A stretch of 64,000 bases of DNA from Armatimonadota bacterium. GTDB lineage: Bacteria; Armatimonadota; UBA5829; DSUL01. The notes under the pieces were generated by a model, which did no database searches, had not been told where the DNA came from, and worked only from the letters and a program-made list of their open reading frames with translations. Below are positions 1-64,000 of this stretch, piece after piece (the stretch's first letter is position 1; every line of letters starts with the position of its first letter). The stretch is taken from positions 544,001 through 608,000 of the forward strand of contig JBDHZC010000002.1 of NCBI GenBank assembly GCA_039811685.1, written 5' to 3'. Both the position numbers and the translations under genes were made by a program.

Positions 1-1
1 A

Positions 2-850
2 CTGAGCCTCGCACGCAGTGGCGGGAGCAGACGAAAAACTCATGCGCCGCGCTCCCCAGTAGCGATCCAGAAACTCCCCTTCAAAGAGCTTCGAGATGAT
101 AACGCCCCAGCTTCCGCCGTTGGAGTGAATGAACTCACCATTTCCGATGTACATCCCGACATGCGTTATGCGCTCTTTCACCGTGTCACCCAATCGCGCG
201 AAGAAGACCAGATCTCCCTCGCGAAGCTGCTCCGGCTCTAGGGGTTGGGCTCGTTCGTCCTGCGCCTGAATCCCCGCGTCCCGCAGAAGCTGGCAGCCGC
301 ACATCCGGTGGCACATCTGCACAAAGCCGCTGCAGTCTATGCCAAACGGTGTCGTGCCGCCCCATAGATATGGCGTGCCAATGAACTTTTTCGCATGGTT
401 TACGAGCACATCTCCTCGCGGTTTGCACGGCAGCGGCGTAGAGTCCTGCCGCAGATCTACATCTTTTGCGCGTACCCATCCACTTTGTCCGTCAGGGAGC
501 TTCAGCTCCACCAGATCGGAAGTGACCTCGCCCGTCTCCACCTCTGTTGTCACCACCAGCTTGGTAAGAATAGGGGCAAAAGCTTTCGGCTCGGCGCGAA
601 CGTCCACAATCAACGGCTTCACACGCGCGTAGGCTGAGCGGGGATAGCCCTCGCGCTCCAGAGGACGGACAAAGTGGCTGCGCAGCCAGCCTGTATAGCT
701 GTCCCAGAGGCGCACATGCGACCACTCACCCTGTTCTTCGAGCAGCCAGGCCGGCTGACCCATGATCGCCTGCGTAACAAGCTCCGTTTCTCCAGAGGGT
801 TCAAGGTGAACGTTGACGACGTTCTTGGCGATAACCAGCGGCTGATTCAT
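2..850 (-). CDS. SH3 + NlpC/P60 (C40) peptidase, YkfC-like; 3' end runs off the window
   Basis: Manual translation from ATG at 850: MNQPLVIAKNVVNVHLEPSGETELVTQAIMG...FIGTPYLWGGTTPFGIDCSGFVQ...GDLVFF...ITHVGMYIGNGEFIHS. Catalytic Cys/His motifs are intact. Absent from the ORF track because no stop lies inside the window. Confidence 0.9.
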   Translation of the reverse strand, partial: MNQPLVIAKNVVNVHLEPSGETELVTQAIMGQPAWLLEEQGEWSHVRLWDSYTGWLRSHFVRPLEREGYPRSAYARVKPLIVDVRAEPKAFAPILTKLVVTTEVETGEVTSDLVELKLPDGQSGWVRAKDVDLRQDSTPLPCKPRGDVLVNHAKKFIGTPYLWGGTTPFGIDCSGFVQMCHRMCGCQLLRDAGIQAQDERAQPLEPEQLREGDLVFFARLGDTVKERITHVGMYIGNGEFIHSNGGSWGVIISKLFEGEFLDRYWGARRMSFSSAPATACEAQ

Positions 851-865
851 AGGCGCAGTCAGACC

Positions 866-1711
866 TCAGTATCCTGGCGGGGCGTCTGGCCGGCACCAGT
901 AAGCGCTGAACAGCCAGGTCTCGGTGGTGGGAGCGTCTTTGGGATAGCGTATCTCCTGAAAAGTGAGGTTGCGAGCGTGCCCGTCGAAGAAACCGATATT
1001 CCACGATGCGTCCGGGAAGCGCCGCGTGTGCCACTGAGAGTTCCATGCCTTCTCACTGTCCGGGCCGTTACTGGACGTCTGCCACACATCAAACACCACC
1101 ATCGCCTTGGTGAGATCGCGCGCCTGATCCATCTTGCACGGCTTGAGAACGCCACGGGGATAATACGTGTTGCTGTAGTTGGTCACATAGCTGGAGCCGT
1201 ACGCCTTGTAGCAGTTCTTGACTTTGCTGCCTGCGGCGCCGTTCGGGCCACCTGTGCGCCAGGTCATCCCCTTGTCAGACGGACAGCGCCACAATTCAGC
1301 GCTCTTGGTGTAGTCCTTCAACAGCACCCAGATGTAGCGGCCCGGATTGATGCCAGGCTCCCCCTGGTGTCCGTTGACATCTTCGAAATCACAGCACGAT
1401 GGCCAGAACCCGTTGTAGTCGTTGGCGTACTGCATGACTGCCCGCGTAATCTGACCCACGTTACTCAGGCAGGCGACTGTGCGGCTTCGCTCCCGGGCCT
1501 GCGCAAAAACGGGAAAGAGGATAGCCGCCAGAATAGCGATGATGGCAATCACGACCAGAAGCTCAATGAGCGTAAAGCCGCGCAGGCCAGAGCGCCTTTT
1601 CACGACGGACTTTTCAGTGTTGATTTTGGATTCACGGAGCGACATGTCAGTAGAAGCCTCCCAGTTGGACTCCGGCGTCTGAGGCACGGTGAGGCGAACG
1701 GCGTGATTCAT
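866..1711 (-). CDS. Prepilin-type N-terminal cleavage/methylation domain protein (DUF1559-like)
   Basis: [42 protein letters not shown]-terminal N-x-x-F-F-DGH. Start uncertain (1711 with GGAGG SD, or 1645, or 1807). Confidence 0.9.
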   Translation of the reverse strand: MNHAVRLTVPQTPESNWEASTDMSLRESKINTEKSVVKRRSGLRGFTLIELLVVIAIIAILAAILFPVFAQARERSRTVACLSNVGQITRAVMQYANDYNGFWPSCCDFEDVNGHQGEPGINPGRYIWVLLKDYTKSAELWRCPSDKGMTWRTGGPNGAAGSKVKNCYKAYGSSYVTNYSNTYYPRGVLKPCKMDQARDLTKAMVVFDVWQTSSNGPDSEKAWNSQWHTRRFPDASWNIGFFDGHARNLTFQEIRYPKDAPTTETWLFSAYWCRPDAPPGY

Positions 1712-1713
1712 TC

Positions 1714-1799
1714 TGCCTCCGGCAGTTTGCCTCCGGCAGTTTGCCTCCGGCAGTTTGCCTGAGGCAGTTTGCCTAGGCAGAATGCCTAAGCAGTTGCCT
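1714..1799. repeat. Degenerating 14-bp tandem repeat GGCAGTTTGCCTCC (~6 units)
   Basis: Units at 1721, 1735, 1749, 1763, 1776 and 1789, decaying rightwards; built from alternating GGCA/TGCC half-sites. Confidence 0.9.
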
Positions 1800-1819
1800 G
1801 CAGCCATTGGCCTACCGCA

Positions 1820-1849
1820 ATAATATCATCCACAACACAACCTGAGCAA
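1820..1849 (-). promoter_or_regulatory. Putative sigma70 promoter for the prepilin-like gene
   Basis: Minus strand TTGCTC-N18-TATTAT with a TGn extension. Confidence 0.45.
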
Positions 1850-2162
1850 GCATTTTGCGGAAACGATTACATCTACCTGCTGGATAAGGTATTTTACTCG
1901 AACCGGAGCAGGCCTGGCTGCCGCCTGTAGCCTCCAGCGCTGTTCATGGCGTCAAGACTACAAAAGCACGACGTATAGAGTGACAAAACAGGGCGCGGCG
2001 CTGGCGTCCGGAGGCAAGAGGTGACCGCAGACCCAAACGGGAGATTGCAGAGCTGAGAAGTGGCGGATGGGCTTCCGCGTCATCTCTGTCCCAACCTTTT
2101 CGACCGCGATAGTCCACTTTTGGCATCAGTTCGCGGCCTTTGGCTATACTTTCTGATAGAAG

Positions 2163-2966
2163 ATGGAGAAACAGCGCTCATACGAGAAGCTCATTGAACG
2201 CTACGCAGAAACCGCGAGAACTGCTGGCGCACAGATAACAGATATCGGAAAAATCCAGTCGGATATCGGTGAGTACACCCTCTACAGAATGCATCTGCGC
2301 TGCGGGGAGGGCAAGCAGCGGCTGTGTATATCCACAGGAATGCATGGAGATGAACCGGCCGGGCCGGAAAGCCTGCTGAAGATCATCGCCAGGCTGGGTG
2401 AGCTGCGGGATAGCCTCAACGCCGACTTTCTATTCTTTCCCTGCGACAACCCCAGTGGGTACGAGCTCAACACCCGGGAGAACTGGCAGGGGCTGGACCT
2501 CAACCGCGAATTCGTCCAGGAGAAGCAGGCTGCGGAGATAGCTATCGTCGAAAACGATCTGCGCGGGCGGGCGTTCGACTTCACGCTGGACCTGCACGAG
2601 GACGTGGACACGTACGGGATGTATCTCTACGAACGGGCGCGCAAAGGGTACAGATCTGTCGCTGATTCGATGATCGCCGAGTTACGCGCCAGAGACTATC
2701 CCATTCACGAGGCGGACTGGATTGAGGGATTGCCAGCTTCAGGGGGCATCATCTGGCCAAGCGGCCGCCTGCGCAAGTGCGCGCTGCCAAAAGCCGTGTT
2801 TCTCTGGCAGAACGGAAGCCCTCACCTCGTCACCACGGAAAGCCCGGGCAAGCTGGAGCTGTCCACGCGCGTCGAAATGCAGATGATCTGCTTTGACGTG
2901 GTGTTGAAGCGTCTGCTGGCGGAGGAGTTCGCGGCCGCTCCGGTTCCCAGCGCAGCAGATCGCTGA
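2163..2966 (+). CDS. M14 family zinc carboxypeptidase / succinylglutamate desuccinylase-like
   Basis: GMHGDEPAG zinc motif, NPSG..TREN..DLNR, DLHED, terminal TTES. Confidence 0.85.
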   Translation: MEKQRSYEKLIERYAETARTAGAQITDIGKIQSDIGEYTLYRMHLRCGEGKQRLCISTGMHGDEPAGPESLLKIIARLGELRDSLNADFLFFPCDNPSGYELNTRENWQGLDLNREFVQEKQAAEIAIVENDLRGRAFDFTLDLHEDVDTYGMYLYERARKGYRSVADSMIAELRARDYPIHEADWIEGLPASGGIIWPSGRLRKCALPKAVFLWQNGSPHLVTTESPGKLELSTRVEMQMICFDVVLKRLLAEEFAAAPVPSAADR

Positions 2967-3061
2967 TTCTCACCTGTCCTCCGCGCCTGCGCTCTTTTCC
3001 AGCTATACTCCCTCGTGGCCCGGGCGCTCCCTTTACCAGCGCCTTCTGAAAGGATACAGCC

Positions 3062-4219
3062 TTGAGTTCCATCCCACATGGCGGACAGCTTGTCAACCTG
3101 CTTGCCTCTTCCGAGGAAGCCCGCGAACTGACGCGAGAAGCTGAGACTCTCAAGAAGCTCACTCTTGGTCTGCGCGATTATTCTGACGTCGAAATGCTCG
3201 GCATCGGTGCGTTCAGCCCGTTGACCGGTTTCATGAAGCGCGACGACTACGAGAGCTCCCGCAGCCACATGCGCCTGATGAACGGGCTGCCCTGGGGGAT
3301 TCCGATTACGCTTTCGGTGGACAAAGGCGAGGTCAGCGAAGGCGAGCGCGTCGCCCTCCACGCTCCAGACGGCTCCCTGGCGGCGGTCTTTGACGCTGAG
3401 GAAATCTTTGCGTACGACAAGAAGCAGGAAGCCCGCGAAGTGTTCAAGACAGAAGAAGAGGCGCATCCCGGCGTAGCAGCGCTCTACGCGCAGAAAGAGT
3501 TGCTGGCCGGCGGCTCCCTTAAGCTGGTGACCCCACCTCGCCACGGCAGCTTTCCCGGTTATCGCCTCACCCCAACCCAGACCCGCGCCGCCTTTGACGA
3601 GCGCGGCTGGAAGACAATCGTCGGTTTTCAGACGCGCAACCCGGTACACCGGGCGCATGAATATCTGCTGAAATGCGCGCTTGAGATCGTGGACGGACTG
3701 CTGCTGCACCCGCTGGTTGGCGAGACCAAGTCCGACGACATTCCCGCCGACACTCGAATGAAATGTTACGAAGTTCTACTGGCGGACTATTTCCCTTCCG
3801 AGCGCGTTCTGCTGTCCGTAATGCCGGCGGCTATGCGCTACGGTGGTCCGCGTGAAGCTATCCTCCACTGTATCATCCGCAAGAACTACGGCTGCACCCA
3901 CTTTATCGTCGGACGGGATCACGCTGGCGTGGGCAACTACTACGGTACGTACGAAGCGCAGGAGATATTCAACAACTTCAGCGCAGAGGACATCGGCATT
4001 ACGCTGCTGAAGTTCGAACACTCCTTCTGGTGCAATCGTTGCGAGGGTATGGCTTCAACGAAGTCCTGCCCGCACGGCCCGGAGGACCGGGTCAGCCTTT
4101 CTGGAACGAAAGTGCGGGAAATGCTCGCTAATGGACAGCGTCCGCCCAGGGAGTTTTCCAGGCCGGAAGTCGCTGACGTGCTGATTGAGGCGACCCGGCG
4201 AGTCGTATCCGATCAGTGA
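3062..4219 (+). CDS. sat: Sulfate adenylyltransferase
   Basis: [47 protein letters not shown]. Confidence 0.97.
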
Positions 4220-4339
4220 GTTCGTAGTCTGCGCTTTCTGGGCAGGCTGTCGCGGCAGTTGGGAGATAGTGGGGGCGCAACAGGAGGGACTTTCTTTACG
4301 TCAAACTTTCGCATATAATCCGTCGCGATAAGATTACAA

Positions 4340-7300
4340 TTGCGTGCCCACCGGTGCGTCGAAAGTTGGACCCGAACCTTGATTAGAAGAGTCGCCGCCT
4401 GCCTTTTGCTCTGCCTGGGAACCGCCCTTGCGCGCGCCCATGCCGACTACGAAAAAGCTGTCTATCCTCAGACCGCTCCAGTGGTCTCCTCCATCACAGT
4501 CCAGGCACCCGGATCGGCGAAGCTGGGAGAGACCGTCAAAGCGCAGATCAGTGTCTCGACCGCCTCTGCCTTTTCGGACGACCGGGATCTGTACATTTAT
4601 CTGGTGCACGCTGGCGCGGTCCGCGCTGCGCAGGTCCTCAATCCAGCACCAGCGACAAAGTCGTGGAAGGCGTCTGGCGCGAAGCTCAAAGATGTCCTGA
4701 TCCGTATTCCCAAAAACATACCAACCGGTGATTACTCCCTGGTTGTGGGCGTGTACAGAGAGAAACAGGAAGGGCGCGCCCCCATCACCGTCACCGGCAC
4801 ACAGGCTACCAGACTGGCGAAGATTATCACCCGCGGCAGAATGGTGGACAAGTACGGCGTCGGACACGAGTGGTTTCTAAATGACGCTCACGCCTTGATC
4901 TGGGACGGCAAGCCCTGGATGCCTGCCGGCGGGATGTTCGTCTACGACCGGGACTGGAACGTCGTCAAAGCGCAGATTGACCTGCTCCACAAGTACGGCG
5001 TGCGCAGCATCTACCTGCACCTGGGCGTCAACCAGCCCTACCCCTGGAAGACCTACTCCGATGACGACTACCGCTTCTTCCAGCAGACCATCGACTATCT
5101 CGATGACCTGGGTTTCACGTACGGTGTTGAATTTCAGGCGCTGGAAGCGAAAGGCCCGGGCTTCTACTACCCCGCGCCCGGGCCACGCAAAGATATCACC
5201 TCCAGCGGCAGAGTTGAAGTGCAGCAGGACAAAACTCTGAGCGGGTACTTTGCCGTGTTCGACAGACATACGCAGCAGATTGTCCAGACGGGCGAAGTGA
5301 GTGTTACGGACGGCAAGAGCATATCGGCGGATGTGAAAGTGCCCAAACCCGGCGACTACACCGTCACTTTCGGTCTGAAGCGCCAGGCGCCGGATATGTT
5401 CAGCATGTACTACTGGGATCAGCAATATCCCAACTACGTCGAAGTCGTTCGCAAACACTACAGCAAAGTCGCGCTGGGGCCGGGTTTCCGATTCCTGGTT
5501 GATCCGCTCTGGAACGAGATGAATGTCAACCGGGACTTCTACCCAGCCTCCGATGTGTACTACCAGCAGTTCGCGGACTGGCTGCTGAAGCGCTACGGAA
5601 CAGTGGACAAGCTGAACGAAGCGTGGCACGCGGTGACAGCGTACGCAGGTGAGCAGAATGCGTCGATAGCCGGCGTGGACAGCTTTGACACAGCCTCACG
5701 CCTGATTCCCATTGACCGCAAGGACGCTCCCGGCAACAAAATCCTGCAGTACATGATGGACCCGCAGACCGGCCGGGTGTTTGCGATGGATCTGCGCAAG
5801 GGACAGTTCAACTACGACACGCAGGAGTTTCTGGGACGCTCGCTCCTTTACTACACCTGCGACATCGCAGATCAGTTCAAGAAACTCTACGACGTGCCAG
5901 TCATCTACAAGGGCTTCTCGGACATGGATTTCTGGCATATCAACGACCTTGGCACACCCGGTGGGCACGACGGGTTGGGAATGGAGTCCTACGGCAACGG
6001 CGAGCCGATGATGCTGTTTATGGCGGCGCATCTGTACGGTGAACTGGAGCAGGCGACCAAGACGACGTGGCTGGTGGTGACGGAGACGGGTCAGGGCGCT
6101 CATCAGGACAACAGCCCTTCACGCAACAAGCCGCCCGGCTATACCAGCCGCCTGGACCATATGTACGCCAACTACAACGCGATGCTCTCAGGCGGGGCGA
6201 AGGGAATCTTCCAGTACAACATGGTTCCTGGCAGAGGCTCCAACGATCCATGGACCGATGCGCTGATTTCTGACCCGCGACAACTTGAGTGGCTGGCAAC
6301 CTACGACAGGATTCTGGCCAATGCGCCCGCTCTGGCTGAGTACAAACCGCCGATGTACTTCCGCTATCCAGGACTGTTCAATCCGAACTCCATGAACCTG
6401 CGCAGTGAGCCAGCGGATGACTATGCCAACATGGGCGGCTGGTGGTGGCGGGAGCCCGTGGAGCGCGCGGCTAACGATATCTGGATCGTCCCCTCCTTTT
6501 CACTGCGTCCCGAGGCGCCAATGCTGATCGTGAATCTGGAGGACTCACCGGCCACCGAGCGCTTCCGCGACGAAGTGTCCAACGCCATAAAGGAAAACCT
6601 GCGCCTCACCGTTATCGGATTCCGGCGCAACCCGGGAGCGGCGCCGGAGCTTGACAAGTACTACGAAGACGCCTGGTCAACAGACACAGACGGGCGCAAA
6701 TTCCAGCCACTGCGCCCCACAGCCACCAGCCGCGTGATTGGACGCAATGAAGCCGGACAGGTGTGGAATCTGATGGATGGCAACCTCCAGATAATCTCCA
6801 AAGAAGTCTTTGCCGAGCACGGCTATCGGCCGGAGTTTCTGGAGACAGGCGGCGAGCGCGGCGTGGAGCCGTACTACGGAGTCTTCAGGGATCTGCTCGG
6901 GGTACGGCTGCTGAATGTGGGAGAAGGGCTTTATGGACTGACCTACAGCGACGGCGGTACGCCGGTCACGGTTCTCGGGCTGACCAACGACGCGAGAGAG
7001 TCCCGCACCCTCAGCTTTCTGGCGAAGCCGGGCAGCGTTGAAGCGCAGTTTCCGTCCGGAGAAAAGACCGGCGTCGAGCGCAACGGATCGTTCAGTGTCA
7101 AGCTCGACCTTGTGGGCAGAAAGCTCATAAAAGTGGATGAGTGGCCGCTTCGAGATCAGAATCGCTGGGTGCAAAGCGGCGTTATTGTGGACTCTACCAA
7201 CGCTCACGACTCCGTTGTTCTGAGAGGCTTACCCGAAAAGGACAGCGTTCCCGCCGAAGCCGCGCGCTCTGCTATTCTGGAGGCGGCGAGGACAACTCCA

Positions 7301-8527
7301 GCCGCTGGCGACGCACAGAAGCGCGCGCTGCAACGGACTATTGAGCGCAGCCAGTCGGAACTGCAAAAGGGCAATTCAGCGGGCGCGATGGACCTGCTGG
7401 CACAGGGTGTGGAGAGCGTGTCGGCCCAGAGCGTACCCTACATCTGGCAGGAGGCGGAGGATCGCCAGGACTCCAACTTCAACTACAGCCGTCTCGGGGC
7501 GATTCCCACGCTGAGCGGCGCGGCCTTTCTGGGGCTTGAGACAGCCGTGAAGCCACCCAGCGACACCGGGTGGTATGCGACGTACCGGATTGATGTGCCG
7601 AAAGAGGGCGACTATCAGCTCTGGGTACGTGAGAACTACCTGGGTTATTCCTCACCCTGCTATTGGCGCATTGGGCCGCCGAAGGGCGCGGGGGGCGAGT
7701 GGCAGCGTGTCACACAGCAACTGATTGCTAAGGATGCGGAAGTGGTGGCGCTCTACAACGCTGTTGAGGACACCCGCCAGGTCTTTGCGTGGTATCACTA
7801 CGGACAGGCTCATCTCACGAAGGGCCGGCACGACATCACCTTCAAGGTGACTGAGCCACGCGGCAAAGGGCTGGCTGTGACGATGTCCGATGACCGCCAG
7901 TACGCCAAACTCATGGACTGCCTTGTGCTTGTGCAGGGCGATTTCCAGCCCAACGGCAAAGACAGACCGCGACTCGTTCTGCCAAACGCCGCGCCTCCGC
8001 GACAGAACATGATCCCCAATGCCAGCTTTGAGTTCCGCCCGGATCAGGCGCAGAAGATTCCCACCGGTTGGACGCGCTCCGAGGACAGTGACGATCTAGT
8101 CTGGCAGGACGCGGGTTGGGGGACTTACAACGTCATGCCTGGCGTGGCGATGGACCTGGGACAGCGCTTCGCCTACATCGGCCAGCGCAACCTGACAATC
8201 AAGCCGGGCAAAGCCGAGCGTTTCTGGCAGACCACACTGCCCGCGGCGCTTCCGGGCCAGAAAGCTCACGCCTCTGTGTACGTCCGGTCTGTCGGAGCAC
8301 AGGCCGCGCCATCTCTGAGAGTGCTGTTCCTGGATGCCGCCGGTAAGGAGGTTGGCCGAAAGATTCAGGCCGGCCCGAGCGGCGATTTCGACTGGCGCGA
8401 GCTGACCGTAACGGCCACTGCTCCCGAGCAGACCAGACAGATAAGACTGGAGCTCGTGTCGCCTTCCGGCTCAAGCGGCGTAGTCTTCTTTGACGACGTC
8501 GCGCTCTGGCAGCTACAGGGAGAGTAG
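4340..8527 (+). CDS. Large secreted multi-domain putative glycoside hydrolase (clan GH-A-like TIM barrel plus CBM-like domains)
   Basis: Signal peptide; WNE acid/base-like and VVTETG nucleophile-like motifs; GH42-like FADWLLKRYGTVDKLNEAW; C-terminal NMIPNASFE..PTGW...FFDDVAL CBM4/9-like domain. Confidence 0.65.
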   Translation: MRAHRCVESWTRTLIRRVAACLLLCLGTALARAHADYEKAVYPQTAPVVSSITVQAPGSAKLGETVKAQISVSTASAFSDDRDLYIYLVHAGAVRAAQVLNPAPATKSWKASGAKLKDVLIRIPKNIPTGDYSLVVGVYREKQEGRAPITVTGTQATRLAKIITRGRMVDKYGVGHEWFLNDAHALIWDGKPWMPAGGMFVYDRDWNVVKAQIDLLHKYGVRSIYLHLGVNQPYPWKTYSDDDYRFFQQTIDYLDDLGFTYGVEFQALEAKGPGFYYPAPGPRKDITSSGRVEVQQDKTLSGYFAVFDRHTQQIVQTGEVSVTDGKSISADVKVPKPGDYTVTFGLKRQAPDMFSMYYWDQQYPNYVEVVRKHYSKVALGPGFRFLVDPLWNEMNVNRDFYPASDVYYQQFADWLLKRYGTVDKLNEAWHAVTAYAGEQNASIAGVDSFDTASRLIPIDRKDAPGNKILQYMMDPQTGRVFAMDLRKGQFNYDTQEFLGRSLLYYTCDIADQFKKLYDVPVIYKGFSDMDFWHINDLGTPGGHDGLGMESYGNGEPMMLFMAAHLYGELEQATKTTWLVVTETGQGAHQDNSPSRNKPPGYTSRLDHMYANYNAMLSGGAKGIFQYNMVPGRGSNDPWTDALISDPRQLEWLATYDRILANAPALAEYKPPMYFRYPGLFNPNSMNLRSEPADDYANMGGWWWREPVERAANDIWIVPSFSLRPEAPMLIVNLEDSPATERFRDEVSNAIKENLRLTVIGFRRNPGAAPELDKYYEDAWSTDTDGRKFQPLRPTATSRVIGRNEAGQVWNLMDGNLQIISKEVFAEHGYRPEFLETGGERGVEPYYGVFRDLLGVRLLNVGEGLYGLTYSDGGTPVTVLGLTNDARESRTLSFLAKPGSVEAQFPSGEKTGVERNGSFSVKLDLVGRKLIKVDEWPLRDQNRWVQSGVIVDSTNAHDSVVLRGLPEKDSVPAEAARSAILEAARTTPAAGDAQKRALQRTIERSQSELQKGNSAGAMDLLAQGVESVSAQSVPYIWQEAEDRQDSNFNYSRLGAIPTLSGAAFLGLETAVKPPSDTGWYATYRIDVPKEGDYQLWVRENYLGYSSPCYWRIGPPKGAGGEWQRVTQQLIAKDAEVVALYNAVEDTRQVFAWYHYGQAHLTKGRHDITFKVTEPRGKGLAVTMSDDRQYAKLMDCLVLVQGDFQPNGKDRPRLVLPNAAPPRQNMIPNASFEFRPDQAQKIPTGWTRSEDSDDLVWQDAGWGTYNVMPGVAMDLGQRFAYIGQRNLTIKPGKAERFWQTTLPAALPGQKAHASVYVRSVGAQAAPSLRVLFLDAAGKEVGRKIQAGPSGDFDWRELTVTATAPEQTRQIRLELVSPSGSSGVVFFDDVALWQLQGE

Positions 8528-8561
8528 CACAGCCAGCGCACCCAGCCCTTTAGCGCTTGTT

Positions 8562-10103
8562 TCAGTACTTGTAGTCCAGAATCTGCGCATCAAGTTGACC
8601 GATGACTTTGCCCATCCGGAACATATCCGTTGCATCGCCTTCGGTCAGCTTGATGTGGCTGGCATCCACGCGATCCGTGGGCAGGGTGCTGTCAAACGCA
8701 AGCCACGTGTTACCAGTCCACACCTCATCCCAGGAATGATAGTAGAAGCGGCCGCGGCTGAGGATGAGGCCGTTGACAATGCGCGTGGGAATGCCCGCCG
8801 CCCGCGCCAGCGCTGCGAACAGGATGGCGTAGTCCCGGCACACTCCGGCACGGTTTTTCAGGACGTCTGTCGCCGGGCGCAGGATTCCCATGTTCGCCTG
8901 CGGTGTCATCTCTTCGTAAATCCACCGCCGTATCCGGCACGCTGCATCGTAGATGTTCCTGCGCTCCCCGGCAATCCGCCTGGACTGGCTCTTTATGGCG
9001 TCTGAGTCCGCCTCAACATAGGGCTCCGAGGACAGATACTTCTGGAAACGACCTGTGGCCGGGACTGGCAGAGTTCCGGATTGCGCCTCTGAGTAGTCCT
9101 CAGCCGTAATGAAGTATGTCACTGTCAGCGTGTCGTCACTCTTGATCTTTTCCACGCGCTGTCGAGAATCGCTGATGACGAAGCTGCGCTGTGGAACCCC
9201 TGAGAGCGTTACGCGCAGCTCTCTGAATGCTCCGGAGGCCAGGTGTCTCCCCGCAGACACGCTGGTGGCAACAGCCAGGTCTTTGGGCGGTGTATAGCCA
9301 CTGGACACGCTCGATGTAGCCTCCTGCTGAGTTTCGCGGCGCATCTCTATGCCCATCGGGGCGTCAATTCTGATAACCTCCGCACCATCAAGCGTCTGAT
9401 ATGTTGTCAGATCTGCCATTGCAGACTTTGTCACAACAACGGCCGCATCAACCTCTTTGCCATCCAGCGTCATCTTCTGGATACGCTCAACTCTGATATT
9501 CATTTTGTCGATGGAGAGCGTCAGAGGATTGAAGGAATACTGTGTGAAAGAGGCTCCCGGTTTCACGGTCTCGCCTTCGACAGGGTTGTAGGCGTCGCCG
9601 ACCAGCTTGACGCCGGGAGGAATGGGGATGGACTTTTTCGTTTCGCCAGTTCCTGTGACCATCCGCGCCTCAACAACGTCATCTTCAAAGCGGGCGAAAA
9701 CTTCCGTCGTCTTGCCGCCGGAGGACATTCTGAACTCTTCGTACAGCGGCCGAGAAGAAGACAGCGCAGTATAGACAGTAGTGCGGATGTTCTGAATCAT
9801 CTTCGCACCCATCATCACCGACTCTGTGTGCACGGTGCTGTCACTCTTGAGCGCGGGCGCGCCTTCAAACCCGGCTTTCTCCGTGCGCAGCACGGTGTAC
9901 CCGAGTTTGGTTTCACCCAGATACATACCAAACCACATCTCCCGCGGCAGCTCAGCAGGCCGGGCCGAAACCGAGACAGCCCCTGAGAAGAGCAGGACAG
10001 AAAGCGCGAGGACAAAGCGGCGAAAGCGGATGGACAAAGCCAGTGACCTCCTGAGAGAAGCATAGCCGCAGGTGTACCAGGAAAGAAATAGCGGCGCGGA
10101 CAT
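8562..10103 (-). CDS. Secreted transglutaminase-like domain protein
   Basis: GVCRDYA (Cys), YHSWDEVW (His), FDST (Asp) triad; N-terminal signal/TM segment. Confidence 0.88.
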   Translation of the reverse strand: MSAPLFLSWYTCGYASLRRSLALSIRFRRFVLALSVLLFSGAVSVSARPAELPREMWFGMYLGETKLGYTVLRTEKAGFEGAPALKSDSTVHTESVMMGAKMIQNIRTTVYTALSSSRPLYEEFRMSSGGKTTEVFARFEDDVVEARMVTGTGETKKSIPIPPGVKLVGDAYNPVEGETVKPGASFTQYSFNPLTLSIDKMNIRVERIQKMTLDGKEVDAAVVVTKSAMADLTTYQTLDGAEVIRIDAPMGIEMRRETQQEATSSVSSGYTPPKDLAVATSVSAGRHLASGAFRELRVTLSGVPQRSFVISDSRQRVEKIKSDDTLTVTYFITAEDYSEAQSGTLPVPATGRFQKYLSSEPYVEADSDAIKSQSRRIAGERRNIYDAACRIRRWIYEEMTPQANMGILRPATDVLKNRAGVCRDYAILFAALARAAGIPTRIVNGLILSRGRFYYHSWDEVWTGNTWLAFDSTLPTDRVDASHIKLTEGDATDMFRMGKVIGQLDAQILDYKY

Positions 10104-10237
10104 CTCCGGCAGGCGAACGCGGTCTGTTGAAATACTGCGTGCGCCGGCAATCTGACGTTATTATCGGATGGAGGGTGCGCCGGCACAGAGCCATTTGCCA
10201 GGGCCCGCGCGAAAAATCAGACTGTCAGGGTCACGCC

Positions 10238-10657
10238 CTAGCCACGTACAGGCTGCCCGGCTGCAGTCAGACGGGCTGCTGCCCGGAGCATCGCGAGCCG
10301 GGCACGCTCAACATCCAGTCCCGGGGCGCTGGAAGCCAGACGCTCACTCGCGCGCTTGTAAGCGCTTCGCGCGCGCTCAACGTCTATCTCATCGGGTCGC
10401 TCAGCCGTATCAGCCAGCACGGTGACATGGTTGTTGGACACCTCCGCAAAGCCGCCCGACACCGCCATAATCTCTTCCAGGCCGCTTGCGTGTGTAACTC
10501 TTAGCTCACCGGGCATCAACTCGGCTATGAGCGGTGCGTGAAAGGCCATAAGACCGAAATACCCCTCTGAACCAGGGGCCATCAGCGAGACAGCATCGTT
10601 GACACTGGTCAGGAGCCTGTTGGGTGTTACGATATCCAGTTTGAAGCTTGCCGCCAA
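10238..10657 (-). CDS. atpC: ATP synthase F1 epsilon
   Basis: DIVTP, HAPLI, VSGGFAEV, VLADTAE; operon position. Confidence 0.97.
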   Translation of the reverse strand: MAASFKLDIVTPNRLLTSVNDAVSLMAPGSEGYFGLMAFHAPLIAELMPGELRVTHASGLEEIMAVSGGFAEVSNNHVTVLADTAERPDEIDVERARSAYKRASERLASSAPGLDVERARLAMLRAAARLTAAGQPVRG

Positions 10658-10663
10658 TGCCGT

Positions 10664-12076
<1,413 letters not shown>

Positions 12077-12130
12077 TCAGGTTCTCCAGAAAATACAGCG
12101 TGTTTCTTAAGCGAAAAATAAAGCGCCAGC

Positions 12131-12991
12131 CTATTTCAGCGCTTCGGCCGTCCCAACAATTTCGGAAATCTCCGTGGTAATCGCCGCCTGCCGCGCACGG
12201 TTGAGTGACAGTGTAAGACGGTCGATCATCTCGTTAGCGTTATTGGTTGCGCTGTTCATAGCCGTCATGCGCGCGCCCTGTTCACTGGTGACGGATTCCA
12301 GCACAGCCCGGAACAGTTGCGTATCTACATAGCGCGACAGCAGACTCCCCAGCAGCTCTTCGGGCGCCGGCTCAAACAGGTACTCTGTCGCGGACCCATT
12401 GTTGTCGTCATTCGAAGGCGGCTCAACGGGAAGCAGCCGCTGAACGAGCGTGTGCTGGGAGATGGCGCTGCGAAACTCCGTGTAGATGACATACACTGCG
12501 TCCACTTCGCCAAGCGTGTACATTTTCTGCGCCATTTGAGACAGCGGGCGGATGTCCACAAACTGCACATCCGTACCCGGCAACTCTCGCGCGCCTTCCA
12601 GCAGCGGTCCGAGACGTTTGATGGAGGCCGCGCCCTTCTTGCCAAGTACAAACAAACGGGGATTCTGATGCTGATGCTCGGTCAGAAAGCGCTGCGTGAT
12701 GCGGACTATATTCGTGTGATAGCTCCCTGCAAGCCCGCGATCCGCCCCAATAACGATCAGCGCAATACGCTTTTCAGGCCGCACTTCCATCAAAGGGTGG
12801 TGCAACTCTGTCGCGGACGCCGACAGATGCGCGATAATCTCCTGAATCTTGTCCGCAAACGGTCGCGCCGCGTGAACCCGGGACTGCGCCTTTTGCAGGC
12901 GAGCCGAGGCCACCAGCTTCATCGCCTGTGTGATCTGCTGGATGTTCTTGACCGTCTTGATGCGACGCCGAATGTCCTTTGCGCTGGCCAT
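12131..12991 (-). CDS. atpG: ATP synthase F1 gamma
   Basis: QITQAMKLVA, SEQGARMTAM, RARQAAITTEISEI. Confidence 0.98.
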   Translation of the reverse strand: MASAKDIRRRIKTVKNIQQITQAMKLVASARLQKAQSRVHAARPFADKIQEIIAHLSASATELHHPLMEVRPEKRIALIVIGADRGLAGSYHTNIVRITQRFLTEHQHQNPRLFVLGKKGAASIKRLGPLLEGARELPGTDVQFVDIRPLSQMAQKMYTLGEVDAVYVIYTEFRSAISQHTLVQRLLPVEPPSNDDNNGSATEYLFEPAPEELLGSLLSRYVDTQLFRAVLESVTSEQGARMTAMNSATNNANEMIDRLTLSLNRARQAAITTEISEIVGTAEALK

Positions 12992-12997
12992 AGAGCT

Positions 12998-14527
12998 CTA
13001 AGCGGCCGCCTCCGACGCCTTGAACGTCCTGGCAAACTCTTCGATTGCGCTCTTGAGCTTCGTCTCCAGCTCTTCGCTCAGCTTGCCTGTCTGCTCAATC
13101 TCGCGTTCAAGGTCCTGATAGCCCATCTCCAGATGCTGCAGAAACTCCGTTTCAAAGCGGCGGCAGTCCGTCACCGGAATGTGGTCCAGGTATCCATTGG
13201 TCACGGCGTAAATGACAGCGATCTGCTTTGGAACAGACATCGGGGAATACTGAGGCTGCTTGAGGATTTCAACAATTCGGTTTCCGCGAGCCAGCTCCTG
13301 CTGCGTCACTTTGTCCAGGTCACTGGCGAACTGGGCAAAGGCCTGCAGCTCCCAGTAGCGCGCGAGGTTCAGCTTCAGGCGGCCTGCGATCTTCTTCATC
13401 GCCGGGACCTGAGCGCTGGAGCCAACGCGGGACACAGAAATACCGACGGAGATCGCCGGGCGGATACCGGAGTAGAACAGGTCGCTCTCCAGGTAAATCT
13501 GCCCGTCCGTGATGGAGATGACGTTAGTAGGAATGTAAGCCGAGACGTCACCAGCCTGCGTTTCGATAACCGGTAGCGCTGTCAACGACCCTCCGCCGCG
13601 GGCTTCGGAGAGCTTTGCGGCCCGCTCCAGCAGGCGAGAGTGCAGATAAAAGACGTCACCCGGATAGGCCTCGCGGCCAGGCGGACGGCGCAGAAGCAAA
13701 GAGACCTGCCGGTACGCCTGCGCATGCTTGGAGAGATCGTCATACACAATCAGCGCATGCTCGCCGCGGTCGCGGAAGTACTCCGCCATCGAAGCCCCCG
13801 CGTACGGGGCGATAAACTGAAGAGGCGCCGGGTCGCTGGCAGTAGCTGAGACGATTGTCGTGTACTCCATCGCACCCGCGCGCTCCAGAATGTTGGCTAT
13901 GTTAGCGACGGTCGAGAGCTTCTGACCAATCGCCACATAGAAGCACTTCACTCCCGTGCCCTTCTGGTTGATGATGGTGTCAATGGCGATAGCTGTCTTA
14001 CCGGTCTGGCGGTCACCGATAATGAGCTCGCGCTGCCCGCGCCCGATGGGGATCATCGAGTCAACGGCCTTGAGGCCGGTCTGCAGAGGCTCTCTGACCG
14101 ACTGGCGGTCCACAACGCCTGGCGCTACTGTCTCCACCGGCCGGCGCTCATCCGTAATAATAGGCCCCTTGCCGTCCAGCGGCTCACCCAGGGCGCTCAC
14201 CACCCGGCCAGCCACAGCGGCGCCGACAGGAACGTCGATAATACGGCCGGTCCGGCGCACCTGGTCGCCCTCTTTAATCTCTACGTCCGAGCCCAGAATA
14301 ACGCAACCGACGTTGTCTTCTTCCAGGTTGAGTACCATCCCCATAACGCCACCCGGGAACTCTATGAGCTCCGAGGCCATAGCGTCGGAAAGGCCGTAGA
14401 TGCGTGCAATGCCGTCACCAACCTGCAAGATTGTGCCGACACCGACCTCGTCCAGGCCTTTCTCGTAATTTGCAATCTCCGCCGAGAGAATGGATGTGAC
14501 TTCCTCGGGCCTAATGCTAGAGGGCAT
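12998..14527 (-). CDS. atpA: ATP synthase F1 alpha
   Basis: [30 protein letters not shown]. Confidence 0.99.
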
Positions 14528-14599
14528 ATTCTCGTGTTACTCCATCAACTCCATCAACTAAGCCTGCGCCACACACTCTGTGACGCCGGGCGCAGCAAC

Positions 14600-15145
14600 T
14601 TACGCTGCCGCCATCGTCTCCTTCAGCCGCGCAATCTGCGCGCGTACAGACCCATCAATCAACGTGTCACCAACACGGATTACTACACCACCGATGACCG
14701 ATGGGTCCACCGTCGGCTCCAGCTCAACCTGCTTGCCTGTCATGCGCCCGAGAGCCGCGCGCATTTCCTGCAGCTCTTCTTCGGTGAGCGCAACGGCCGA
14801 AACTACCTCAGCCCTCACAATATTGCTGCGCTCATCGGCGATTTTCCGAAAAGCCGTGTCAATTGACTCGACAACGTCTTCCCGTCGCTTGTCCACAAGA
14901 AGATTCAGAAAATCAAGGGTCAGCGCGCTGACGTGAGGCTCAAAGAGCTTTTTCAGAATGCGCTTCTTGGTGGCATCGGGAGTCACGCCTCGCAGCAGGA
15001 CTGTCCTGAGCTCTTCGCTGTGCTGGACCGTGCTGCGAACCAGCGTCAGCTCTGCGGCAACCTGCTCAACGATGTCCCCGCGCTGGGCGGCCGTAAAAAG
15101 AGCGGCGGCGTACACTCGAACGACGTGCTTGGCTGTGGCCGCCAT
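14600..15145 (-). CDS. atpH: ATP synthase F1 delta
   Basis: YAAALF..., DPSVIGGVVIRVGDTLIDGSV. Confidence 0.96.
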   Translation of the reverse strand: MAATAKHVVRVYAAALFTAAQRGDIVEQVAAELTLVRSTVQHSEELRTVLLRGVTPDATKKRILKKLFEPHVSALTLDFLNLLVDKRREDVVESIDTAFRKIADERSNIVRAEVVSAVALTEEELQEMRAALGRMTGKQVELEPTVDPSVIGGVVIRVGDTLIDGSVRAQIARLKETMAAA

Positions 15146-15654
15146 CAGTTCTTCGACGCCTCCAGCTCATCCAGAGCGCTCTTGATGAGGGCGCGATGCC
15201 GGGAGTCGTCCAGGGATTCTCCGACTATTTTCGAGGAAGCCTGCGCGACCAGATCCGCCACATGCTCGCGAATAGACTGCAGAGCCTTGTCCCGCTCTCG
15301 CTCAATATCCGCAACACCGCGCTCTTTCACCTGCTCAGCGTGCGCTCGCGCCTCCGCCAGAATCTCATCCTTCATGCGGTTGGCGCTTGCCGTAGCCTCC
15401 TGAATCTTCGCGCGGCCTTCAGCCTCGATCTCTGTCAGGCGGGAATCCAGCTCTGTCTGAAGCTGCTGAACTTTTGCGGTTTCGTCCGCGATGCGCTGGT
15501 AGCTGCTCTCTATGTCGGAGCGCCGCTGCGCGAGAATTCCCGACACGGGTCCGATCATGTACTTCTTCAGCAGAAGATACAGCAGAAGGAATGAGATGAT
15601 GTTTGTGACAATGACCGCCTGGTCAATGCCCAACGTATGAAACAGTGACTCCAA
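15145..15654 (-). CDS. atpF: ATP synthase Fo subunit b
   Basis: N-terminal TM followed by a long coiled coil; operon position. Confidence 0.94.
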   Translation of the reverse strand: MESLFHTLGIDQAVIVTNIISFLLLYLLLKKYMIGPVSGILAQRRSDIESSYQRIADETAKVQQLQTELDSRLTEIEAEGRAKIQEATASANRMKDEILAEARAHAEQVKERGVADIERERDKALQSIREHVADLVAQASSKIVGESLDDSRHRALIKSALDELEASKN

Positions 15655-15707
15655 ACCTATCTCCTCAGAATATCAGCCTACCAGCGCATCCGGACGTTAT
15701 ACTTGTA

Positions 15708-15977
15708 TCAGCCGCCGCCGAGCTTGGCGAGCACCGCATCCGTCGCAGGAAGCTTTCCCTGCAACAGGAAGAACACGAGCAGCGCATAAATGACGAGCGA
15801 CTCGACAAATGCAAGCGCGATAATCATCGCGATCTGGATCCTGCCGGACGCTTCCGGCTGCCGGGCGATGCCAGCCATAGCCTGACCGCCGATAATGCCC
15901 TGACCGATGCTAGCGGAAAGAACCGCTACGGACACGGCAAAGCCAACAGCAATCGCTAAACACGCAAAATATACCAT
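15708..15977 (-). CDS. atpE: ATP synthase Fo subunit c
   Basis: GQG..IARQPEA..FVESLVIY; ATG at 15977 preceded by GGAGAAGG. Confidence 0.97.
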   Translation of the reverse strand: MVYFACLAIAVGFAVSVAVLSASIGQGIIGGQAMAGIARQPEASGRIQIAMIIALAFVESLVIYALLVFFLLQGKLPATDAVLAKLGGG

Positions 15978-16226
15978 TCGACCTTCTCCGATTTTAGTGT
16001 GACTGCCGGAGTGCGCAAAGCGCCGAATCCGGCCCGACTGCTCCGGCACACCCTCTGACCCGCAAGGCCCGGCTTTTTCAGCCGGGCGCTAACACAGGCA
16101 CAAATGTCATTGTGCTGGAGCGCTCTGGCGAGAAGTCTGACTTCCGCGGTCTTTGGGAAGCCGCCCCAAAGCAGACTCACCCGCCAATTCTAAAAAACTG
16201 GAAACTCAGACGGCTTTCACCGATCC

Positions 16227-17111
16227 CTACGCCGCGCCACTCCACTGTGCGCTGGTTTCGTGAGCTTCTCCAGATGAATGTTCGTCGTGGTCCTCGTGCG
16301 CGGTCATCAGGACTATGTAAGCGGCTACGAGGATGGCAAATACCAGCGCCTGCACAACAGACGTGAACAGGCCAAACACGAACATCGGAAACTGTATCGG
16401 CAACAACTTATAGACGCCTATGGCAAGCGGCCCAAGCAGAGCCAACTGCAGGACAACTGTTTCTTCGCCAAAGACGTTCCCAAAAAGACGGATAGAGAGC
16501 GACAGCGGTTTGGCGATTTCACCAATCACATGAAGAATGAACATCAGCGGGGCCAGCCACAGCGGCTCCCCAAGAAAGTGCTTTACATAGCCCAGAAAGC
16601 CGTTTTCCCGAATTCCCTGAATCTGCACATAGATGATGGCCACTAAAGACAGCGCCACAGTCATGTTCAGCGTGGAGGTCGCCGGCTTCATGAACGGAAT
16701 CAGCCCCATCAGATTCATCACAAGAATATAAAGGAAGAATGTAACGAGGATGGGGACGTGGCGCTTGCCTTCCGGGCCCAGCACATCCAGAAAGAACTGC
16801 TCCAGACCGCCCACAACCATCTCCAGAAAGTTCTGAAGCTGGCCCGGAACCTGCTGCAGCCGACGAGTCCCAAGCGCCCCCAACAAAACGAGAAAGACGA
16901 TAGCGATCCACGACATCGCTACGTAAAGCCACGGACTGCCATGAACCAGCGATTCACCCTGATCGCCGCCGTGAGAGGCTTCCTCCGCCATGACCCTCAC
17001 AGCAAGGAAGAGCACAGAAAACGCAACTCCAACAAGCGCCAGAAGTTGACGGACGACTCTTCTCTGAACAGTTGCAAGAGGCAGCGCGCCACTTTGTAGC
17101 TGTCTTTTCAA
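16227..17111 (-). CDS. atpB: ATP synthase Fo subunit a
   Basis: PGQLQNFLE, SLSIRLFGN (catalytic Arg), VQALVF. Confidence 0.97.
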   Translation of the reverse strand: MKRQLQSGALPLATVQRRVVRQLLALVGVAFSVLFLAVRVMAEEASHGGDQGESLVHGSPWLYVAMSWIAIVFLVLLGALGTRRLQQVPGQLQNFLEMVVGGLEQFFLDVLGPEGKRHVPILVTFFLYILVMNLMGLIPFMKPATSTLNMTVALSLVAIIYVQIQGIRENGFLGYVKHFLGEPLWLAPLMFILHVIGEIAKPLSLSIRLFGNVFGEETVVLQLALLGPLAIGVYKLLPIQFPMFVFGLFTSVVQALVFAILVAAYIVLMTAHEDHDEHSSGEAHETSAQWSGAA

Positions 17112-17519
17112 CTAAGAACTCTTCTCCTGAAACCGCTCACTCGCCGCATTTCTGTAAATGGAAACGACAAGGGAAATCTGTGCCGCTACCACACCGGCGA
17201 TGAACGCCCACACAACGAACCCGCGCCACTTCACAAGCCCGCCTATCAGGACCATCATCAGAAGGACTCTGGACAAAAGCAGCAGACCGCGAACAAATCT
17301 TCCCCCTGCCGGATTTGCGCCCTGCGCCATAGTCAGACCCATACGGACATAGGCGTTACACGAAAAAGTCAGCAGGACCAGCGACACAGAACCCACCAGA
17401 GCGCCGGTTATCTCGCTCAGCGCGGCCTGCCCCAGACCCGCCATCACAAGCCCGACAGCGATGAAAGCCTGGCCCGTCAACAAAACGCGCCAATAGGTTG
17501 ACAAGTCAAAACGTCGCAT
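17112..17519 (-). CDS. atpI: ATP synthase protein I-like membrane protein
   Basis: Four TM helices, directly upstream of atpB. Confidence 0.7.
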   Translation of the reverse strand: MRRFDLSTYWRVLLTGQAFIAVGLVMAGLGQAALSEITGALVGSVSLVLLTFSCNAYVRMGLTMAQGANPAGGRFVRGLLLLSRVLLMMVLIGGLVKWRGFVVWAFIAGVVAAQISLVVSIYRNAASERFQEKSS

Positions 17520-17525
17520 GGGTTT

Positions 17526-17816
17526 TTATTTGGACAGGCGAATAACGAGCTTGATGACTTCATAGAAGCCTGCCGCCACCCCCAGAATCAGGAAGATGAT
17601 TGTTGCCCAGGGGTAGGAATGCAGCTTGCCGTCAATCCAGTCGCCAATAGCAAATCCGATAAGCGGACTGATAACGAGCACCCAACCGATTGTGCTGGCC
17701 TGCCCCGCCCTTACCATCCACTTGTAATCTCGCTGGGGCCGCTTTGTGCCCGGGTCGTCGTCGCCCTGTACCATAGGATCCGGGTTCCTTTGCCGTTGCC
17801 CGGCTGCGCCCACCAC
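17526..17816 (-). CDS. atpZ: AtpZ/AtpI family (ATPase gene 1) protein
   Basis: IG..IG.WID......P....IFLILGVAAGF pattern; first gene of the atp operon. Confidence 0.8.
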   Translation of the reverse strand: MVGAAGQRQRNPDPMVQGDDDPGTKRPQRDYKWMVRAGQASTIGWVLVISPLIGFAIGDWIDGKLHSYPWATIIFLILGVAAGFYEVIKLVIRLSK

Positions 17817-17835
17817 GAGCGGCGCGTAACGACGG

Positions 17836-17844
17836 AGTATAACA
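17836..17844 (-). promoter_or_regulatory. Putative extended -10 promoter of the atp operon
   Basis: Minus strand TGTTATACT about 20 nt upstream of atpZ. Confidence 0.45.
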
Positions 17845-18204
17845 TGTGGGAGAGGCTATTCGCCAAGTGTTATAGCTCTATTTGTGAAAAACTTCTCAGA
17901 TTTTTCCTTGCCTCATTTTTCATCCAGCCGATGGTTGCCAGCCGCACAACCAGAACGGCCGTGGACAACGCGAGGGAGCGGCAGGATTGACGCAGGTCTC
18001 TCCGAGCGCGTAAACTCAATCTTGGACAGTGTGCGGGCGTCCGGAAGCGCGTTACGAAAAATTTCTGATTTTTTCTGCGCAGCCCCTAAAGAGCGCGCTT
18101 CTATACGCCAACAATAAGAATACAAGCAGTTATAAGCGCCTTGACGAGAAGCTCAAGACTCAACCTGAGAGAGTTTCACAGACAGGCTAACATAGAGTTA
18201 CTAG

Positions 18205-18322
18205 AGATCTGATAAGGGCAAACTCTTCGAAAGAAGGGGACGCAAAGCCAAGGGTCTACCCCGCTCCGCCAGAGACCGTCTGGAGAATTGGAGATGGCAG
18301 GACAGCCTGGCTGCCGAGTTCC
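18205..18322 (+). ncRNA. Cyclic-di-GMP-I (GEMM) riboswitch
   Basis: AAGGGCAAAC-TCTTC-GAAA-GAAGGG-GACGCAAAGCC-AAGGGTCTA...GACAGCC-TGGCTGCCGA matches the class I consensus; G at the position equivalent to G20. Confidence 0.9.
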
Positions 18323-18442
18323 CGGCCTTGTACTTCTGGATCGCCGCAGGCGCTCCGAAGTCGCATGCGAAGAGCTTGCCTTTTCGCGTTTGTGGTGGCC
18401 GGGAGACTCCAGAGGTTCAGATGGAAGAGGGAGTATCCAGTC

Positions 18443-18739
18443 ATGAAGATCACTGAAATGGAATCGGGAAAAGCCGGCGGACCACAGCAGGACCCAGCCA
18501 GCAGCATTCTGCCGGAGGAGTTTCGCGCCAACCTCCATCAGCCCAAAGCTCGCAGGGCGAAGACATCGCGGGAAGAGGCGATTGAAGTGGCGATGAAGGC
18601 GATGGAAGAGGTTCCGGACGTTCGCGAAGACGTTGTCGCCGATCTGAAGGCCAGAATTGAAAGCGGGCAGTACAAGGTGGCCGGTGAAGACGTTGCGGAC
18701 ATGATGATCCGGCGGATGAAAGCAGACCGCATCCGCTGA
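18443..18739 (+). CDS. flgM: Anti-sigma-28 factor FlgM
   Basis: C-terminal VPDVREDVVADLKARIESGQYKV..EDVADMM; SD GAGGGAG before ATG at 18443. Confidence 0.85.
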   Translation: MKITEMESGKAGGPQQDPASSILPEEFRANLHQPKARRAKTSREEAIEVAMKAMEEVPDVREDVVADLKARIESGQYKVAGEDVADMMIRRMKADRIR

Positions 18740-18767
18740 GCGTTGCACAGATTAACACAAACCAGCG

Positions 18768-18800
18768 AAGAGCTGTCTCATTCGAGGCGGCTCTTTTTTT
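18768..18800 (+). terminator. Intrinsic terminator after flgM
   Basis: AAGAGCTGTCTC-ATTC-GAGGCGGCTCTT followed by a T-tract. Confidence 0.85.
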
Positions 18801-18909
18801 ATAAGTCCGTTACTGCAGTCTCGGTACGGGCTGGCGTCTTGAGTGGCTACAAAAGTACTATAGCTTGCCGTAGAGAAAATCAGTAATGCTGATGTCAGGA
18901 GGAACATTC

Positions 18910-19260
18910 ATGTACGCAACTGCCAAAGAGTTCTACGACAACCGCAAAGCCAACAGCATGAAGATTCGAGACAATGCGCCGCAAGCTGCAAAGGGCTTTG
19001 CCCAGATGGACCAACTGCTGATGGCCGAGGGCGCCATCTCCGCAAAAGTCAAGGAGTTGATTGCGCTCGGAATCGCGATCGCTGACCACTGCGTTCCCTG
19101 CCTTCGGGCGCACGTCTCAGGGTGCATGGAAGAGGGCGCGACGCGAGAAGAGATCATTGAGGCTGCACAGGTTGCGGTGGTGATGGGTGGCGGGCCGGCG
19201 TTGATTCATCTGCCCATGGTGATAGAGGCGCTGGATGAGTTGGAGAGCCGCACAGGCTGA
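18910..19260 (+). CDS. Carboxymuconolactone decarboxylase / AhpD family protein
   Basis: KELIALGIAIADHCVPCLRAH, GATREEIIEA, MGGGP; SD AGGAGG. Confidence 0.9.
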   Translation: MYATAKEFYDNRKANSMKIRDNAPQAAKGFAQMDQLLMAEGAISAKVKELIALGIAIADHCVPCLRAHVSGCMEEGATREEIIEAAQVAVVMGGGPALIHLPMVIEALDELESRTG

Positions 19261-19301
19261 CTTTCTGGCGGGTGCGGGTTCAATCGGCTAAGATTGGCGC
19301 G

Positions 19302-20117
19302 ATGAACACCGTCACTGTCAGCGAAAACGTATCATTTGGCTCCGGACGCCTGGCGCTGATTGCCGGGCCATGCGTCATCGAAGACCTGGACCTGTGCCTC
19401 AGTGTTGCCGGACGCGCCAAGGACATTTGTGAGCGTCTGGGGATAGGCTACGTCTTCAAAGCCAGTTTCGACAAAGCCAACCGCACGTCCGTGGACTCCT
19501 ACCGCGGGCCGGGTCTGGCGCGCGGGTTGGAGATTCTGGCAAAGGTCAAGAACGACGTTGACGTTCCGCTGCTGACAGACGTTCACGAGACCTGGCAGGT
19601 TGAACCCGCCGCTGAGGTGGTGGACATCCTGCAGATTCCCGCGTTTCTGTGCCGCCAGACGGATCTTCTGCTGGCGTGCGGGCAGAGTGAGCGCGTTGTG
19701 AATGTGAAGAAGGGGCAGTTTGTAGCCCCTCACGACATGGTCAACGCGGTGCGCAAGATTGAGAGCACGGGAAACCAGCGCATCCTGCTGAGTGAGCGCG
19801 GCGCGAGCTTTGGCTACAACACGCTTATTGCGGATATGACCAGCATCCCTGTCATGCAGGAGACGGGCTATCCGGTTGTCTTTGACGCTACACACAGCGT
19901 GCAGCGTCCGGGAGGACAGGGAACGTCTTCAGGAGGCAACCGGCAGTTTATTCCGGCGCTCACCAGAGCCGCAATGGCGGCGGGAGCGGACGCCCTGTTC
20001 ATCGAGACCCATCCTAATCCCGAAGCGGCGCTGTCAGATGCGGCGTCACAGCTTCCACTGGATGAGCTGGAAGCGCTGCTTGAAAGTGCGCTGCGCGTGT
20101 TCGAAGCTGTCCGCTGA
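19302..20117 (+). CDS. kdsA: KDO-8-phosphate synthase
   Basis: AGPCVIE, KASFDKANRTS, QIPAFLCRQTDLL, DATHSVQ. Confidence 0.97.
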   Translation: MNTVTVSENVSFGSGRLALIAGPCVIEDLDLCLSVAGRAKDICERLGIGYVFKASFDKANRTSVDSYRGPGLARGLEILAKVKNDVDVPLLTDVHETWQVEPAAEVVDILQIPAFLCRQTDLLLACGQSERVVNVKKGQFVAPHDMVNAVRKIESTGNQRILLSERGASFGYNTLIADMTSIPVMQETGYPVVFDATHSVQRPGGQGTSSGGNRQFIPALTRAAMAAGADALFIETHPNPEAALSDAASQLPLDELEALLESALRVFEAVR

Positions 20118-20173
20118 CGGAAGAGGCCGCGGGCACAACCCGTCGTACCTGATCCCTTGACCCTAAACCCTGA

Positions 20174-21976
20174 TCACTGACCCCTGGTCTCTTGTTCTGG
20201 CGGCGCGGGCGGAGCCTTGACCGGCCGGGTCAGATCGATCTCCTGCGTCTTGTCGGGCGGATAGCTCAGGACGAGTTTGGTCCCGGTGTCCGGCGCTTCA
20301 AGGAGCTTGACCAGCGCTCCGGGAACAAAGAAGTCGCGCGCGCTGATGCCTCGCGCAATAAGAACTGCGTCAAGACTGGAGCGCTCCTGCGGTGACAGAC
20401 CAAGCGCGGAGAGACCAGTGGACCTCAAACGCTCGATCTGGCTTTCCGGGAGCGACCCGTAGAACAGAACGGCGCTGCGCCGCTCGGTGGTGACCAACGC
20501 CCAGCCGCTTGCCGACAGCGTCTGGTCCGACATCAGCAACCCCATAAGCTGCTCCTGGGAGTAGCTCTGGGCAATTTGCGCGAGCTCCTCAAGGTTTAGC
20601 CCGCCGTTCTTCTTCGCAAGGTCCGCCCAGTATTTTTTGTCAGCCTGCGCCACCATTGCGGCCCGTCTCTGTGCCCAGTCGTCTGCCTTGAGGCGCGCCG
20701 CTCCGGCGCTATAGTCCCAGGTCATGCCAAATGTGCTCGAGACCCCGGCGATGACTTTCTTCGCCGTTCCCTTGTCTTTCGCGGCTTTGCGATCCGGCTG
20801 GTTCCAGGCCTCCGCGTAAATATCAATGTGGGCCTTCTCGACGACCGGCTTCAGAGCGGCGGCGGCGTCCGAGATGTCCTTAGGATCTATCTCGACCTCC
20901 GTCAGTAGCCGCGGGTCAGTTGGCGCTGGAGTCTCCGCAAGCTCACGGGCCGCAGTTTCACGGTTGATTGTCTGTACGGCCTCACCGATCTCCGTACCGA
21001 TCTGTTGTACAACGGTACGCGGATCCTCACCCTGAGCAAAGCGGTTGACGGCCTTAGTGATGAGAGCGGCCATCGGACTACCGGGTGTGACGATTGGAAA
21101 GCCCATCCGTCCACCCGCGCCAACGCCACTGACCTCCAGCGTGCCGGCGAATCCGATCTGATCCATCACCGCATGTCCCGGGCCGGAAGGCATCGGCCGC
21201 ATGACAAGAGAGGTCTTGCTCCAGTCACCGTCAAAAGCCGTACTGTCGGTCTTGTTGCCGAGTTTGCTGTGGAAGTAGTTCATCCCTGTGGCGAAAAACT
21301 GGAGGCTGCTCTGCTGGGCGGGAGTCAGTTGATTGTAGGGAACTCTGAACGGCTCACCGGCAGCAACGGACGGAACGGCTGATGAGGCAAGAGCGGATAC
21401 CAGGCTGCCGTAAGCCTTTCCGAACGGGTCCTGGCTGACAAATTTGCCGAAATCCTGTTCCGGATCGTTCTTACCTCCCGCCTGTTCCTGAGAGGTCTTG
21501 TCGTGCGGGGACATGAGGGCCTTTAGCCCGTCCGCAATCTCCTGCCACTGCGCTGTGACTTTCTCCAACTGCTCGTCCTGCTTGGATTGCAGTTCCCTGG
21601 CCTCCCGGTCGCGGGAGTTGCGATCCTGCCATATTGTGTAAACCCACTCTCCTTCCCTGCCGGAGCGCGCCCAGCGCAAGTCCAGCAATCTGGCAAGCTG
21701 CGCCTGGAACTCCTGCACTGTTGCATCCTTGACTTCAACGCTGACAGGGAGCTCCCGGATTTTCCAGGCTTTGGTTTCCTGATCCGCACGCATCGTCACG
21801 CCGGACTCCTCGGAAGCCTTTTTCAAAAGGTCATCCAGAAGCGCGTGAGTTTCGGAAAGAGTGATTGTCTTGCTGAGCCGCAAATCCTGCTGGCGCTCGG
21901 TCTCCGCGGCAGAAGACACGCTCGCGCAAATGACAAGCAGACTCGCAATGAATGCGACTGACAGAGCTCTGTACAT
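20174..21976 (-). CDS. Hypothetical secreted protein (600 aa)
   Basis: Long ORF with signal peptide and SD GAGGGAG; no family recognised. Confidence 0.75.
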   Translation of the reverse strand: MYRALSVAFIASLLVICASVSSAAETERQQDLRLSKTITLSETHALLDDLLKKASEESGVTMRADQETKAWKIRELPVSVEVKDATVQEFQAQLARLLDLRWARSGREGEWVYTIWQDRNSRDREARELQSKQDEQLEKVTAQWQEIADGLKALMSPHDKTSQEQAGGKNDPEQDFGKFVSQDPFGKAYGSLVSALASSAVPSVAAGEPFRVPYNQLTPAQQSSLQFFATGMNYFHSKLGNKTDSTAFDGDWSKTSLVMRPMPSGPGHAVMDQIGFAGTLEVSGVGAGGRMGFPIVTPGSPMAALITKAVNRFAQGEDPRTVVQQIGTEIGEAVQTINRETAARELAETPAPTDPRLLTEVEIDPKDISDAAAALKPVVEKAHIDIYAEAWNQPDRKAAKDKGTAKKVIAGVSSTFGMTWDYSAGAARLKADDWAQRRAAMVAQADKKYWADLAKKNGGLNLEELAQIAQSYSQEQLMGLLMSDQTLSASGWALVTTERRSAVLFYGSLPESQIERLRSTGLSALGLSPQERSSLDAVLIARGISARDFFVPGALVKLLEAPDTGTKLVLSYPPDKTQEIDLTRPVKAPPAPPEQETRGQ

Positions 21977-22186
21977 AATCAGACTGTATCTCCCTCAGCC
22001 ATCTGGCGGCACACGTGTCCTAGCGGCTGTCACCTGAATTATACACCGTACCCGCTCTTCGGGAAAGGCAGAAGCCTGCTGTGCGAAAGTTCAAACCTGT
22101 GAATAGTGCCAAATAGCCAGTATTCCTGTCAGTCAGGCAGCAACTCTCATTCCGGCATAAACTTCATGACTCTATCTGCGAGGTAT

Positions 22187-22576
22187 ATGCCAGTGTCCTT
22201 GACACGCGAAAGTCAGATCATCGCGGTGATCTGCCTGGTTGACCTTGTAGTGACTCTGGCTCTGCTGGCGAGCACGCCGAACGTCTCCGAAGGGAATCCG
22301 CTGATGAACTTCTATCTTCAGTTTGGAGTCGGAGCGTTCGTAATCGCCAAGCTGTGCCTGCTATTCGCCCCAATCTTCATCGTCGAGTACTGCCGCCAGT
22401 ACAGACCACGTTTCGCGCGCAATATGTTGCGTATGGCGATCATCGCCTACCTGGGCACCTACGCCCTGCTGTTTGTGCGCTACAACGTGCCGGTCTTGCT
22501 GGCGGACACGCATTCGGCCACGCAGTACACCCGGGTTGCGGCGACTTCAGGCCCTCAGCACGCGATGCCCAGATGA
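22187..22576 (+). CDS. Small membrane protein, DUF5658-like
   Basis: D..T...L....EGNPLM....G...F...K pattern with three TMs. Confidence 0.65.
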   Translation: MPVSLTRESQIIAVICLVDLVVTLALLASTPNVSEGNPLMNFYLQFGVGAFVIAKLCLLFAPIFIVEYCRQYRPRFARNMLRMAIIAYLGTYALLFVRYNVPVLLADTHSATQYTRVAATSGPQHAMPR

Positions 22577-22612
22577 CACTGCGGGTCGGTCACAGATGAC
22601 CGCACATTCACG

Positions 22613-22645
22613 AAAGCCGCTCTATTCCAATGGAGCGGCTTTTTT
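22613..22645 (+). terminator. Intrinsic terminator (probably bidirectional) between convergent genes
   Basis: AAAGCCGCTCTA-TTCCAA-TGGAGCGGCTTT followed by TTT. Confidence 0.8.
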
Positions 22646-22683
22646 GTGTGTCCAAGTGCAAACACTTTCCTGAGTCGGAGGGC

Positions 22684-23520
22684 CTAGTAAGGGTATTCCG
22701 GGCGGATATAGTAGTCGTTAAGAAGCCACTTATTGTACGGGTTGTCGTTCGGGTGGTAGAGCTTGTCTTTGGTGACGACCTCAGTGTGGCCGTCAGACAT
22801 CACGGTGTTCCAGGCGAAGATCGGGTACTTCATATTGTGCCACTGTGCCTGCCACGCACTCTCTCCAGGAGGGCTGGACTCACTGAACTGAAGCGCATCG
22901 TAAAACACAATCGCGCGCGATGGAAACGGAATCTGCTGAAGCTTGACAGGGCGGATGGAGCCCGCGGGCGGGCCACCTCCGTAGAGCTGATCCCAGTTCT
23001 TGATGACCAGGCTGGTGCGAAAAGCATAGCTACAGCCAACCTGACGATACGCGTTCTTGATTACCGGCGGCCATCCGGTCTGGCCCGTGTCCGGCCGCAA
23101 CCACTTATAGCCCTTGTCGGCCGGATCGCGCCATATCTCGTGGCTTTTGCTGTAGGGCATCAGGGCGTCCCAGACGTACGGGAACTGCGCCATAGCAGCC
23201 TTCGGATTGTCGTGCCGGTCTTCAGCGTCACAGGCGCGCGGGACAAATCCCTGGTGATCGTCACAATACTGAATGAATGCCAGCCCAATCTGATGCAGGT
23301 TGCTCAGACAGCCCGCCGCACGGGCGCGGTCTCGCGCGGCAGCAAAGACAGGGAAGAGAATCGCCGCCAAAATGGCGATGATGGCAATGACCACGAGAAG
23401 CTCAATCAGGGTGAAGCCTCTGCGGCCCGCCCGGCGGCGGAGTAAGCAAATACTTCGCGACGCCTCAACACCAAATTCCAGGCTTACTGCACACCTTGTC
23501 TCAACTCTGTTGCCCACCAT
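22684..23520 (-). CDS. Prepilin-type N-terminal cleavage/methylation domain protein (DUF1559-like), paralog of 866-1711
   Basis: [53 protein letters not shown] at 23520 with GAGGA SD. Confidence 0.9.
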
Positions 23521-23568
23521 TACGTCCTCGTTTATACCACTCAGCTCTGAATGCCCGATAACACCCGT

Positions 23569-23577
23569 ATTATAGCA
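23569..23577 (-). promoter_or_regulatory. Extended -10 promoter for the second prepilin-like gene
   Basis: Minus strand TGCTATAAT. Confidence 0.55.
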
Positions 23578-23646
23578 TTCGCACAGAGAAAACAAGAAGT
23601 CGTTGCAAAATTGGAGGCCGGACAGGGGGAGGGCCGCTTAGAGCGC

Positions 23647-23908
23647 AAAAAAATGGCCGCACCTTCTGTCAGATATTACCAGGAACGGCCAAGATACTAA
23701 CTCCGAGGCAGGAGTTGGGCTCTCAGGCAGAAGGAGGCGCTTTCTCAAATTGAAGGCTTTCCACCTGTCCTGGAACCAGTGCAGTCTTTCGACCGCATGC
23801 TGCGCGGGTTGGGACCGCGCAGACATCCTCATAGCTGTGCACAATCTCGTTGGCAAAGGCAGCGCTTTGATGCAGCCTGCCCGCAACGAGCGCTGGAAAC
23901 CACTGTCA
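23647..23908 (-). ncRNA. Candidate structured non-coding RNA (unassigned family)
   Basis: Lies between a TTGACA-N17-TATCCT promoter and a hairpin + U7 terminator; contains several stems and no credible long ORF. Confidence 0.5.
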
Positions 23909-23914
23909 CTCCTC

Positions 23915-23943
23915 AGGATAAGCCGCGGCCACTGTCCTGTCAA
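23915..23943 (-). promoter_or_regulatory. Sigma70-type promoter
   Basis: TTGACA (23943-23938), 17-nt spacer, TATCCT (23920-23915). Confidence 0.65.
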
Positions 23944-23994
23944 CTACCTTCAGGAAATCCTGTTAGTTGTACGGGGAAATGCCGCACACCTGGA

Positions 23995-24789
23995 CTACTG
24001 CGGTGGCGCGCTCCTTCTCAGGAACGGTTCAATGAGCTCGATAGGCAGCGGAAAGATCGTGGTGGAGTTGTTCTCCGAGGCAATCTCGCTGAGAGTCTGC
24101 AGGAAGCGAAGCTGCAACGCCGCCGGCGTTGCGCCGATAATGCTGGCTGCCTGAGACAGCTTCTCGGCGGCCTGAAACTCGCCTTCCGCATTGATAACTT
24201 TGGCGCGCCTCTCTCGCTCCGTCTCCGCCTGGCGAGCCATTGCCCTTCGCATCCCTTCGGGAAGAGCGACATCGCGCACCTCTACGGCGTTGACCTTGAT
24301 TCCCCAAGGCTCGGTTTGCTCGTCAATAACCGTCTGCAGCCGCTGGTTCACTTCGTCGCGCTCAGCGAGAATGGAGTCGAGCTCGACCTGGCCCACGATA
24401 CTGCGCAAAGTCGTCTGCGCGATCAAAGCTGTCGCGCGGGAGAAGTTCTCAACTTTGACAATGGCGTCTGCCGGGTTCAGGACTTGAAAATAGATGACCG
24501 CATCCACTGTGACTGGAACGTTATCACGCGTCATTGTCTCCTGTCTGGCAACGTCCATGGTCACAACGCGCAAGTCCACCTTGACCATCTGTTCAATGTA
24601 AGGGATGAGATAGATCAGGCCAGGGCCACGCACGCCAACCAGACGGCCAAGGCGAAACACCACGCCCCGCTCGTACTCTTTGACCACCTTAATGGCGGAG
24701 GGGATCACCAGGATAGCAATGACAATAATCACCACTACCGTGGGGCCTAGAAACTGATAAATAGCCAAAAGAAGACTTGCAAAGTCCAT
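23995..24789 (-). CDS. SPFH/stomatin (slipin) family protein
   Basis: EYERGVVFRLGR, TRDNVPVTVDAV, AQTTLRS, AETERERRAKVINAEGE. Confidence 0.95.
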   Translation of the reverse strand: MDFASLLLAIYQFLGPTVVVIIVIAILVIPSAIKVVKEYERGVVFRLGRLVGVRGPGLIYLIPYIEQMVKVDLRVVTMDVARQETMTRDNVPVTVDAVIYFQVLNPADAIVKVENFSRATALIAQTTLRSIVGQVELDSILAERDEVNQRLQTVIDEQTEPWGIKVNAVEVRDVALPEGMRRAMARQAETERERRAKVINAEGEFQAAEKLSQAASIIGATPAALQLRFLQTLSEIASENNSTTIFPLPIELIEPFLRRSAPPQ

Positions 24790-24793
24790 AGTC

Positions 24794-26104
24794 CTACTCT
24801 TTCGTAACGAACAGTCTGAGACCCTTCACGCGCACAACCCGCACCATCTGACCAGCCTCAACAGGCTCGCCGCCCTCAACCTCAGCAGTCCACCAGGAAC
24901 CTTCCAGAAACACGCGCCCGACCGGCGCCAACGGTGTTCTAGCTTCGGCAAGCAAACCAATTAGACCTTCGTGGCCCGTAGTAACCTTGCGCTTCTGCGC
25001 CCGGATTCCAGCGCCGATTGCTGTTGTAAACAGCACAGCGCTTACAATCGCTGCAGAGATGACAAAGGACAGGGACATCCGGAACATGGGTTCGTCGGTG
25101 TCAACGAGGAGAAACAGACCAAGCGCAAGGGAGATCACGCCTCCTGTTGTGAGGACTCCGTGGGTTGCGACATGGGCATCCACAGCAAAGAGGATGAACG
25201 AAAAGAAGATCAAAAGCAGCGCCGTGTAGTTCAAAGGGAGAACATTCGAGCTGAACAACACGAGAATGAGCGCCAGACCACCCGCAACTCCTGGAAAGAT
25301 GGCCCCGGGGTTGGAGACTTCGGCGATTATCCCGTACATCGCAATAAGAACGAGCACGCCCAGCACCATCGGGTTGGCCAGAAAATGGAGCAATGACTCA
25401 CGAGGATTGATTGGCAGCTCTTCAACCGGAGCGTGCTCTGTCCGCAGCGTAACGTGTTTGCCGCCCGCGACTTCAACCGAGCGTCCATCAATCTTCTGGA
25501 GGAGCTGAGTGCGATCCTTCGCAATGAGATCGATGACGTTGAGCTTCAACGCTTCCGTTTCCGTTGCGCTGATACCCTCTCGCACCGCCTTCACCGCCCA
25601 CTTCGCGTTGCGCCCGCGGCGCTCAGCCAGCGTCTCCATATAGCTCGCCATCGCGTTTGTGACTTTTCGGGGAAGGTCCTTGCCTTCTCCTGTGATCGGG
25701 GTCGCAGAACCTATGTGAGTTGTTGGCGCCATAGCGGCTATCTGAGCTGCGACGGTGATGTACGTCCCGGCGGAAGCAGCCATCGCGCCTTCTGGCGCCA
25801 CGTACACCGCTATCGGAACCGGGGAGGCCAACATAGCCTTGATGATGTCTTTTGTCGAGTCCACCAGACCGCCCGGAGTATCCAGCTCAACGAGCAGCAG
25901 TGCGTCCTTGTGTTCGGTGGCCGTGCGAATTCCCCGCAGGATATAGGCCGCAGTTGCCGGATCGATTGACCCTTCGACGCGGACAACCCGGACAATGCCG
26001 GCCGCCAGAGCGTGCGCTTGCGCGCTCACCAGCAGCACAAGCGCGAGAAGGGCAGTGCTGGCCCAGCTTTTTTCCGCTACAGGTCGTCGCATGAATGTTA
26101 TCAA
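24794..26104 (-). CDS. nfeD: NfeD membrane-bound ClpP-class serine protease (long form)
   Basis: LDTPGGL, AASAG, TM block, C-terminal OB domain; paired with stomatin. Confidence 0.93.
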   Translation of the reverse strand: MITFMRRPVAEKSWASTALLALVLLVSAQAHALAAGIVRVVRVEGSIDPATAAYILRGIRTATEHKDALLLVELDTPGGLVDSTKDIIKAMLASPVPIAVYVAPEGAMAASAGTYITVAAQIAAMAPTTHIGSATPITGEGKDLPRKVTNAMASYMETLAERRGRNAKWAVKAVREGISATETEALKLNVIDLIAKDRTQLLQKIDGRSVEVAGGKHVTLRTEHAPVEELPINPRESLLHFLANPMVLGVLVLIAMYGIIAEVSNPGAIFPGVAGGLALILVLFSSNVLPLNYTALLLIFFSFILFAVDAHVATHGVLTTGGVISLALGLFLLVDTDEPMFRMSLSFVISAAIVSAVLFTTAIGAGIRAQKRKVTTGHEGLIGLLAEARTPLAPVGRVFLEGSWWTAEVEGGEPVEAGQMVRVVRVKGLRLFVTKE

Positions 26105-26295
26105 TCGAGGTCTTTGCCTATCCCCGTTTCAGTCTATGCCAGAAACCGCAATCCGAGGACTGCGTCGACTGCGAGAGCTTGCTTTCCACGCTGTACAACG
26201 CAAACGAACATCTTCCGCAGGGACTCTCGATACTTGCCTGAACTATACCGGTACCACTCCCGTAATGCAATCCGAGCGATCGATGGGCATAATAA

Positions 26296-28851
<2,556 letters not shown>

Positions 28852-28865
<14 letters not shown>

Positions 28866-29319
28866 AGAGCAAGGATTTGAAATTGTTGACAAGCGCAGGT
28901 TGGGCGAAACTGAACCACCACAGCCAGACATTTCTCGGAACGCGGAATCAGCCGCAACACCTGAAACCTCGCACTCTAGCGTCTCGACCGAGGCCAATGC
29001 GGCAACGCCCGACCCTTCGGAAACGGACCCCGAGCTTCTCGGCCCTCCAAACGTTGAAAGCTTGCTAGCTTATATGTTGAATCTGCTCGCGACTTCGGCG
29101 TGGCAGTGGATGGGTGTCATTATGAACCCTGAAACATCCGAGGCAACTGTGGATATTGGGCAGGCGCGACTGGCCATCGATACCTTTGAGGCAGTGGCTG
29201 AGAAGCTGAGCCCCTCACTTGATGAGCGAACACGCCGGGAGATCCAAAATGCCCTTGCTGACTTGCGTGTCAACTTTGTCGAGAGATCTACCAAAGCGCC
29301 GTCGGGCGGCGCATCCTGA
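28852..29319 (+). CDS. DUF1844 domain protein
   Basis: GFEIVDKRR N-terminus; MG...NP.T.....DI.QARLAID...LADLRVNFV. Confidence 0.8.
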
Positions 29320-29810
29320 TGGAACGACTGTGGGCACCGTGGAGAATGCAGTACATCGACCGCGGAGAGACGGAGGGCTGTATCTTTTGTGATAAGCCGC
29401 GTCTAGCGGACTCAGAAGCACTTATCGTGCACAGGGCGCAACACACCTTCGTTATGATGAATGCTTTTCCATACAACAACGGGCACGTGCTGATAGCTCC
29501 CTATAAACACACTTCCAGCATTGGAGACCTTTCACGTGACGAACGTCTCGAAATTATGGATATGCTAGACCTGTGCATACAGACCCTCAAGCTCACAGCT
29601 AATCCTGAAGGGTATAATTTCGGCGCCAACCTGGGGCGTGTTGCCGGAGCCGGAGTTGCTGAGCATGTCCACTTCCATCTTGTGCCTCGCTGGAACGGAG
29701 ACACGAACTTCATGCCCGTCGTAGCGGATACCAAAGTGCTGCCGGAGGCGCTACAGACAGTGTGCGACAAGCTGCGAGAAGCGCTCAAGAGATCGAAGCC
29801 ACAGTCGTGA
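29319..29810 (+). CDS. HIT domain protein (Ap4A phosphorylase/hydrolase-like)
   Basis: LWAPWR, CIFC, FPYNNGH, HVHFHLVPRWNGD. Confidence 0.93.
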   Translation: MERLWAPWRMQYIDRGETEGCIFCDKPRLADSEALIVHRAQHTFVMMNAFPYNNGHVLIAPYKHTSSIGDLSRDERLEIMDMLDLCIQTLKLTANPEGYNFGANLGRVAGAGVAEHVHFHLVPRWNGDTNFMPVVADTKVLPEALQTVCDKLREALKRSKPQS

Positions 29811-30457
29811 ACGACTCCCTTACAGAAGCTCTTTCAAGAATCGCCCGGGAAGCTTCCAACTGCCGCAACTGTGATCTCTCCGAGACACGGACGAATGTGG
29901 TGTTCGGCGAGGGCAATCCGGACACGCCGCTGATGATTGTCGGAGAAGGACCGGGGGAGACAGAAGACCTCACGGGACGGCCATTTGTGGGGCGTGCCGG
30001 CGCCCTCCTGGACGAGTGCCTGGCGGAAAACCGAATAACTCGTAAGCACGTCTACATCACAAACGTCGTCAAGTGTCGCGCTTGCACGCTCGAAGGGAAA
30101 CGGAAAAAAAACAGACCTCCAACTCCAGGAGAAGTCTCAGCCTGCGCACCCTGGCTACAGCAGCAATTGGAGATTATCAAGCCGCTTGTTGTGATGTGTA
30201 TCGGGGCATCCTCCGCTAATGCACTTATCCACAAGAACTTCAAGATTATGCAGGAAAGAGGCAGGTTCTTTGAAGTTCCGTTCGCACGCGCGGCGATTGC
30301 TGCGCTGCACCCGGCTTACATCCTTCGGCAGCACGGGCAAGCCTATCAGGACGCACGCGCCACGCTTGTCGCTGATATCGCAGCAGCTCGACAGAAGGTT
30401 ATCGAGATCAAGAAAGCCGACGATTACGCAAGCGAGAGCGGTCTTTTCCAGCCATAG
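29807..30457 (+). CDS. Uracil-DNA glycosylase family 4 (Fe-S)
   Basis: CRNCDL, VGEGPG, PFVGRAG, NVVKCR, LHPAY. Confidence 0.93.
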   Translation: MNDSLTEALSRIAREASNCRNCDLSETRTNVVFGEGNPDTPLMIVGEGPGETEDLTGRPFVGRAGALLDECLAENRITRKHVYITNVVKCRACTLEGKRKKNRPPTPGEVSACAPWLQQQLEIIKPLVVMCIGASSANALIHKNFKIMQERGRFFEVPFARAAIAALHPAYILRQHGQAYQDARATLVADIAAARQKVIEIKKADDYASESGLFQP

Positions 30458-31333
30458 TTAGCGTGCTGGGAGATAGTTGTCTGCGAGCAATGTCAACAGG
30501 CGATCGAGATCGTCTTGACCATAGAATTCGATCTCGATTGTCCCTCTGTCTTCCCCAAAGCGAATCCGGACTCGAGTCTTGAGTATCTGCCTGAGCTGGT
30601 CTTCAACAGCCTTTAGATTCGGCTCGACGCCAGGGAGGGAATTTGTTTCACGTGAAACATTCCGGCCTGCCAGCGATGACGCCCAGCTTCTTGCGAGTCT
30701 CTCTGCCTCCCGAACTGAGCACTGCTTGCGGACAATTTCATCTGCTACCAGGGCTTGGCCAGCCGGGCTTACAATCGATAGTAATGCCCGCGCATGGCCT
30801 TCCGTCATTTCCCCTTTTTCAACGCGCGCCTGGATCGCTTCCGGCAATTGCAGCAATCGGAGGGTATTGGCAACCGCGGAACGAGACTTCCCCACACGCG
30901 CTGCTACGTCCTCTTGAGACAAGTCGAACTCGTCCATCAAACGCCGATAGGCTCGCGCAGCATCCAGCGGACTGATGTCTTCGCGCTGAATGTTCTCGAT
31001 CAGAGCAACTTCCAGCGACTCCTGGTCTGCCATCTCTCGCAGAATCACGGGAATGGACGTCAATCCGGCCGAGCGCGCCGCGCGCAGGCGTCTTTCGCCG
31101 GCCACCAATTCGTACCGACCTGCTCCGGCGCTTCGAACCACTATTGGCTGGATGACACCATGCTCACGGATGGACGCCGCAAGCTCTGCGATAGACCCTT
31201 CGTCAAGGTTCTTCCGAGGCTGATACGGGTTGAAAGAGATCGCACTCAGCTCGATCTCCTTTACCCCGGTCGCTGGAGTCCCGCTACCGGGAATAAGCGC
31301 CGAAAGTCCCTTACCCAGACCTTTCCTGTCCAA
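30458..31333 (-). CDS. parB: ParB/Spo0J partition protein
   Basis: GLGKGLSAL, NPYQPR, VAGERRLRAA, ENIQREDI, HTH. Confidence 0.97.
   Translation of the reverse strand: MDRKGLGKGLSALIPGSGTPATGVKEIELSAISFNPYQPRKNLDEGSIAELAASIREHGVIQPIVVRSAGAGRYELVAGERRLRAARSAGLTSIPVILREMADQESLEVALIENIQREDISPLDAARAYRRLMDEFDLSQEDVAARVGKSRSAVANTLRLLQLPEAIQARVEKGEMTEGHARALLSIVSPAGQALVADEIVRKQCSVREAERLARSWASSLAGRNVSRETNSLPGVEPNLKAVEDQLRQILKTRVRIRFGEDRGTIEIEFYGQDDLDRLLTLLADNYLPAR
30644..30659. promoter_or_regulatory. parS: parS centromere site inside parB
   Basis: Perfect palindrome TGTTTCACGTGAAACA (encodes VSRET in ParB). Confidence 0.92.
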
Positions 31334-32087
31334 ATCGAATCACCTCCGCTGCAAGTCGACGATAGCTCTCTGCGCCCTTAGACCGCGCATCATACAGTAC
31401 GATGGGCAACCCATGACTGGGCGCCTCCGACAGACGGACATTGCGCGGGACAACAGTCGGCGAGACCAGCTCACCAAAGTGATCTCGCACCTCTCGCACG
31501 ACATCCTGGCTCAGTTTCGTGCGGTAATCGAACATCGTCAGCACCACGCGAGCAATCTCCAAAGATGGATTCAGCTCACGCCGCACGAGTTCGACCGTCT
31601 TCAAGAGCTGGCTGATTCCCTCCAGCGCATAGTATTCACACTGGATCGGTATCAGCACATATCTCGCCGCCGTCAAAACATTGATGGTCAGTAAGCCAAG
31701 AGCTGGCGCGCAGTCCATGATAATCCAGCGATACCGCTCCTCAACCGAACTCAGGGCACTCTTCAGGCGAGACTCGCGTGAAATCAGCGAGATCAGCTCA
31801 ATATCCGCTCCTGCCAGATCCAGAGTCGACGGGACAACGTCCAGGTGAGGGATAGCCGAGGGCACGATTGCTTCCTCTAGCGGCCGACCACCCAGTATGG
31901 CGTCGTATACGGTTGTCTCAATGCGACTCTTATCAAGACCGATGCCGGTCGTCGCGTTGGCCTGTGGATCTACGTCAATCAACAGGACGTCTTCACCGGC
32001 TACCGCGAGGCACGCGGCGACGTTGACGGCTGTGGTAGTCTTGCCGACTCCGCCCTTCTGGTTGACGACTGCAAATTTGAATGCCAC
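31311..32087 (-). CDS. parA: ParA/Soj ATPase
   Basis: NQKGGVGKTT, DVDPQANAT, QCEYYALEG, PRNVRLSEAPSHG. Confidence 0.97.
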   Translation of the reverse strand: MAFKFAVVNQKGGVGKTTTAVNVAACLAVAGEDVLLIDVDPQANATTGIGLDKSRIETTVYDAILGGRPLEEAIVPSAIPHLDVVPSTLDLAGADIELISLISRESRLKSALSSVEERYRWIIMDCAPALGLLTINVLTAARYVLIPIQCEYYALEGISQLLKTVELVRRELNPSLEIARVVLTMFDYRTKLSQDVVREVRDHFGELVSPTVVPRNVRLSEAPSHGLPIVLYDARSKGAESYRRLAAEVIRFGQERSG

Positions 32088-32259
32088 TATGTCAGTGTTT
32101 TTCCGTTCCTGCTCCTGGGGTCGCCATTTCTGTTACCGAAGGGTAGCAGTGTAGCAGACTCGTCGCCAGAGCATCACCAATGTACGCCCAAGCGGCTCAG
32201 TTCGTCAATATCGCAGCCCAAATTGTCCTTTCTGAGAGACTATCTCCTGCTGTGTAATC

Positions 32260-32268
32260 TGTTATAAT
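32260..32268 (+). promoter_or_regulatory. Extended -10 promoter of the GCS2/PSD operon
   Basis: TGTTATAAT about 23 nt upstream of the first ATG. Confidence 0.55.
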
Positions 32269-32291
32269 AGCCGCGCGATTGCTGGGAATGG

Positions 32292-33281
32292 ATGCCTATG
32301 CCGACACTTGGACTTGAAGAAGAAGTATTCATAACCGAGCCTGAGCGACCATCACTGCGGTCGCTGTACTATCTGGCACGCCTCTTGGCAAAGAACCCGA
32401 GATACTACTATGTGCACTCTGCGTCCAACTTTGCGCGTCTGGGCGACATTCGGCACGGGTTGATGAGTGGCGTTGAGATTTCTACCGGCGTCCACACAGA
32501 TGCAGAGGCGCTTCTGGAAGACCTTGCGAAGCGCCGCCAGGACCTCAGCTCCGTCGCCAGCGGACTGATCGTCTCAGTGGGACATCTTCTCGAGCAAAAC
32601 ACCCCCTCGAACGTCTGTGGGCTTCAGATACACGTCGGATCCCGCAATAAAGAGCGCACTTACAGAAATATCGTCCATTTTCTCCCACTGCTCATGCTGT
32701 TGACAGCGAACTCACCAGGAGTCAATGGGCGACGCTATGGGAAGTCCTACCGAATCGCCAACTCCTTTGCCATCGGCCCCCTGACTCCCGATCGGACTCG
32801 GCGCTTTCAGGACATTATCTACTCCAAACGACTTGGCACCATTGAGGTCCGGGTCTGTGATCCGACCTGGGACCGCAACAGAATCCTTGCGCTCATAAGG
32901 GCTCTGGTCGCGATAGAAGCCCTGGGAGTGGAGTATCCGTTCAACCCTGTAGAGTACAACGAAATGCGAGGGATATCGGCGTCTGAGGGTTACACAGAGA
33001 GACACAAGACGCTCTACGGGGAGTTGTCGCAAATATGCGACGTGGATGAGTCACTCTTTATCACGTCTCCGGCGGATCAGCTCTGGGATATCTACCAGCA
33101 ACAGGGAAGCGTAGCCGCATATTCAGCCGTCGACAGCAGCTACCGTGGAGGTGAGTTCGCACCTCATCCCGTCAAGCGGCGGCATGTGCTGGGAGAGATC
33201 GCTGCGGGCGCTGCAGGACTTGCTGGATACTTCGTGCCCAAACTACCGTATTACACCTGGAAGGCTATCATCGAATCATAG
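32292..33281 (+). CDS. Glutamate-cysteine ligase family 2 (GCS2/YbdK-like) carboxylate-amine ligase, divergent
   Basis: TLGLEEE, VEIST, CGLQIHVG, LLTANSP, SYR, GTIEVRVCD motifs. Confidence 0.8.
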   Translation: MPMPTLGLEEEVFITEPERPSLRSLYYLARLLAKNPRYYYVHSASNFARLGDIRHGLMSGVEISTGVHTDAEALLEDLAKRRQDLSSVASGLIVSVGHLLEQNTPSNVCGLQIHVGSRNKERTYRNIVHFLPLLMLLTANSPGVNGRRYGKSYRIANSFAIGPLTPDRTRRFQDIIYSKRLGTIEVRVCDPTWDRNRILALIRALVAIEALGVEYPFNPVEYNEMRGISASEGYTERHKTLYGELSQICDVDESLFITSPADQLWDIYQQQGSVAAYSAVDSSYRGGEFAPHPVKRRHVLGEIAAGAAGLAGYFVPKLPYYTWKAIIES

Positions 33282-33312
33282 GCTTCTGCGTCTCAGCTAG
33301 ATTCTGTCTATC

Positions 33313-34029
33313 GTGATCACATTTCTTCTGACAATTGCGGCGCTGGTCTTTTGTGGCGGCCTCGGGCTCGTATTTCTGCGGACCGTCTGGTTCCACAGAG
33401 ATCCGAAACGCGTCCCATCGCTCACGGAAGATGTCCTTATTGCTCCTGCGGACGGGATGGTCGTGTACACGCGCCCGTTCCAGGAAGGGCGCGTAGTTTC
33501 AGACAAACTTGGAGAGCAGATTCCCATAACTGAGATCCTCCACGAAGGACAGGCTGCTGGTTCAGGATGGATGCTCGGCATCTACATGTCGCCGTTAGAC
33601 GTGCACTTCAACTACGCACCCTGCGGCGGAGTCGTTGAGAGCATCCACCACAAACAGGCGGAGCTGAATCTCCCAATGATCGATATGTGGGAATATGTCC
33701 GAATCGTATGGTTCCGCCGGCTGGTCCAACTCTTTGGACGGCGCTTCCATCTGGAAAATGAACGCAGCACGTTCTTTCTTCAGTGCGGGTCTCTGCGCCT
33801 TGCAGTGGTCTTGATAGCTGACAAGTTTGTCAGCAAGATACAGACTTTTGTCTCTTCTGGCGACAGCGTCAGGTGCGCTGACAAGCTTGCCTTTATCGGT
33901 CGCGGATCGCAGGCGGATGTCGTTATCTTTGACCAGAATGTCGAGCTGACCGTAGCGCCAGGCCAGCGTGTGCGCGGCGGAGAGACAGTCATTGCAAAGC
34001 TAAAGAGGAGTCAGCGATGCGACGCATGA
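33313..34029 (+). CDS. Phosphatidylserine decarboxylase-family proenzyme
   Basis: N-terminal TM, F.RDP.R, APADG, IYMSPLDVH.N.AP, NER, and a GRGSQ pyruvoyl cleavage site. Confidence 0.85.
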   Translation: MITFLLTIAALVFCGGLGLVFLRTVWFHRDPKRVPSLTEDVLIAPADGMVVYTRPFQEGRVVSDKLGEQIPITEILHEGQAAGSGWMLGIYMSPLDVHFNYAPCGGVVESIHHKQAELNLPMIDMWEYVRIVWFRRLVQLFGRRFHLENERSTFFLQCGSLRLAVVLIADKFVSKIQTFVSSGDSVRCADKLAFIGRGSQADVVIFDQNVELTVAPGQRVRGGETVIAKLKRSQRCDA

Positions 34030-34385
34030 ACTCAGCAGTGCCAATCGTTCTCATCGCGCTTATACTTTTTCAGTCGTGGCAGATCGTGCAGCTACGGCGT
34101 CAGGTCCAGGCCATTTTGCAGACGCAAGATCATCCCGCAGCCGTGTCCGATTCAGTGACCAAACGTGAGACCGCGGCGCAGTATCTGCGGAAGGCGTTAA
34201 ATGCTTTGCAGAGTGGTAAGATTGAACAAGCTCAAAAGGCAGCCAGGACTGGTGTGGCCGAGCTGGAGAGATATGCTCGCAAACCTCAATCCATCACTAT
34301 CCAAAAAGGACTGCAGGCGACCAGAGAGCACTTGGAGAAACAGTTACATTTCATCTATCAACCCGCTAAAGACGGCAAGAAGTGA
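34026..34385 (+). CDS. Hypothetical membrane-anchored helical protein
   Basis: ATGA overlap with the psd-like stop; N-terminal hydrophobic anchor. Confidence 0.6.
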   Translation: MNSAVPIVLIALILFQSWQIVQLRRQVQAILQTQDHPAAVSDSVTKRETAAQYLRKALNALQSGKIEQAQKAARTGVAELERYARKPQSITIQKGLQATREHLEKQLHFIYQPAKDGKK

Positions 34386-34407
34386 CTCATCTCTGCAGGT
34401 TGCGCGG

Positions 34408-35100
34408 GTGACAGTCACTTGCATAGTGCCTGCCTACAACGAGGCCTCCAGGATAAAACCCGTGCTGGAGGCAATTCACCGCGCCTCCCTGGTTGACGAC
34501 ATCCTGGTGGTGAGCGACGGTTCGAGAGACCGCACCTACGACACCGCTTTGGAGGTATGCGGAGTCCGAGCTGTTGAACTGGCGAATAACAGCGGCAAGG
34601 CAGCGGCTATGTGTGCAGGCGCTTCGCGCTGTGAGGCGGATATCATTCTCTTCCTGGATGCGGATTTGTCTGGTCTTGAGCCACGACACGTAGACGCCAT
34701 CGTGAAGCCTGTGCTGGAAGGCTCTGCTGACATGGCCGTAGGCGTCTTTCGCGGCGGCCGTTTCTGGACTGATCTCGCGCAAAAAATAGCGCCGGTTATT
34801 TCTGGTCAACGCGCCATCCGCCGCGATCTCTTCCTCCAGGTCCCTCATCTTGAAGAGGTACGTATGGGAGTGGAGATCGCGCTTACCCAGTGGTCACGAG
34901 TGAACCGGATTCGCGTGGCAGAGGTGATTCTGGACGGAGTGACGCACCCTATGAAAGAGGAGAAGCTGGGGCGCATTCGAGGGTTTGGTTCGCGCATGCT
35001 TATGTACTGGGAGATTGGTAAAGTCATGATGACCAGCCGCCATCTGCGCAACGGTTGCAGTGCAAAGCAGAGCTCTCACGTCGAGGACTCATCCCACTAG
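34408..35100 (+). CDS. GT2 / GT-A fold glycosyltransferase
   Basis: IVPAYNE, VSDGSRDRT, NSGKAAA, FLDADL, ISGQRA, GVE. Start approximate. Confidence 0.88.
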   Translation: MTVTCIVPAYNEASRIKPVLEAIHRASLVDDILVVSDGSRDRTYDTALEVCGVRAVELANNSGKAAAMCAGASRCEADIILFLDADLSGLEPRHVDAIVKPVLEGSADMAVGVFRGGRFWTDLAQKIAPVISGQRAIRRDLFLQVPHLEEVRMGVEIALTQWSRVNRIRVAEVILDGVTHPMKEEKLGRIRGFGSRMLMYWEIGKVMMTSRHLRNGCSAKQSSHVEDSSH

Positions 35101-35259
35101 CTGGACTTCCCCACTCCGCTATCTTGCCAAGGGCGACATCCGCCGCGCTTCTTCAGATGGAAGAATCATTGCTGCGAACAAATGTACGGCAAAACGGGGT
35201 GTTCGTACTGTCTTTTCGGCACTCATTTGTTGTAGAATGAGAGCAATAGGGAGTTACGC

Positions 35260-36291
35260 TTGACACTGGACCCGTTCGACGTACGCATAACAGGTGGAGA
35301 CAGGCTTGAGGAGGACGCACAGGCTGAAGTCTCCCTCCGGCCCAGACGATTACAGGAATTCGTCGGCCAGGACAAAGTTAAAGCTAACCTGTCGGTGTTT
35401 CTGGAAGCAGCGAGACGGCGAGGGGAAGCCCTGGATCACGTTCTGCTCTATGGTCCGCCAGGGCTCGGTAAGACGACACTTTCGCACATTATCGCCAGCG
35501 AAATGGATGTCGGGCTGCGGACCACCAGCGGCCCGGCAATTGAGCGGCCGGGCGATCTGGCAGCCATTCTGACTAACCTGGAGCCTGGAAGCGTTCTGTT
35601 CATCGACGAAATCCATAGACTCTCGAGAGTCGTCGAGGAGATTTTGTATCCAGCGCTTGAAGACAGGCAACTGGATCTCGTGATCGGCAAGGGGCCCAGC
35701 GCTCGAACGTTGAAGCTTCCGCTGCCAGCCTTCACGCTCGTCGGAGCGACTACAAGAGCTGGCATGCTGACTTCGCCTCTGCGCGAGCGCTTTGGCATCG
35801 TGCATCATCTGGAGTATTACGATACACAGGCGCTGACAAGTATTGTCGGACGCTCAGCGGGGATTCTAGGGACTCCGGTTGAAGCTGAAGCATCCGAGGA
35901 GATAGCGTCACGAAGTCGTGGAACGCCCCGGGTGGCAAATCGTCTTTTGAGAAGAACGAGAGACTTTGCGGATGTTGACGGTACGGGTGAAATTACCCTC
36001 CGGCAGGCGCGTAACGCGCTGGATCGTCTCGAGATAGACGAAGCGGGGCTGGACGCAACGGACAGAAAGATGTTGATCGCGCTGGTGGAGCGCTTCGGAG
36101 GCGGTCCTGTCGGGCTGGAGACAATAGCCGCGAGCATCAGCGAAGATCGGGATACGGTCGAGGATGTCTATGAGCCATTCCTCCTGCAGCAGGGTTTTCT
36201 GGAGCGAACCAGCCGCGGGCGAATGGCGACGAAACTGGCCTATCAGCACCTGGGGCGAGCCTACGATGCCCGACAGCAGACGCTGCTGTAG
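35260..36291 (+). CDS. ruvB: Holliday junction helicase RuvB
   Basis: [41 protein letters not shown]. Confidence 0.98.
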
Positions 36292-36394
36292 CCTGATTAC
36301 TCCAGTAGAGCGAACTGTGGGAGTGGACAGGGCGCGGGGATCGTGGAGACTGAGTTTGCGCATTGACGACCCGCTTATGGAAGCGAGCGAAACG

Positions 36395-37552
36395 ATGTTC
36401 TGCACACAGTGTGGAATTCAAAACACCGAAGAAAGCAACTTCTGCCGAAAGTGCGGAGCACGACTTCGAACACCCAGAATGAGCGCGACGGACAACTTGC
36501 AGGAGACAGCCAATCTGGCTACAGACCTGTCGCCACCCGATGACGAAAAAGTCTCGCGACTGCTCGATCGCGCCTTTCAGCTCTACGACGAAGGAGCGCT
36601 TGATCAGGCCTTTGAGGTCTGCCGCACAGCCTTGCGTCTCAATCCCGACAGCGTAACTGCGCGTTCACTGCTCTCTAACATCTATGAGCGGCAGGGTCAG
36701 ATCGATGCCGCTGTTCGGCAGATGGAGCGCGTTGTCGAGATCAATCCCGAGAGTACGGCAGACATCGAACGCCTTGCGTCGCTGCGAACTCGGCAGAAGC
36801 TGCTCGCGGATGATACTCCTCAGCGACCGCAGCGCACAGGTCCCTCTTACCGGCAGCTCATTCTGAACAATCCGTCCGTCCTGGCCGCAACCGGCGCTAT
36901 AGCGATCGTCCTGCTCGCTGTCGTTGCTTTTGATATGAGAGGAAAAGCTGCAGAGCATCCTGTCTCACAACCCACCGCTCCTGCCACTCAGACTGTCCCG
37001 GATGCCGGTGCTGGCGCAAACGCAAGCAGCCCGGACACTGGTAGCTCACCCTTTGTCAATGGCAGCGTATTTGACGGGACGGTCTCCTCGTCAACCACTC
37101 GCGCGTCTGCTATGGCACGGGAGGCTACGCAGGAGCCGACTCCCGCATCAACGAGCACTCCATCAGTGCCCGACTCAAGACCTGCCTCCAACACAGCTCC
37201 GGCGCGCACACAAACCCCTGCTGGCGCCTCAGCGCAGCCCGCGCCAGCTCCCGCCCGCCCATCGCCTGCGCCACCGCCCCGAATGAGCATCACGCGCAGT
37301 TCTCCCCCGCCAACCCCACCTGACAACGGGGCTAACGCGTCTGCCAACGCATCGACTCCTTCTGGAAAAGACTATCAGCAGAAGGCGATGGAAGCGCAAA
37401 ACAGAGGAGATCGCGCGGCGGCGGTGGACAACTTCAAGCGCGCTATCGCCGCCTACCGCGCAGAAGCCGGCAGAAGCGCGAACAGTTTTGAAGCTCAACA
37501 AGGTGTGCGCTCGTGTCAACTGGCGCTCAAGTTGCTGGGTGAGTCTGAATAG
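36395..37552 (+). CDS. Zinc-ribbon + TPR + TM + Pro/Ser-rich protein
   Basis: MFCTQCG...NFCRKCG, TPR helices, one TM, low-complexity linker. Confidence 0.8.
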   Translation: MFCTQCGIQNTEESNFCRKCGARLRTPRMSATDNLQETANLATDLSPPDDEKVSRLLDRAFQLYDEGALDQAFEVCRTALRLNPDSVTARSLLSNIYERQGQIDAAVRQMERVVEINPESTADIERLASLRTRQKLLADDTPQRPQRTGPSYRQLILNNPSVLAATGAIAIVLLAVVAFDMRGKAAEHPVSQPTAPATQTVPDAGAGANASSPDTGSSPFVNGSVFDGTVSSSTTRASAMAREATQEPTPASTSTPSVPDSRPASNTAPARTQTPAGASAQPAPAPARPSPAPPPRMSITRSSPPPTPPDNGANASANASTPSGKDYQQKAMEAQNRGDRAAAVDNFKRAIAAYRAEAGRSANSFEAQQGVRSCQLALKLLGESE

Positions 37553-37565
37553 GAAAGGCTTTGCG

Positions 37566-39269
37566 ATGCGTCCCACACCCGGATGGTTGTATGCCGGTGG
37601 AAGCTGTGCATCTATGCTGAGAGGGACAGCGGTTTCGATAGGGGCTATTCTGTCCGTGCTGGTGCTGAGCTCTGCCGGGTGGAGTGCGCACAACTCACGC
37701 GCCGACCGCATCCTGCTCGCTCCGATTGGAGGCGAGAAGCCACTGGCTGGCGCGGTCACGCGCGCGATTAAGGCGAACCTGCGGCAAAGTCAAATGCTGG
37801 AGGTAACTGAGTTTCGCCCGGATCTTCCCACTCTGAAGCGCGCTGTCCTGGAGAAAAGACTTGCGGGCAGCGATCTGGATTCCACAGACGCAAAGTCGCG
37901 CCAGAGAGTCGGCGCTGCGCTGGAAGTGGACTATGTGCTGTTCGGCGATGCAAAGGGTTCTTCCGGCAGGATTGACCTGAAGATGTCGGCCATTCAGGTC
38001 AGCAGTGGCCGTCAGACAGACTTTGAAGCGTCGATGAGTACGGCGCCCGGGATAGGGCAGGACACACTGGTGCTTTCTGCCGCCAATACAGTGGTCTCCA
38101 AATTCATGCAGCAGGTTCTGGGGCTGGTGCCGCCCGCCGAGCCTGCTGTGATACCCGGAGGACTCGGTCTTCCGCACGATCCTGTGACTGGAAGCTCATC
38201 CGGCACTGGCGACAATCCGTCAACTACCAACCCTTCCGCTGAACCAAGCACCGGTGAGAACGCGCCGAAAGGTGAGCAGCCGGGAGACACACATCCAACG
38301 CCGGCAAGTCCGGCGCTGTCACAGAGGGAGGCACTTCCTGTCAGGCCGGGACCGGACACTGCGGCGTATACAACACAGGCGGAATCCCTTGCGGCTTCTG
38401 GCGACCTCGCAGGCGCTATTCAGGCAATGCGCACGGCTGTCAATTTGTCTCCTGACAACGTCGATCTGCGGTTGAAGCTGGCGGAGTATTACGAACGCAA
38501 AGGGATGAATGAAGAAGCCTCCAGCGAGAGGCAGCGCGCGATGAAGCTAGCTCCGGGCGAAGCGGGATCTCAACACGAGATCGCGGCGCAACTGGAAGCC
38601 AGCGGCTCTGACGACGACGCTGAACGCGTCTATCGCACTATTCTTGACGCCAGCCCCAAAGACATCAAGGCACGCATTGCGCTTGGAGATGTTCTCTGGA
38701 ACAAGGGGAAGGTTGACGACGCCGGCCTGGAGTACGCACAGGCGGCCAGCGATGCGCCCTCTGATCCCGCTCCCCAGGAGCGCCTGGCACGGCTGTTTGC
38801 TTCGCGCGGGCAGTTTCTAGAGGCGACCAGTAGCCTTGCCACGTCCAAAATGCTGCGCGGCCAGGACGATGACCACCCTGTCGAGCCCGGCCTTTACCGT
38901 TCGCTCCTCCAGAGCTCAGACATCGCCTACAACAAGGAACTCACAGCGCTGAGCTCTGCTGCCACCGCGTTTCGGAAAGGCGAGATCACTCGCGAGGATT
39001 ATTACAACAAGATCCGGGCTCTGGTAACAGAAGTGGAGCAGCTTGTGGACTTCCTTAGCGACCTTGATCCACCTGACAACTACGCGAAATCGCATCTGTA
39101 CCGGACTCTGGCAGCCAGCCTTCTTGCTCAGTCGGTAACAGCGACACAGGAATGGCTGCTCAAGAACGAGGCAGCGCAGAAAGAGCAGGCAGAGCAATTT
39201 CAGCGGGAGTCACAGATACAGATGGATTCTGCGTCACAGTTGGAGCGCCGCGTTCGCGCCGGACCCTGA
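37566..39269 (+). CDS. Secreted TPR-repeat protein with an N-terminal TolB_N/CsgG-like domain
   Basis: Signal peptide, ALEVDYVLFG alpha/beta segment, multiple TPRs. Confidence 0.75.
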   Translation: MRPTPGWLYAGGSCASMLRGTAVSIGAILSVLVLSSAGWSAHNSRADRILLAPIGGEKPLAGAVTRAIKANLRQSQMLEVTEFRPDLPTLKRAVLEKRLAGSDLDSTDAKSRQRVGAALEVDYVLFGDAKGSSGRIDLKMSAIQVSSGRQTDFEASMSTAPGIGQDTLVLSAANTVVSKFMQQVLGLVPPAEPAVIPGGLGLPHDPVTGSSSGTGDNPSTTNPSAEPSTGENAPKGEQPGDTHPTPASPALSQREALPVRPGPDTAAYTTQAESLAASGDLAGAIQAMRTAVNLSPDNVDLRLKLAEYYERKGMNEEASSERQRAMKLAPGEAGSQHEIAAQLEASGSDDDAERVYRTILDASPKDIKARIALGDVLWNKGKVDDAGLEYAQAASDAPSDPAPQERLARLFASRGQFLEATSSLATSKMLRGQDDDHPVEPGLYRSLLQSSDIAYNKELTALSSAATAFRKGEITREDYYNKIRALVTEVEQLVDFLSDLDPPDNYAKSHLYRTLAASLLAQSVTATQEWLLKNEAAQKEQAEQFQRESQIQMDSASQLERRVRAGP

Positions 39270-39511
39270 AAGGGCGATCGTACCTGGAACCCTCATTCGT
39301 CCGTAACCTCGTGTATGCCACCAGTCTGGAGCCGCGTTATTTACGGCAGCGTTAGCGCGCAAGGCCGAGCGCTTTGTTGTCTCTGTCGAAAAAGCGTTTC
39401 TGAAGCTCCTGTGAGTGCTCTCAGCACTGTCCACAACAGACCTGCGCACGAGACTGAGGTTCCTGGCGAAAGCATCCGATATTAATTTGATGCTGCCGAT
39501 CCGGACGCCGC

Positions 39512-39575
39512 GCCGGACTCGGCTAAAGCCGGTCTCGGCCAAAGCCGGTCTCGGCCAAAGCCGGTCTCGGCTAAG
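39512..39575. repeat. 4 x 16-bp tandem repeat GCCGGTCTCGGC(C/T)AAA
   Basis: Units at 39512, 39528, 39544 and 39560; alternating GCCG/CGGC half-sites. Confidence 0.92.
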
Positions 39576-39590
39576 AAGGTACCCACACGC

Positions 39591-41438
39591 GTGTCATCAC
39601 ATTCCAAATCGCTGACATCTGGAGACCCTGAGGAACTGGTGCGCTCCGAAACCATCAATCCTGTCTTTCAAGCTGTGATCGACATTGAAGACGCTGGCTT
39701 TCTGCTCCTGGATATCTCCGGGCACGTAACCTACGCCAGCGAAGTTGCCCGGGAGATGCTGAGTCTGCCTTCTGTAGACTCCGCACGCCTTCCTCTTGAG
39801 GCCCTGGCCTTCACAGTGCTGACCCGGCTGTATCACTCTGCTCTTCTGAACCAGGGTGAAGTCTTTGTGGCTGACGTTGTCCTGCCGGAAACGGGCGAAC
39901 CTGGACAGCTCAGAGTGAAGAGTTTCGCTTCTTCAGATGGCTCTGTCGCCGGAGCGCTGGCGGTTCTGCGCAGCACCAGAAAGGAGCGGGAGCTGGACAG
40001 AATGAAGGCGGATTTTCTGGCTATAGTCTCGCATGAATTGCGCACCCCTCTGACCAGCATTCTGGGCTATTCCAACCTTCTGTACGAAGCGGGTGAGGCT
40101 ATCAGTCCAGAAGATCAGAAACAGTTTCTCCAGACGATAGAAAATCAGGGCAGGGTGCTGCTGGAGCTTATCAACGACTTACTGGAGATGGCGAAGCTGG
40201 ACTCAGACCAGTTGAAGCTGGAGAAGGAAGCCTGCCCGCCGGGTGCTATCCTCAGCTCGGTCATGAATGAATACGCGTCGCGCGCTGAGGAAGCTGGAAT
40301 TGATTTGCGCATGGAATGCGAGTGCGATCTTCTGGCGCACTGCGACCCGACGCGGATACAACAAGCGATCGGCTATCTGGTGGACAATGCGTTGAAGTTC
40401 ACGCCGGAGGGTGGCAGTGTCATTGTCGCAGCGTATCAGAAAGAGGGCCGGGTTGTCCTCCAGGTGACGGACACCGGGTGTGGCATAGCGCCCGAGAATC
40501 AGACCCGTTTGTTTGAGAAGTTTTATCAGGTGGATGCAGGAGCTGCGCGCTGCGTCAACGGGACAGGACTTGGCCTTGCTATCGTCAAGCGCATCGTCCA
40601 GCTCCACTGCGGAGACGTATTCCTGGAGAGTGAAGCGGATCACGGATCCACTTTTGGGATGACTCTACCAGGCCTGTCAACGGACGCCAGGCAATCCGGT
40701 CAACCCGCTCAGGGCCCTCAGCTTGCTCTTGTGTCCACCTCTGCATCGCTGGCACGCGAGCTGTCAGCCGTGGCGCCAGCAACGATGATCAATACAGACG
40801 AGGATTTGGTACTGTGGACCGCCACTCACTCTGACGGAATACTGGTTCTGGACTGTGAAATCGAAGAAACTCACCCGGAGCTCTTCCGAATGGCGCTTGT
40901 GTGCGCTCATTGCAACCGACTGAAAGTCATCCTCACTGGACAGACCGGGGCGCGCTGGTTCTCTCCATTTGCCCTGCGCATCATGGACGATGGGATGTCA
41001 ATGGAGGAGATGACTTTGGAGCTGTCCTCACTACATTCCGGTGACGGTCAGGGGACAGTTGTCTTCGCTGATGCAGGAGACCATGGCGCCGAGTCCCTCC
41101 TGAGGTCGCTGGAGCTTGTAGCGGACAAAGTGCAGCCCGCGCACTCGCGCTTTGGCCTGCGCAAACGCCTGGAGGACCCGCAAGTCTCGCTACTGGCCAC
41201 TGCTTGCGACCAGGCTGCAAGTGAGTCGCTGAAACTGCTGGATGGGACGCGCGAAGCGGGCTGGCTCGGCAATCTCGCCGTATTTTGCTCCTTTCGCAGT
41301 GAGTTGCCTGAAACATTCGGGCGCTGGCTGTGCGCCTGGGCCAGTGAGGTGACTATCAGTGAAGCTCAGGGGCGCAAACGCCTTGCGCAGCTTATTCCGG
41401 AGTGCCTCACCTCTGGGCAGACGGACGCCGCTGCGTGA
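39591..41438 (+). CDS. Cytoplasmic PAS-HisKA-HATPase sensor kinase with an extended C-terminus
   Basis: VSHELRTPL H-box, DNALKFT N-box, DTGCGI, FEKFYQ, GTGLGLAI. Confidence 0.9.
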   Translation: MSSHSKSLTSGDPEELVRSETINPVFQAVIDIEDAGFLLLDISGHVTYASEVAREMLSLPSVDSARLPLEALAFTVLTRLYHSALLNQGEVFVADVVLPETGEPGQLRVKSFASSDGSVAGALAVLRSTRKERELDRMKADFLAIVSHELRTPLTSILGYSNLLYEAGEAISPEDQKQFLQTIENQGRVLLELINDLLEMAKLDSDQLKLEKEACPPGAILSSVMNEYASRAEEAGIDLRMECECDLLAHCDPTRIQQAIGYLVDNALKFTPEGGSVIVAAYQKEGRVVLQVTDTGCGIAPENQTRLFEKFYQVDAGAARCVNGTGLGLAIVKRIVQLHCGDVFLESEADHGSTFGMTLPGLSTDARQSGQPAQGPQLALVSTSASLARELSAVAPATMINTDEDLVLWTATHSDGILVLDCEIEETHPELFRMALVCAHCNRLKVILTGQTGARWFSPFALRIMDDGMSMEEMTLELSSLHSGDGQGTVVFADAGDHGAESLLRSLELVADKVQPAHSRFGLRKRLEDPQVSLLATACDQAASESLKLLDGTREAGWLGNLAVFCSFRSELPETFGRWLCAWASEVTISEAQGRKRLAQLIPECLTSGQTDAAA

Positions 41439-41513
41439 CAGGGGCTGTTTGAGTGCCTTTCCGGCGCTCTGACGAGGCGCCGTCTGCTGCCTGAAAATCC
41501 GGCCATTGCGTGA

Positions 41514-41543
41514 TTGACGCACTCTCCCCGCCCCGCGTATAGT
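41514..41543 (+). promoter_or_regulatory. Sigma70 promoter of murJ (possibly leaderless)
   Basis: TTGACG-N18-TATAGT, 7 nt before ATG at 41551. Confidence 0.6.
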
Positions 41544-41550
41544 GACACCT

Positions 41551-43140
41551 ATGAGCAAGGGTTCTTTCGCCCGGGCGGCGGGCATCATGGTGATCGCGGT
41601 TTTCCTCAGCCGCGTACTGGGTCTCGTCCGCGAATCTATTATTGCCGCGCAGTTTGGCCAGTCAGCAGCGACCGACGTCTATCAGGCGGCTTTTAAGATT
41701 CCCGATCTCCTCTACTTCATGATTGCGGGCGGGGCGCTCTCCAGCGCGTTTGTCCCGGTCTTTACAGACTATTTGACCAAAGGAAAAGACGAAGAAGCCT
41801 GGCGCATCTACAGCACAGTGGCAACGTCCATGGGGCTGGTGATAACCGTCTTTATCATTCTCGGAGAGATCTTTGCCCGCCATTTGGTGCCGGTGCTGGC
41901 GGCCCCTGGATTCCAACCTCACGAGCTGGATCAGACGGCCTATTTGACGCGCATTCTCCTTCCCGCCCAGTTCTGTTTTTTCATTGGCGGTCTGACGATG
42001 GGCACTCTCTACGCGCGCAAGCAGTTTTTCATTCCGGCGCTCGGACCGATAATCTACAACCTTGGCATCATCTGGGGGGGCATCTTCCTCGCGCATCGCT
42101 TTGGAATCGTCGGGCTCACAATTGGCGCGTTGGTTGGCGCGGTCACCGGCAATTTTCTACTCCAGATATGGTACAGTTCGCGTCTGGGTATTCGGTTCCA
42201 ACTGTGTCTGGACTTCAAACACCCCGGTGTGAAGCAGGTGTTCGCGCTGATGCTGCCGGTGATTCTGGGATTGTCTCTGGTGCAGGTGGATTTTCTTATC
42301 AATAGCTGGTTTGCGAGCTTCCTTCCGGCAGGCTCTCTTTCGGCTCTGGGGTACGCCAACCGCCTGATGCAGCTTCCGCTTGGTATTTTTGGACAGGCCG
42401 CCGGAATCGCCGCGTTACCCGCGCTCTCGGCTCTGGCGTCGGCTGAGAAGTGGGAAGAATATCGCGACACGCTCAGCTTTGGAGTGCGCTCTGTCTTTTT
42501 CTTCACGATCCCATCCAGCCTGCTGATGATGGTGCTGGCGCGTCCGTTGATAGCGCTCATGTTTCAGGCTGGTGAGTTCACCTCTGAAGACACCGTGCAC
42601 GCGTCGGTAGCCATGATTTACTACGCAATAGGAATCTTCGCGTGGGGAGGCCAGGCGCTTATCGCGCGGGGTTTCTATGCGCTTCAGGACACACGCACAC
42701 CCGTCATCATCGGGACAATCATGACCGCTATCTTCATTCCATTGAACTGGATTCTGATGAAGCTCATGGGTCACGGAGGGCTGGCTCTGGCGACCTCAAT
42801 TATGGCCATTCTCTACTTGATCGCCATCTCTTACGTGCTGGCCCGGCGGGTCAAAGGTATAGGCGCGTGGCGCATTATCAACTCAACGACTCGCATCACG
42901 ATCGCCTCCGTATTGTGTGCCGCCGTGGCCGTGATTACAGCGAAGGTGACAGGTGGGCGCTTCAACCCCGAAAATACACTCACGGTTAAGCTGGCTGCGG
43001 CGGTGCAGCTTCTGCCAGGGCTGCTTGCTGGAAGCGTCGCCTACATAGCGGCGTGCGTGGCTCTGAGAGTGGAGGAGACGCAACTCTTCTTTGGAATGCT
43101 GAGGCGGAAACTGCGAAAAACGTCCCGCGCCGCTGCCTGA
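41551..43140 (+). CDS. murJ: Lipid II flippase MurJ/MviN
   Basis: SRVLGLVRE, AFKIPD, GALSSAFVPVF, YANRLMQLPLG, FYALQDTRTP. Confidence 0.96.
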   Translation: MSKGSFARAAGIMVIAVFLSRVLGLVRESIIAAQFGQSAATDVYQAAFKIPDLLYFMIAGGALSSAFVPVFTDYLTKGKDEEAWRIYSTVATSMGLVITVFIILGEIFARHLVPVLAAPGFQPHELDQTAYLTRILLPAQFCFFIGGLTMGTLYARKQFFIPALGPIIYNLGIIWGGIFLAHRFGIVGLTIGALVGAVTGNFLLQIWYSSRLGIRFQLCLDFKHPGVKQVFALMLPVILGLSLVQVDFLINSWFASFLPAGSLSALGYANRLMQLPLGIFGQAAGIAALPALSALASAEKWEEYRDTLSFGVRSVFFFTIPSSLLMMVLARPLIALMFQAGEFTSEDTVHASVAMIYYAIGIFAWGGQALIARGFYALQDTRTPVIIGTIMTAIFIPLNWILMKLMGHGGLALATSIMAILYLIAISYVLARRVKGIGAWRIINSTTRITIASVLCAAVAVITAKVTGGRFNPENTLTVKLAAAVQLLPGLLAGSVAYIAACVALRVEETQLFFGMLRRKLRKTSRAAA

Positions 43141-43228
43141 AGGAGCGCCTTTCTTTGCCAGAGACACACACCGTATTCCCGGCGGTTCAGAATCAAGAAC
43201 ACCGGCGAATTGAAGATCTTCCGGGCGG

Positions 43229-44137
43229 TCAGGTCTGAAGAGCGTCCAGCGGACGGCTGCGATCTGAGAGGGCGACCCCTGCGAGAACAATCGCTACGCC
43301 GGCGAGTTGGACTGCGGTTGGCTTCTCCCCCAGTATGGCTGCGGAGAAAATCAGCCCGAAAACCGGAATCAGATAGAAGCACAGTGAAGCCCGCGCAGCG
43401 CCAAGCTCATGCAGGCCACGATGCCAGAGTAAATTGCCTATGACTGTGGCGGCCAGGCTCATGTAGAATACCGCCACCCAGAAGCCTGTAGTCAGAGAAG
43501 CCGGTGGTACGTCTGGAAGCGCGGGGAGAGCAAGGATTATCAGCAGCGGCGTGCCCACATAGCACGAATAGGCCGTCAACTCCAGCGCAGATAATCTCTC
43601 CAGCGCTTTCTTGCCCGTGACTGTGAAGATCGACCAGAGTAGCGCCCCAAGAACAAAAAAAGCATCTCCGAGTAGTCTTTCGCTACCGGTTGAGACCGAC
43701 GTGAGCGCCCCGTAAAACACCAGCGCCTGCCCACCCAGAGCCAGCGCAAGTCCCAGAACGCGCCCGCGGGTGACCTGCTCTTTGAATACCAGCACTGACG
43801 CCCACAGCGTGAAGATGGGATTGAGCGTGGGGATGATCATCGCTCCGTCCGCCGCCGGGGCCCAGTGCAGAGCGTAGTAGAGGACCAGGTTGTAAAGGAG
43901 AATGCCGGATATCCCGGGCGCAAGAGCGGCTCTCAGCTTCCAGAGCGAAAGTGGTTCCCTGCGGACCGCGCCTGCACTCAGGAAGACCGCGCTTGCGATG
44001 CCAAAGCGAAGAGCCGGCACGATGACTGGTGGGACACTACGAACGGACAGCCGGCCCGCAGGCCACATCCCGCCCCAAAGCGCTGCGGCGATCACAAGCT
44101 CCAGAACGGGAAGTGTGCTACGGGTCTCTTTTTTCAA
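43229..44137 (-). CDS. DMT/EamA family transporter
   Basis: Ten TMs, LWG, ILGEKPT..QLAG. Confidence 0.92.
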   Translation of the reverse strand: MKKETRSTLPVLELVIAAALWGGMWPAGRLSVRSVPPVIVPALRFGIASAVFLSAGAVRREPLSLWKLRAALAPGISGILLYNLVLYYALHWAPAADGAMIIPTLNPIFTLWASVLVFKEQVTRGRVLGLALALGGQALVFYGALTSVSTGSERLLGDAFFVLGALLWSIFTVTGKKALERLSALELTAYSCYVGTPLLIILALPALPDVPPASLTTGFWVAVFYMSLAATVIGNLLWHRGLHELGAARASLCFYLIPVFGLIFSAAILGEKPTAVQLAGVAIVLAGVALSDRSRPLDALQT

Positions 44138-44201
44138 ATGCCAGGCTCCGGGGCAGATCTGTGACTGCGCCTGCCTCGCCTGTTCTCAACCATCGGGGGC
44201 G

Positions 44202-45083
44202 CTATTCGGCCTCGATCACTCCTCGCAGATGGTCGGCGTCTCTTCTGAGCACCTCTCGCCACTCGGCCTCAGGAAAGCGCCCGAGCGATTCATCCTCCAG
44301 ACACAGGTCTCCGGCGTAGCCAGCGCTCTTGAGGATGCGCACGACTTTGAAGTGGTCAATGTCGCCGTCTGGAAGCGGGCAGACGTATTCACCATATCCC
44401 CAGCCCATCTCCCGCTGTGTTTGCTGCAGCTCTGCCGGGTAGGCTATGTTCTTGGCGTGCGTGTGCTTAGTTCTGGCGGCGAAATGCTCGATTATTTCAT
44501 ACACCTTGTCCAGAGGGTGTCCCCACCAGTAGAAGTTGCCGGTATCCAGGGTGAGTCCGAGGCGCGGTGAGTCCACGGCATTCAACACATTGTCCAGAAA
44601 CTCCGGCGTGTTGCCCTGAAAGCCGTGGTTTTCAATTCCAAGCTCGACGATGTGATAGTCTGTACTGTCGAGAACGCGGCGCATGCATTCGGCGAAGCGC
44701 TGAACACGCTGATCGAGAGGCAGCTCTTTCTCCCCCGTCATGACAGCGTCAATGCGGATGGCAGGAATAGCCAGAGCCGCCGCCGCGTTCACCACGCTGA
44801 TGACCCAGTTGACTTCGGCCTCAACGTCATCGCGGTTGAAGTCGTTATGAAGGAGAAACGCGCTGGCGCGTGTGCTGTGTTGTCCCAGATGCTCAGCAAA
44901 AGCTTCAATAGCGGCCTGTGAATCAAGCGTCGCATGGGTTTGTCCGCCGTCTGGCTCCACCAGGTGAACACTCATATCCCGTGATACTTCCAACTCCACG
45001 GCATCCATGGAAAGCGCGTTCAGCGCCTCACGAATTGTCGGCCACCCCTGCAGGGCAATCGCATCTCTAATCGAAGCGTACAT
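44202..45083 (-). CDS. Sugar phosphate isomerase/epimerase (AP endonuclease 2 TIM barrel)
   Basis: GIENHG, LDTGNF, HAKN, GDGDID-like, CLEDE. Confidence 0.88.
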   Translation of the reverse strand: MYASIRDAIALQGWPTIREALNALSMDAVELEVSRDMSVHLVEPDGGQTHATLDSQAAIEAFAEHLGQHSTRASAFLLHNDFNRDDVEAEVNWVISVVNAAAALAIPAIRIDAVMTGEKELPLDQRVQRFAECMRRVLDSTDYHIVELGIENHGFQGNTPEFLDNVLNAVDSPRLGLTLDTGNFYWWGHPLDKVYEIIEHFAARTKHTHAKNIAYPAELQQTQREMGWGYGEYVCPLPDGDIDHFKVVRILKSAGYAGDLCLEDESLGRFPEAEWREVLRRDADHLRGVIEAE

Positions 45084-45317
45084 TGAGACTTTCCTTTACT
45101 TAACACATTAGGCCAGGCGCTGCGCTGAGCAGACCCGCGCCCCGGCTCCTGAATAGCGTGTTCTTCGGCCGCAAAGCCCTCTCCTGCCTTTGAGCCGACA
45201 GAGCAAGAAGGCTCTCGCGCGTTTTGCGAATCCTGTGCTCGAAGCGGTATACTCGCACAGACAACCTGGCAACCCCCGGAGGGTGCGCCCACTCAACTCT
45301 CGGAGACAACAGTACGC

Positions 45318-45458
45318 GTGAAAAAAGAAGAAGAGCGGCTTGAAGACGGCAGGCGGATTCTGTTTTTCAGCTTTGAGGACGAACAGCAAAGCGACGAATC
45401 CGACGAGCAAAGCTCAGCGGCGGACGCTGCAGCCCTTGATGAGAACTCTGCGCCATGA
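45318..45458 (+). CDS. 46-aa micro-ORF coupled to galT; resembles the N-terminal LxDGRxIx(F/Y) segment of actinobacterial-type GalT
   Basis: MKKEEERLEDGRRILFFSFEDEQQ...; its stop overlaps the galT start (ATGA). Confidence 0.6.
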   Translation: MKKEEERLEDGRRILFFSFEDEQQSDESDEQSSAADAAALDENSAP

Positions 45459-46435
45459 GCGAACTGAGATGGCATCCCATTCTGGGTGAATGGGTGATTA
45501 CCGCAACCCACCGGCAGAACCGGACGTTTCTGCCTCCAGATGACTTCTGCCCTTTGTGCCCGACCAAATCCGGAGCCTTCCCCACAGAAGTCCCGCGAGA
45601 AGACTACGACATTGTCGTCTTCGAGAATCGCTTTCCCTCGCTTCAGCACCCGGCGCCACCTCCAGCGGTGGATTCCAGGGGTTTTTCACCCGTAAAGCCG
45701 GCAGAGGGCATTTGCGAGGTCGTCCTGTACTCTTCGCGTCACGATTCTACCCTGGCTCAGATGCCCGTGCGCCAGATACACAAGCTGATCCGCGTCTGGC
45801 AGGATCGCTTTATGGAACTGGGTTCTCTGGAGTTTGTGGACTACGTCTATATCTTCGAGAACAAGGGTAAGGAGATTGGGGTCACGCTGACGCACCCTCA
45901 CGGCCAGATCTACGCGTATTCGTTCATCCCGCCAAGGATGCGGGACCGCCGCGAGAGCTTCCAGCGCTACTACGCAGAGAAGGGATCGTGCATGCTGTGC
46001 GACATTCTGAGCTCTGAGCTAGAGGAGGGAACCCGGATTGTCACCCAGACAGACGCCTTTGTCGCTTACGTCCCATTCTATGCGCGCTACCCCTACGAAG
46101 TGCACGTTGCGCCGCGCCGCCACGATGAGGGGCTCGGGATTCTCACTGAACAGACCTCAGCGGACCTGGCGCACATTCTGAAAACTGTGCTTCTCAAATA
46201 TGACGGACTGTGGGGGTTCTCGCTGCCGTACATCATGAATCTGTATCCACAACCCACCGACGGCGGAGACGACCCCGGCTGGCACTTTCAGATTGAGTTC
46301 TACCCGCCTTACCGCACCCCGCAGAAGTTGAAATATCTGGCGGGATCGGAAAGCGGCGCGGGCAGCTTCATCAACGACAACCTTCCGGAGACGATGGCGG
46401 AGCAGTTGCGAAATGTGGAGGTGGGGCTGTTGTGA
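45455..46435 (+). CDS. galT: Galactose-1-phosphate uridylyltransferase
   Basis: ELRWHP, CPLCP, FENRFPS, FENKG..GVTLTHPHGQ, KYLAGSE. Confidence 0.95.
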   Translation: MSELRWHPILGEWVITATHRQNRTFLPPDDFCPLCPTKSGAFPTEVPREDYDIVVFENRFPSLQHPAPPPAVDSRGFSPVKPAEGICEVVLYSSRHDSTLAQMPVRQIHKLIRVWQDRFMELGSLEFVDYVYIFENKGKEIGVTLTHPHGQIYAYSFIPPRMRDRRESFQRYYAEKGSCMLCDILSSELEEGTRIVTQTDAFVAYVPFYARYPYEVHVAPRRHDEGLGILTEQTSADLAHILKTVLLKYDGLWGFSLPYIMNLYPQPTDGGDDPGWHFQIEFYPPYRTPQKLKYLAGSESGAGSFINDNLPETMAEQLRNVEVGLL

Positions 46436-46836
46436 GCGGAGCTGAAGTGCGCGGCACAAAGACGGCTGCGATCGTCGCCTCTGTTGCAGCGGCGGTTCTG
46501 GCGCCGTTTATCGCCTGGCGCACCGGTGATTCGTACGGCGCCTATCTTGCCCTGGACGCTCTGGCCGGCGCTGTGACGGGAGCCCTCACGGCTGCCCTGG
46601 TGAGCGCTCTGGTGAAGAGGCTGCGCACGACAGGCTATGTTCTGGCGATCGGTGTTCTGGTCGTGCTGCTGGTGCTCACGGGTTATCTGGCTACGTCAAC
46701 AGACTATATGGCAGTGGCGGTGACAATCGCCTTTCTTGCGCCGGTCTATGCGCTGTCCGTTATGATCAGCTGCGCTCTAATTCGTCCAGTCCGCCCGGAC
46801 AAAGCCCGCTCGAAGGCTTCCGAGACCAACGACTGA
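46432..46836 (+). CDS. Hypothetical 4-TM membrane protein
   Basis: GTGA overlap with galT; hydrophobic helices. Confidence 0.7.
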   Translation: MSGAEVRGTKTAAIVASVAAAVLAPFIAWRTGDSYGAYLALDALAGAVTGALTAALVSALVKRLRTTGYVLAIGVLVVLLVLTGYLATSTDYMAVAVTIAFLAPVYALSVMISCALIRPVRPDKARSKASETND

Positions 46837-47074
46837 ACTGTGGAGCGCCACGCGCGTACGCGGGCGTGAACCGTATCCTGACCTCGAGCATCCGACGCTC
46901 CCGCTTCGTCTGCGCTCTGAAAGATCCATACAAGATCTGGTATTTTTCAGCCTAGCGCGCTATTGTTTCCTCATCTGATTTGAAGGATACTGCCGCACAG
47001 GTCATCTAACCCAACAGACGCGCAAAAAAGAGTGCACTCGGCGCGTTCGGGAGGATGACGCCTCGCGCAGCGAC

Positions 47075-47746
47075 ATGCACACCTGGCACTTGCAGGCTGA
47101 CAGAACAACAGGAATCGGGAGATTGCCCGGGCATACAACTGAGTCCCTCGGGACACTTTCAACTGATACGCGGGACGCTTTGCTGGTAAAGCAGGCGCAG
47201 GAAGGCGACGCGGACGCATTCGGGCAACTCGTGCGCCGTCACGAGCGAAGCGTCTATGCCATCGCATCCCGTATGACTGCGTCTCAGGATGAGGCGGAAG
47301 ATGTCACTCAGGAGGTCTTTGTGCAGGCCTGGAAGTCTATCTGCAGATTTCGCGGAGACTCACAGTTCAGCACATGGCTGCACACGATCGCAGTCAACGC
47401 GACGCTGAAGCGTCTGCACTATCTGAGACGCCGGCGCACGCTTTCTACAGACGACCCCAATCTGGGTCTGGCAGAGCAGATTTCTGGAGACAGCTTGAAC
47501 GAACCCCTGGACAAAGCATTTTCTGCGCATACGAAAGAAGCCGTCCGAAGAGCGCTCTCCAGGCTGTCGGACAACCACCGCATGGCCGTGACACTGCACT
47601 ATTTCGAGGACTACAACTGCGACGAGATCGCCCGGATGATGCGCTGTTCCGTAGGGACGGTGTGGTCTCGTCTGCACTATGCGTGCAGGAAACTGAAAGT
47701 GGAGCTGGCATCTGCGGAGGCGGCTGGAGTGGAGCAGACAAAATGA
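47075..47746 (+). CDS. ECF sigma-70 family sigma factor
   Basis: GDADAFGQLV, AEDVTQEVF, FSTWLHTIAVN, EIA....SVGTVWSRL. Start uncertain. Confidence 0.93.
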   Translation: MHTWHLQADRTTGIGRLPGHTTESLGTLSTDTRDALLVKQAQEGDADAFGQLVRRHERSVYAIASRMTASQDEAEDVTQEVFVQAWKSICRFRGDSQFSTWLHTIAVNATLKRLHYLRRRRTLSTDDPNLGLAEQISGDSLNEPLDKAFSAHTKEAVRRALSRLSDNHRMAVTLHYFEDYNCDEIARMMRCSVGTVWSRLHYACRKLKVELASAEAAGVEQTK

Positions 47747-48768
47747 CAGGTTGCCGAAAAGCTCAAAAGCTGCTTCTAAGACATTCAGAGGGTGATCTGG
47801 AAACGCGAGAGTCGCGGTGGCTGGAGACGCATCTGGAGCAGTGCGCGGGCTGCGCCAGAGATCTTGATGAGATACTCGAAGTGCGCGGCGTCCTGCTCTC
47901 GGTGAAGTCTCCCGCACCGGAACCTTCTGAAGACCTCCACGGCCGGGTTATGAGCGCGGTTCGCGCTCACACTTCTCCACCTGCGCAGCAAAGGCGGTCT
48001 TTTCCGGGGTTGCTGCGGCCTTCCTGGACCCTTGCGACAACAGGCGTAGCCGTACTCGTGGTCATTGCCGGGTATCTCCACATTTTGCCTGGCCTGCAGG
48101 TCGAAACTCACGACCAGGCGCAGACCACCGGGGCGGAAGTCCAGCGTGGGCGCGTCCTGCGGCAAGAGGAAGCGACTCCAAAGCTCGCCAAACCGTCACA
48201 TTCAACCGCGATGCAGGCCCCGCAGCCAGAGACTGCGCCGATGACTAAGGCAGCCTCAGGTGCGCCGCACACTGCCGATCAGCGGCCACGTCAGAAACAG
48301 CCGTTCATCCAGAACAAACCGAAGCCGTCTCCCGGTCTTGACAAAGCAAAGTCGGCACAGAGTACGCCGCCTGAGACGCCCTCACCTTCACCTACCGGGA
48401 GGTTTCGACAATACACAGACTCCCTTGAGGAAATGGGAGTGCCCACGAGACGAGATCAAGACAAGCCGTTGAGCTTTGCAGACGGGCACGCTGCAAAAGC
48501 CCGCGCGACGGTGGAAGCAGCCCCCGCGATAGATGCTGCCGGCACTCTCGCAAAGCCAGGGCTTGACAATCTGAGTGGAGACAGCCTGTCGTTCCACTCC
48601 ACACGGGATGAGCCTTCCGCAGGCTTTCCGCTTGCCTTAGCTCCGGCACAGTCCACAGGCGAGCGTTTCCTGGGCAAGGCAAAGGACGATCCGGAACGCA
48701 GCGCAGACGCGGTTGAGATGGTTTACAGCTCGATAGAGGAGAGGGCAAAGTCCCTTTTTACGTACTGA
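47743..48768 (+). CDS. Zinc-binding anti-sigma factor (zf-HC2) with TM and low-complexity C-terminus
   Basis: HLEQCAGC (HxxxCxxC); overlaps the sigma factor stop. Confidence 0.85.
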   Translation: MTGCRKAQKLLLRHSEGDLETRESRWLETHLEQCAGCARDLDEILEVRGVLLSVKSPAPEPSEDLHGRVMSAVRAHTSPPAQQRRSFPGLLRPSWTLATTGVAVLVVIAGYLHILPGLQVETHDQAQTTGAEVQRGRVLRQEEATPKLAKPSHSTAMQAPQPETAPMTKAASGAPHTADQRPRQKQPFIQNKPKPSPGLDKAKSAQSTPPETPSPSPTGRFRQYTDSLEEMGVPTRRDQDKPLSFADGHAAKARATVEAAPAIDAAGTLAKPGLDNLSGDSLSFHSTRDEPSAGFPLALAPAQSTGERFLGKAKDDPERSADAVEMVYSSIEERAKSLFTY

Positions 48769-50462
48769 TGACTATTCAAACTAGCAGGCTTCAGAGACTC
48801 CTGGTTGTGGTAAGTGTGATGTTTGGTCTGGCGGTAAATGCCTGTGCTGGAGCGCTTCCATCGCGCGGGCTGGCGCAGTTCAACAGCGGAGACTACTTCG
48901 GCGCTGTAAGGTCTTTGACACAGGAGTGCGCCAGGAACCCGTCTGATACGGGTCTTCGGCTCAGTCTGGCGGTAGCGCTGTTGCAGGTGAAAGACTTTGA
49001 GCGCGCCCGCGCCGCGCTTGACCGCGTTATTCAGATGGCGCCGGGCGCGGAAATCGTCCGCACTCTGCGCGCGAGCGCTGTTTCGTCCCAGGATAACAGC
49101 GCTAAGCGCACTGCCTCGAATCCGGGCGCTCCAAGGTACACATTCGCTCCGGCGGACGGGTCTATTGCAGCGCTGACGCTGGCGGCAATGGCGCATCCTG
49201 ACAGCGCCGCTGTGGCGAACCTCCTGGGCGATGCGTACCAGATGGCTCCCAACACCGCCAAAGCAGAGGAGTGGTACAGTAAAGCGACCGCGCTTGCGCC
49301 GGCCTGGAGCAAGCCCCGAATCGGCCTTGCGCTGGCGCTTCTGGACACTGAGCCTGCCCGCGCTGCCAGTCTCCTGGAGCAGGTTCTGACCAGTGAGCCT
49401 TCGAACGCTCAGGCGCGGTTGTGGCTGGGGGATGCGTACGCGGCTCTGGGCAGGCGGGAGGAGGCCATCGCAGCCTACCGTCTGGCGGACAAAGATTTGC
49501 AGACACGGTCTGATGCGCTGGTGCGACTGGGGACGATACTTCTGCGAAAGGATCGTCTGTCTGAAGCTGAGCAGATCTTTCAGGATGCGCTAAGAGATGA
49601 CCCGTCCAACCCGGCGGCTCAGGCCGGAACAGCGCAGGTTCTAGCTCTGCAAAAAAAGCCCGACCGCGCCCTCCAGGCAATGGAACAGGCGCAGACCGCT
49701 TCACAGACGGCTTCTCCGCAGCGGCAATCGGCAGTACTGAGCAACCTTGCGATTGTCGCAGCCAACAAAGGAGATTACGGCGAAGGGGAGCGTTACTTTG
49801 AGGCCGCCATACGAATTGACCCGGATCGGCAGTCCATTTACCGCCAGATGGCGGAGATGTACAGGCAGGCGGGAACACTGGATCAGAACAACCGGTTGCG
49901 GGAAAACTGGCTGAAGAGCAGACCCAACGACACGCGAAGCCTGCGCTACCTTGTAGAAGGCTACGAACTGAGTGGAAATACCGTGGAGGAGATCCGGGTC
50001 CTGCAGGTCCTGATTGAGAGTCTGGCCGCGAAAGACCGGTCGAGCCTGCGGTCAGTGAAAACGAGACTGGCTGGCCTCTACTGGGGCGATGGGCAGAAGC
50101 ACGAAGCTTTTCAGACGTGGCTGAGCGCAGTGGATACGGGTTATCCAACGTGGACCGTCGCCATCGCGCAGTCTATTCTGGCTCTCGACGGGGCAGCGCC
50201 GTATGTGGAGGAGCATCTGATCTCATTGAGAAGCTCACGAGAGGCCTGCCACCTCTCCTTTGCGATCAGCATGCGCCAGGGCCACTTTGACGCGGCGTTG
50301 AAAGCGCTCGATGACGTTATCTCGCGCGATCCGGAAAACAGTACGCTCTACGGCCAGAAGTCCTTTCTGCTACGAAGCATGGGGCGTCCGGAAGAGGCTG
50401 ACGATCTGGAACGGGCGCACATGCCTGCCAAAGTCAAAGATGAGAGCGGCCTCTCCAAATAG
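48768..50462 (+). CDS. Secreted TPR-repeat protein
   Basis: Signal peptide and many TPR motifs; coupled to the anti-sigma gene. Confidence 0.85.
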   Translation: MTIQTSRLQRLLVVVSVMFGLAVNACAGALPSRGLAQFNSGDYFGAVRSLTQECARNPSDTGLRLSLAVALLQVKDFERARAALDRVIQMAPGAEIVRTLRASAVSSQDNSAKRTASNPGAPRYTFAPADGSIAALTLAAMAHPDSAAVANLLGDAYQMAPNTAKAEEWYSKATALAPAWSKPRIGLALALLDTEPARAASLLEQVLTSEPSNAQARLWLGDAYAALGRREEAIAAYRLADKDLQTRSDALVRLGTILLRKDRLSEAEQIFQDALRDDPSNPAAQAGTAQVLALQKKPDRALQAMEQAQTASQTASPQRQSAVLSNLAIVAANKGDYGEGERYFEAAIRIDPDRQSIYRQMAEMYRQAGTLDQNNRLRENWLKSRPNDTRSLRYLVEGYELSGNTVEEIRVLQVLIESLAAKDRSSLRSVKTRLAGLYWGDGQKHEAFQTWLSAVDTGYPTWTVAIAQSILALDGAAPYVEEHLISLRSSREACHLSFAISMRQGHFDAALKALDDVISRDPENSTLYGQKSFLLRSMGRPEEADDLERAHMPAKVKDESGLSK

Positions 50463-50575
50463 CGCGCCTGTGTATGACTTTTCTGGCTGAGCCTGACCAG
50501 AGTGAGCGCAGGCGGGCTGGCTTTGTGGCTGCTCTACTGGTAGGATTCTACTTCTTCGGCTAAAACTCTGGTGTT

Positions 50576-52171
50576 ATGAGTACACCTTCCCTCACGCGGT
50601 GGAGCACCTCCGACCCACAGCTTGACGCGCTCTGGCGGCGCGTCGTTATTGGAACAGTGCAGGATTTCGGTCTTCGGGACCTGGACAGCCAGATTGTCAC
50701 TCTTGGTCCAGCGTGGCTGCGCGACCATGTGCACGAGCTCAAGGGTTACAAGTACTTCGGCTATGATATGGCCAGCGGCCTGGAGTTCTTTTTTCGGCAT
50801 CAGTTTGAGGACGGGCAGTTCCCGGACTTCTTCGTGCCGACAGGCGACCAGCATGTCCCGTTTGTGACAGATGAGTTCAAGCGTGTAGACAATGCGCACG
50901 GGCAGGTGTACATGCGGATTCCCGTTGAGGCCGATCTGGAATACCTGGCGGTGGAGGGCGTCTATCAGGCGTGGAAAGCCAGTGGCAACGCGGAATGGCT
51001 GCGAAACCAGATGCCCGCTCTGGAGCGGGGACTCCACTACCTCACCACCGATCGCTACCGCTGGAACACCGAGCATCAGCTTGTTATGCGTCCGCACACC
51101 GTGGACACGTGGGACTTCACGTTTTTCTACAGCGACGATCACTTCCTGACAAACTGCGAGATACGGCGGCTGGACGACTCCACCCCGATGGCTATCTTCC
51201 ACGGCGACAACAGCGGGCTTTACAGCGCCTATCATATGATGGCAACGCTTTACAGGGCGCTGGGACAGGACAGGGAGGCCGAGGCGCAGCTTACGCAGGC
51301 GGAGGAGTTGAAAGAGCGCGCAAATCGCCTGCTGTGGGGTGACGGCTTCTACATTCACATGCTCCATCTGGACGAGGAGACGAAGAAGAAGTATCCTGAC
51401 GAAGCCTCGCGGCTCTCACTGAGTAACCCTTACGATATCAACCGCGGGTTCACTTCGCACGAACAGGCGGTGTCCATTATTGACGCTTACCAGAATCGCT
51501 GGGAAGCCAATCGGGACCGCTATTTCACGGAGTGGTTCACCATAGATCCGCCCTACAACGAACAGATTGCTTTCTTCCAGCCGTACGAATACGTCAACGG
51601 CGGGCTTTTCGCGACAGTTGGCGGAGAGTTGGCCAAAGCCGCCTTCCGGCACGGGCGGGAGGAGTACGGCGTGGATCTGTTGCGCCGGTACTACTCGGTG
51701 ATCAAAGACCGGAATAACATCGGCTTTATGTTCTACGCGGACGGACGTGAATACGGGGGCGGTCCGGTTGGCTGGTGCGGCGCAGCTTACATCTCTGCGC
51801 TTATGGAAGGCCTGGCTGGCATTGAAGATCACGGATCTGGCTTCGAAGACGTCACGATCAGTCCACGATGGATGGCGGCGGGAGTCAGCACCGCCTCCAT
51901 TGAAGCGCGCTATCCGGCAAGCGGCGCCCGGCTGGCTGTGGACTATGAGTATGACGTGATTTCGATTTCGCTGAAAATACAGGGAGACTGCGAGTCTGTC
52001 TCACTGAATGTGCTTCTGCCCGAGAGCCGTGACGTCGAAAAATTGTACGTCAATGGCCAAAGCGTGGAGTACAGCGTGGCAACAGTGGAAAATAGTAGAT
52101 ATCTTCAGGCAAAGCTGCCTGCGGACATAAAGTACACCGAAGGCGCGCAAGTCGTCGTCGAAGTCATGTGA
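50576..52171 (+). CDS. Six-hairpin (alpha/alpha)6 glycosidase-like protein
   Basis: AWLRDH, VDTWD, A..LKE..N..LW..GFY, YVNGG; C-terminal beta domain. Confidence 0.7.
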   Translation: MSTPSLTRWSTSDPQLDALWRRVVIGTVQDFGLRDLDSQIVTLGPAWLRDHVHELKGYKYFGYDMASGLEFFFRHQFEDGQFPDFFVPTGDQHVPFVTDEFKRVDNAHGQVYMRIPVEADLEYLAVEGVYQAWKASGNAEWLRNQMPALERGLHYLTTDRYRWNTEHQLVMRPHTVDTWDFTFFYSDDHFLTNCEIRRLDDSTPMAIFHGDNSGLYSAYHMMATLYRALGQDREAEAQLTQAEELKERANRLLWGDGFYIHMLHLDEETKKKYPDEASRLSLSNPYDINRGFTSHEQAVSIIDAYQNRWEANRDRYFTEWFTIDPPYNEQIAFFQPYEYVNGGLFATVGGELAKAAFRHGREEYGVDLLRRYYSVIKDRNNIGFMFYADGREYGGGPVGWCGAAYISALMEGLAGIEDHGSGFEDVTISPRWMAAGVSTASIEARYPASGARLAVDYEYDVISISLKIQGDCESVSLNVLLPESRDVEKLYVNGQSVEYSVATVENSRYLQAKLPADIKYTEGAQVVVEVM

Positions 52172-52192
52172 GAGGAGGAAACCGAGCACACA

Positions 52193-52381
52193 GTGGAGAT
52201 TGAAGCCACCTGGTACTGCGGTTACTGCGGAGAAGAAAACAGCTCTGTTGTTGACATCACAGCGGGAGACGAGCAGACGTTCGTCGAAGACTGCTCTGTT
52301 TGCTGCAACCCCAACACCCTGCACATTGCTGTTGACCGTGACAACGAAGATGTGGATATAGAGGCGGAATACGAAGGCTAG
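52193..52381 (+). CDS. CPXCG-type cysteine-rich small protein
   Basis: CGYCGEEN..VD......FVEDCSVCCNP; SD GAGGAGG. Confidence 0.88.
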   Translation: MEIEATWYCGYCGEENSSVVDITAGDEQTFVEDCSVCCNPNTLHIAVDRDNEDVDIEAEYEG

Positions 52382-52449
52382 ATGCGCCTCATTCGGGCCC
52401 AATACTTAGGCGCGCACAAGCGCAGGCGAGAGTACCGGGTCCGGACGAG

Positions 52450-53022
52450 CTAGGCCGCGATCGCCAGTCCAGCATCCCGGCCAGGTATGATCACGGTGGA
52501 CACCGAACGTTGACGCTGGGCAGCGCCGGACCAGGCAAAGGGCGCCTGGGCCTCGACAACGAGGTTCAGATGCATGTCGCCTACAATCATATGCAGAGGT
52601 ATCTCGAGCGCCGGTAGATTTACAGGGCTGAGCCGCTCATCCTGTCCCAGCACGAGACTGGACCATACGGGATAGCAGATTGCGCCATTGTCCTCCAGCA
52701 AAGCCAGTGAAGCGTCAGTGATGATGCTCCCCAACTCCGTCAGAGCGCTTAGCTCCAGCGTGCCCAGTTTGTCCGGCGGCGCCTGCAGCATCTGGGCGCC
52801 CAGACTTCGGGCGCTCTCAACGGTAAACCCAAACAGTATCTGTCCGGTCACATCTCCGGAAAACCTGGAGACAACCGTGACATCATCCCGCGTAAACTGT
52901 GCGGGCGTGATCTGGATCTGTCCTTCTTTGGGGCGATAGTTGACAATGTCGTGCAGGACATTGCCAGCGGCTCTGATAACAGTCTGGGCAATATCCTGCC
53001 TGGTGAGGTGGGCGTTTTCCAT
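52450..53022 (-). CDS. cheX: CheX family chemotaxis phosphatase-like protein
   Basis: FSGDVTGQILFGF..A..L...M....SALTELGSII; directly after cheY. Confidence 0.75.
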   Translation of the reverse strand: MENAHLTRQDIAQTVIRAAGNVLHDIVNYRPKEGQIQITPAQFTRDDVTVVSRFSGDVTGQILFGFTVESARSLGAQMLQAPPDKLGTLELSALTELGSIITDASLALLEDNGAICYPVWSSLVLGQDERLSPVNLPALEIPLHMIVGDMHLNLVVEAQAPFAWSGAAQRQRSVSTVIIPGRDAGLAIAA

Positions 53023-53085
53023 AGCATATTCTCCGAGGAAGAGGCGTGGAGTGTTCAGATGAGGCGAAAAATGGGCAATGCGGGG

Positions 53086-53448
53086 CTATCCGATGAGTTT
53101 CTTCACACTGCGGATGACTTTGGTGTCGCAGAAGGGCTTGGTGACGAAGGCGGCGGCGCCCGCAACCATAGCCTCCACCAGCAACGAGCGCTGGCCAGTG
53201 CTTGAGCACATCAAGATGGTGGCGTCCGGGTCGATCTCTCGTATCTGCCGAACTGCGGCGACGCCGTCCATCTCTGGCATGGAGATATCCATAGTCACGA
53301 GATCAGGGCGCAGCTCGCGGTACTGCTCCACGGCCTCCCTGCCGTTGCTGGCCTCCCCGACAACGCGGTAGCCACGCGAGAGCAAAATGTTCTTGAGCAG
53401 TGTGCGCGAATACAGAGTATCGTCTGTTACGAGTACACTCTTGGACAT
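53086..53448 (-). CDS. cheY: Single-domain response regulator, CheY-like
   Basis: VTDD, VVGEASNG, PDLVTMDISMPEMDG, FVTKPF; SD GGAGG. Confidence 0.9.
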   Translation of the reverse strand: MSKSVLVTDDTLYSRTLLKNILLSRGYRVVGEASNGREAVEQYRELRPDLVTMDISMPEMDGVAAVRQIREIDPDATILMCSSTGQRSLLVEAMVAGAAAFVTKPFCDTKVIRSVKKLIG

Positions 53449-53560
53449 GCAAAAAACCTCCGGCTGAGAACGCACAGGATGTGAGCGCTTCTGGTGGGCG
53501 ATTGGCGACGGGCGTTTTGACATCCGCGCCTGGAAGAGGTTGTGAGTCGTATGCGGGGCG

Positions 53561-53692
53561 TCTGGCAAAGAGCAGGACCTGTGGATGTTGATCCTGGCCG
53601 GCTGGTGGTATGGGCTTTACAGCCGGCTTTCCCTGCGCTGGAGCGCAGGAGCCCGACGCCAGAGACGGCAGCAAAGTGAGCGATCCGCCGTC
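53561..53692 (-). ncRNA. Candidate structured leader RNA upstream of cheY (unassigned)
   Basis: Closing stem plus three hairpins and a possible GGGCU/AGCCC pseudoknot; G-U pairs favour the minus strand. Confidence 0.4.
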
Positions 53693-53860
53693 TGTTCGCT
53701 GGTAGATTTTGGATTCAACGCGCGATGCGGTTGAACGCTTACATCAGAAATATCCCATACCCCGGGCCTTTCACCCGCCCGTGAGAGTACGAGTTTTGGG
53801 ATGCAGGTGGCTGGGTGCGGGTTTGTCTTTCAGAAAGCTGGATGCGCGATGGAAGGAGCG

Positions 53861-54940
53861 CTACGGCTCTTCGGAACTCGATGGCCCACTCTTGCGCGGA
53901 CGCCGGGTAGATGCATGTGCCGAGGACTCAGAAGAGGGCAGGGCCTCCGGCTCTCTCAGACTGTCCGTTTGCAGAACGTGAACTCCAACGCCTTCCGTCA
54001 CAAAAAAGTCCCGATCATCGGCCCGCAGCCAGTGGACCCGCGCATTCCTGCCCAGATTTCGGGTGGCTATCAGGCGCAGCAGACTCGAGTCGCGCGGCTC
54101 GGCCGCGTTCAGCGCCGCGCCAGTCATCCTCACCATCAAAACCAGCACCGCCACCAGAACCAGAACTATCAGCCCGGCCAGTAGCAGCCAGGAGGCGCTC
54201 CAGCCCGCAACCCCGGCATTGCCGAGGCGAAAGCTGGCAGGTGAGCGCTGACCCTGCTTCACCACAATTCCGGACAGACTCTGAGGCCCAAATCCCGCTT
54301 TTGAAGCTGTGACGGTATAGGTTCCCTGTTCGACCCCCGCAATAAAATAGCTGCCATCCGATTTGCTGGTGGAGACGTAGTTGCCATGATCCGTGACGAT
54401 GTTAACGCCGTCAATCGGACGGGACTGGGCATCCGTTACTGTGCCGTAAATCTGCTGCTCCGCCGCCTTGCGCGCCTCTGGAGAGAGCGAGGAGACGTTC
54501 TTCTCGGGCGGAAAACGCCTATCCTCAGTGGCGGACAGATTCTCTAACGCCTTATGAGGCTCTTCGCTAACTTTGGACGGAGCTGGAACCGGCTTAGCAT
54601 CTACCTGAGGCGTCCCGTCAGGCGCTGGAGCAGAAGGCGGCTTCAACGCGGCTGCCGGAGTCTGCTTGCTCTCAGTGGTGGGAGAAGCGGGCTTCGGCGG
54701 CAGCTTTTTCACTGGCACAGAAATGCGCGTGCCTGTGTAGAGGAGATCCGGATTGCCTCTCGGAAAGCGCGCGCGGTTGAGCTGAATGAGCTGGGACAGT
54801 GGGACGTTGTAGATCCGGGCGATGTCCGCCAGACTCTCACCCTTGCGTACCGTGTGCGTGACCACGGCAGACATAACTGACGTGGACACCAGAAGGATCA
54901 CTCCCAGGACAAGCGCCGTAACAGCGGTCCTCACGCGCAT
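53861..54940 (-). CDS. LysM + Pro-rich linker + carboxypeptidase-regulatory-like domain + TM + FliO-like C-terminal domain
   Basis: HTVRKGESLADIA..YNV....L..LN (LysM); IYGTVTD...PI.GV...DGSYFI.GV..GTYTVTASKAGF; LRLIATRNLG.NARVHWLRADDRDFFV (FliO-like). Confidence 0.75.
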   Translation of the reverse strand: MRVRTAVTALVLGVILLVSTSVMSAVVTHTVRKGESLADIARIYNVPLSQLIQLNRARFPRGNPDLLYTGTRISVPVKKLPPKPASPTTESKQTPAAALKPPSAPAPDGTPQVDAKPVPAPSKVSEEPHKALENLSATEDRRFPPEKNVSSLSPEARKAAEQQIYGTVTDAQSRPIDGVNIVTDHGNYVSTSKSDGSYFIAGVEQGTYTVTASKAGFGPQSLSGIVVKQGQRSPASFRLGNAGVAGWSASWLLLAGLIVLVLVAVLVLMVRMTGAALNAAEPRDSSLLRLIATRNLGRNARVHWLRADDRDFFVTEGVGVHVLQTDSLREPEALPSSESSAHASTRRPRKSGPSSSEEP

Positions 54941-55339
54941 ATATCGAAAACTACCTTTCCTCTCACAGCAAGCGTTCGCACCTCGCGCCGTCTTCCGCGC
55001 CGATCTCGCCGTAACCGTCCCGCCTTCCCTGCTGAACGTCCCGTGGAGTCCTTCCGTGGAGCAATGGGGAGCCCGTACAATCACCAGTCGCCTCATCATA
55101 TCACCCGGTATCCACCAAACGCAAGTCGTTGTGGTCAAACAGTTGGGCAACCCCAAGGTATTGAGAAATTCACAGATGCAATGCGGGAGAGAAGGCGCCG
55201 TCGGAAGCGCTTGCGCGAAGGAAGGAATGGCTATTTGGCAGGCGAGTTTGGGAGATGACGGGTATTCTGTCACTACAATCTCACGCGGGCTTCTGTGTCA
55301 CAGAACAGCGCCCGCAAAAGCAAGGCATGGAAACGCACG

Positions 55340-56098
55340 ATGGTTAAAATTCCGATTGGTCTTCAAATGTTTACGCTGCGCGACGAAGCTGGCAAAGACT
55401 TTGCCGGCACGCTCAAAGCTGTTTCAGAGATCGGGTATGACGGGGTGGAGTTGGCAGGCGACGGTGGACTGAGCGCGAAGGAGCTGAAGAAGCTGCTGGA
55501 TGATCTGGGGCTGGCCTGCGCCGGAGCTCACGAAGGACTCGAAAAGCTGGAAACCAGCCTGAACGCAGTTGTGGATTTTCACAAGGAGCTGAACAGCAAG
55601 TTTATCGCGATTCCATTCCTGGGCGAGGAGCGCCGCAAAGGCGCGGAAGGCTGGAAGAAGACCGCCGGGATTATGACGGAGATCGGACACAAACTGCGGG
55701 AAGAAGGCCTGCAGCTCTGCTACCACAACCACGCTTTTGAATTCGAAAAGTTCGATGGGCAGTATGCTCTGGACATTCTGTACGAAAACACTGACGCGGA
55801 AGCTGTACAGGCAGAGCTGGATACTTACTGGGTGAAGTATGGCGGGGAAGACCCTATTGAGTACATTGAAAAGCTGGAGCACAGAGTTCCGCTGATTCAC
55901 CTGAAGGACATGGCCGCCACAGAAGACCGCACGTTCGCGGAAGTCGGCGAAGGCACTCTGGACATTCAGGGCATCTTCAACGCCGCCGAAAAAGCGCATG
56001 CGCGCTGGATGATTGTGGAGCAGGACTCCTGCAAGCGCCCGCCGCTTGAGAGTGTAAAGATCAGTCTGGACAATCTCAAGAAGATGGGGCTGGCATAA
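55340..56098 (+). CDS. Sugar phosphate isomerase/epimerase (IolE-like)
   Basis: GLQMFTLR, YHNHAFEF, ELDTYW, HLKD, VGEG, IVEQD. Confidence 0.92.
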   Translation: MVKIPIGLQMFTLRDEAGKDFAGTLKAVSEIGYDGVELAGDGGLSAKELKKLLDDLGLACAGAHEGLEKLETSLNAVVDFHKELNSKFIAIPFLGEERRKGAEGWKKTAGIMTEIGHKLREEGLQLCYHNHAFEFEKFDGQYALDILYENTDAEAVQAELDTYWVKYGGEDPIEYIEKLEHRVPLIHLKDMAATEDRTFAEVGEGTLDIQGIFNAAEKAHARWMIVEQDSCKRPPLESVKISLDNLKKMGLA

Positions 56099-56117
56099 GA
56101 GGCTGACTCTCGGGCAG

Positions 56118-56885
56118 ATGGGACGCATTCCGATAGCGCTGACCATGTACACCGTTCGCCAGAGCGCTTCAGAGGACTATCTGGGCACTGTGCGGCAGGT
56201 GGCGCAGATGGGATACGAAGGTATCCAGACGCACTTTCAGGTCACGGACCCAAAGGAGCTGCGGACTCTGGCGGACGATATGGGCTTTGAGATCGCCGGA
56301 GTTCACACTGCATGGGAGGCGCTCGTGAATGACTTTGACGCGGCAGTGGAGTATAACAAAGCGCTTCGCTGCCGCGACATTTCGTGTCCCAGCCTGCCGC
56401 CAGAATTCCGTTCCGCGGAAGGCTTTGCGGAAGCGGGGCGCGTTTTGAGCGACATCGGGCGCAGACTGCGAGAGCGTGAGCTGCGCCTGACCTACCACAA
56501 CCATGCTTTTGAGTTCCAGAGCTTTGAGGGGCAAAGCGGCTACGACATTCTGTTTGAATCAGCGGACGCTCAGGCACTGGCGACTGAACTGGATGTGTAC
56601 TGGTTGGAGCATGCGGGGCAGGATCCCGTAACGTTTATCCGCCGCTTTGCCGGGCGCGCCCCCCTGCTGCACATCAAGGATATGGAAGCGGGCGAGGAGC
56701 GCTTCTTTGCGGAGGTTGGAGAGGGCATTCTGGACTGGCCAGCTATCTTCCAAGCGGCACAGGACGCCGCCGTAGAGTGGATGATTGTGGAGCAGGATGA
56801 GTGCCGCAGACCGCCTCTGGAGAGCGCGAGAATCAGCCTGGAGAACGCGCTGCGGTTCAGAGAGGACGCACAGTCAACGTCATAG
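56118..56885 (+). CDS. Sugar phosphate isomerase/epimerase (IolE-like), tandem paralog
   Basis: YHNHAFEF, ELDVYW, HIKD, VGEG, IVEQD. Confidence 0.92.
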   Translation: MGRIPIALTMYTVRQSASEDYLGTVRQVAQMGYEGIQTHFQVTDPKELRTLADDMGFEIAGVHTAWEALVNDFDAAVEYNKALRCRDISCPSLPPEFRSAEGFAEAGRVLSDIGRRLRERELRLTYHNHAFEFQSFEGQSGYDILFESADAQALATELDVYWLEHAGQDPVTFIRRFAGRAPLLHIKDMEAGEERFFAEVGEGILDWPAIFQAAQDAAVEWMIVEQDECRRPPLESARISLENALRFREDAQSTS

Positions 56886-56958
56886 CCGCGTGGACCGGGT
56901 TCGCAGCGGAGAAAGACTCAGGCAGATGGACTGGGATGTCTTGCGAAAAACAGGCTGA

Positions 56959-58272
56959 GTGATGAAGTTTCCGACGCAACTGTCATTCTCGCAATATCCT
57001 CTTCGCCTGAGACGGGCACTTGTTATCGGGATGGCTGTGGGTTTTCTATGGCTGTATCCGGCCTGGGGTCCACTCAAAGCAGTCGGCTTTGAGACTGACG
57101 GAGTTGATCCGATGCGTGTCGCGCGCATATTGGCGCCACTTCTGCTGTGGCTGGTGATTCCCCGGCGCGCGTACCGGGAGGTGCTGTGCTCCTTTTTCGG
57201 CGCGCCGCTGTCCGGCAGGATGCGATGGACACGCACACTTCTACTCACATGCCTGATCTTCAGCGCGTTTCCCCTGCTGACAGGTATTCTGAACACCAGC
57301 ATGCCCTTCGTCATAGCGGCTGTGCTTCCGATGGTGACGAGTATTCTGGCGCTGATAGGCGTGTGTATGCTGGACGATGAGACGCTGCGCGTGGTATTTC
57401 TGGGAGTTGCGCTGGTCGCGTTCGGCTTCGTCGCGGCCGGCATTGCCACAACGGGGCTGATGCCCTCCACCTACTTCGGGCGGCCACGCGTCTCTTTCGG
57501 CTTCTTTCACCCGACTTTCTCAGGAACAGCCCTTCTGGCGGCGGCCGTTTTGCCTCCGATGGCAGTGTGGAACTGGGTTCAGAAACTAAAGATGCTGTGG
57601 AGGATCACACTTGCGCTGGCATACGGCGCTGTGTGCATGGCGCTGCTGCACATGGCACAGAGCCGTAACCTCTTCATTGCGGTGATTGTGTGCGTGGCGT
57701 GCTGGGCGCTTGCGATGGTGAGCGGGAGGCGCAGACGCTCTCTGGTCTTCAGTCTCATTCTCCTGGCGCCGCTTGCGGTGTATGCATTTGCGCTGTTTGG
57801 CAACTCCAGCGACCCAATCTGGGCCTATGTGGACGAGCTTTCGTCTTACAGGCTGACAATCTTCCAGGGATTTCTGGTCAATCTCGTGCAACAGAGTCAG
57901 GGAAGCCTGTTTCTCGCTCCCAACAACAGGCTGTATCAGTTCCTTTCCACCTACTCCGGGTTTGCCGCCGTAGAGTCCGTGTATCTGTCGCTGTTTTTCA
58001 ACTTCGGGCTCTTGTGCATGCTTTTCTTTGTGGGAGCGATTGCCTGGATAGGACTGAAGCTGTCGCGCTATCGCCGCACTGCGCTACCCTTTGGCGTTCT
58101 TTGTGGTGTGGTGCTCTACTATGCGCTGTCGGCGGAGGGGTTGACGGTGAGCAATCTGGCGGTGTTTCTGGCGTTTGCTTACGCGGTGCGCTCAGCGCTT
58201 CGGGCTAATGGATTGGCGGAGCCTGCGCCAGCAAGAGTTCAGGCATCAATGCGCCCTCAGACGGTGTCGTAG
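56959..58272 (+). CDS. Polytopic membrane protein, Wzy/O-antigen ligase-like
   Basis: About 11 TMs; R.SFGFFHP, QSR, LSSYR, ESVYL.L..NFG; heads the polysaccharide cluster. Confidence 0.65.
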   Translation: MMKFPTQLSFSQYPLRLRRALVIGMAVGFLWLYPAWGPLKAVGFETDGVDPMRVARILAPLLLWLVIPRRAYREVLCSFFGAPLSGRMRWTRTLLLTCLIFSAFPLLTGILNTSMPFVIAAVLPMVTSILALIGVCMLDDETLRVVFLGVALVAFGFVAAGIATTGLMPSTYFGRPRVSFGFFHPTFSGTALLAAAVLPPMAVWNWVQKLKMLWRITLALAYGAVCMALLHMAQSRNLFIAVIVCVACWALAMVSGRRRRSLVFSLILLAPLAVYAFALFGNSSDPIWAYVDELSSYRLTIFQGFLVNLVQQSQGSLFLAPNNRLYQFLSTYSGFAAVESVYLSLFFNFGLLCMLFFVGAIAWIGLKLSRYRRTALPFGVLCGVVLYYALSAEGLTVSNLAVFLAFAYAVRSALRANGLAEPAPARVQASMRPQTVS

Positions 58273-59390
58273 TGGCGCTGGAGGTTTTTGTCAACGCATC
58301 CAACATGGTTGGCGCAGGAGCTATGTCGCTGGGAGTGAGTCTGCTGCCAGAGCTCGCCAGGCGGCTGGACTCCTCCTGCGTTGTCGAAGTTCCCGATGTT
58401 CCCGAGATGCGTAGAGCCGCATTTGACGGCCCAGCTGCGGTAGTGTTTGTCCCGAGACCCGGTGGCTCTAACGAGCTTGCCCGAATGCGGGATCTGTTCG
58501 TGAGAATTCCACGCGAAATACGGCGCAGAGGCTCCCGGGTGTGCCTGACACTTGGCGATATTGGGCCAGTATCCCTGAAATGCCCGCACGTTGTCTTCTG
58601 TCAGCAGGCTTTGCTGGTCTATGAAGGCGGCTTTGACACATGGTCTGGACTGAAAAAAGGGTATCTGACGCGGCACTTCGCCGCCTCAGCCCGGCGGGCC
58701 GCCGCTGTCGCGGTACAGACTCCGGTGATGGCCGCCCGTCTGAGCGAGCGCTTCCGCATCGAACCCGAGCGCATTCATGTTATCGGACAGCCTGCGCCGG
58801 ATCATGTCGCAGCACGCATGGACTCTGCGGAAGCGAACGAGGTGATAGCAGCGTGCGAAAAGCCTGTGAAACTGCTGTTTCTGGCGGCGTCATATCCGCT
58901 GAAAAACCACCGTATCCTCTCCGCTCTGTGCGCGGAGCTGAAGCGGCGCGGGATGGAGAAAGACGTAGAAATTTTTCTAACCCTCAGAGAGGACGCCGCA
59001 GCGCTTCGCGAGCTGCGAGGTTGTGAGGAGATCGTAACGAACCTCGGGCGGCTCTCGCAGGATGAGGTTGCCGGAGCCTTGAAGGCAGCCGACGCTCTAT
59101 TTCTGCCCACACTTCTCGAAAGCTACGGGCTGGTGTATGTGGAGGCGCTGGTGTGCGGGCGTCCGGTGATTACAAGCGACAGGGATTTTGCGCGGTATAT
59201 GTGCGGAGAGTTTGGCATCTACTTCGAGCCAACTTCGCCGCAGTCCGCTGCGGAGGCTATCGGCGCGTTCGCAGCGCGCAAAGAGGAGATTGGCCGAATG
59301 CAGGGTGTGGAGCGGCACCTGGCGCAGTTTCCTCCTGACTGGGGAAGCGTGGCTGATGAGTTCGTGCGGATGATTCGGGAGGCTTGCTGA
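58272..59390 (+). CDS. GT4 glycosyltransferase
   Basis: [20 protein letters not shown] (EX7E). Confidence 0.88.
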
Positions 59391-59457
59391 CTGCGGAGCA
59401 GGAGCGCGGCTTGAAGTGCTATCATCCGCTGAGAAAACGCAAGGCGAGAGAGGACTA

Positions 59458-60504
59458 TTGAAGAAAGCGCTGATTTCGGGAGTTACGGGGCAGGACGGGT
59501 CGTATCTGGTGGAGTTTCTACTGAAGAAGGGCTACCAGGTTCACGGGATCATCCGCAGAGCATCAACCTTCAATACCGACCGCATTGACGCGATTTATCA
59601 GGACCCTCATGAGGCGGATGTGCGCCTGTTCCTTCACTACGGAGACCTCTCCGACGGCACGGGACTGAGGCGGATACTTGAAAGTGTCCAGCCGGATGAA
59701 GTGTACAATCTCGGCGCGCAGTCGCATGTCAAGGTTTCTTTCGAGCAGCCGGAGTACACGGCGGATGTGGTAGCGACCGGCGCTCTTCGGCTGCTGGAAG
59801 CGCTGCGGGACTACGTGAGCCTTTGCGGCAGGAAAGTGCGCTACTATCAGGCGGGCTCATCAGAGATGTACGGCAGCGCGCCGCCCCCGCAAAATGAGGC
59901 CACACCATTTCACCCCCGCAGCCCCTACGCGGTCGCCAAAGTGGCCGCACACTGGTACTCTGTGAACTACCGCGAATCGCATGCAATGTTCATCTGCAAC
60001 GGGATTCTTTTCAATCACGAGTCTCCGAGGCGGGGCGAAACGTTTGTCACACGCAAAATCACACGGGCGATTGGGCGCATTAAGCACGGCTTGCAGGAGA
60101 AGCTGTATCTGGGAAATCTCGACGCAAAGCGGGACTGGGGCTTCGCGGGTGACTATGTGGAAGCGATGTGGCTGATGCTGCAGCAGGATGAGCCGGATGA
60201 CTATGTGGTGGCGACTGGTGAATCGCGCAGCGTGCGAGAGTTTCTGGAGGAGTCTTTCGCGCTCGCGGAGATGGACTGGCAGCAGTACGTGGAGATTGAT
60301 CCCCGCTACTTCCGTCCCGCGGAGGTGGACTATCTGCTGGGCGATGCAAGCAAGGCGCGAGAGGCGCTGGGATGGACGCCGAAAGTGAGCTTCTGGGAGC
60401 TGGTGCGGATGATGGTGGAGCACGACATGGAACTGGCGCGCCAGGAACGCACGCTCAAGCAGGCCGGGCACAGAGTCACTCTCAGAGGAATCGCCAATGG
60501 ATAA
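59458..60504 (+). CDS. gmd: GDP-mannose 4,6-dehydratase
   Basis: [43 protein letters not shown]. Confidence 0.98.
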
Positions 60505-61435
60505 GGATGCGCTTGTCTTTGTCGCGGGACACAGAGGGTTGGTTGGCTCCGCGCTGGTGCGCAGGCTGGAGCGCGATGGATATCAGAAGCTGGTGACACG
60601 CTCCCGGCAGGAGCTGGACCTGACCGATCAGCTTGCCGTTGACAGATTCTTCCGCGAGACTCATCCAGATTATGTCTTTCTGGCTGCGGCGCGCGTGGGC
60701 GGCATACTGGCCAATGACAGCTTCCCTGCCGACTTCATCCGGGACAACCTTCTGATTCAGACAAACGTCATTGACGCCGCCTACCGGAACGGAACAAGGA
60801 AGCTGCTTTTTCTGGGTTCTTCGTGCATCTACCCCCGCCTGGCCGAACAGCCGATTCGAGAGGACTGCCTTCTGACCGGACCACTGGAGAAGACCAACGA
60901 AGCCTACGCGGTAGCCAAAATTGCGGGAGTCAAGATGTGCGAAGCCTACCGGCGGCAGTACGGCTTTAACGCGATTACCCTGCAGCCGACCAACCTCTAC
61001 GGACCTAACGACAATTTTGACCTGAACTCCTCGCACGTTCTGCCCGCACTTCTGCGCAAGTTCCATGAGGCCAGGCAGCAAAGCAACCCGCAGGTGGTTG
61101 TCTGGGGCACCGGAAAGCCGCGCCGCGAGTTTCTGCACGTGGATGATCTGGCGGATGCAGCGCTGTTTCTGATGAACAGCTATGACGCAGCGGAGATGGT
61201 GAATGTCGGCACGGGCGAAGATTTGACGATTGGTGAGCTGGCGAATCTGGCGCGGGAGGTCACAGGCTACAGCGGAGAGATTGTCTATGACACGTCCCGA
61301 CCGGACGGCACACCGCGTAAGCTGCTGGATGTTTCCAGGCTCTTTGGTCTGGGCTGGCGGCCGAAAATCGGTCTCAGAGAGGGAATGCAAAGCACGTACG
61401 AGTGGTTTCTTGCAAACGAGACCGCGGCTGTGTAG
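60497..61435 (+). CDS. fcl: GDP-L-fucose synthase
   Basis: [38 protein letters not shown]. Confidence 0.97.
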
Positions 61436-61688
61436 GAGCGCTTCCGAGAGCCGGATCAGGCGGAGCGTTCGGATTCAGGCTGTTGTGCAAATTTCGCAGC
61501 CTTGCGCTAAGATGCAACGTCTGGTCTTCGCTAAAGAGTCCGCTTCGGTAACACCTCATAAAAACACCAATTTTCATTCGACCGATGCGCCCGCGACGGC
61601 TCTTTCAGCCAGTCCAGTTTCAAGGATGAAAGTATCCGCCTGAGTTGTGCGCGAAAAGCGCTGCACGGGTACGGGAAGGGGAGTCAGT

Positions 61689-62723
61689 ATGTCAACTTTG
61701 GAAAACAGCCGCGTCCTGGTCACCGGCGCAGGCGGCTTTATCGGCCATCACCTTGTGAGTTTTCTCAAACAGAAGGGCTACTGGGTGCGGGGCGTTGACA
61801 TAAAGGAGCCCGAGTACGCGCCGACGGACGCTGATGAGTTCGAGCTTCTGGATCTGCGGCGCTGGGACAGTTGCCTGCAGGCGACACGCAGCATTGACGA
61901 AGTGTACGCTCTGGCGGCGGATATGGGCGGGATGGGCTTTATCTCCGCCAATCACGCGCAGATTCTGCACAACAACTCGTTGATTAACATTCACACCCTG
62001 GAGGCGGCAAGAGTCAACGGAGCGAAGCGCTATTTCTACACTTCATCAGCCTGCGTCTATCCGGAATACAGGCAAACCGACGCGCATGTCACGCCGCTGA
62101 AGGAAGAAGATGCCTATCCGGCTGCGCCCCAGGACGCCTATGGGTGGGAAAAGCTGGTGACAGAGCAGCTTTGCGCGCACTACCGCAACGACTACGGAAT
62201 ACAGACACGCACAGTGCGCTTTCACAACATCTTCGGTCCACTGGGGACGTGGGACGGTGGACGGGAAAAGGCGCCAGCCGCCATGTGCCGGAAAGTGGCG
62301 CAGGCGAAGCTCAGTGGCAATCACGAGATTGAAATCTGGGGTGACGGGGAGCAGACGCGCTCTTTCTGTTACATTGACGACTGCCTGGAAGGTATTTACC
62401 GCCTGATGCGCTCCGACTACGCTGAGCCGCTGAACCTCGGGTCCGATGAGCTGGTGACAATCAACCAACTGGCGGATATCGTTGCAGAAGTAGCCGGCAT
62501 AACGATAACCCGACGCCACGTGTCAGGGCCGCAGGGTGTGCGCGGGCGAAACTCCGACAATACGCGTCTGCGAGAAGTCTTGAAGTGGGAGCCCGCACTG
62601 ACGCTCAAACAGGGGATTGCGCGGACGTATCCGTGGATTGAAGAGCAGGTGCGAGAGCGGGAAGCGCTTGCGTATTCGAAAGAGGTGCTCATCAGCGACG
62701 CCTCTCGCATCGCTACTGTTTGA
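61689..62723 (+). CDS. GDP-mannose 3,5-epimerase (GME)-like SDR
   Basis: LAADMGGMGFI, SSACVYP, PQDAYGWEKL, RFHNIFGP.GTW.GGREKAPAAMCRK, GVRGRNSDN. Confidence 0.88.
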   Translation: MSTLENSRVLVTGAGGFIGHHLVSFLKQKGYWVRGVDIKEPEYAPTDADEFELLDLRRWDSCLQATRSIDEVYALAADMGGMGFISANHAQILHNNSLINIHTLEAARVNGAKRYFYTSSACVYPEYRQTDAHVTPLKEEDAYPAAPQDAYGWEKLVTEQLCAHYRNDYGIQTRTVRFHNIFGPLGTWDGGREKAPAAMCRKVAQAKLSGNHEIEIWGDGEQTRSFCYIDDCLEGIYRLMRSDYAEPLNLGSDELVTINQLADIVAEVAGITITRRHVSGPQGVRGRNSDNTRLREVLKWEPALTLKQGIARTYPWIEEQVREREALAYSKEVLISDASRIATV

Positions 62724-62737
62724 GACATCGCTCTGCA

Positions 62738-64000
62738 ATGCGTGTCCTCGTTACAGACCCGTACTACTCCCCGGAGAGTGTCGGACCGGCCATCTGGATA
62801 GAGCAACTCAATCTGGACCTCGTGGAGCGCGGACACAAGGTGACCATGCTTACGGCCATGCCGCACTTCCCGCTGATGGTCGTTTTTGAGGGCTTCAAGC
62901 GCAAGCTGTTCATGCGCAGTATGGAGAACGGCGTGCGGGTTATCCGGTCCTGGGTTTACGCCAACGGAGACAAATCCTTCAAGCCACGCCTCCTCAACTG
63001 GGGAAGCTTCACGGTAACCTCCTTTCTCGCCGGACTCTTCAGCGCGCCAAAGTGCGATGTGGTGTACGCTATCCTATGGCCGCTGCCGCTCGGGGTGAGT
63101 TCGGCGTTTCTGGCATGGACTCGGGGAGCGAAGCTGGTGGTGAACGTGCAGGATATGTATCCTGACATCGCGATTTCACTGGGACTGCTCAAGAACCCGC
63201 GCGTTGTGCGCTTCTTTCAGAAGATGGAGAAGTGGATCTACCGGCGCGCCAGCAAAGTTGTGGTGCTCTCAGAGGGTTTCAAAGAGAATCTGCTGGCCAA
63301 AGGTGTGCCGGAGGACAAAATTGTTGTCATCCCAAACTGGGCGGATCCGGACGCTATCCAGCCCGGCCCTCGCGACAACAGCTTCCGCGAAGAGCTGGGG
63401 GTGGGTGAGCGCTTTACGGTGCTGTACTCCGGTGGCCTGACCCACAACAGCGATCTGGAGCCAGTGGTGAGGGCAGCGGCTCTACTCAGAGACGAACCAT
63501 TTGAGTTTGTCATCTGCGGAGACGGCTATCACAAACAGGCTTTGACCGATCTGGCCAAAGAGCTGAAACTCAGCAATCTGCAGTTCAAACCGTTTCAGCC
63601 TCTCGAATACTACCCGACTGTGCTCCAGGCGGCGGATATCACCCTTGTGACGCTGAATAATCAGTCCACGTACGCTTCCGTCCCGTCCAAGGTCTACAAG
63701 CAGATGGCTGCGGGCCGCGCCATTCTGGCGGTGACGGCTCCGGGCAACGAGGTGGACAGGATGATTTCAGAGGCGCAGTGCGGTCTGTGCGTGCCTCCGG
63801 GCGACCCCGAGGCTCTGGCGGAGAAGATCCGATGGGCTGCGCAACACAGGGACGAAGTGGACCAGATGGGCGCCAACGCGCGGGCCTATCTCGAATGCCA
63901 TCACGGTCGCAAACAGTGCGTGGATAGGATTGAAGAGGTTCTGCTGGAGGCTTGCGGCAAGTCCGGTCGCGCGCAGATTTCGACTTCTCGAGTGGCCTGA
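62738..64000 (+). CDS. GT4 glycosyltransferase (WcaI/WbuB-like)
   Basis: YYSPE, QDMYPD, IPNWAD, LYSG, VPSKVY; stop at 63998-64000. Confidence 0.9.
   Translation: MRVLVTDPYYSPESVGPAIWIEQLNLDLVERGHKVTMLTAMPHFPLMVVFEGFKRKLFMRSMENGVRVIRSWVYANGDKSFKPRLLNWGSFTVTSFLAGLFSAPKCDVVYAILWPLPLGVSSAFLAWTRGAKLVVNVQDMYPDIAISLGLLKNPRVVRFFQKMEKWIYRRASKVVVLSEGFKENLLAKGVPEDKIVVIPNWADPDAIQPGPRDNSFREELGVGERFTVLYSGGLTHNSDLEPVVRAAALLRDEPFEFVICGDGYHKQALTDLAKELKLSNLQFKPFQPLEYYPTVLQAADITLVTLNNQSTYASVPSKVYKQMAAGRAILAVTAPGNEVDRMISEAQCGLCVPPGDPEALAEKIRWAAQHRDEVDQMGANARAYLECHHGRKQCVDRIEEVLLEACGKSGRAQISTSRVA

Follow-up and report, generated by a model that had tools for sequence, protein, structure and literature searches.

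The window analysed here, a stretch of 64,000 nucleotides, belongs to the genome of an uncultured bacterium of the phylum Armatimonadota whose source habitat is activated sludge. Within it, a spacer of 474 nt extends on the minus strand from an SPFH/Band 7 gene, itself preceded by an NfeD gene, to a gene with prepilin-type N-methylation and DUF1559 domains (the pilin-like gene), and holds a putative non-coding RNA unit with a predicted length of about 262 nt (Table 1). The intrinsic terminator of this unit is located 127 nt ahead of the ATG of the pilin-like gene, on the same strand. The pilin-like gene also has a promoter element of its own, as the initial annotation of this DNA had proposed: the extended −10 sequence TGcTATAAT was found upstream of its start.

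Table 1. Coordinates of the RNA unit, its predicted elements and the neighbouring genes.
Feature	Position	Strand	Basis or detail
NfeD gene, ahead of the SPFH gene	24794-26104	-	Pfam
SPFH/Band 7 gene, upstream neighbour	23995..24789	-	Pfam
101-codon TTG frame over the RNA unit	23943-23638	-	open reading frame
−35 hexamer TTGACA of the RNA promoter	23938..23943	-	sequence, promoter scan
−10 hexamer TATCCT, after a 17-nt spacer	23915..23920	-	sequence, promoter scan
Predicted RNA start (predicted end in the U7 tract)	23910-23906	-	inferred
Putative non-coding RNA unit	23647..23908	-	limits predicted from the promoter and the terminator
Hairpin 1, CUCGUUG...CAACGAG, extended by GGGCAG/CUGCCU and GCU/AGC	23846..23890	-	mean pair probabilities 0.93-0.95
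Hairpin 2, (AUG)CUGCGCGG-UCCCAAC-CCGCGCAG(CAU)	23797..23826	-	mean pair probabilities 0.81-0.98
Hairpin 3, GCGGUC-GAAA-GACUGC	23781..23796	-	mean pair probability 1.00
Hairpin 4, long and imperfect, GGUUCCAGG.CAGG.GGA ... UCC.UCUG.CCUG.GAGCC	23718..23777	-	mean pair probabilities 0.76-1.00
Hairpin 5, AACUCC-UGCCUC-GGAGUU	23699..23716	-	mean pair probability 0.91
Intrinsic terminator, UGGCCGU/GCGGCCA and CCU/AGG stem, 16-nt loop, then U7 (23653-23647)	23647..23691	-	-15.9 kcal/mol
Extended −10 of the pilin-like gene, TGcTATAAT	23577-23569	-	sequence
Likely ATG of the pilin-like gene, GAGGA ahead	23520	-	sequence
Pilin-like gene (prepilin-type N-methylation and DUF1559), downstream neighbour	22684..23520	-	Pfam

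The promoter assigned to the RNA, TTGACA-N17-TATCCT on the minus strand, is present where it had been reported and matches the consensus at 10 of 12 positions, with a perfect −35 hexamer and optimal 17-nt spacing. It is the only promoter-like site that a scan of 23000-24500 returned, compared with 0.2 ± 0.5 sites in 50 shuffles of the sequence. Throughout the genome, the pattern TTGACA-N17-TANNNT occurs at 79 sites, against about 10 expected from base composition, and is 3- to 11-fold enriched over control patterns (7 occurrences for reversed words, 17 for swapped order, 17 for an N12 spacer and 27 for an N22 spacer). To judge from these counts, the genome clearly makes use of this architecture. 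A short palindrome, CAGGA-TT-TCCTG, can be seen by eye at about 23964-23953, just upstream of the −35 hexamer. A sigma-54-like GG-N11-GC element, also noticed by eye near 23620-23605, was rejected on account of its wrong spacing.

At the opposite end of the unit, the UGGCCG...CGGCCA hairpin followed by U7 that the initial annotation described is present at 23691-23647 with high pair probability, and the AU-rich stretch UAGUAUCUU precedes it. Hfq-binding small RNAs (sRNAs) carry a 3′ AU-rich stretch followed by a terminator hairpin and a U-tail. The same succession of AU-rich single strand, hairpin and long U-tail is found here, with a loop of 16 nt that is atypical. A terminator scan left this hairpin and U7 tract unflagged, the scan allowing loops of 3-8 nt only. 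The energy of the hairpin is reached by 14.5% of 400 random 50-mers and is beaten at 37% of the sites with a run of at least seven T. Such runs are mildly over-represented in the genome (130 vs. about 94 expected), and the 50 nt ahead of them fold at −14.3 kcal/mol vs. −11.7 kcal/mol for random 50-mers. Bounded by these two signals, the RNA would constitute an independent transcription unit with a predicted promoter of its own.

Coding potential, RNA families and predicted fold

The 101-codon TTG frame that runs over the RNA unit contains a 64-codon AUG sub-frame. It begins inside the −35 box of the RNA promoter, with no Shine-Dalgarno sequence found at a usable distance from its start, and its stop codon (23640-23638) is located past the U-tract, so that the terminated RNA would have no stop codon. 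The 101-aa product has no Pfam match, a search of about 5.8 billion proteins (55-177 aa) returned no homolog for it, and a wobble-tolerant probe for the frame yielded no confirmed case among 599 pattern matches in species-representative genomes or among 27 in viral contigs. The codon-position GC of the frame (0.51/0.53/0.64) is atypical when compared with the values of six real genes of the window (0.58-0.67/0.38-0.47/0.58-0.71). An origin as a pseudogene fragment was also considered and set aside, the best tblastx match against the own genome having an E-value of 0.11. By its sequence, the unit looks non-coding. It is highly improbable that the locus harbors a small protein gene, made of the 101-codon frame or its AUG sub-frame, or else produces no transcript at all: an open frame of 101 codons does exist, but the evidence on coding is negative throughout. 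The absence of a transcript is taken up below with the RNA libraries.

Searches against Rfam 15 gave no match in the RNA region at the gathering score, and relaxing the threshold up to E = 10 added a single 15-nt match at chance level, to an L31 leader (12.7 bits for a cut-off of 33.3, E = 8.3). The earlier statement that the region resembles no riboswitch, 6S RNA, SRP RNA, tmRNA or RNase P RNA is borne out by this check. Indeed, the genome encodes its 6S RNA (C4:98721-98916), SRP RNA (C9:4218-4317), RNase P RNA (C4:238335-238753) and tmRNA (C2:702184-702570) elsewhere, all above their Rfam cut-offs, and the unit was rejected as a candidate for any of the four. A protein sponge of the CsrB type was rejected as well: the 262 nt contain four GGA motifs, against 4.2 expected. 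None of them falls in a hairpin loop: predicted stems take up most or all of three, and the fourth is found at the base of hairpin 2. As far as these sequence comparisons reach, the candidate RNA is a member of no named family and is without sequence relatives.

In the predicted fold, five hairpins are followed by the terminator hairpin, the pairing of which spans 23691-23654, with mean pair probabilities of 0.76-1.00 overall. Four stems listed in the initial annotation, CUCGUUG/CAACGAG, CUGCGCGG/CCGCGCAG, GCGGUC-GAAA-GACUGC and AACUCC/GGAGUU, are recovered with mean pair probabilities of 0.81-1.00. The helix GGUUUCCA/UGGAAAGCC, which was thought to close them into one multi-stem domain, is absent from the best fold because GGUUCCAGG...CCUGAGAGCC, the arms of hairpin 4, pair with each other as a hairpin at 23777-23718 that also contains the CCUCCUUCUG stretch. 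Forcing the helix costs 12.8 kcal/mol (−91.3 vs. −104.1 kcal/mol), and the thermodynamic model does not support the closed domain as the favoured fold. The pairing of an upstream CCUUCUG with the CAGAAGG of the terminator, proposed as the basis of an alternative fold, is not favoured either: such a fold exists, brings in the GGUUUCCA/UGGAAAGCC helix and removes the terminator hairpin, but it is 10.8 kcal/mol weaker than the best fold (−93.3 vs. −104.1 kcal/mol).

The whole region folds with a z-score of −3.07, none of 200 shuffles being as good, and the 262-nt unit with a z-score of −2.78. Among random windows of 262 nt from the same genome, 3 of 103 reach a z-score of −2.78 or lower and 12 of 103 an equal minimum free energy. 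The folding energy is only moderately unusual, within about the top 3% of the random windows of this genome. That the RNA is structured is a thermodynamic prediction.

Homologs and gene order around the spacer

The RNA unit is single-copy in its own genome according to both BLASTN and a covariance model. BLASTN against the own genome retrieved the unit itself only, the next best of 19 matches having an E-value of 0.14, and the best match in 40 relatives was 25 nt long (E = 0.006). The covariance model, built from the single sequence and its predicted fold (196 nt, 61 pairs), was searched over several collections. Over 61 genomes (the own genome and 60 relatives) at E ≤ 1, it found itself and one match of 14.1 bits (E = 0.41). 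Over 151 genomes (the own genome and 150 of the phylum), it gave three matches with E-values of 0.03-0.09 per genome, as many as chance alone would give; the two of these alignments that were inspected are poor, with many non-standard pairs or deletions. Over 83 SPFH-linked loci, of which 80 are metagenome loci among the matches listed and three come from the family, it returned E-values of 0.47 and 4.8, and in five family genomes it found no match. BLASTN against phage and plasmid collections found none either.

The reach of these searches is set by the relatives at hand. The genomes searched include no other species of the same genus, the nearest SPFH protein in the relatives is 74-78% identical, and a metagenome search with the SPFH sequence gave, among the matches listed, a best locus with 79% identity; a sister species may exist unseen. 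Since no homologs of the unit were found in these collections, neither covariation nor a trace of selection can be cited in its favour. The unit appears to be private to one genus-level lineage, with nothing similar detectable in the sequences of other genera.

SPFH matches were found in three family genomes, and in each of these a long ORF comes after the SPFH gene at a distance of about 35-110 nt. In G004 and G002, the gene that follows SPFH has its ortholog in the present genome on another contig (C4), with 77-79% identity. Clear orthologs of the pilin-like gene (60-66% identity) occur in four of the five family genomes, and at the one ortholog locus that was inspected, in G002, the ortholog is separated by 85 nt from a divergent ORF of 381 aa, which by its sequence resembles an HtrA-type serine protease. 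This break in gene order relative to the relatives makes the spacer the likely product of a lineage-specific rearrangement. The leader that precedes the GFTLIELL processing motif of the pilin-like protein comprises 35 residues here (23416-23520, minus strand), compared with nine residues (MKFRAGRG-G; L130 1501-1530) in the G002 ortholog, which is 66% identical. By this comparison, the 5′ end of the pilin-like gene was seemingly remodelled together with the spacer, and the RNA gene is probably young.

Contigs from RNA libraries

Near-identical DNA is found in sequencing runs from 13 studies, mostly of sludge, bioreactor and soil metagenomes, with 72-96% of the words present in DNA runs X3-X14, and part of a 1001-nt search stretch is present in six RNA runs. 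Four of these (X15, X16, X17 and X20), all consisting of assembled contigs, were mapped onto a stretch of about 1.2 kb; such contigs carry no information on strand, true ends or abundance, cannot show absence and may stem from DNA carry-over. The sole contig of X16 is 240 nt long, has no differences from the genome and covers 23657-23896, and the sole contig of X20 (3.3 million letters in total) is 186 nt long and covers 23689-23874. The study that produced X20 also includes two DNA samples from which this genome may have come. Both contigs, which come from different studies, are placed wholly within the predicted unit with bare flanks on either side; the chance of such a placement on the 1001-nt stretch is 0.030 for X16 and 0.094 for X20. 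X15 and X17 have no contig over the RNA unit. Their contigs cover the 5′ region of the pilin-like gene (23358-23606, 23215-23403 and 23455-23605) and, in X15, part of the SPFH gene (24056-24300). None of the four runs has a contig that bridges 23607-23656, between the terminator and the leader of the pilin-like gene.

These contigs give moderate support to a discrete and sometimes abundant transcript, the strand and exact ends of which we infer from the promoter and terminator. If there were no transcript at all, the signals at the locus would have arisen by chance and the contigs from DNA carry-over, and contigs of this kind cannot prove transcription; yet carry-over would not favour the RNA unit alone in two runs, which contributes to the very low standing of this reading.

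Two contigs of the pilin-like region, from two studies (X15 record 1 and X17 record 12), stop at 23606 and 23605, about 44 nt upstream of where the extended −10 of the gene would place its transcription start. These ends could reflect another start site, a remnant of read-through or a T-run at which the assembly broke off.

The same contigs bear on the two readings in which the RNA would belong to a neighbouring gene. On the one hand, no U-tract terminator was found between the SPFH stop and the RNA promoter (23909-23997, minus strand), so the NfeD-SPFH operon may also end at the terminator of the RNA, which is the first intrinsic terminator after the SPFH stop (23995). The spacer sequence might then serve as the 3′ untranslated end of the operon, mainly ending and stabilising its mRNA, the promoter being incidental. 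This is very unlikely, as the promoter matches its consensus so closely, the unit occurs without SPFH sequence in X16 and X20, and the SPFH contig of X15 stops at 24056; moreover, the short distance from SPFH to the next gene in the relatives means that there is no conserved 3′ untranslated region. Such a role can nevertheless be compatible with an sRNA transcribed from an internal promoter.

On the other hand, the initial annotation had left a choice between a standalone sRNA and a riboswitch or attenuator, in which a conditional terminator would control read-through into the pilin-like gene. The arrangement of RNA terminator and pilin-like gene on one strand, the existence of a fold that lacks the terminator hairpin and the contigs that reach beyond the expected start of the pilin-like mRNA all speak for a cis-acting leader. 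Quite unlikely all the same, it has against it the lack of an Rfam aptamer match, the perfect extended −10 of the pilin-like gene itself, the absence of a bridging contig in the four runs and an alternative fold too unstable to compete with the best one. In addition, the G002 ortholog has only its short spacer to the divergent ORF, and the covariance model finds no counterpart of the RNA in the five family genomes. The other half of the proposal, a standalone sRNA, is the best supported: it accounts for the signals at both ends (promoter and terminator), for the missing coding signal and Rfam match, and for the contigs confined to the unit. That the locus holds a lineage-private, independently transcribed non-coding RNA gene of about 262 nt is a reading to which we give an even chance.

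Proposed mode of action and comparison with known systems

The genome encodes Hfq (96.8 bits, C1:612655-612846) and CsrA (84.4 bits, C2:676558-676713), so that both major RNA-chaperone and regulator systems would be available in this little-studied lineage. Given the presence of Hfq and the Hfq-type 3′ end of the RNA, a trans-acting base-pairing sRNA is favoured. By analogy with RNAs of this class, the most likely course would be that a near-consensus sigma-70-type promoter starts an RNA of about 262 nt (from about 23908 to 23647, minus strand), that the hairpin and U7 tract end it, that the RNA folds into the five predicted hairpins and the terminator, and that it acts in trans as a base-pairing regulator of the Hfq-associated type. 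Its Hfq dependence, its targets and any function at all are matters that we infer.

Target searches stayed close to chance. Perfect antisense matches of at least 11 nt number 660 in the genome, the longest being 17 nt; their counts are near those expected by chance, and none of them is convincingly placed at a start codon. A mild pile-up of antisense matches falls on nucleotides 4-29 of the RNA, a GC-rich and coding-like word. Unrestricted duplex energies, a crude test of targets, were equalled by 142, 77, 42 and 129 of 200 shuffles for the leader of the pilin-like gene, the SPFH start, the NfeD start and a leader at 1620-1830, respectively. The last of these (minus strand) belongs to another DUF1559 prepilin gene and contains tandem CUGCCGGAGGCAAA units that form a GGAGG-repeat; the GCCUCC and UGCCUC words of the RNA could pair with its GGAGGC cores.

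The lack of targets is one reason to consider that the RNA may be transcribed and yet functionless, a strong promoter and a terminator having come together at a rearrangement junction to produce a proto-sRNA or mere noise. The searches with no credible match in 60 relatives, 150 genomes of the phylum and 80 metagenome loci (among the matches listed), the origin of the spacer where synteny broke and fold statistics that are unexceptional for the genome point the same way. This possibility is nonetheless rather unlikely. It would require the coincidence of a perfect −35 hexamer, 17-nt spacing, a hairpin with U7 and an Hfq-type 3′ module, the RNA emerged from the assembly of two RNA libraries as a discrete unit, and near-identical DNA in 13 studies indicates that the unit is stably kept within the species. 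A more specific proposal, namely a functional riboregulator that arose de novo at the rearrangement junction, is private to the genus and is recruited by Hfq, for instance to act on the very large prepilin/DUF1559 family beside a member of which it sits, is unlikely as a whole. Less likely still is a bolder variant, in which the compact cluster of hairpins would form an RNA fold of a new kind that binds a ligand or a protein.

A full-text literature search with the terms "Armatimonadetes" and "small RNA" returned papers with neither term in their titles or abstracts. If real, the RNA would count among the earliest small RNA candidates to be reported from Armatimonadota and be a clean example of a lineage-private regulatory RNA born where gene order broke; if the de novo riboregulator were true, it would offer a datable birth of an sRNA gene in a phylum from which no sRNA is known to have been described. 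The unit opens no long-standing question and is of limited practical value, since the organism is uncultured and the RNA lacks relatives with which its structure or targets could be compared.

Among known systems, ordinary free-standing bacterial sRNAs are the group into which the RNA fits best. It shares with the Hfq-associated trans-acting sRNAs of the enterobacterial class a free-standing intergenic position, a sigma-70-type promoter, several hairpins, an AU-rich stretch, a terminator hairpin with U7, a non-coding character and a host that encodes Hfq. It differs from them in its length, at the long end of their range, in the size of its terminator loop, and in having neither a seed or target found nor a named family. 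The sRNAs of the DapZ/MicL type are located at the 3′ end of an operon and have an internal promoter. The RNA described here resembles them by directly following the SPFH stop, no terminator intervening, and by sharing the only terminator with the upstream operon, but its promoter is located in the spacer rather than within a coding region, and the RNA-library contigs show no co-transcription with SPFH. Riboswitch and attenuator leaders, of which the c-di-GMP-I-GGC riboswitch at 18208-18319 is an example, similarly combine a structured region and a terminator with a same-strand gene downstream; here, in contrast, no aptamer family is recognized, a separate promoter stands between the RNA and the gene, the RNA was neither seen upstream of the one inspected ortholog nor found in the family genomes, and the alternative fold is much weaker.

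The c-di-GMP-I-GGC riboswitch just mentioned (RF03167; plus strand; 67.2 bits for a cut-off of 59) lies in the same window, directly upstream of an ORF at 18365-18739 (+) with a FlgM anti-sigma-28 domain. This pair of elements, as annotated from sequence, would link c-di-GMP sensing to flagellar regulation in the organism.

Follow-up and report, generated by a model that had tools for sequence, protein, structure and literature searches.

A divergent carboxylate-amine ligase paired with a PSD-family decarboxylase: a candidate head-group pathway in bacteria without PssA-type enzymes

A close described counterpart of the locus studied here is the PssA-Psd route. In both, a pyruvoyl enzyme of the phosphatidylserine decarboxylase (PSD) family with Asp, His and Gly-Ser is encoded beside a gene expected to make its substrate, and in some cases a DedA-type gene lies nearby; in B. 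subtilis the operon pssA-ybfM-psd carries a DedA gene beside psd. However, the partner in our locus is an ATP-dependent amide ligase and not a CDP-alcohol phosphatidyltransferase, the genome lacks PssA, and the decarboxylase falls into a clade of its own, marked by two inserts and by altered residues next to the active serine. As for the ligase, characterised members of its fold (YbdK/GCL/PafA/GS) activate the gamma-carboxyl of glutamate. A ligation followed by a decarboxylation is also known from butirosin, where BtrJ and BtrK perform gamma-glutamylation and then alpha-decarboxylation, yielding a 4-aminobutyryl group. The same logic is proposed below by analogy only, as BtrJ and BtrK are an ATP-grasp and a PLP enzyme, thus members of other families, and act on carrier-protein-bound substrates in a soluble pathway. 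Mycothiol and bacillithiol synthesis, finally, combines a glycosyltransferase, a PIG-L-family deacetylase and a ligase. Within the literature collection searched, no description of a ligase-PSD pairing came up, in line with the preliminary description of this DNA, whose author knew of no such pathway.

The locus and its two enzymes

Open reading frames at 32292–35100 of the window (the whole 64-kb stretch of DNA analysed, from an uncultured Armatimonadota bacterium) confirmed four closely spaced, co-oriented genes. Their products are a ligase of the GCS2/YbdK fold, a pyruvoyl decarboxylase of the PSD family, a membrane protein with one helix and a GT2 glycosyltransferase (Table 1). Homologues of the ligase begin at its second ATG (32298), and the gap between the ligase and PSD genes is 31 nt. 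The ATGA overlap noted earlier (34026–34029) applies if the second ATG of the membrane protein gene is used; with ATG 34017, which has GAGGAG 6 nt upstream, the overlap becomes 13 nt. GTG 34408, 23 nt past the preceding stop, is the likely start of the GT2 gene. The TGnTATAAT promoter of the preliminary description is present as the sequence TGTTATAAT; it has no −35 element and is therefore unlisted in a consensus promoter scan, and the scan itself gave 2 promoter-like sites against a mean of 1.9 in shuffled sequence, which is no excess. For these reasons we treat TGTTATAAT as only a motif.

Table 1. Features of the ligase-PSD locus (positions within the window)
Feature	Position	Strand	Basis and remarks
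Extended −10-like motif TGTTATAAT	32260..32268	+	read from sequence; 24 nt 5′ of first ligase ATG
Divergent ATP-dependent carboxylate-amine ligase of the GCS2/YbdK fold, 329 aa	32292..33281	+	PF04107, predicted fold; probable start 32298
PSD-family pyruvoyl decarboxylase, 238 aa, distinct ligase-linked subfamily	33313..34029	+	PF02666
Small protein, one N-terminal transmembrane helix and helical tail, 122 aa	34017..34385	+	ORF, hydropathy
GT2/GT-A glycosyltransferase, ~230 aa	34408..35100	+	PF00535; ORF open from 34201

The ligase passes the Pfam gathering score marginally (PF04107, 24.7 bits versus a cut-off of 21, residues 108–154 only) and reaches the cut-off of none of the eight NCBIfam models listed, the best being TIGR02050 with 46.4 versus 176.4 bits. 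Its AF2 model (pLDDT 88.8) ends in a helix at residues 299–328. Foldseek matched this model best to YbdK (1tt4/1r8g, E 3e-10, TM 0.61), followed by GshA, PafA/Dop and GS, which identifies a carboxylate-amine ligase fold and agrees with the earlier GCS2-type assignment. Besides fold and marginal Pfam match, the protein shares with YbdK/GCS2 ligases and the GCL/GS/PafA fold an N-terminal GxEEE and the acidic, His and Arg columns, of which E9–E11, E62, H114, R154 and E185 were invariant in 26 sequences. The extra segments that had been pointed out from the sequence are present and likewise contain residues invariant in 26 sequences: S24, Y27, L28, P36 and Y40, and in the C-terminal part G309, Y313, P319 and K324. 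In contrast to YbdK, the ligase is ~40 residues shorter, scores 46 versus 176 bits at the YbdK subfamily cut-off, bears a conserved amphipathic C-terminal helix and co-occurs near-perfectly with a PSD. It also belongs to a compact family of its own that is set off by a score gap, with 38 representatives below E 1e-30 and then a drop from 268 to <100 bits.

The PSD matches PF02666 almost end to end (112.4 bits, profile positions 5–198 of 198) and is the sole PSD of the genome, but it reaches the cut-off of none of the 13 NCBIfam models for true Psd/Asd (best NF003685, 107.5 versus 183). Its N-terminal transmembrane helix (residues 4–22) is conserved and followed by positive charges; the catalytic part is predicted to be cytoplasmic. 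The amphipathic insert, the NER and the RGS site seen earlier were all found, the cleavage motif reading RGSQ. Across 30 sequences G198, S199 and Q200 are invariant, as are D47 and H98, and the Gly-Ser self-cleavage site is thus accompanied by the Asp and His expected of the family. PADG and the first His align with E. coli PSD, whereas the motif's second His in E. coli corresponds to Tyr here, and to Arg or Trp in five short pssA-linked PSDs. With Gly-Ser retained along with the Asp of PADG and the first His, the enzyme should, judging from its sequence, still process itself.

Comparison with true Psd, which the preliminary description had named as a check, gave no grouping with pssA-linked enzymes. 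The reference set is small and comprises five PSDs, each followed by pssA, from plasmid or chromid records only. Against these, the 30 ligase-linked PSDs form a separate clade with 100/100 support; mean identity is 54% within the ligase-linked sequences and 29% to the five references. Two inserts are specific to the ligase-linked subfamily. Its GSQ motif corresponds to GSR in 5/5 pssA-linked PSDs, and its HFNY to HV(N/Q)R in four of them.

Conservation of the ligase-PSD pair

The PSD lies directly 3′ of the ligase on the same strand in all 14 relatives that have the ligase. A wider set of 80 loci, drawn from six or more phylum-level groups (taxonomy from the sequence records), among them Armatimonadota, Moorella/Neomoorella, Thermaerobacter, Symbiobacterium, Coprothermobacter and Caldisericota, shows this same arrangement in 57; an adjacent PSD is absent in the other 23, some of which have <1 kb of downstream flank. 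Adjacency at this level goes beyond chance. Among 130 sampled genomes 66 contain both genes, 60 neither and only 4 a single one, and for at least three of these four the assembly is incomplete or small. The conservation of the pair on which the preliminary description had staked its proposal was borne out. In the organism's own class the ligase occurs in 15/41 genomes and the PSD in 16/41, namely in the same 15 and in one 69%-complete genome with the PSD at a contig end; in the Neomoorella class the ligase is present in 17/28 genomes and the PSD in the same 17. Fimbriimonadales carry the ligase in 36, the PSD in 35 and both in 34 of 61 genomes (35, 34 and 33 of 60 without G109, a genome flagged as unpublished). 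In 26 of the 34 Fimbriimonadales genomes with both, the two genes sit on separate contigs or 2.5 Mb from each other, and the pairing holds although the genes are mostly unlinked. Pairwise identities of ligase and PSD over the same 43 loci correlate with r = 0.90, a value to which shared ancestry contributes and which 0 of 999 permutations reached. A search for fusions detected no fused ligase-PSD protein, a null result that carries little weight.

The small membrane protein (transmembrane residues 6–24) matched no Pfam or NCBIfam family above cut-off. It was found by tblastn in 3/14 relatives with 32–34% identity, and a similar small protein lies between PSD and GT2 in 12/80 loci (cluster c5), the examples listed all being Armatimonadota-type. 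The conserved core is the ligase and the PSD and not a fixed four-gene operon, which revises the four-gene unit suggested earlier. Among other neighbours, a DedA/VTT protein follows the PSD in 15/80 loci, a PIG-L deacetylase precedes the ligase directly in 20/80, and a CE4 deacetylase without transmembrane helix does so in 3/80. A HAD hydrolase follows the PSD in one Fimbriimonadales genome.

Phosphatidylserine synthases, GT2 and PIG-L

The lack of a pssA or other CDP-alcohol transferase gene, originally stated for the window, holds genome-wide. No PF01066 protein (PssA/PgsA-type CDP-alcohol phosphatidyltransferase) was found in the 97% complete assembly (G000) by a search that covered PF01066 and PLD-like domains; CdsA is present (183 bits). 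The only PLD-like domain, considered as a PLD-type PS synthase, belongs to a ResIII helicase-nuclease and was rejected. PF01066 occurs in 4/41 class relatives, in 0/61 Fimbriimonadales and in 11/28 Neomoorella-class genomes with at most one copy each, and it is absent from the complete genomes of Neomoorella carbonis and Coprothermobacter platensis. Ten of the 17 PSD-positive Neomoorella-class genomes have no PF01066 at all: PSD presence tracks the ligase, not PF01066. Two control genomes were included. D. radiodurans carries a PSD but lacks PF01066, and T. thermophilus has no PSD; neither gave a match in a TIGR02050 search of marginal sensitivity, which finds the present ligase at E 3e-4. The D. 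radiodurans PSD, found with no ligase match, indicates that a PSD can exist without this ligase.

The GT2 protein (PF00535, 74.8 bits) has GpgS (GT81) as its best structural and sequence match. NF010496, the GpgS equivalog, is its best NCBIfam match at 60.8 bits versus a cut-off of 262; the best PDB sequence matches are GpgS and DPMS, about equal. With the AF2 model (pLDDT 85.4) Foldseek retrieved GpgS at the top (27% identity, TM 0.65), then MpgS, GtrB and ArnC. Differences from GpgS are, apart from the score, a long amphipathic C-terminal helix and, in Bacillota, fusion to PIG-L via one transmembrane helix. No hydrophobic segment of the locus GT2 exceeded the hydropathy threshold, and the C-terminal transmembrane helices of the GtrB/ArnC/DPMS type were not found in it. 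Both GT2 (51/61 Fimbriimonadales) and PIG-L (29/41 relatives; outside the window in our genome) are commoner than the ligase-PSD pair. Under the positive-inside rule, 5/5 proteins examined, two GT2-PIG-L fusions included, are predicted to expose their PIG-L domain outside the cell, and a C-terminal extension of ~250 residues past the catalytic domain is predicted to be extracellular as well. This predicted outward orientation counts against a simple order of deacetylation and then glutamylation, and the likeness to GpgS opens a different reading built on glycerate as the acid.

A proposed head-group pathway and its alternatives

The pair, we propose, probably equips a membrane lipid with an amine head group of a kind not yet described. 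That it does so as a two-step pathway at the membrane surface, replacing the PssA-Psd route in bacteria without PS synthase, is our best explanation, and we give it even chances. In the first step the ligase would use ATP to join a side-chain group of an amino acid to a membrane lipid via an amide, leaving the alpha-amino and alpha-carboxyl groups free. Most likely a side-chain carboxyl (gamma in Glu, beta in Asp) would be attached to a lipid amine; less likely, a lipid carboxylate would be coupled to a diamino acid through its side-chain amine. The membrane-anchored pyruvoyl enzyme would then, as its family membership suggests, strip the alpha-carboxyl and leave a PE-like head group with a primary amine, for instance a 4-aminobutyryl or beta-alanyl amide. 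The GpgS-like GT2, the outward PIG-L and DedA (Bacillota) or the one-helix protein (Armatimonadota) may glycosylate, flip and trim the same lipid; they would form an older, more widespread core onto which ligase and PSD were added. The predicted membrane setting, with the helix of the PSD, the amphipathic helix of the ligase and the DedA neighbours, argues for a lipid pathway. What the data show is the identity and fold of the gene products, the conserved adjacency, the near-perfect co-occurrence, the lack of PssA-type enzymes and the distinct PSD clade; we infer which step comes first, which acid and which lipid acceptor are used, and what is made. Of the interpretation in the preliminary description, glutamate as the acid, an amine-bearing glycolipid as acceptor and a 4-aminobutyryl amide as product stay candidates. 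We know of no lipid amine in these organisms, and the only amine that the gene set itself could make, GlcN formed by PIG-L, is predicted to be on the outer face, away from the ATP-dependent ligase. The likeness of GT2 to a phosphoglycerate enzyme suits a glycerate-type acid and the opposite step order at least as well.

This opposite order would lead to lipids of the N-glyceroyl-amine phosphoglycolipid (NGA-PGL) type and is, in our estimate, rather unlikely. The PSD would make a lipid amine from a lipidic alpha-amino acid and the ligase would amidate the carboxylate of glycerate or phosphoglycerate with it; the GpgS-like GT2 would add GlcNAc to the glyceroyl group, which the outward PIG-L would trim to GlcN. 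Glucosyl-3-phosphoglycerate synthase, to which the GT2 is closest, indeed glycosylates phosphoglycerate, and the predicted topology fits, with GT2, ligase and PSD inside and PIG-L outside. The hosts lack PF01066 like D. radiodurans, a known NGA-PGL producer. However, a long-chain 2-amino acid would be required as PSD substrate, for which we know of no source. T. thermophilus makes NGA-PGL yet has no PSD, and neither Thermus nor D. radiodurans was matched for the ligase type at the marginal sensitivity given above. Moreover, the pair is missing from 26/41 class relatives and from 24/61 Fimbriimonadales, the latter all without PF01066, so that these lineages do not need it for their main phospholipid synthesis. 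The NGA-PGL head group is a glycosylated, phosphorylated glyceroyl amide, and Thermus has GlcNAc and GlcN forms (PGL and PGLN), the biosynthetic enzymes being given as unknown in 2022 (PMC9636437); the two forms would fit GT2 and PIG-L. Moorella thermoacetica is tabulated with N-glyceroyl alkylamines (PMC13274423), and the Neomoorella class carries the gene set in 17/28 genomes. A connection with the N-glyceroyl-alkylamine phosphoglycolipids known from Deinococcus, Thermus and Moorella may thus exist: the hosts overlap in Moorellia and share the lack of PF01066, the GT2 resembles a phosphoglycerate glycosyltransferase, and GT2 with PIG-L would match the GlcNAc and GlcN forms.

Three further readings were considered. 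Ordinary PE synthesis, already the alternative of the preliminary description, would make the PSD a true PS decarboxylase fed from some other PS source, while the ligase would N-acylate PE or have an unrelated membrane role. The full-length PF02666 match at 112 bits and the kept catalytic Asp, His and Gly-Ser agree with this, and a DedA gene beside psd resembles the layout of the B. subtilis operon; one is also seen near canonical psd-pssA in Azospirillum. We nevertheless regard it as quite improbable: the PS source is lacking (neither PF01066 nor a PLD-type synthase in the genome, no PF01066 in 61/61 Fimbriimonadales), PSD presence goes with the ligase and not with PF01066, which 10/17 PSD-positive Neomoorella-class genomes lack entirely, and the PSD stands in its own clade with altered residues beside the pyruvoyl serine. 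Arn-like envelope decoration would start with transfer of GlcNAc to undecaprenyl phosphate by the GT2; the lipid-linked sugar would then be modified by ligase and PSD, flipped by DedA, deacetylated on the outside by PIG-L and passed to a wall polymer. This reading appears very unlikely. DedA proteins have been linked to undecaprenyl-phosphate recycling, which their presence as neighbours would fit, and the matches of GT2 to GtrB, ArnC and DPMS, the external ~250-residue extension of PIG-L and the CE4 deacetylase in 3/80 loci point the same way. Against this, the GT2 is without the C-terminal transmembrane helices of the GtrB/ArnC type and is 27% identical to GpgS versus 17–22% for that type, clustering of neighbouring genes revealed no conserved GT-C type final transferase near the pair, and the PSD-family substrates known to us are glycerolipids and one soluble substrate, not polyprenyl sugars. 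A soluble small-molecule pathway with incidental membrane anchors, leading to a bacillithiol- or mycothiol-like conjugate or to a glycosylglycerate-type solute and its amide, is the most remote of the readings. The clustering of sugar transferase, PIG-L-family deacetylase and ATP-dependent ligase, with PIG-L 5′ of the ligase in 20/80 loci, follows mycothiol/bacillithiol logic, GpgS makes a soluble product, and the HAD hydrolase behind one Fimbriimonadales PSD would suit such a route. In mycothiol and bacillithiol synthesis, however, the ligase is of another family and there is no added decarboxylase, whereas all parts are membrane associated here: the transmembrane helix of the PSD and the amphipathic tail of the ligase are conserved, DedA follows the PSD in 15 loci, and PIG-L is predicted outside, parted from the cytoplasmic GT2 by a transmembrane helix in the fusions.

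Returning to the ligase-then-PSD pathway, a wider proposal would be that Armatimonadota, Moorellia and Coprothermobacter, possibly also Caldisericota and Symbiobacterium/Thermaerobacter, manage without CDP-alcohol phosphatidyltransferases by making an amine lipid with the ligase and then the PSD, and that together with GT2 and PIG-L these enzymes constitute the missing machinery for glyceroyl-amide phosphoglycolipids of the NGA-PGL/PGLN type, which dominate Moorella lipids. We put this forward as a doubtful idea.

The ligase–decarboxylase locus and its conservation

The ORF listing of the window contains the four co-oriented, closely spaced genes of the preliminary description: a ligase of the GCS2/YbdK fold, a phosphatidylserine-decarboxylase-family (PSD-like) protein, a one-helix protein and a glycosyltransferase (GT2). 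The ATGA overlap reported there is found at 34026–34029 if the second ATG of the small-protein gene serves as start; from the ATG at 34017, with a GAGGAG 6 nt before it, the genes overlap by 13 nt. Of the promoter claim the motif itself held, since TGTTATAAT can be read directly in the sequence at 32260–32268, but a consensus scan yielded no excess of promoter-like sites over shuffled sequence. ParA and ParB are encoded upstream on the opposite strand and RuvB downstream, and all three were absent from the 1.5-kb flanks of the relatives' loci. Further upstream, past ParAB and after ligA, co-oriented VanZ-like, DUF1844, HIT-family and uracil-DNA-glycosylase-family genes (28467–30457) look ordinary.

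Coordinates of the four-gene group in the window
Feature	Position	Orientation	Remarks
Ligase	32292–33281	co-oriented with the next three	329 aa ORF
PSD-like protein	33313–34029	co-oriented	238 aa ORF
One-helix protein	34017–34385	co-oriented	122 aa ORF
GT2	ORF open 34201–35100	co-oriented	likeliest start GTG 34408, 23 nt past the previous stop

The conserved core of this group is the ligase together with the PSD. The genome belongs to uncultured Armatimonadota, judging by the source names of close homologues. Within the organism's own class the ligase occurs in 15 of 41 genomes, and the PSD in these 15 and in one further genome, 69% complete, where it lies at a contig end. The gene-neighbourhood search proposed in the preliminary description found the adjacency conserved: the PSD gene directly follows the ligase gene in 14/14 ligase-bearing relatives and in 57 of 80 ligase loci obtained by scanning species-representative genomes, some of the other 23 having a short downstream flank. 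By their record titles, the 80 loci come from Armatimonadota, Moorella/Neomoorella, Thermacetogeniaceae, Syntrophomonadaceae, Thermaerobacter, Symbiobacterium, Coprothermobacter, Caldisericota, Coriobacteriia MAGs and others. In the Neomoorella class each gene is present in the identical 17 of 28 genomes. Among 61 Fimbriimonadales genomes, 36 carry the ligase, 35 the PSD and 34 both (35, 34 and 33 of 60 without G109, a genome flagged as unpublished); in 26 of the 34 the two genes are on separate contigs or far apart, and co-occurrence is therefore independent of linkage. When the three samples were pooled, 66 of 130 genomes contained both genes, 60 neither, two the ligase alone and two the PSD alone; at least three of the four single-gene genomes are represented by small or incomplete assemblies, one of them 69% complete and two of 1.4 and 1.7 Mb. 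We give no p-value for this co-occurrence because related genomes are not independent. Pairwise identities of ligases and PSDs at 43 loci were correlated with r = 0.90. Cultured organisms with the pair are Neomoorella/Moorella species and Coprothermobacter platensis; it was also found in genomes labelled Symbiobacterium thermophilum and Thermaerobacter marianensis.

Two further observations concern PSD genes away from the ligase. In Fimbriimonadales KatS3mg018 (L106:7270-8148), where the two are unlinked, the PSD is preceded by a 514-aa protein without Pfam family and followed by a HAD-family hydrolase. Two genomes of the Neomoorella class have a second match to the PSD family PF02666 away from the ligase, of full length in G056 (125.9 bits) and confined to profile positions 110–197 in G054 (57 bits).

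Properties of the ligase and the PSD-like protein

The ligase passes the Pfam GCS2 model (PF04107) marginally, with 24.7 bits over residues 108–154 at a cut-off of 21, and stays far under all NCBIfam YbdK and GCL cut-offs. An AF2 model built from 26 homologues (pLDDT 88.8) has its best structural match in YbdK (TM 0.61), then in GshA, PafA/Dop and glutamine synthetases, and because of these matches we assign the protein, as modelled, to the carboxylate-amine ligase fold, of which it is a divergent member. Hydropathy and the AF2 model indicate no transmembrane (TM) helix and a long amphipathic C-terminal helix. In an exhaustive search of 1.84 billion representatives the ligase profile gave 100 matches at E ≤ 0.001, 38 of them at E < 1e-30, and the family is compact, as scores fall from 268 bits to less than 100 bits at the next relatives. 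Fused forms longer than 576 aa were not found (weak evidence), no additional Pfam domain is present in the longer family members (P0146, P0141 and others), and the plasmid collection gave no match. The ESM Atlas returned GCS2-type clusters only; one of these comprises 54 GCS2-like proteins of ∼331 aa, most of which bear a phage label (Uroviricota), with a score of 0.94 against the ligase. Top matches of the ligase profile in a PDB sequence search were designer PPR repeats, which we rejected as spurious, and YbdK appeared only at E 0.01–0.2. The PF04107 whole-genome search missed the window's own ligase, so that its controls are uninformative. Prediction of a ligase–PSD complex gave a score of 0.00, which is no answer and was counted neither for nor against.

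The match of the PSD-like protein to PF02666 is full-length (112 bits), but the protein reaches the cut-off of none of 13 NCBIfam PSD models. A tblastn search of plasmid and chromid records yielded 42 PSD genes with 23–30% identity, and we examined five of them (Paracoccus, Ruegeria, Bacteroides, Tsukamurella and Azospirillum) as a small reference set; all five are immediately followed by a pssA or PS/PC synthase gene. Mean identity is 54% among 30 ligase-linked PSDs and 29% between these and the five references, and in the tree that had been proposed as a comparison with true Psd the two groups separate with a support of 100/100, small as the reference set is. The amphipathic stretch noticed earlier is indeed one of two inserts that are absent from the five pssA-linked PSDs. 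The RGS cleavage site is likewise present, as RGSQ, where the references read FGSR; the histidine motif is DVHFNY instead of the xNxHVNR type. The ligase-linked PSDs retain without exception the Asp of PADG, the first His and the Gly-Ser site. From these motifs the protein is expected to be a self-processing pyruvoyl decarboxylase, and we infer that its substrate pocket differs from one for a phosphoserine diester. It is not a canonical Psd.

Wider gene set, predicted topology and PssA-type enzymes

We clustered all neighbouring genes of the 80 loci. The GT2 (PF00535) has its best sequence and structure matches in glucosyl-3-phosphoglycerate synthases (27% identity, TM 0.65), ahead of MpgS, GtrB, ArnC and DPMS; a search with NF010496 was positive in 14/14 control genomes and is thus non-specific for GT2 and uninformative on Deinococcus/Thermus orthologues. 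GT2 belongs to the locus in 27 of 80 cases. In Armatimonadota it follows the PSD; in Bacillota it precedes the ligase and is fused, across a single TM helix, to a PIG-L de-N-acetylase and a C-terminal domain. PIG-L immediately precedes the ligase in 20 loci, a DedA/VTT protein follows the PSD in 15, and a one-helix protein like that of the window stands between PSD and GT2 in 12, the examples shown being all of the Armatimonadota type. The PIG-L orthologue of the organism itself stands alone on the same contig (C2:416085-417791), outside the window and ∼128 kb upstream of its start; it is membrane-anchored, has a C-terminal extension of ∼250 residues and is 49% identical to the PIG-L domain of the Moorella/Neomoorella GT2–PIG-L fusion. 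PIG-L was found in 29 of 41 class genomes, including 16/16 with PSD, and a GT2 orthologue (E < 1e-68) in 51 of 61 Fimbriimonadales (32/34 with the pair, 18/24 without). Because both are more widespread than the ligase and the PSD, GT2 and PIG-L look like an older, commoner core to which the pair is an add-on.

Two other gene families were seen beside the ligase or the DedA gene. At L082:7168-7845, L083 and L087:7193-7873, ligase loci without adjacent PSD, a TM-less CE4 polysaccharide deacetylase (PF01522, 120 bits in the two scanned) takes the position immediately before the ligase instead of PIG-L. A lysine-2,3-aminomutase-like radical SAM gene (PF04055 and LAM_C) lies behind ligase–PSD–DedA on the same strand in five loci, among them L045, L046 and L049 of Neomoorella/Moorella.

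A hydropathy and charge-bias script placed the TM helix of the PSD at residues 4–22, with four positive charges on its C-terminal side and none on the N-terminal side, so the catalytic part should be cytoplasmic. GT2 has no TM helix and a long amphipathic C-terminal helix. The five PIG-L proteins examined all have one TM helix, located before the domain, with more positive charges on the N-terminal side of the helix, which is why the deacetylase should act outside the membrane; two of the five are fusions whose helix follows the cytoplasmic GT2. A simple 'deacetylate, then ligate' order does not explain an outward PIG-L.

The absence of pssA, first noticed for the window, extends to the whole genome (97% complete), which contains CdsA and one PSD: no CDP-alcohol phosphatidyltransferase (PF01066, PssA/PgsA type) was found by a search that was positive in 13/14 control genomes, and the sole PLD-like domain is part of a ResIII helicase-nuclease of ∼1000 aa, encoded outside the window at C2:∼634517-637858. 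This 1029-aa ORF was rejected as a candidate PS synthase, being a ResIII/helicase protein that looks restriction- or defence-type. PF01066 is present in 4 of 41 genomes of the class, in none of 61 Fimbriimonadales and in 11 of 28 Neomoorella-class genomes with at most one copy each; the complete genomes of Neomoorella carbonis and Coprothermobacter platensis have none.

Possible pathways and their meaning

Three observations agree with one another, namely how strictly the two genes are paired, the lack of PssA and the order of the genes; together they suggest that the ligase would supply the PSD-type enzyme with its substrate. As to gene order, B. subtilis has pssA–DedA–psd, which is paralleled by ligase–PSD–DedA at these loci. 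That the ligase makes an amino-acid lipid which the PSD then decarboxylates seems to us an evenly balanced proposition. Since a pyruvoyl decarboxylase requires a free alpha-amino acid and characterised members of the ligase fold are known to activate the gamma-carboxyl of glutamate, in the simplest scheme a lipid amine would be acylated by the side-chain carboxyl of Glu (or Asp), and loss of the alpha-carboxyl would then leave an omega-aminoacyl amide; this version, whose glutamate form was already put forward in the preliminary description, is offered tentatively.

In the reversed order the PSD would make a lipid amine, and the ligase would join this amine to a glycerate-type acid as an amide. 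In its favour are the resemblance of the GT2 to GpgS, the relation of phosphoglycerate to the phosphoserine head group, whose hydroxy analogue it is, and a predicted topology that would be coherent; moreover, a table in PMC13274423 lists N-glyceroyl alkylamines in Moorella thermoacetica, and PMC9636437 gives GlcNAc and GlcN forms in Thermus, whose enzymes it describes as unknown. However, this order requires a long-chain 2-amino acid, the control genome of T. thermophilus has no PSD, and many PF01066-free relatives lack the pair. TIGR02050 was silent in Thermus and D. radiodurans, at a marginal sensitivity (the window's ligase itself gives only E 3e-4). A separate search confined to plasmid records of Deinococcus and Thermus gave no match. 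We regard the reversed order as unlikely. PSD enzymes are usually taken as markers of PE synthesis, and ordinary PE synthesis with an unknown source of PS is improbable here; a polyprenyl-phosphate sugar route serving wall decoration is a shade more so, and a soluble product is hardly to be expected.

No paper was found on genes for the synthesis of N-glyceroyl-alkylamine phosphoglycolipids, in a search that excluded Bale et al. 2025, which may be relevant to the product; the literature searched likewise held no description of the ligase–PSD pairing and no polar-lipid data on cultured Armatimonadota. All four proteins are from known superfamilies.

Standard bacterial phospholipid synthesis proceeds via CDP-alcohol phosphatidyltransferases. 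Here a PSD-type enzyme is coupled to an amide-forming ligase, in lineages without detectable PssA/PgsA-type enzyme, and the new element would be a head-group pathway of the PSD type in which an amide ligase takes the place of PssA. The proposal is directly testable because cultured organisms carry the genes. If it is true, the annotation 'phosphatidylserine decarboxylase' misleads in these phyla, the pair would offer a chemically new way of making amine head groups, and how such bacteria make unusual phosphoglycolipids would become testable.
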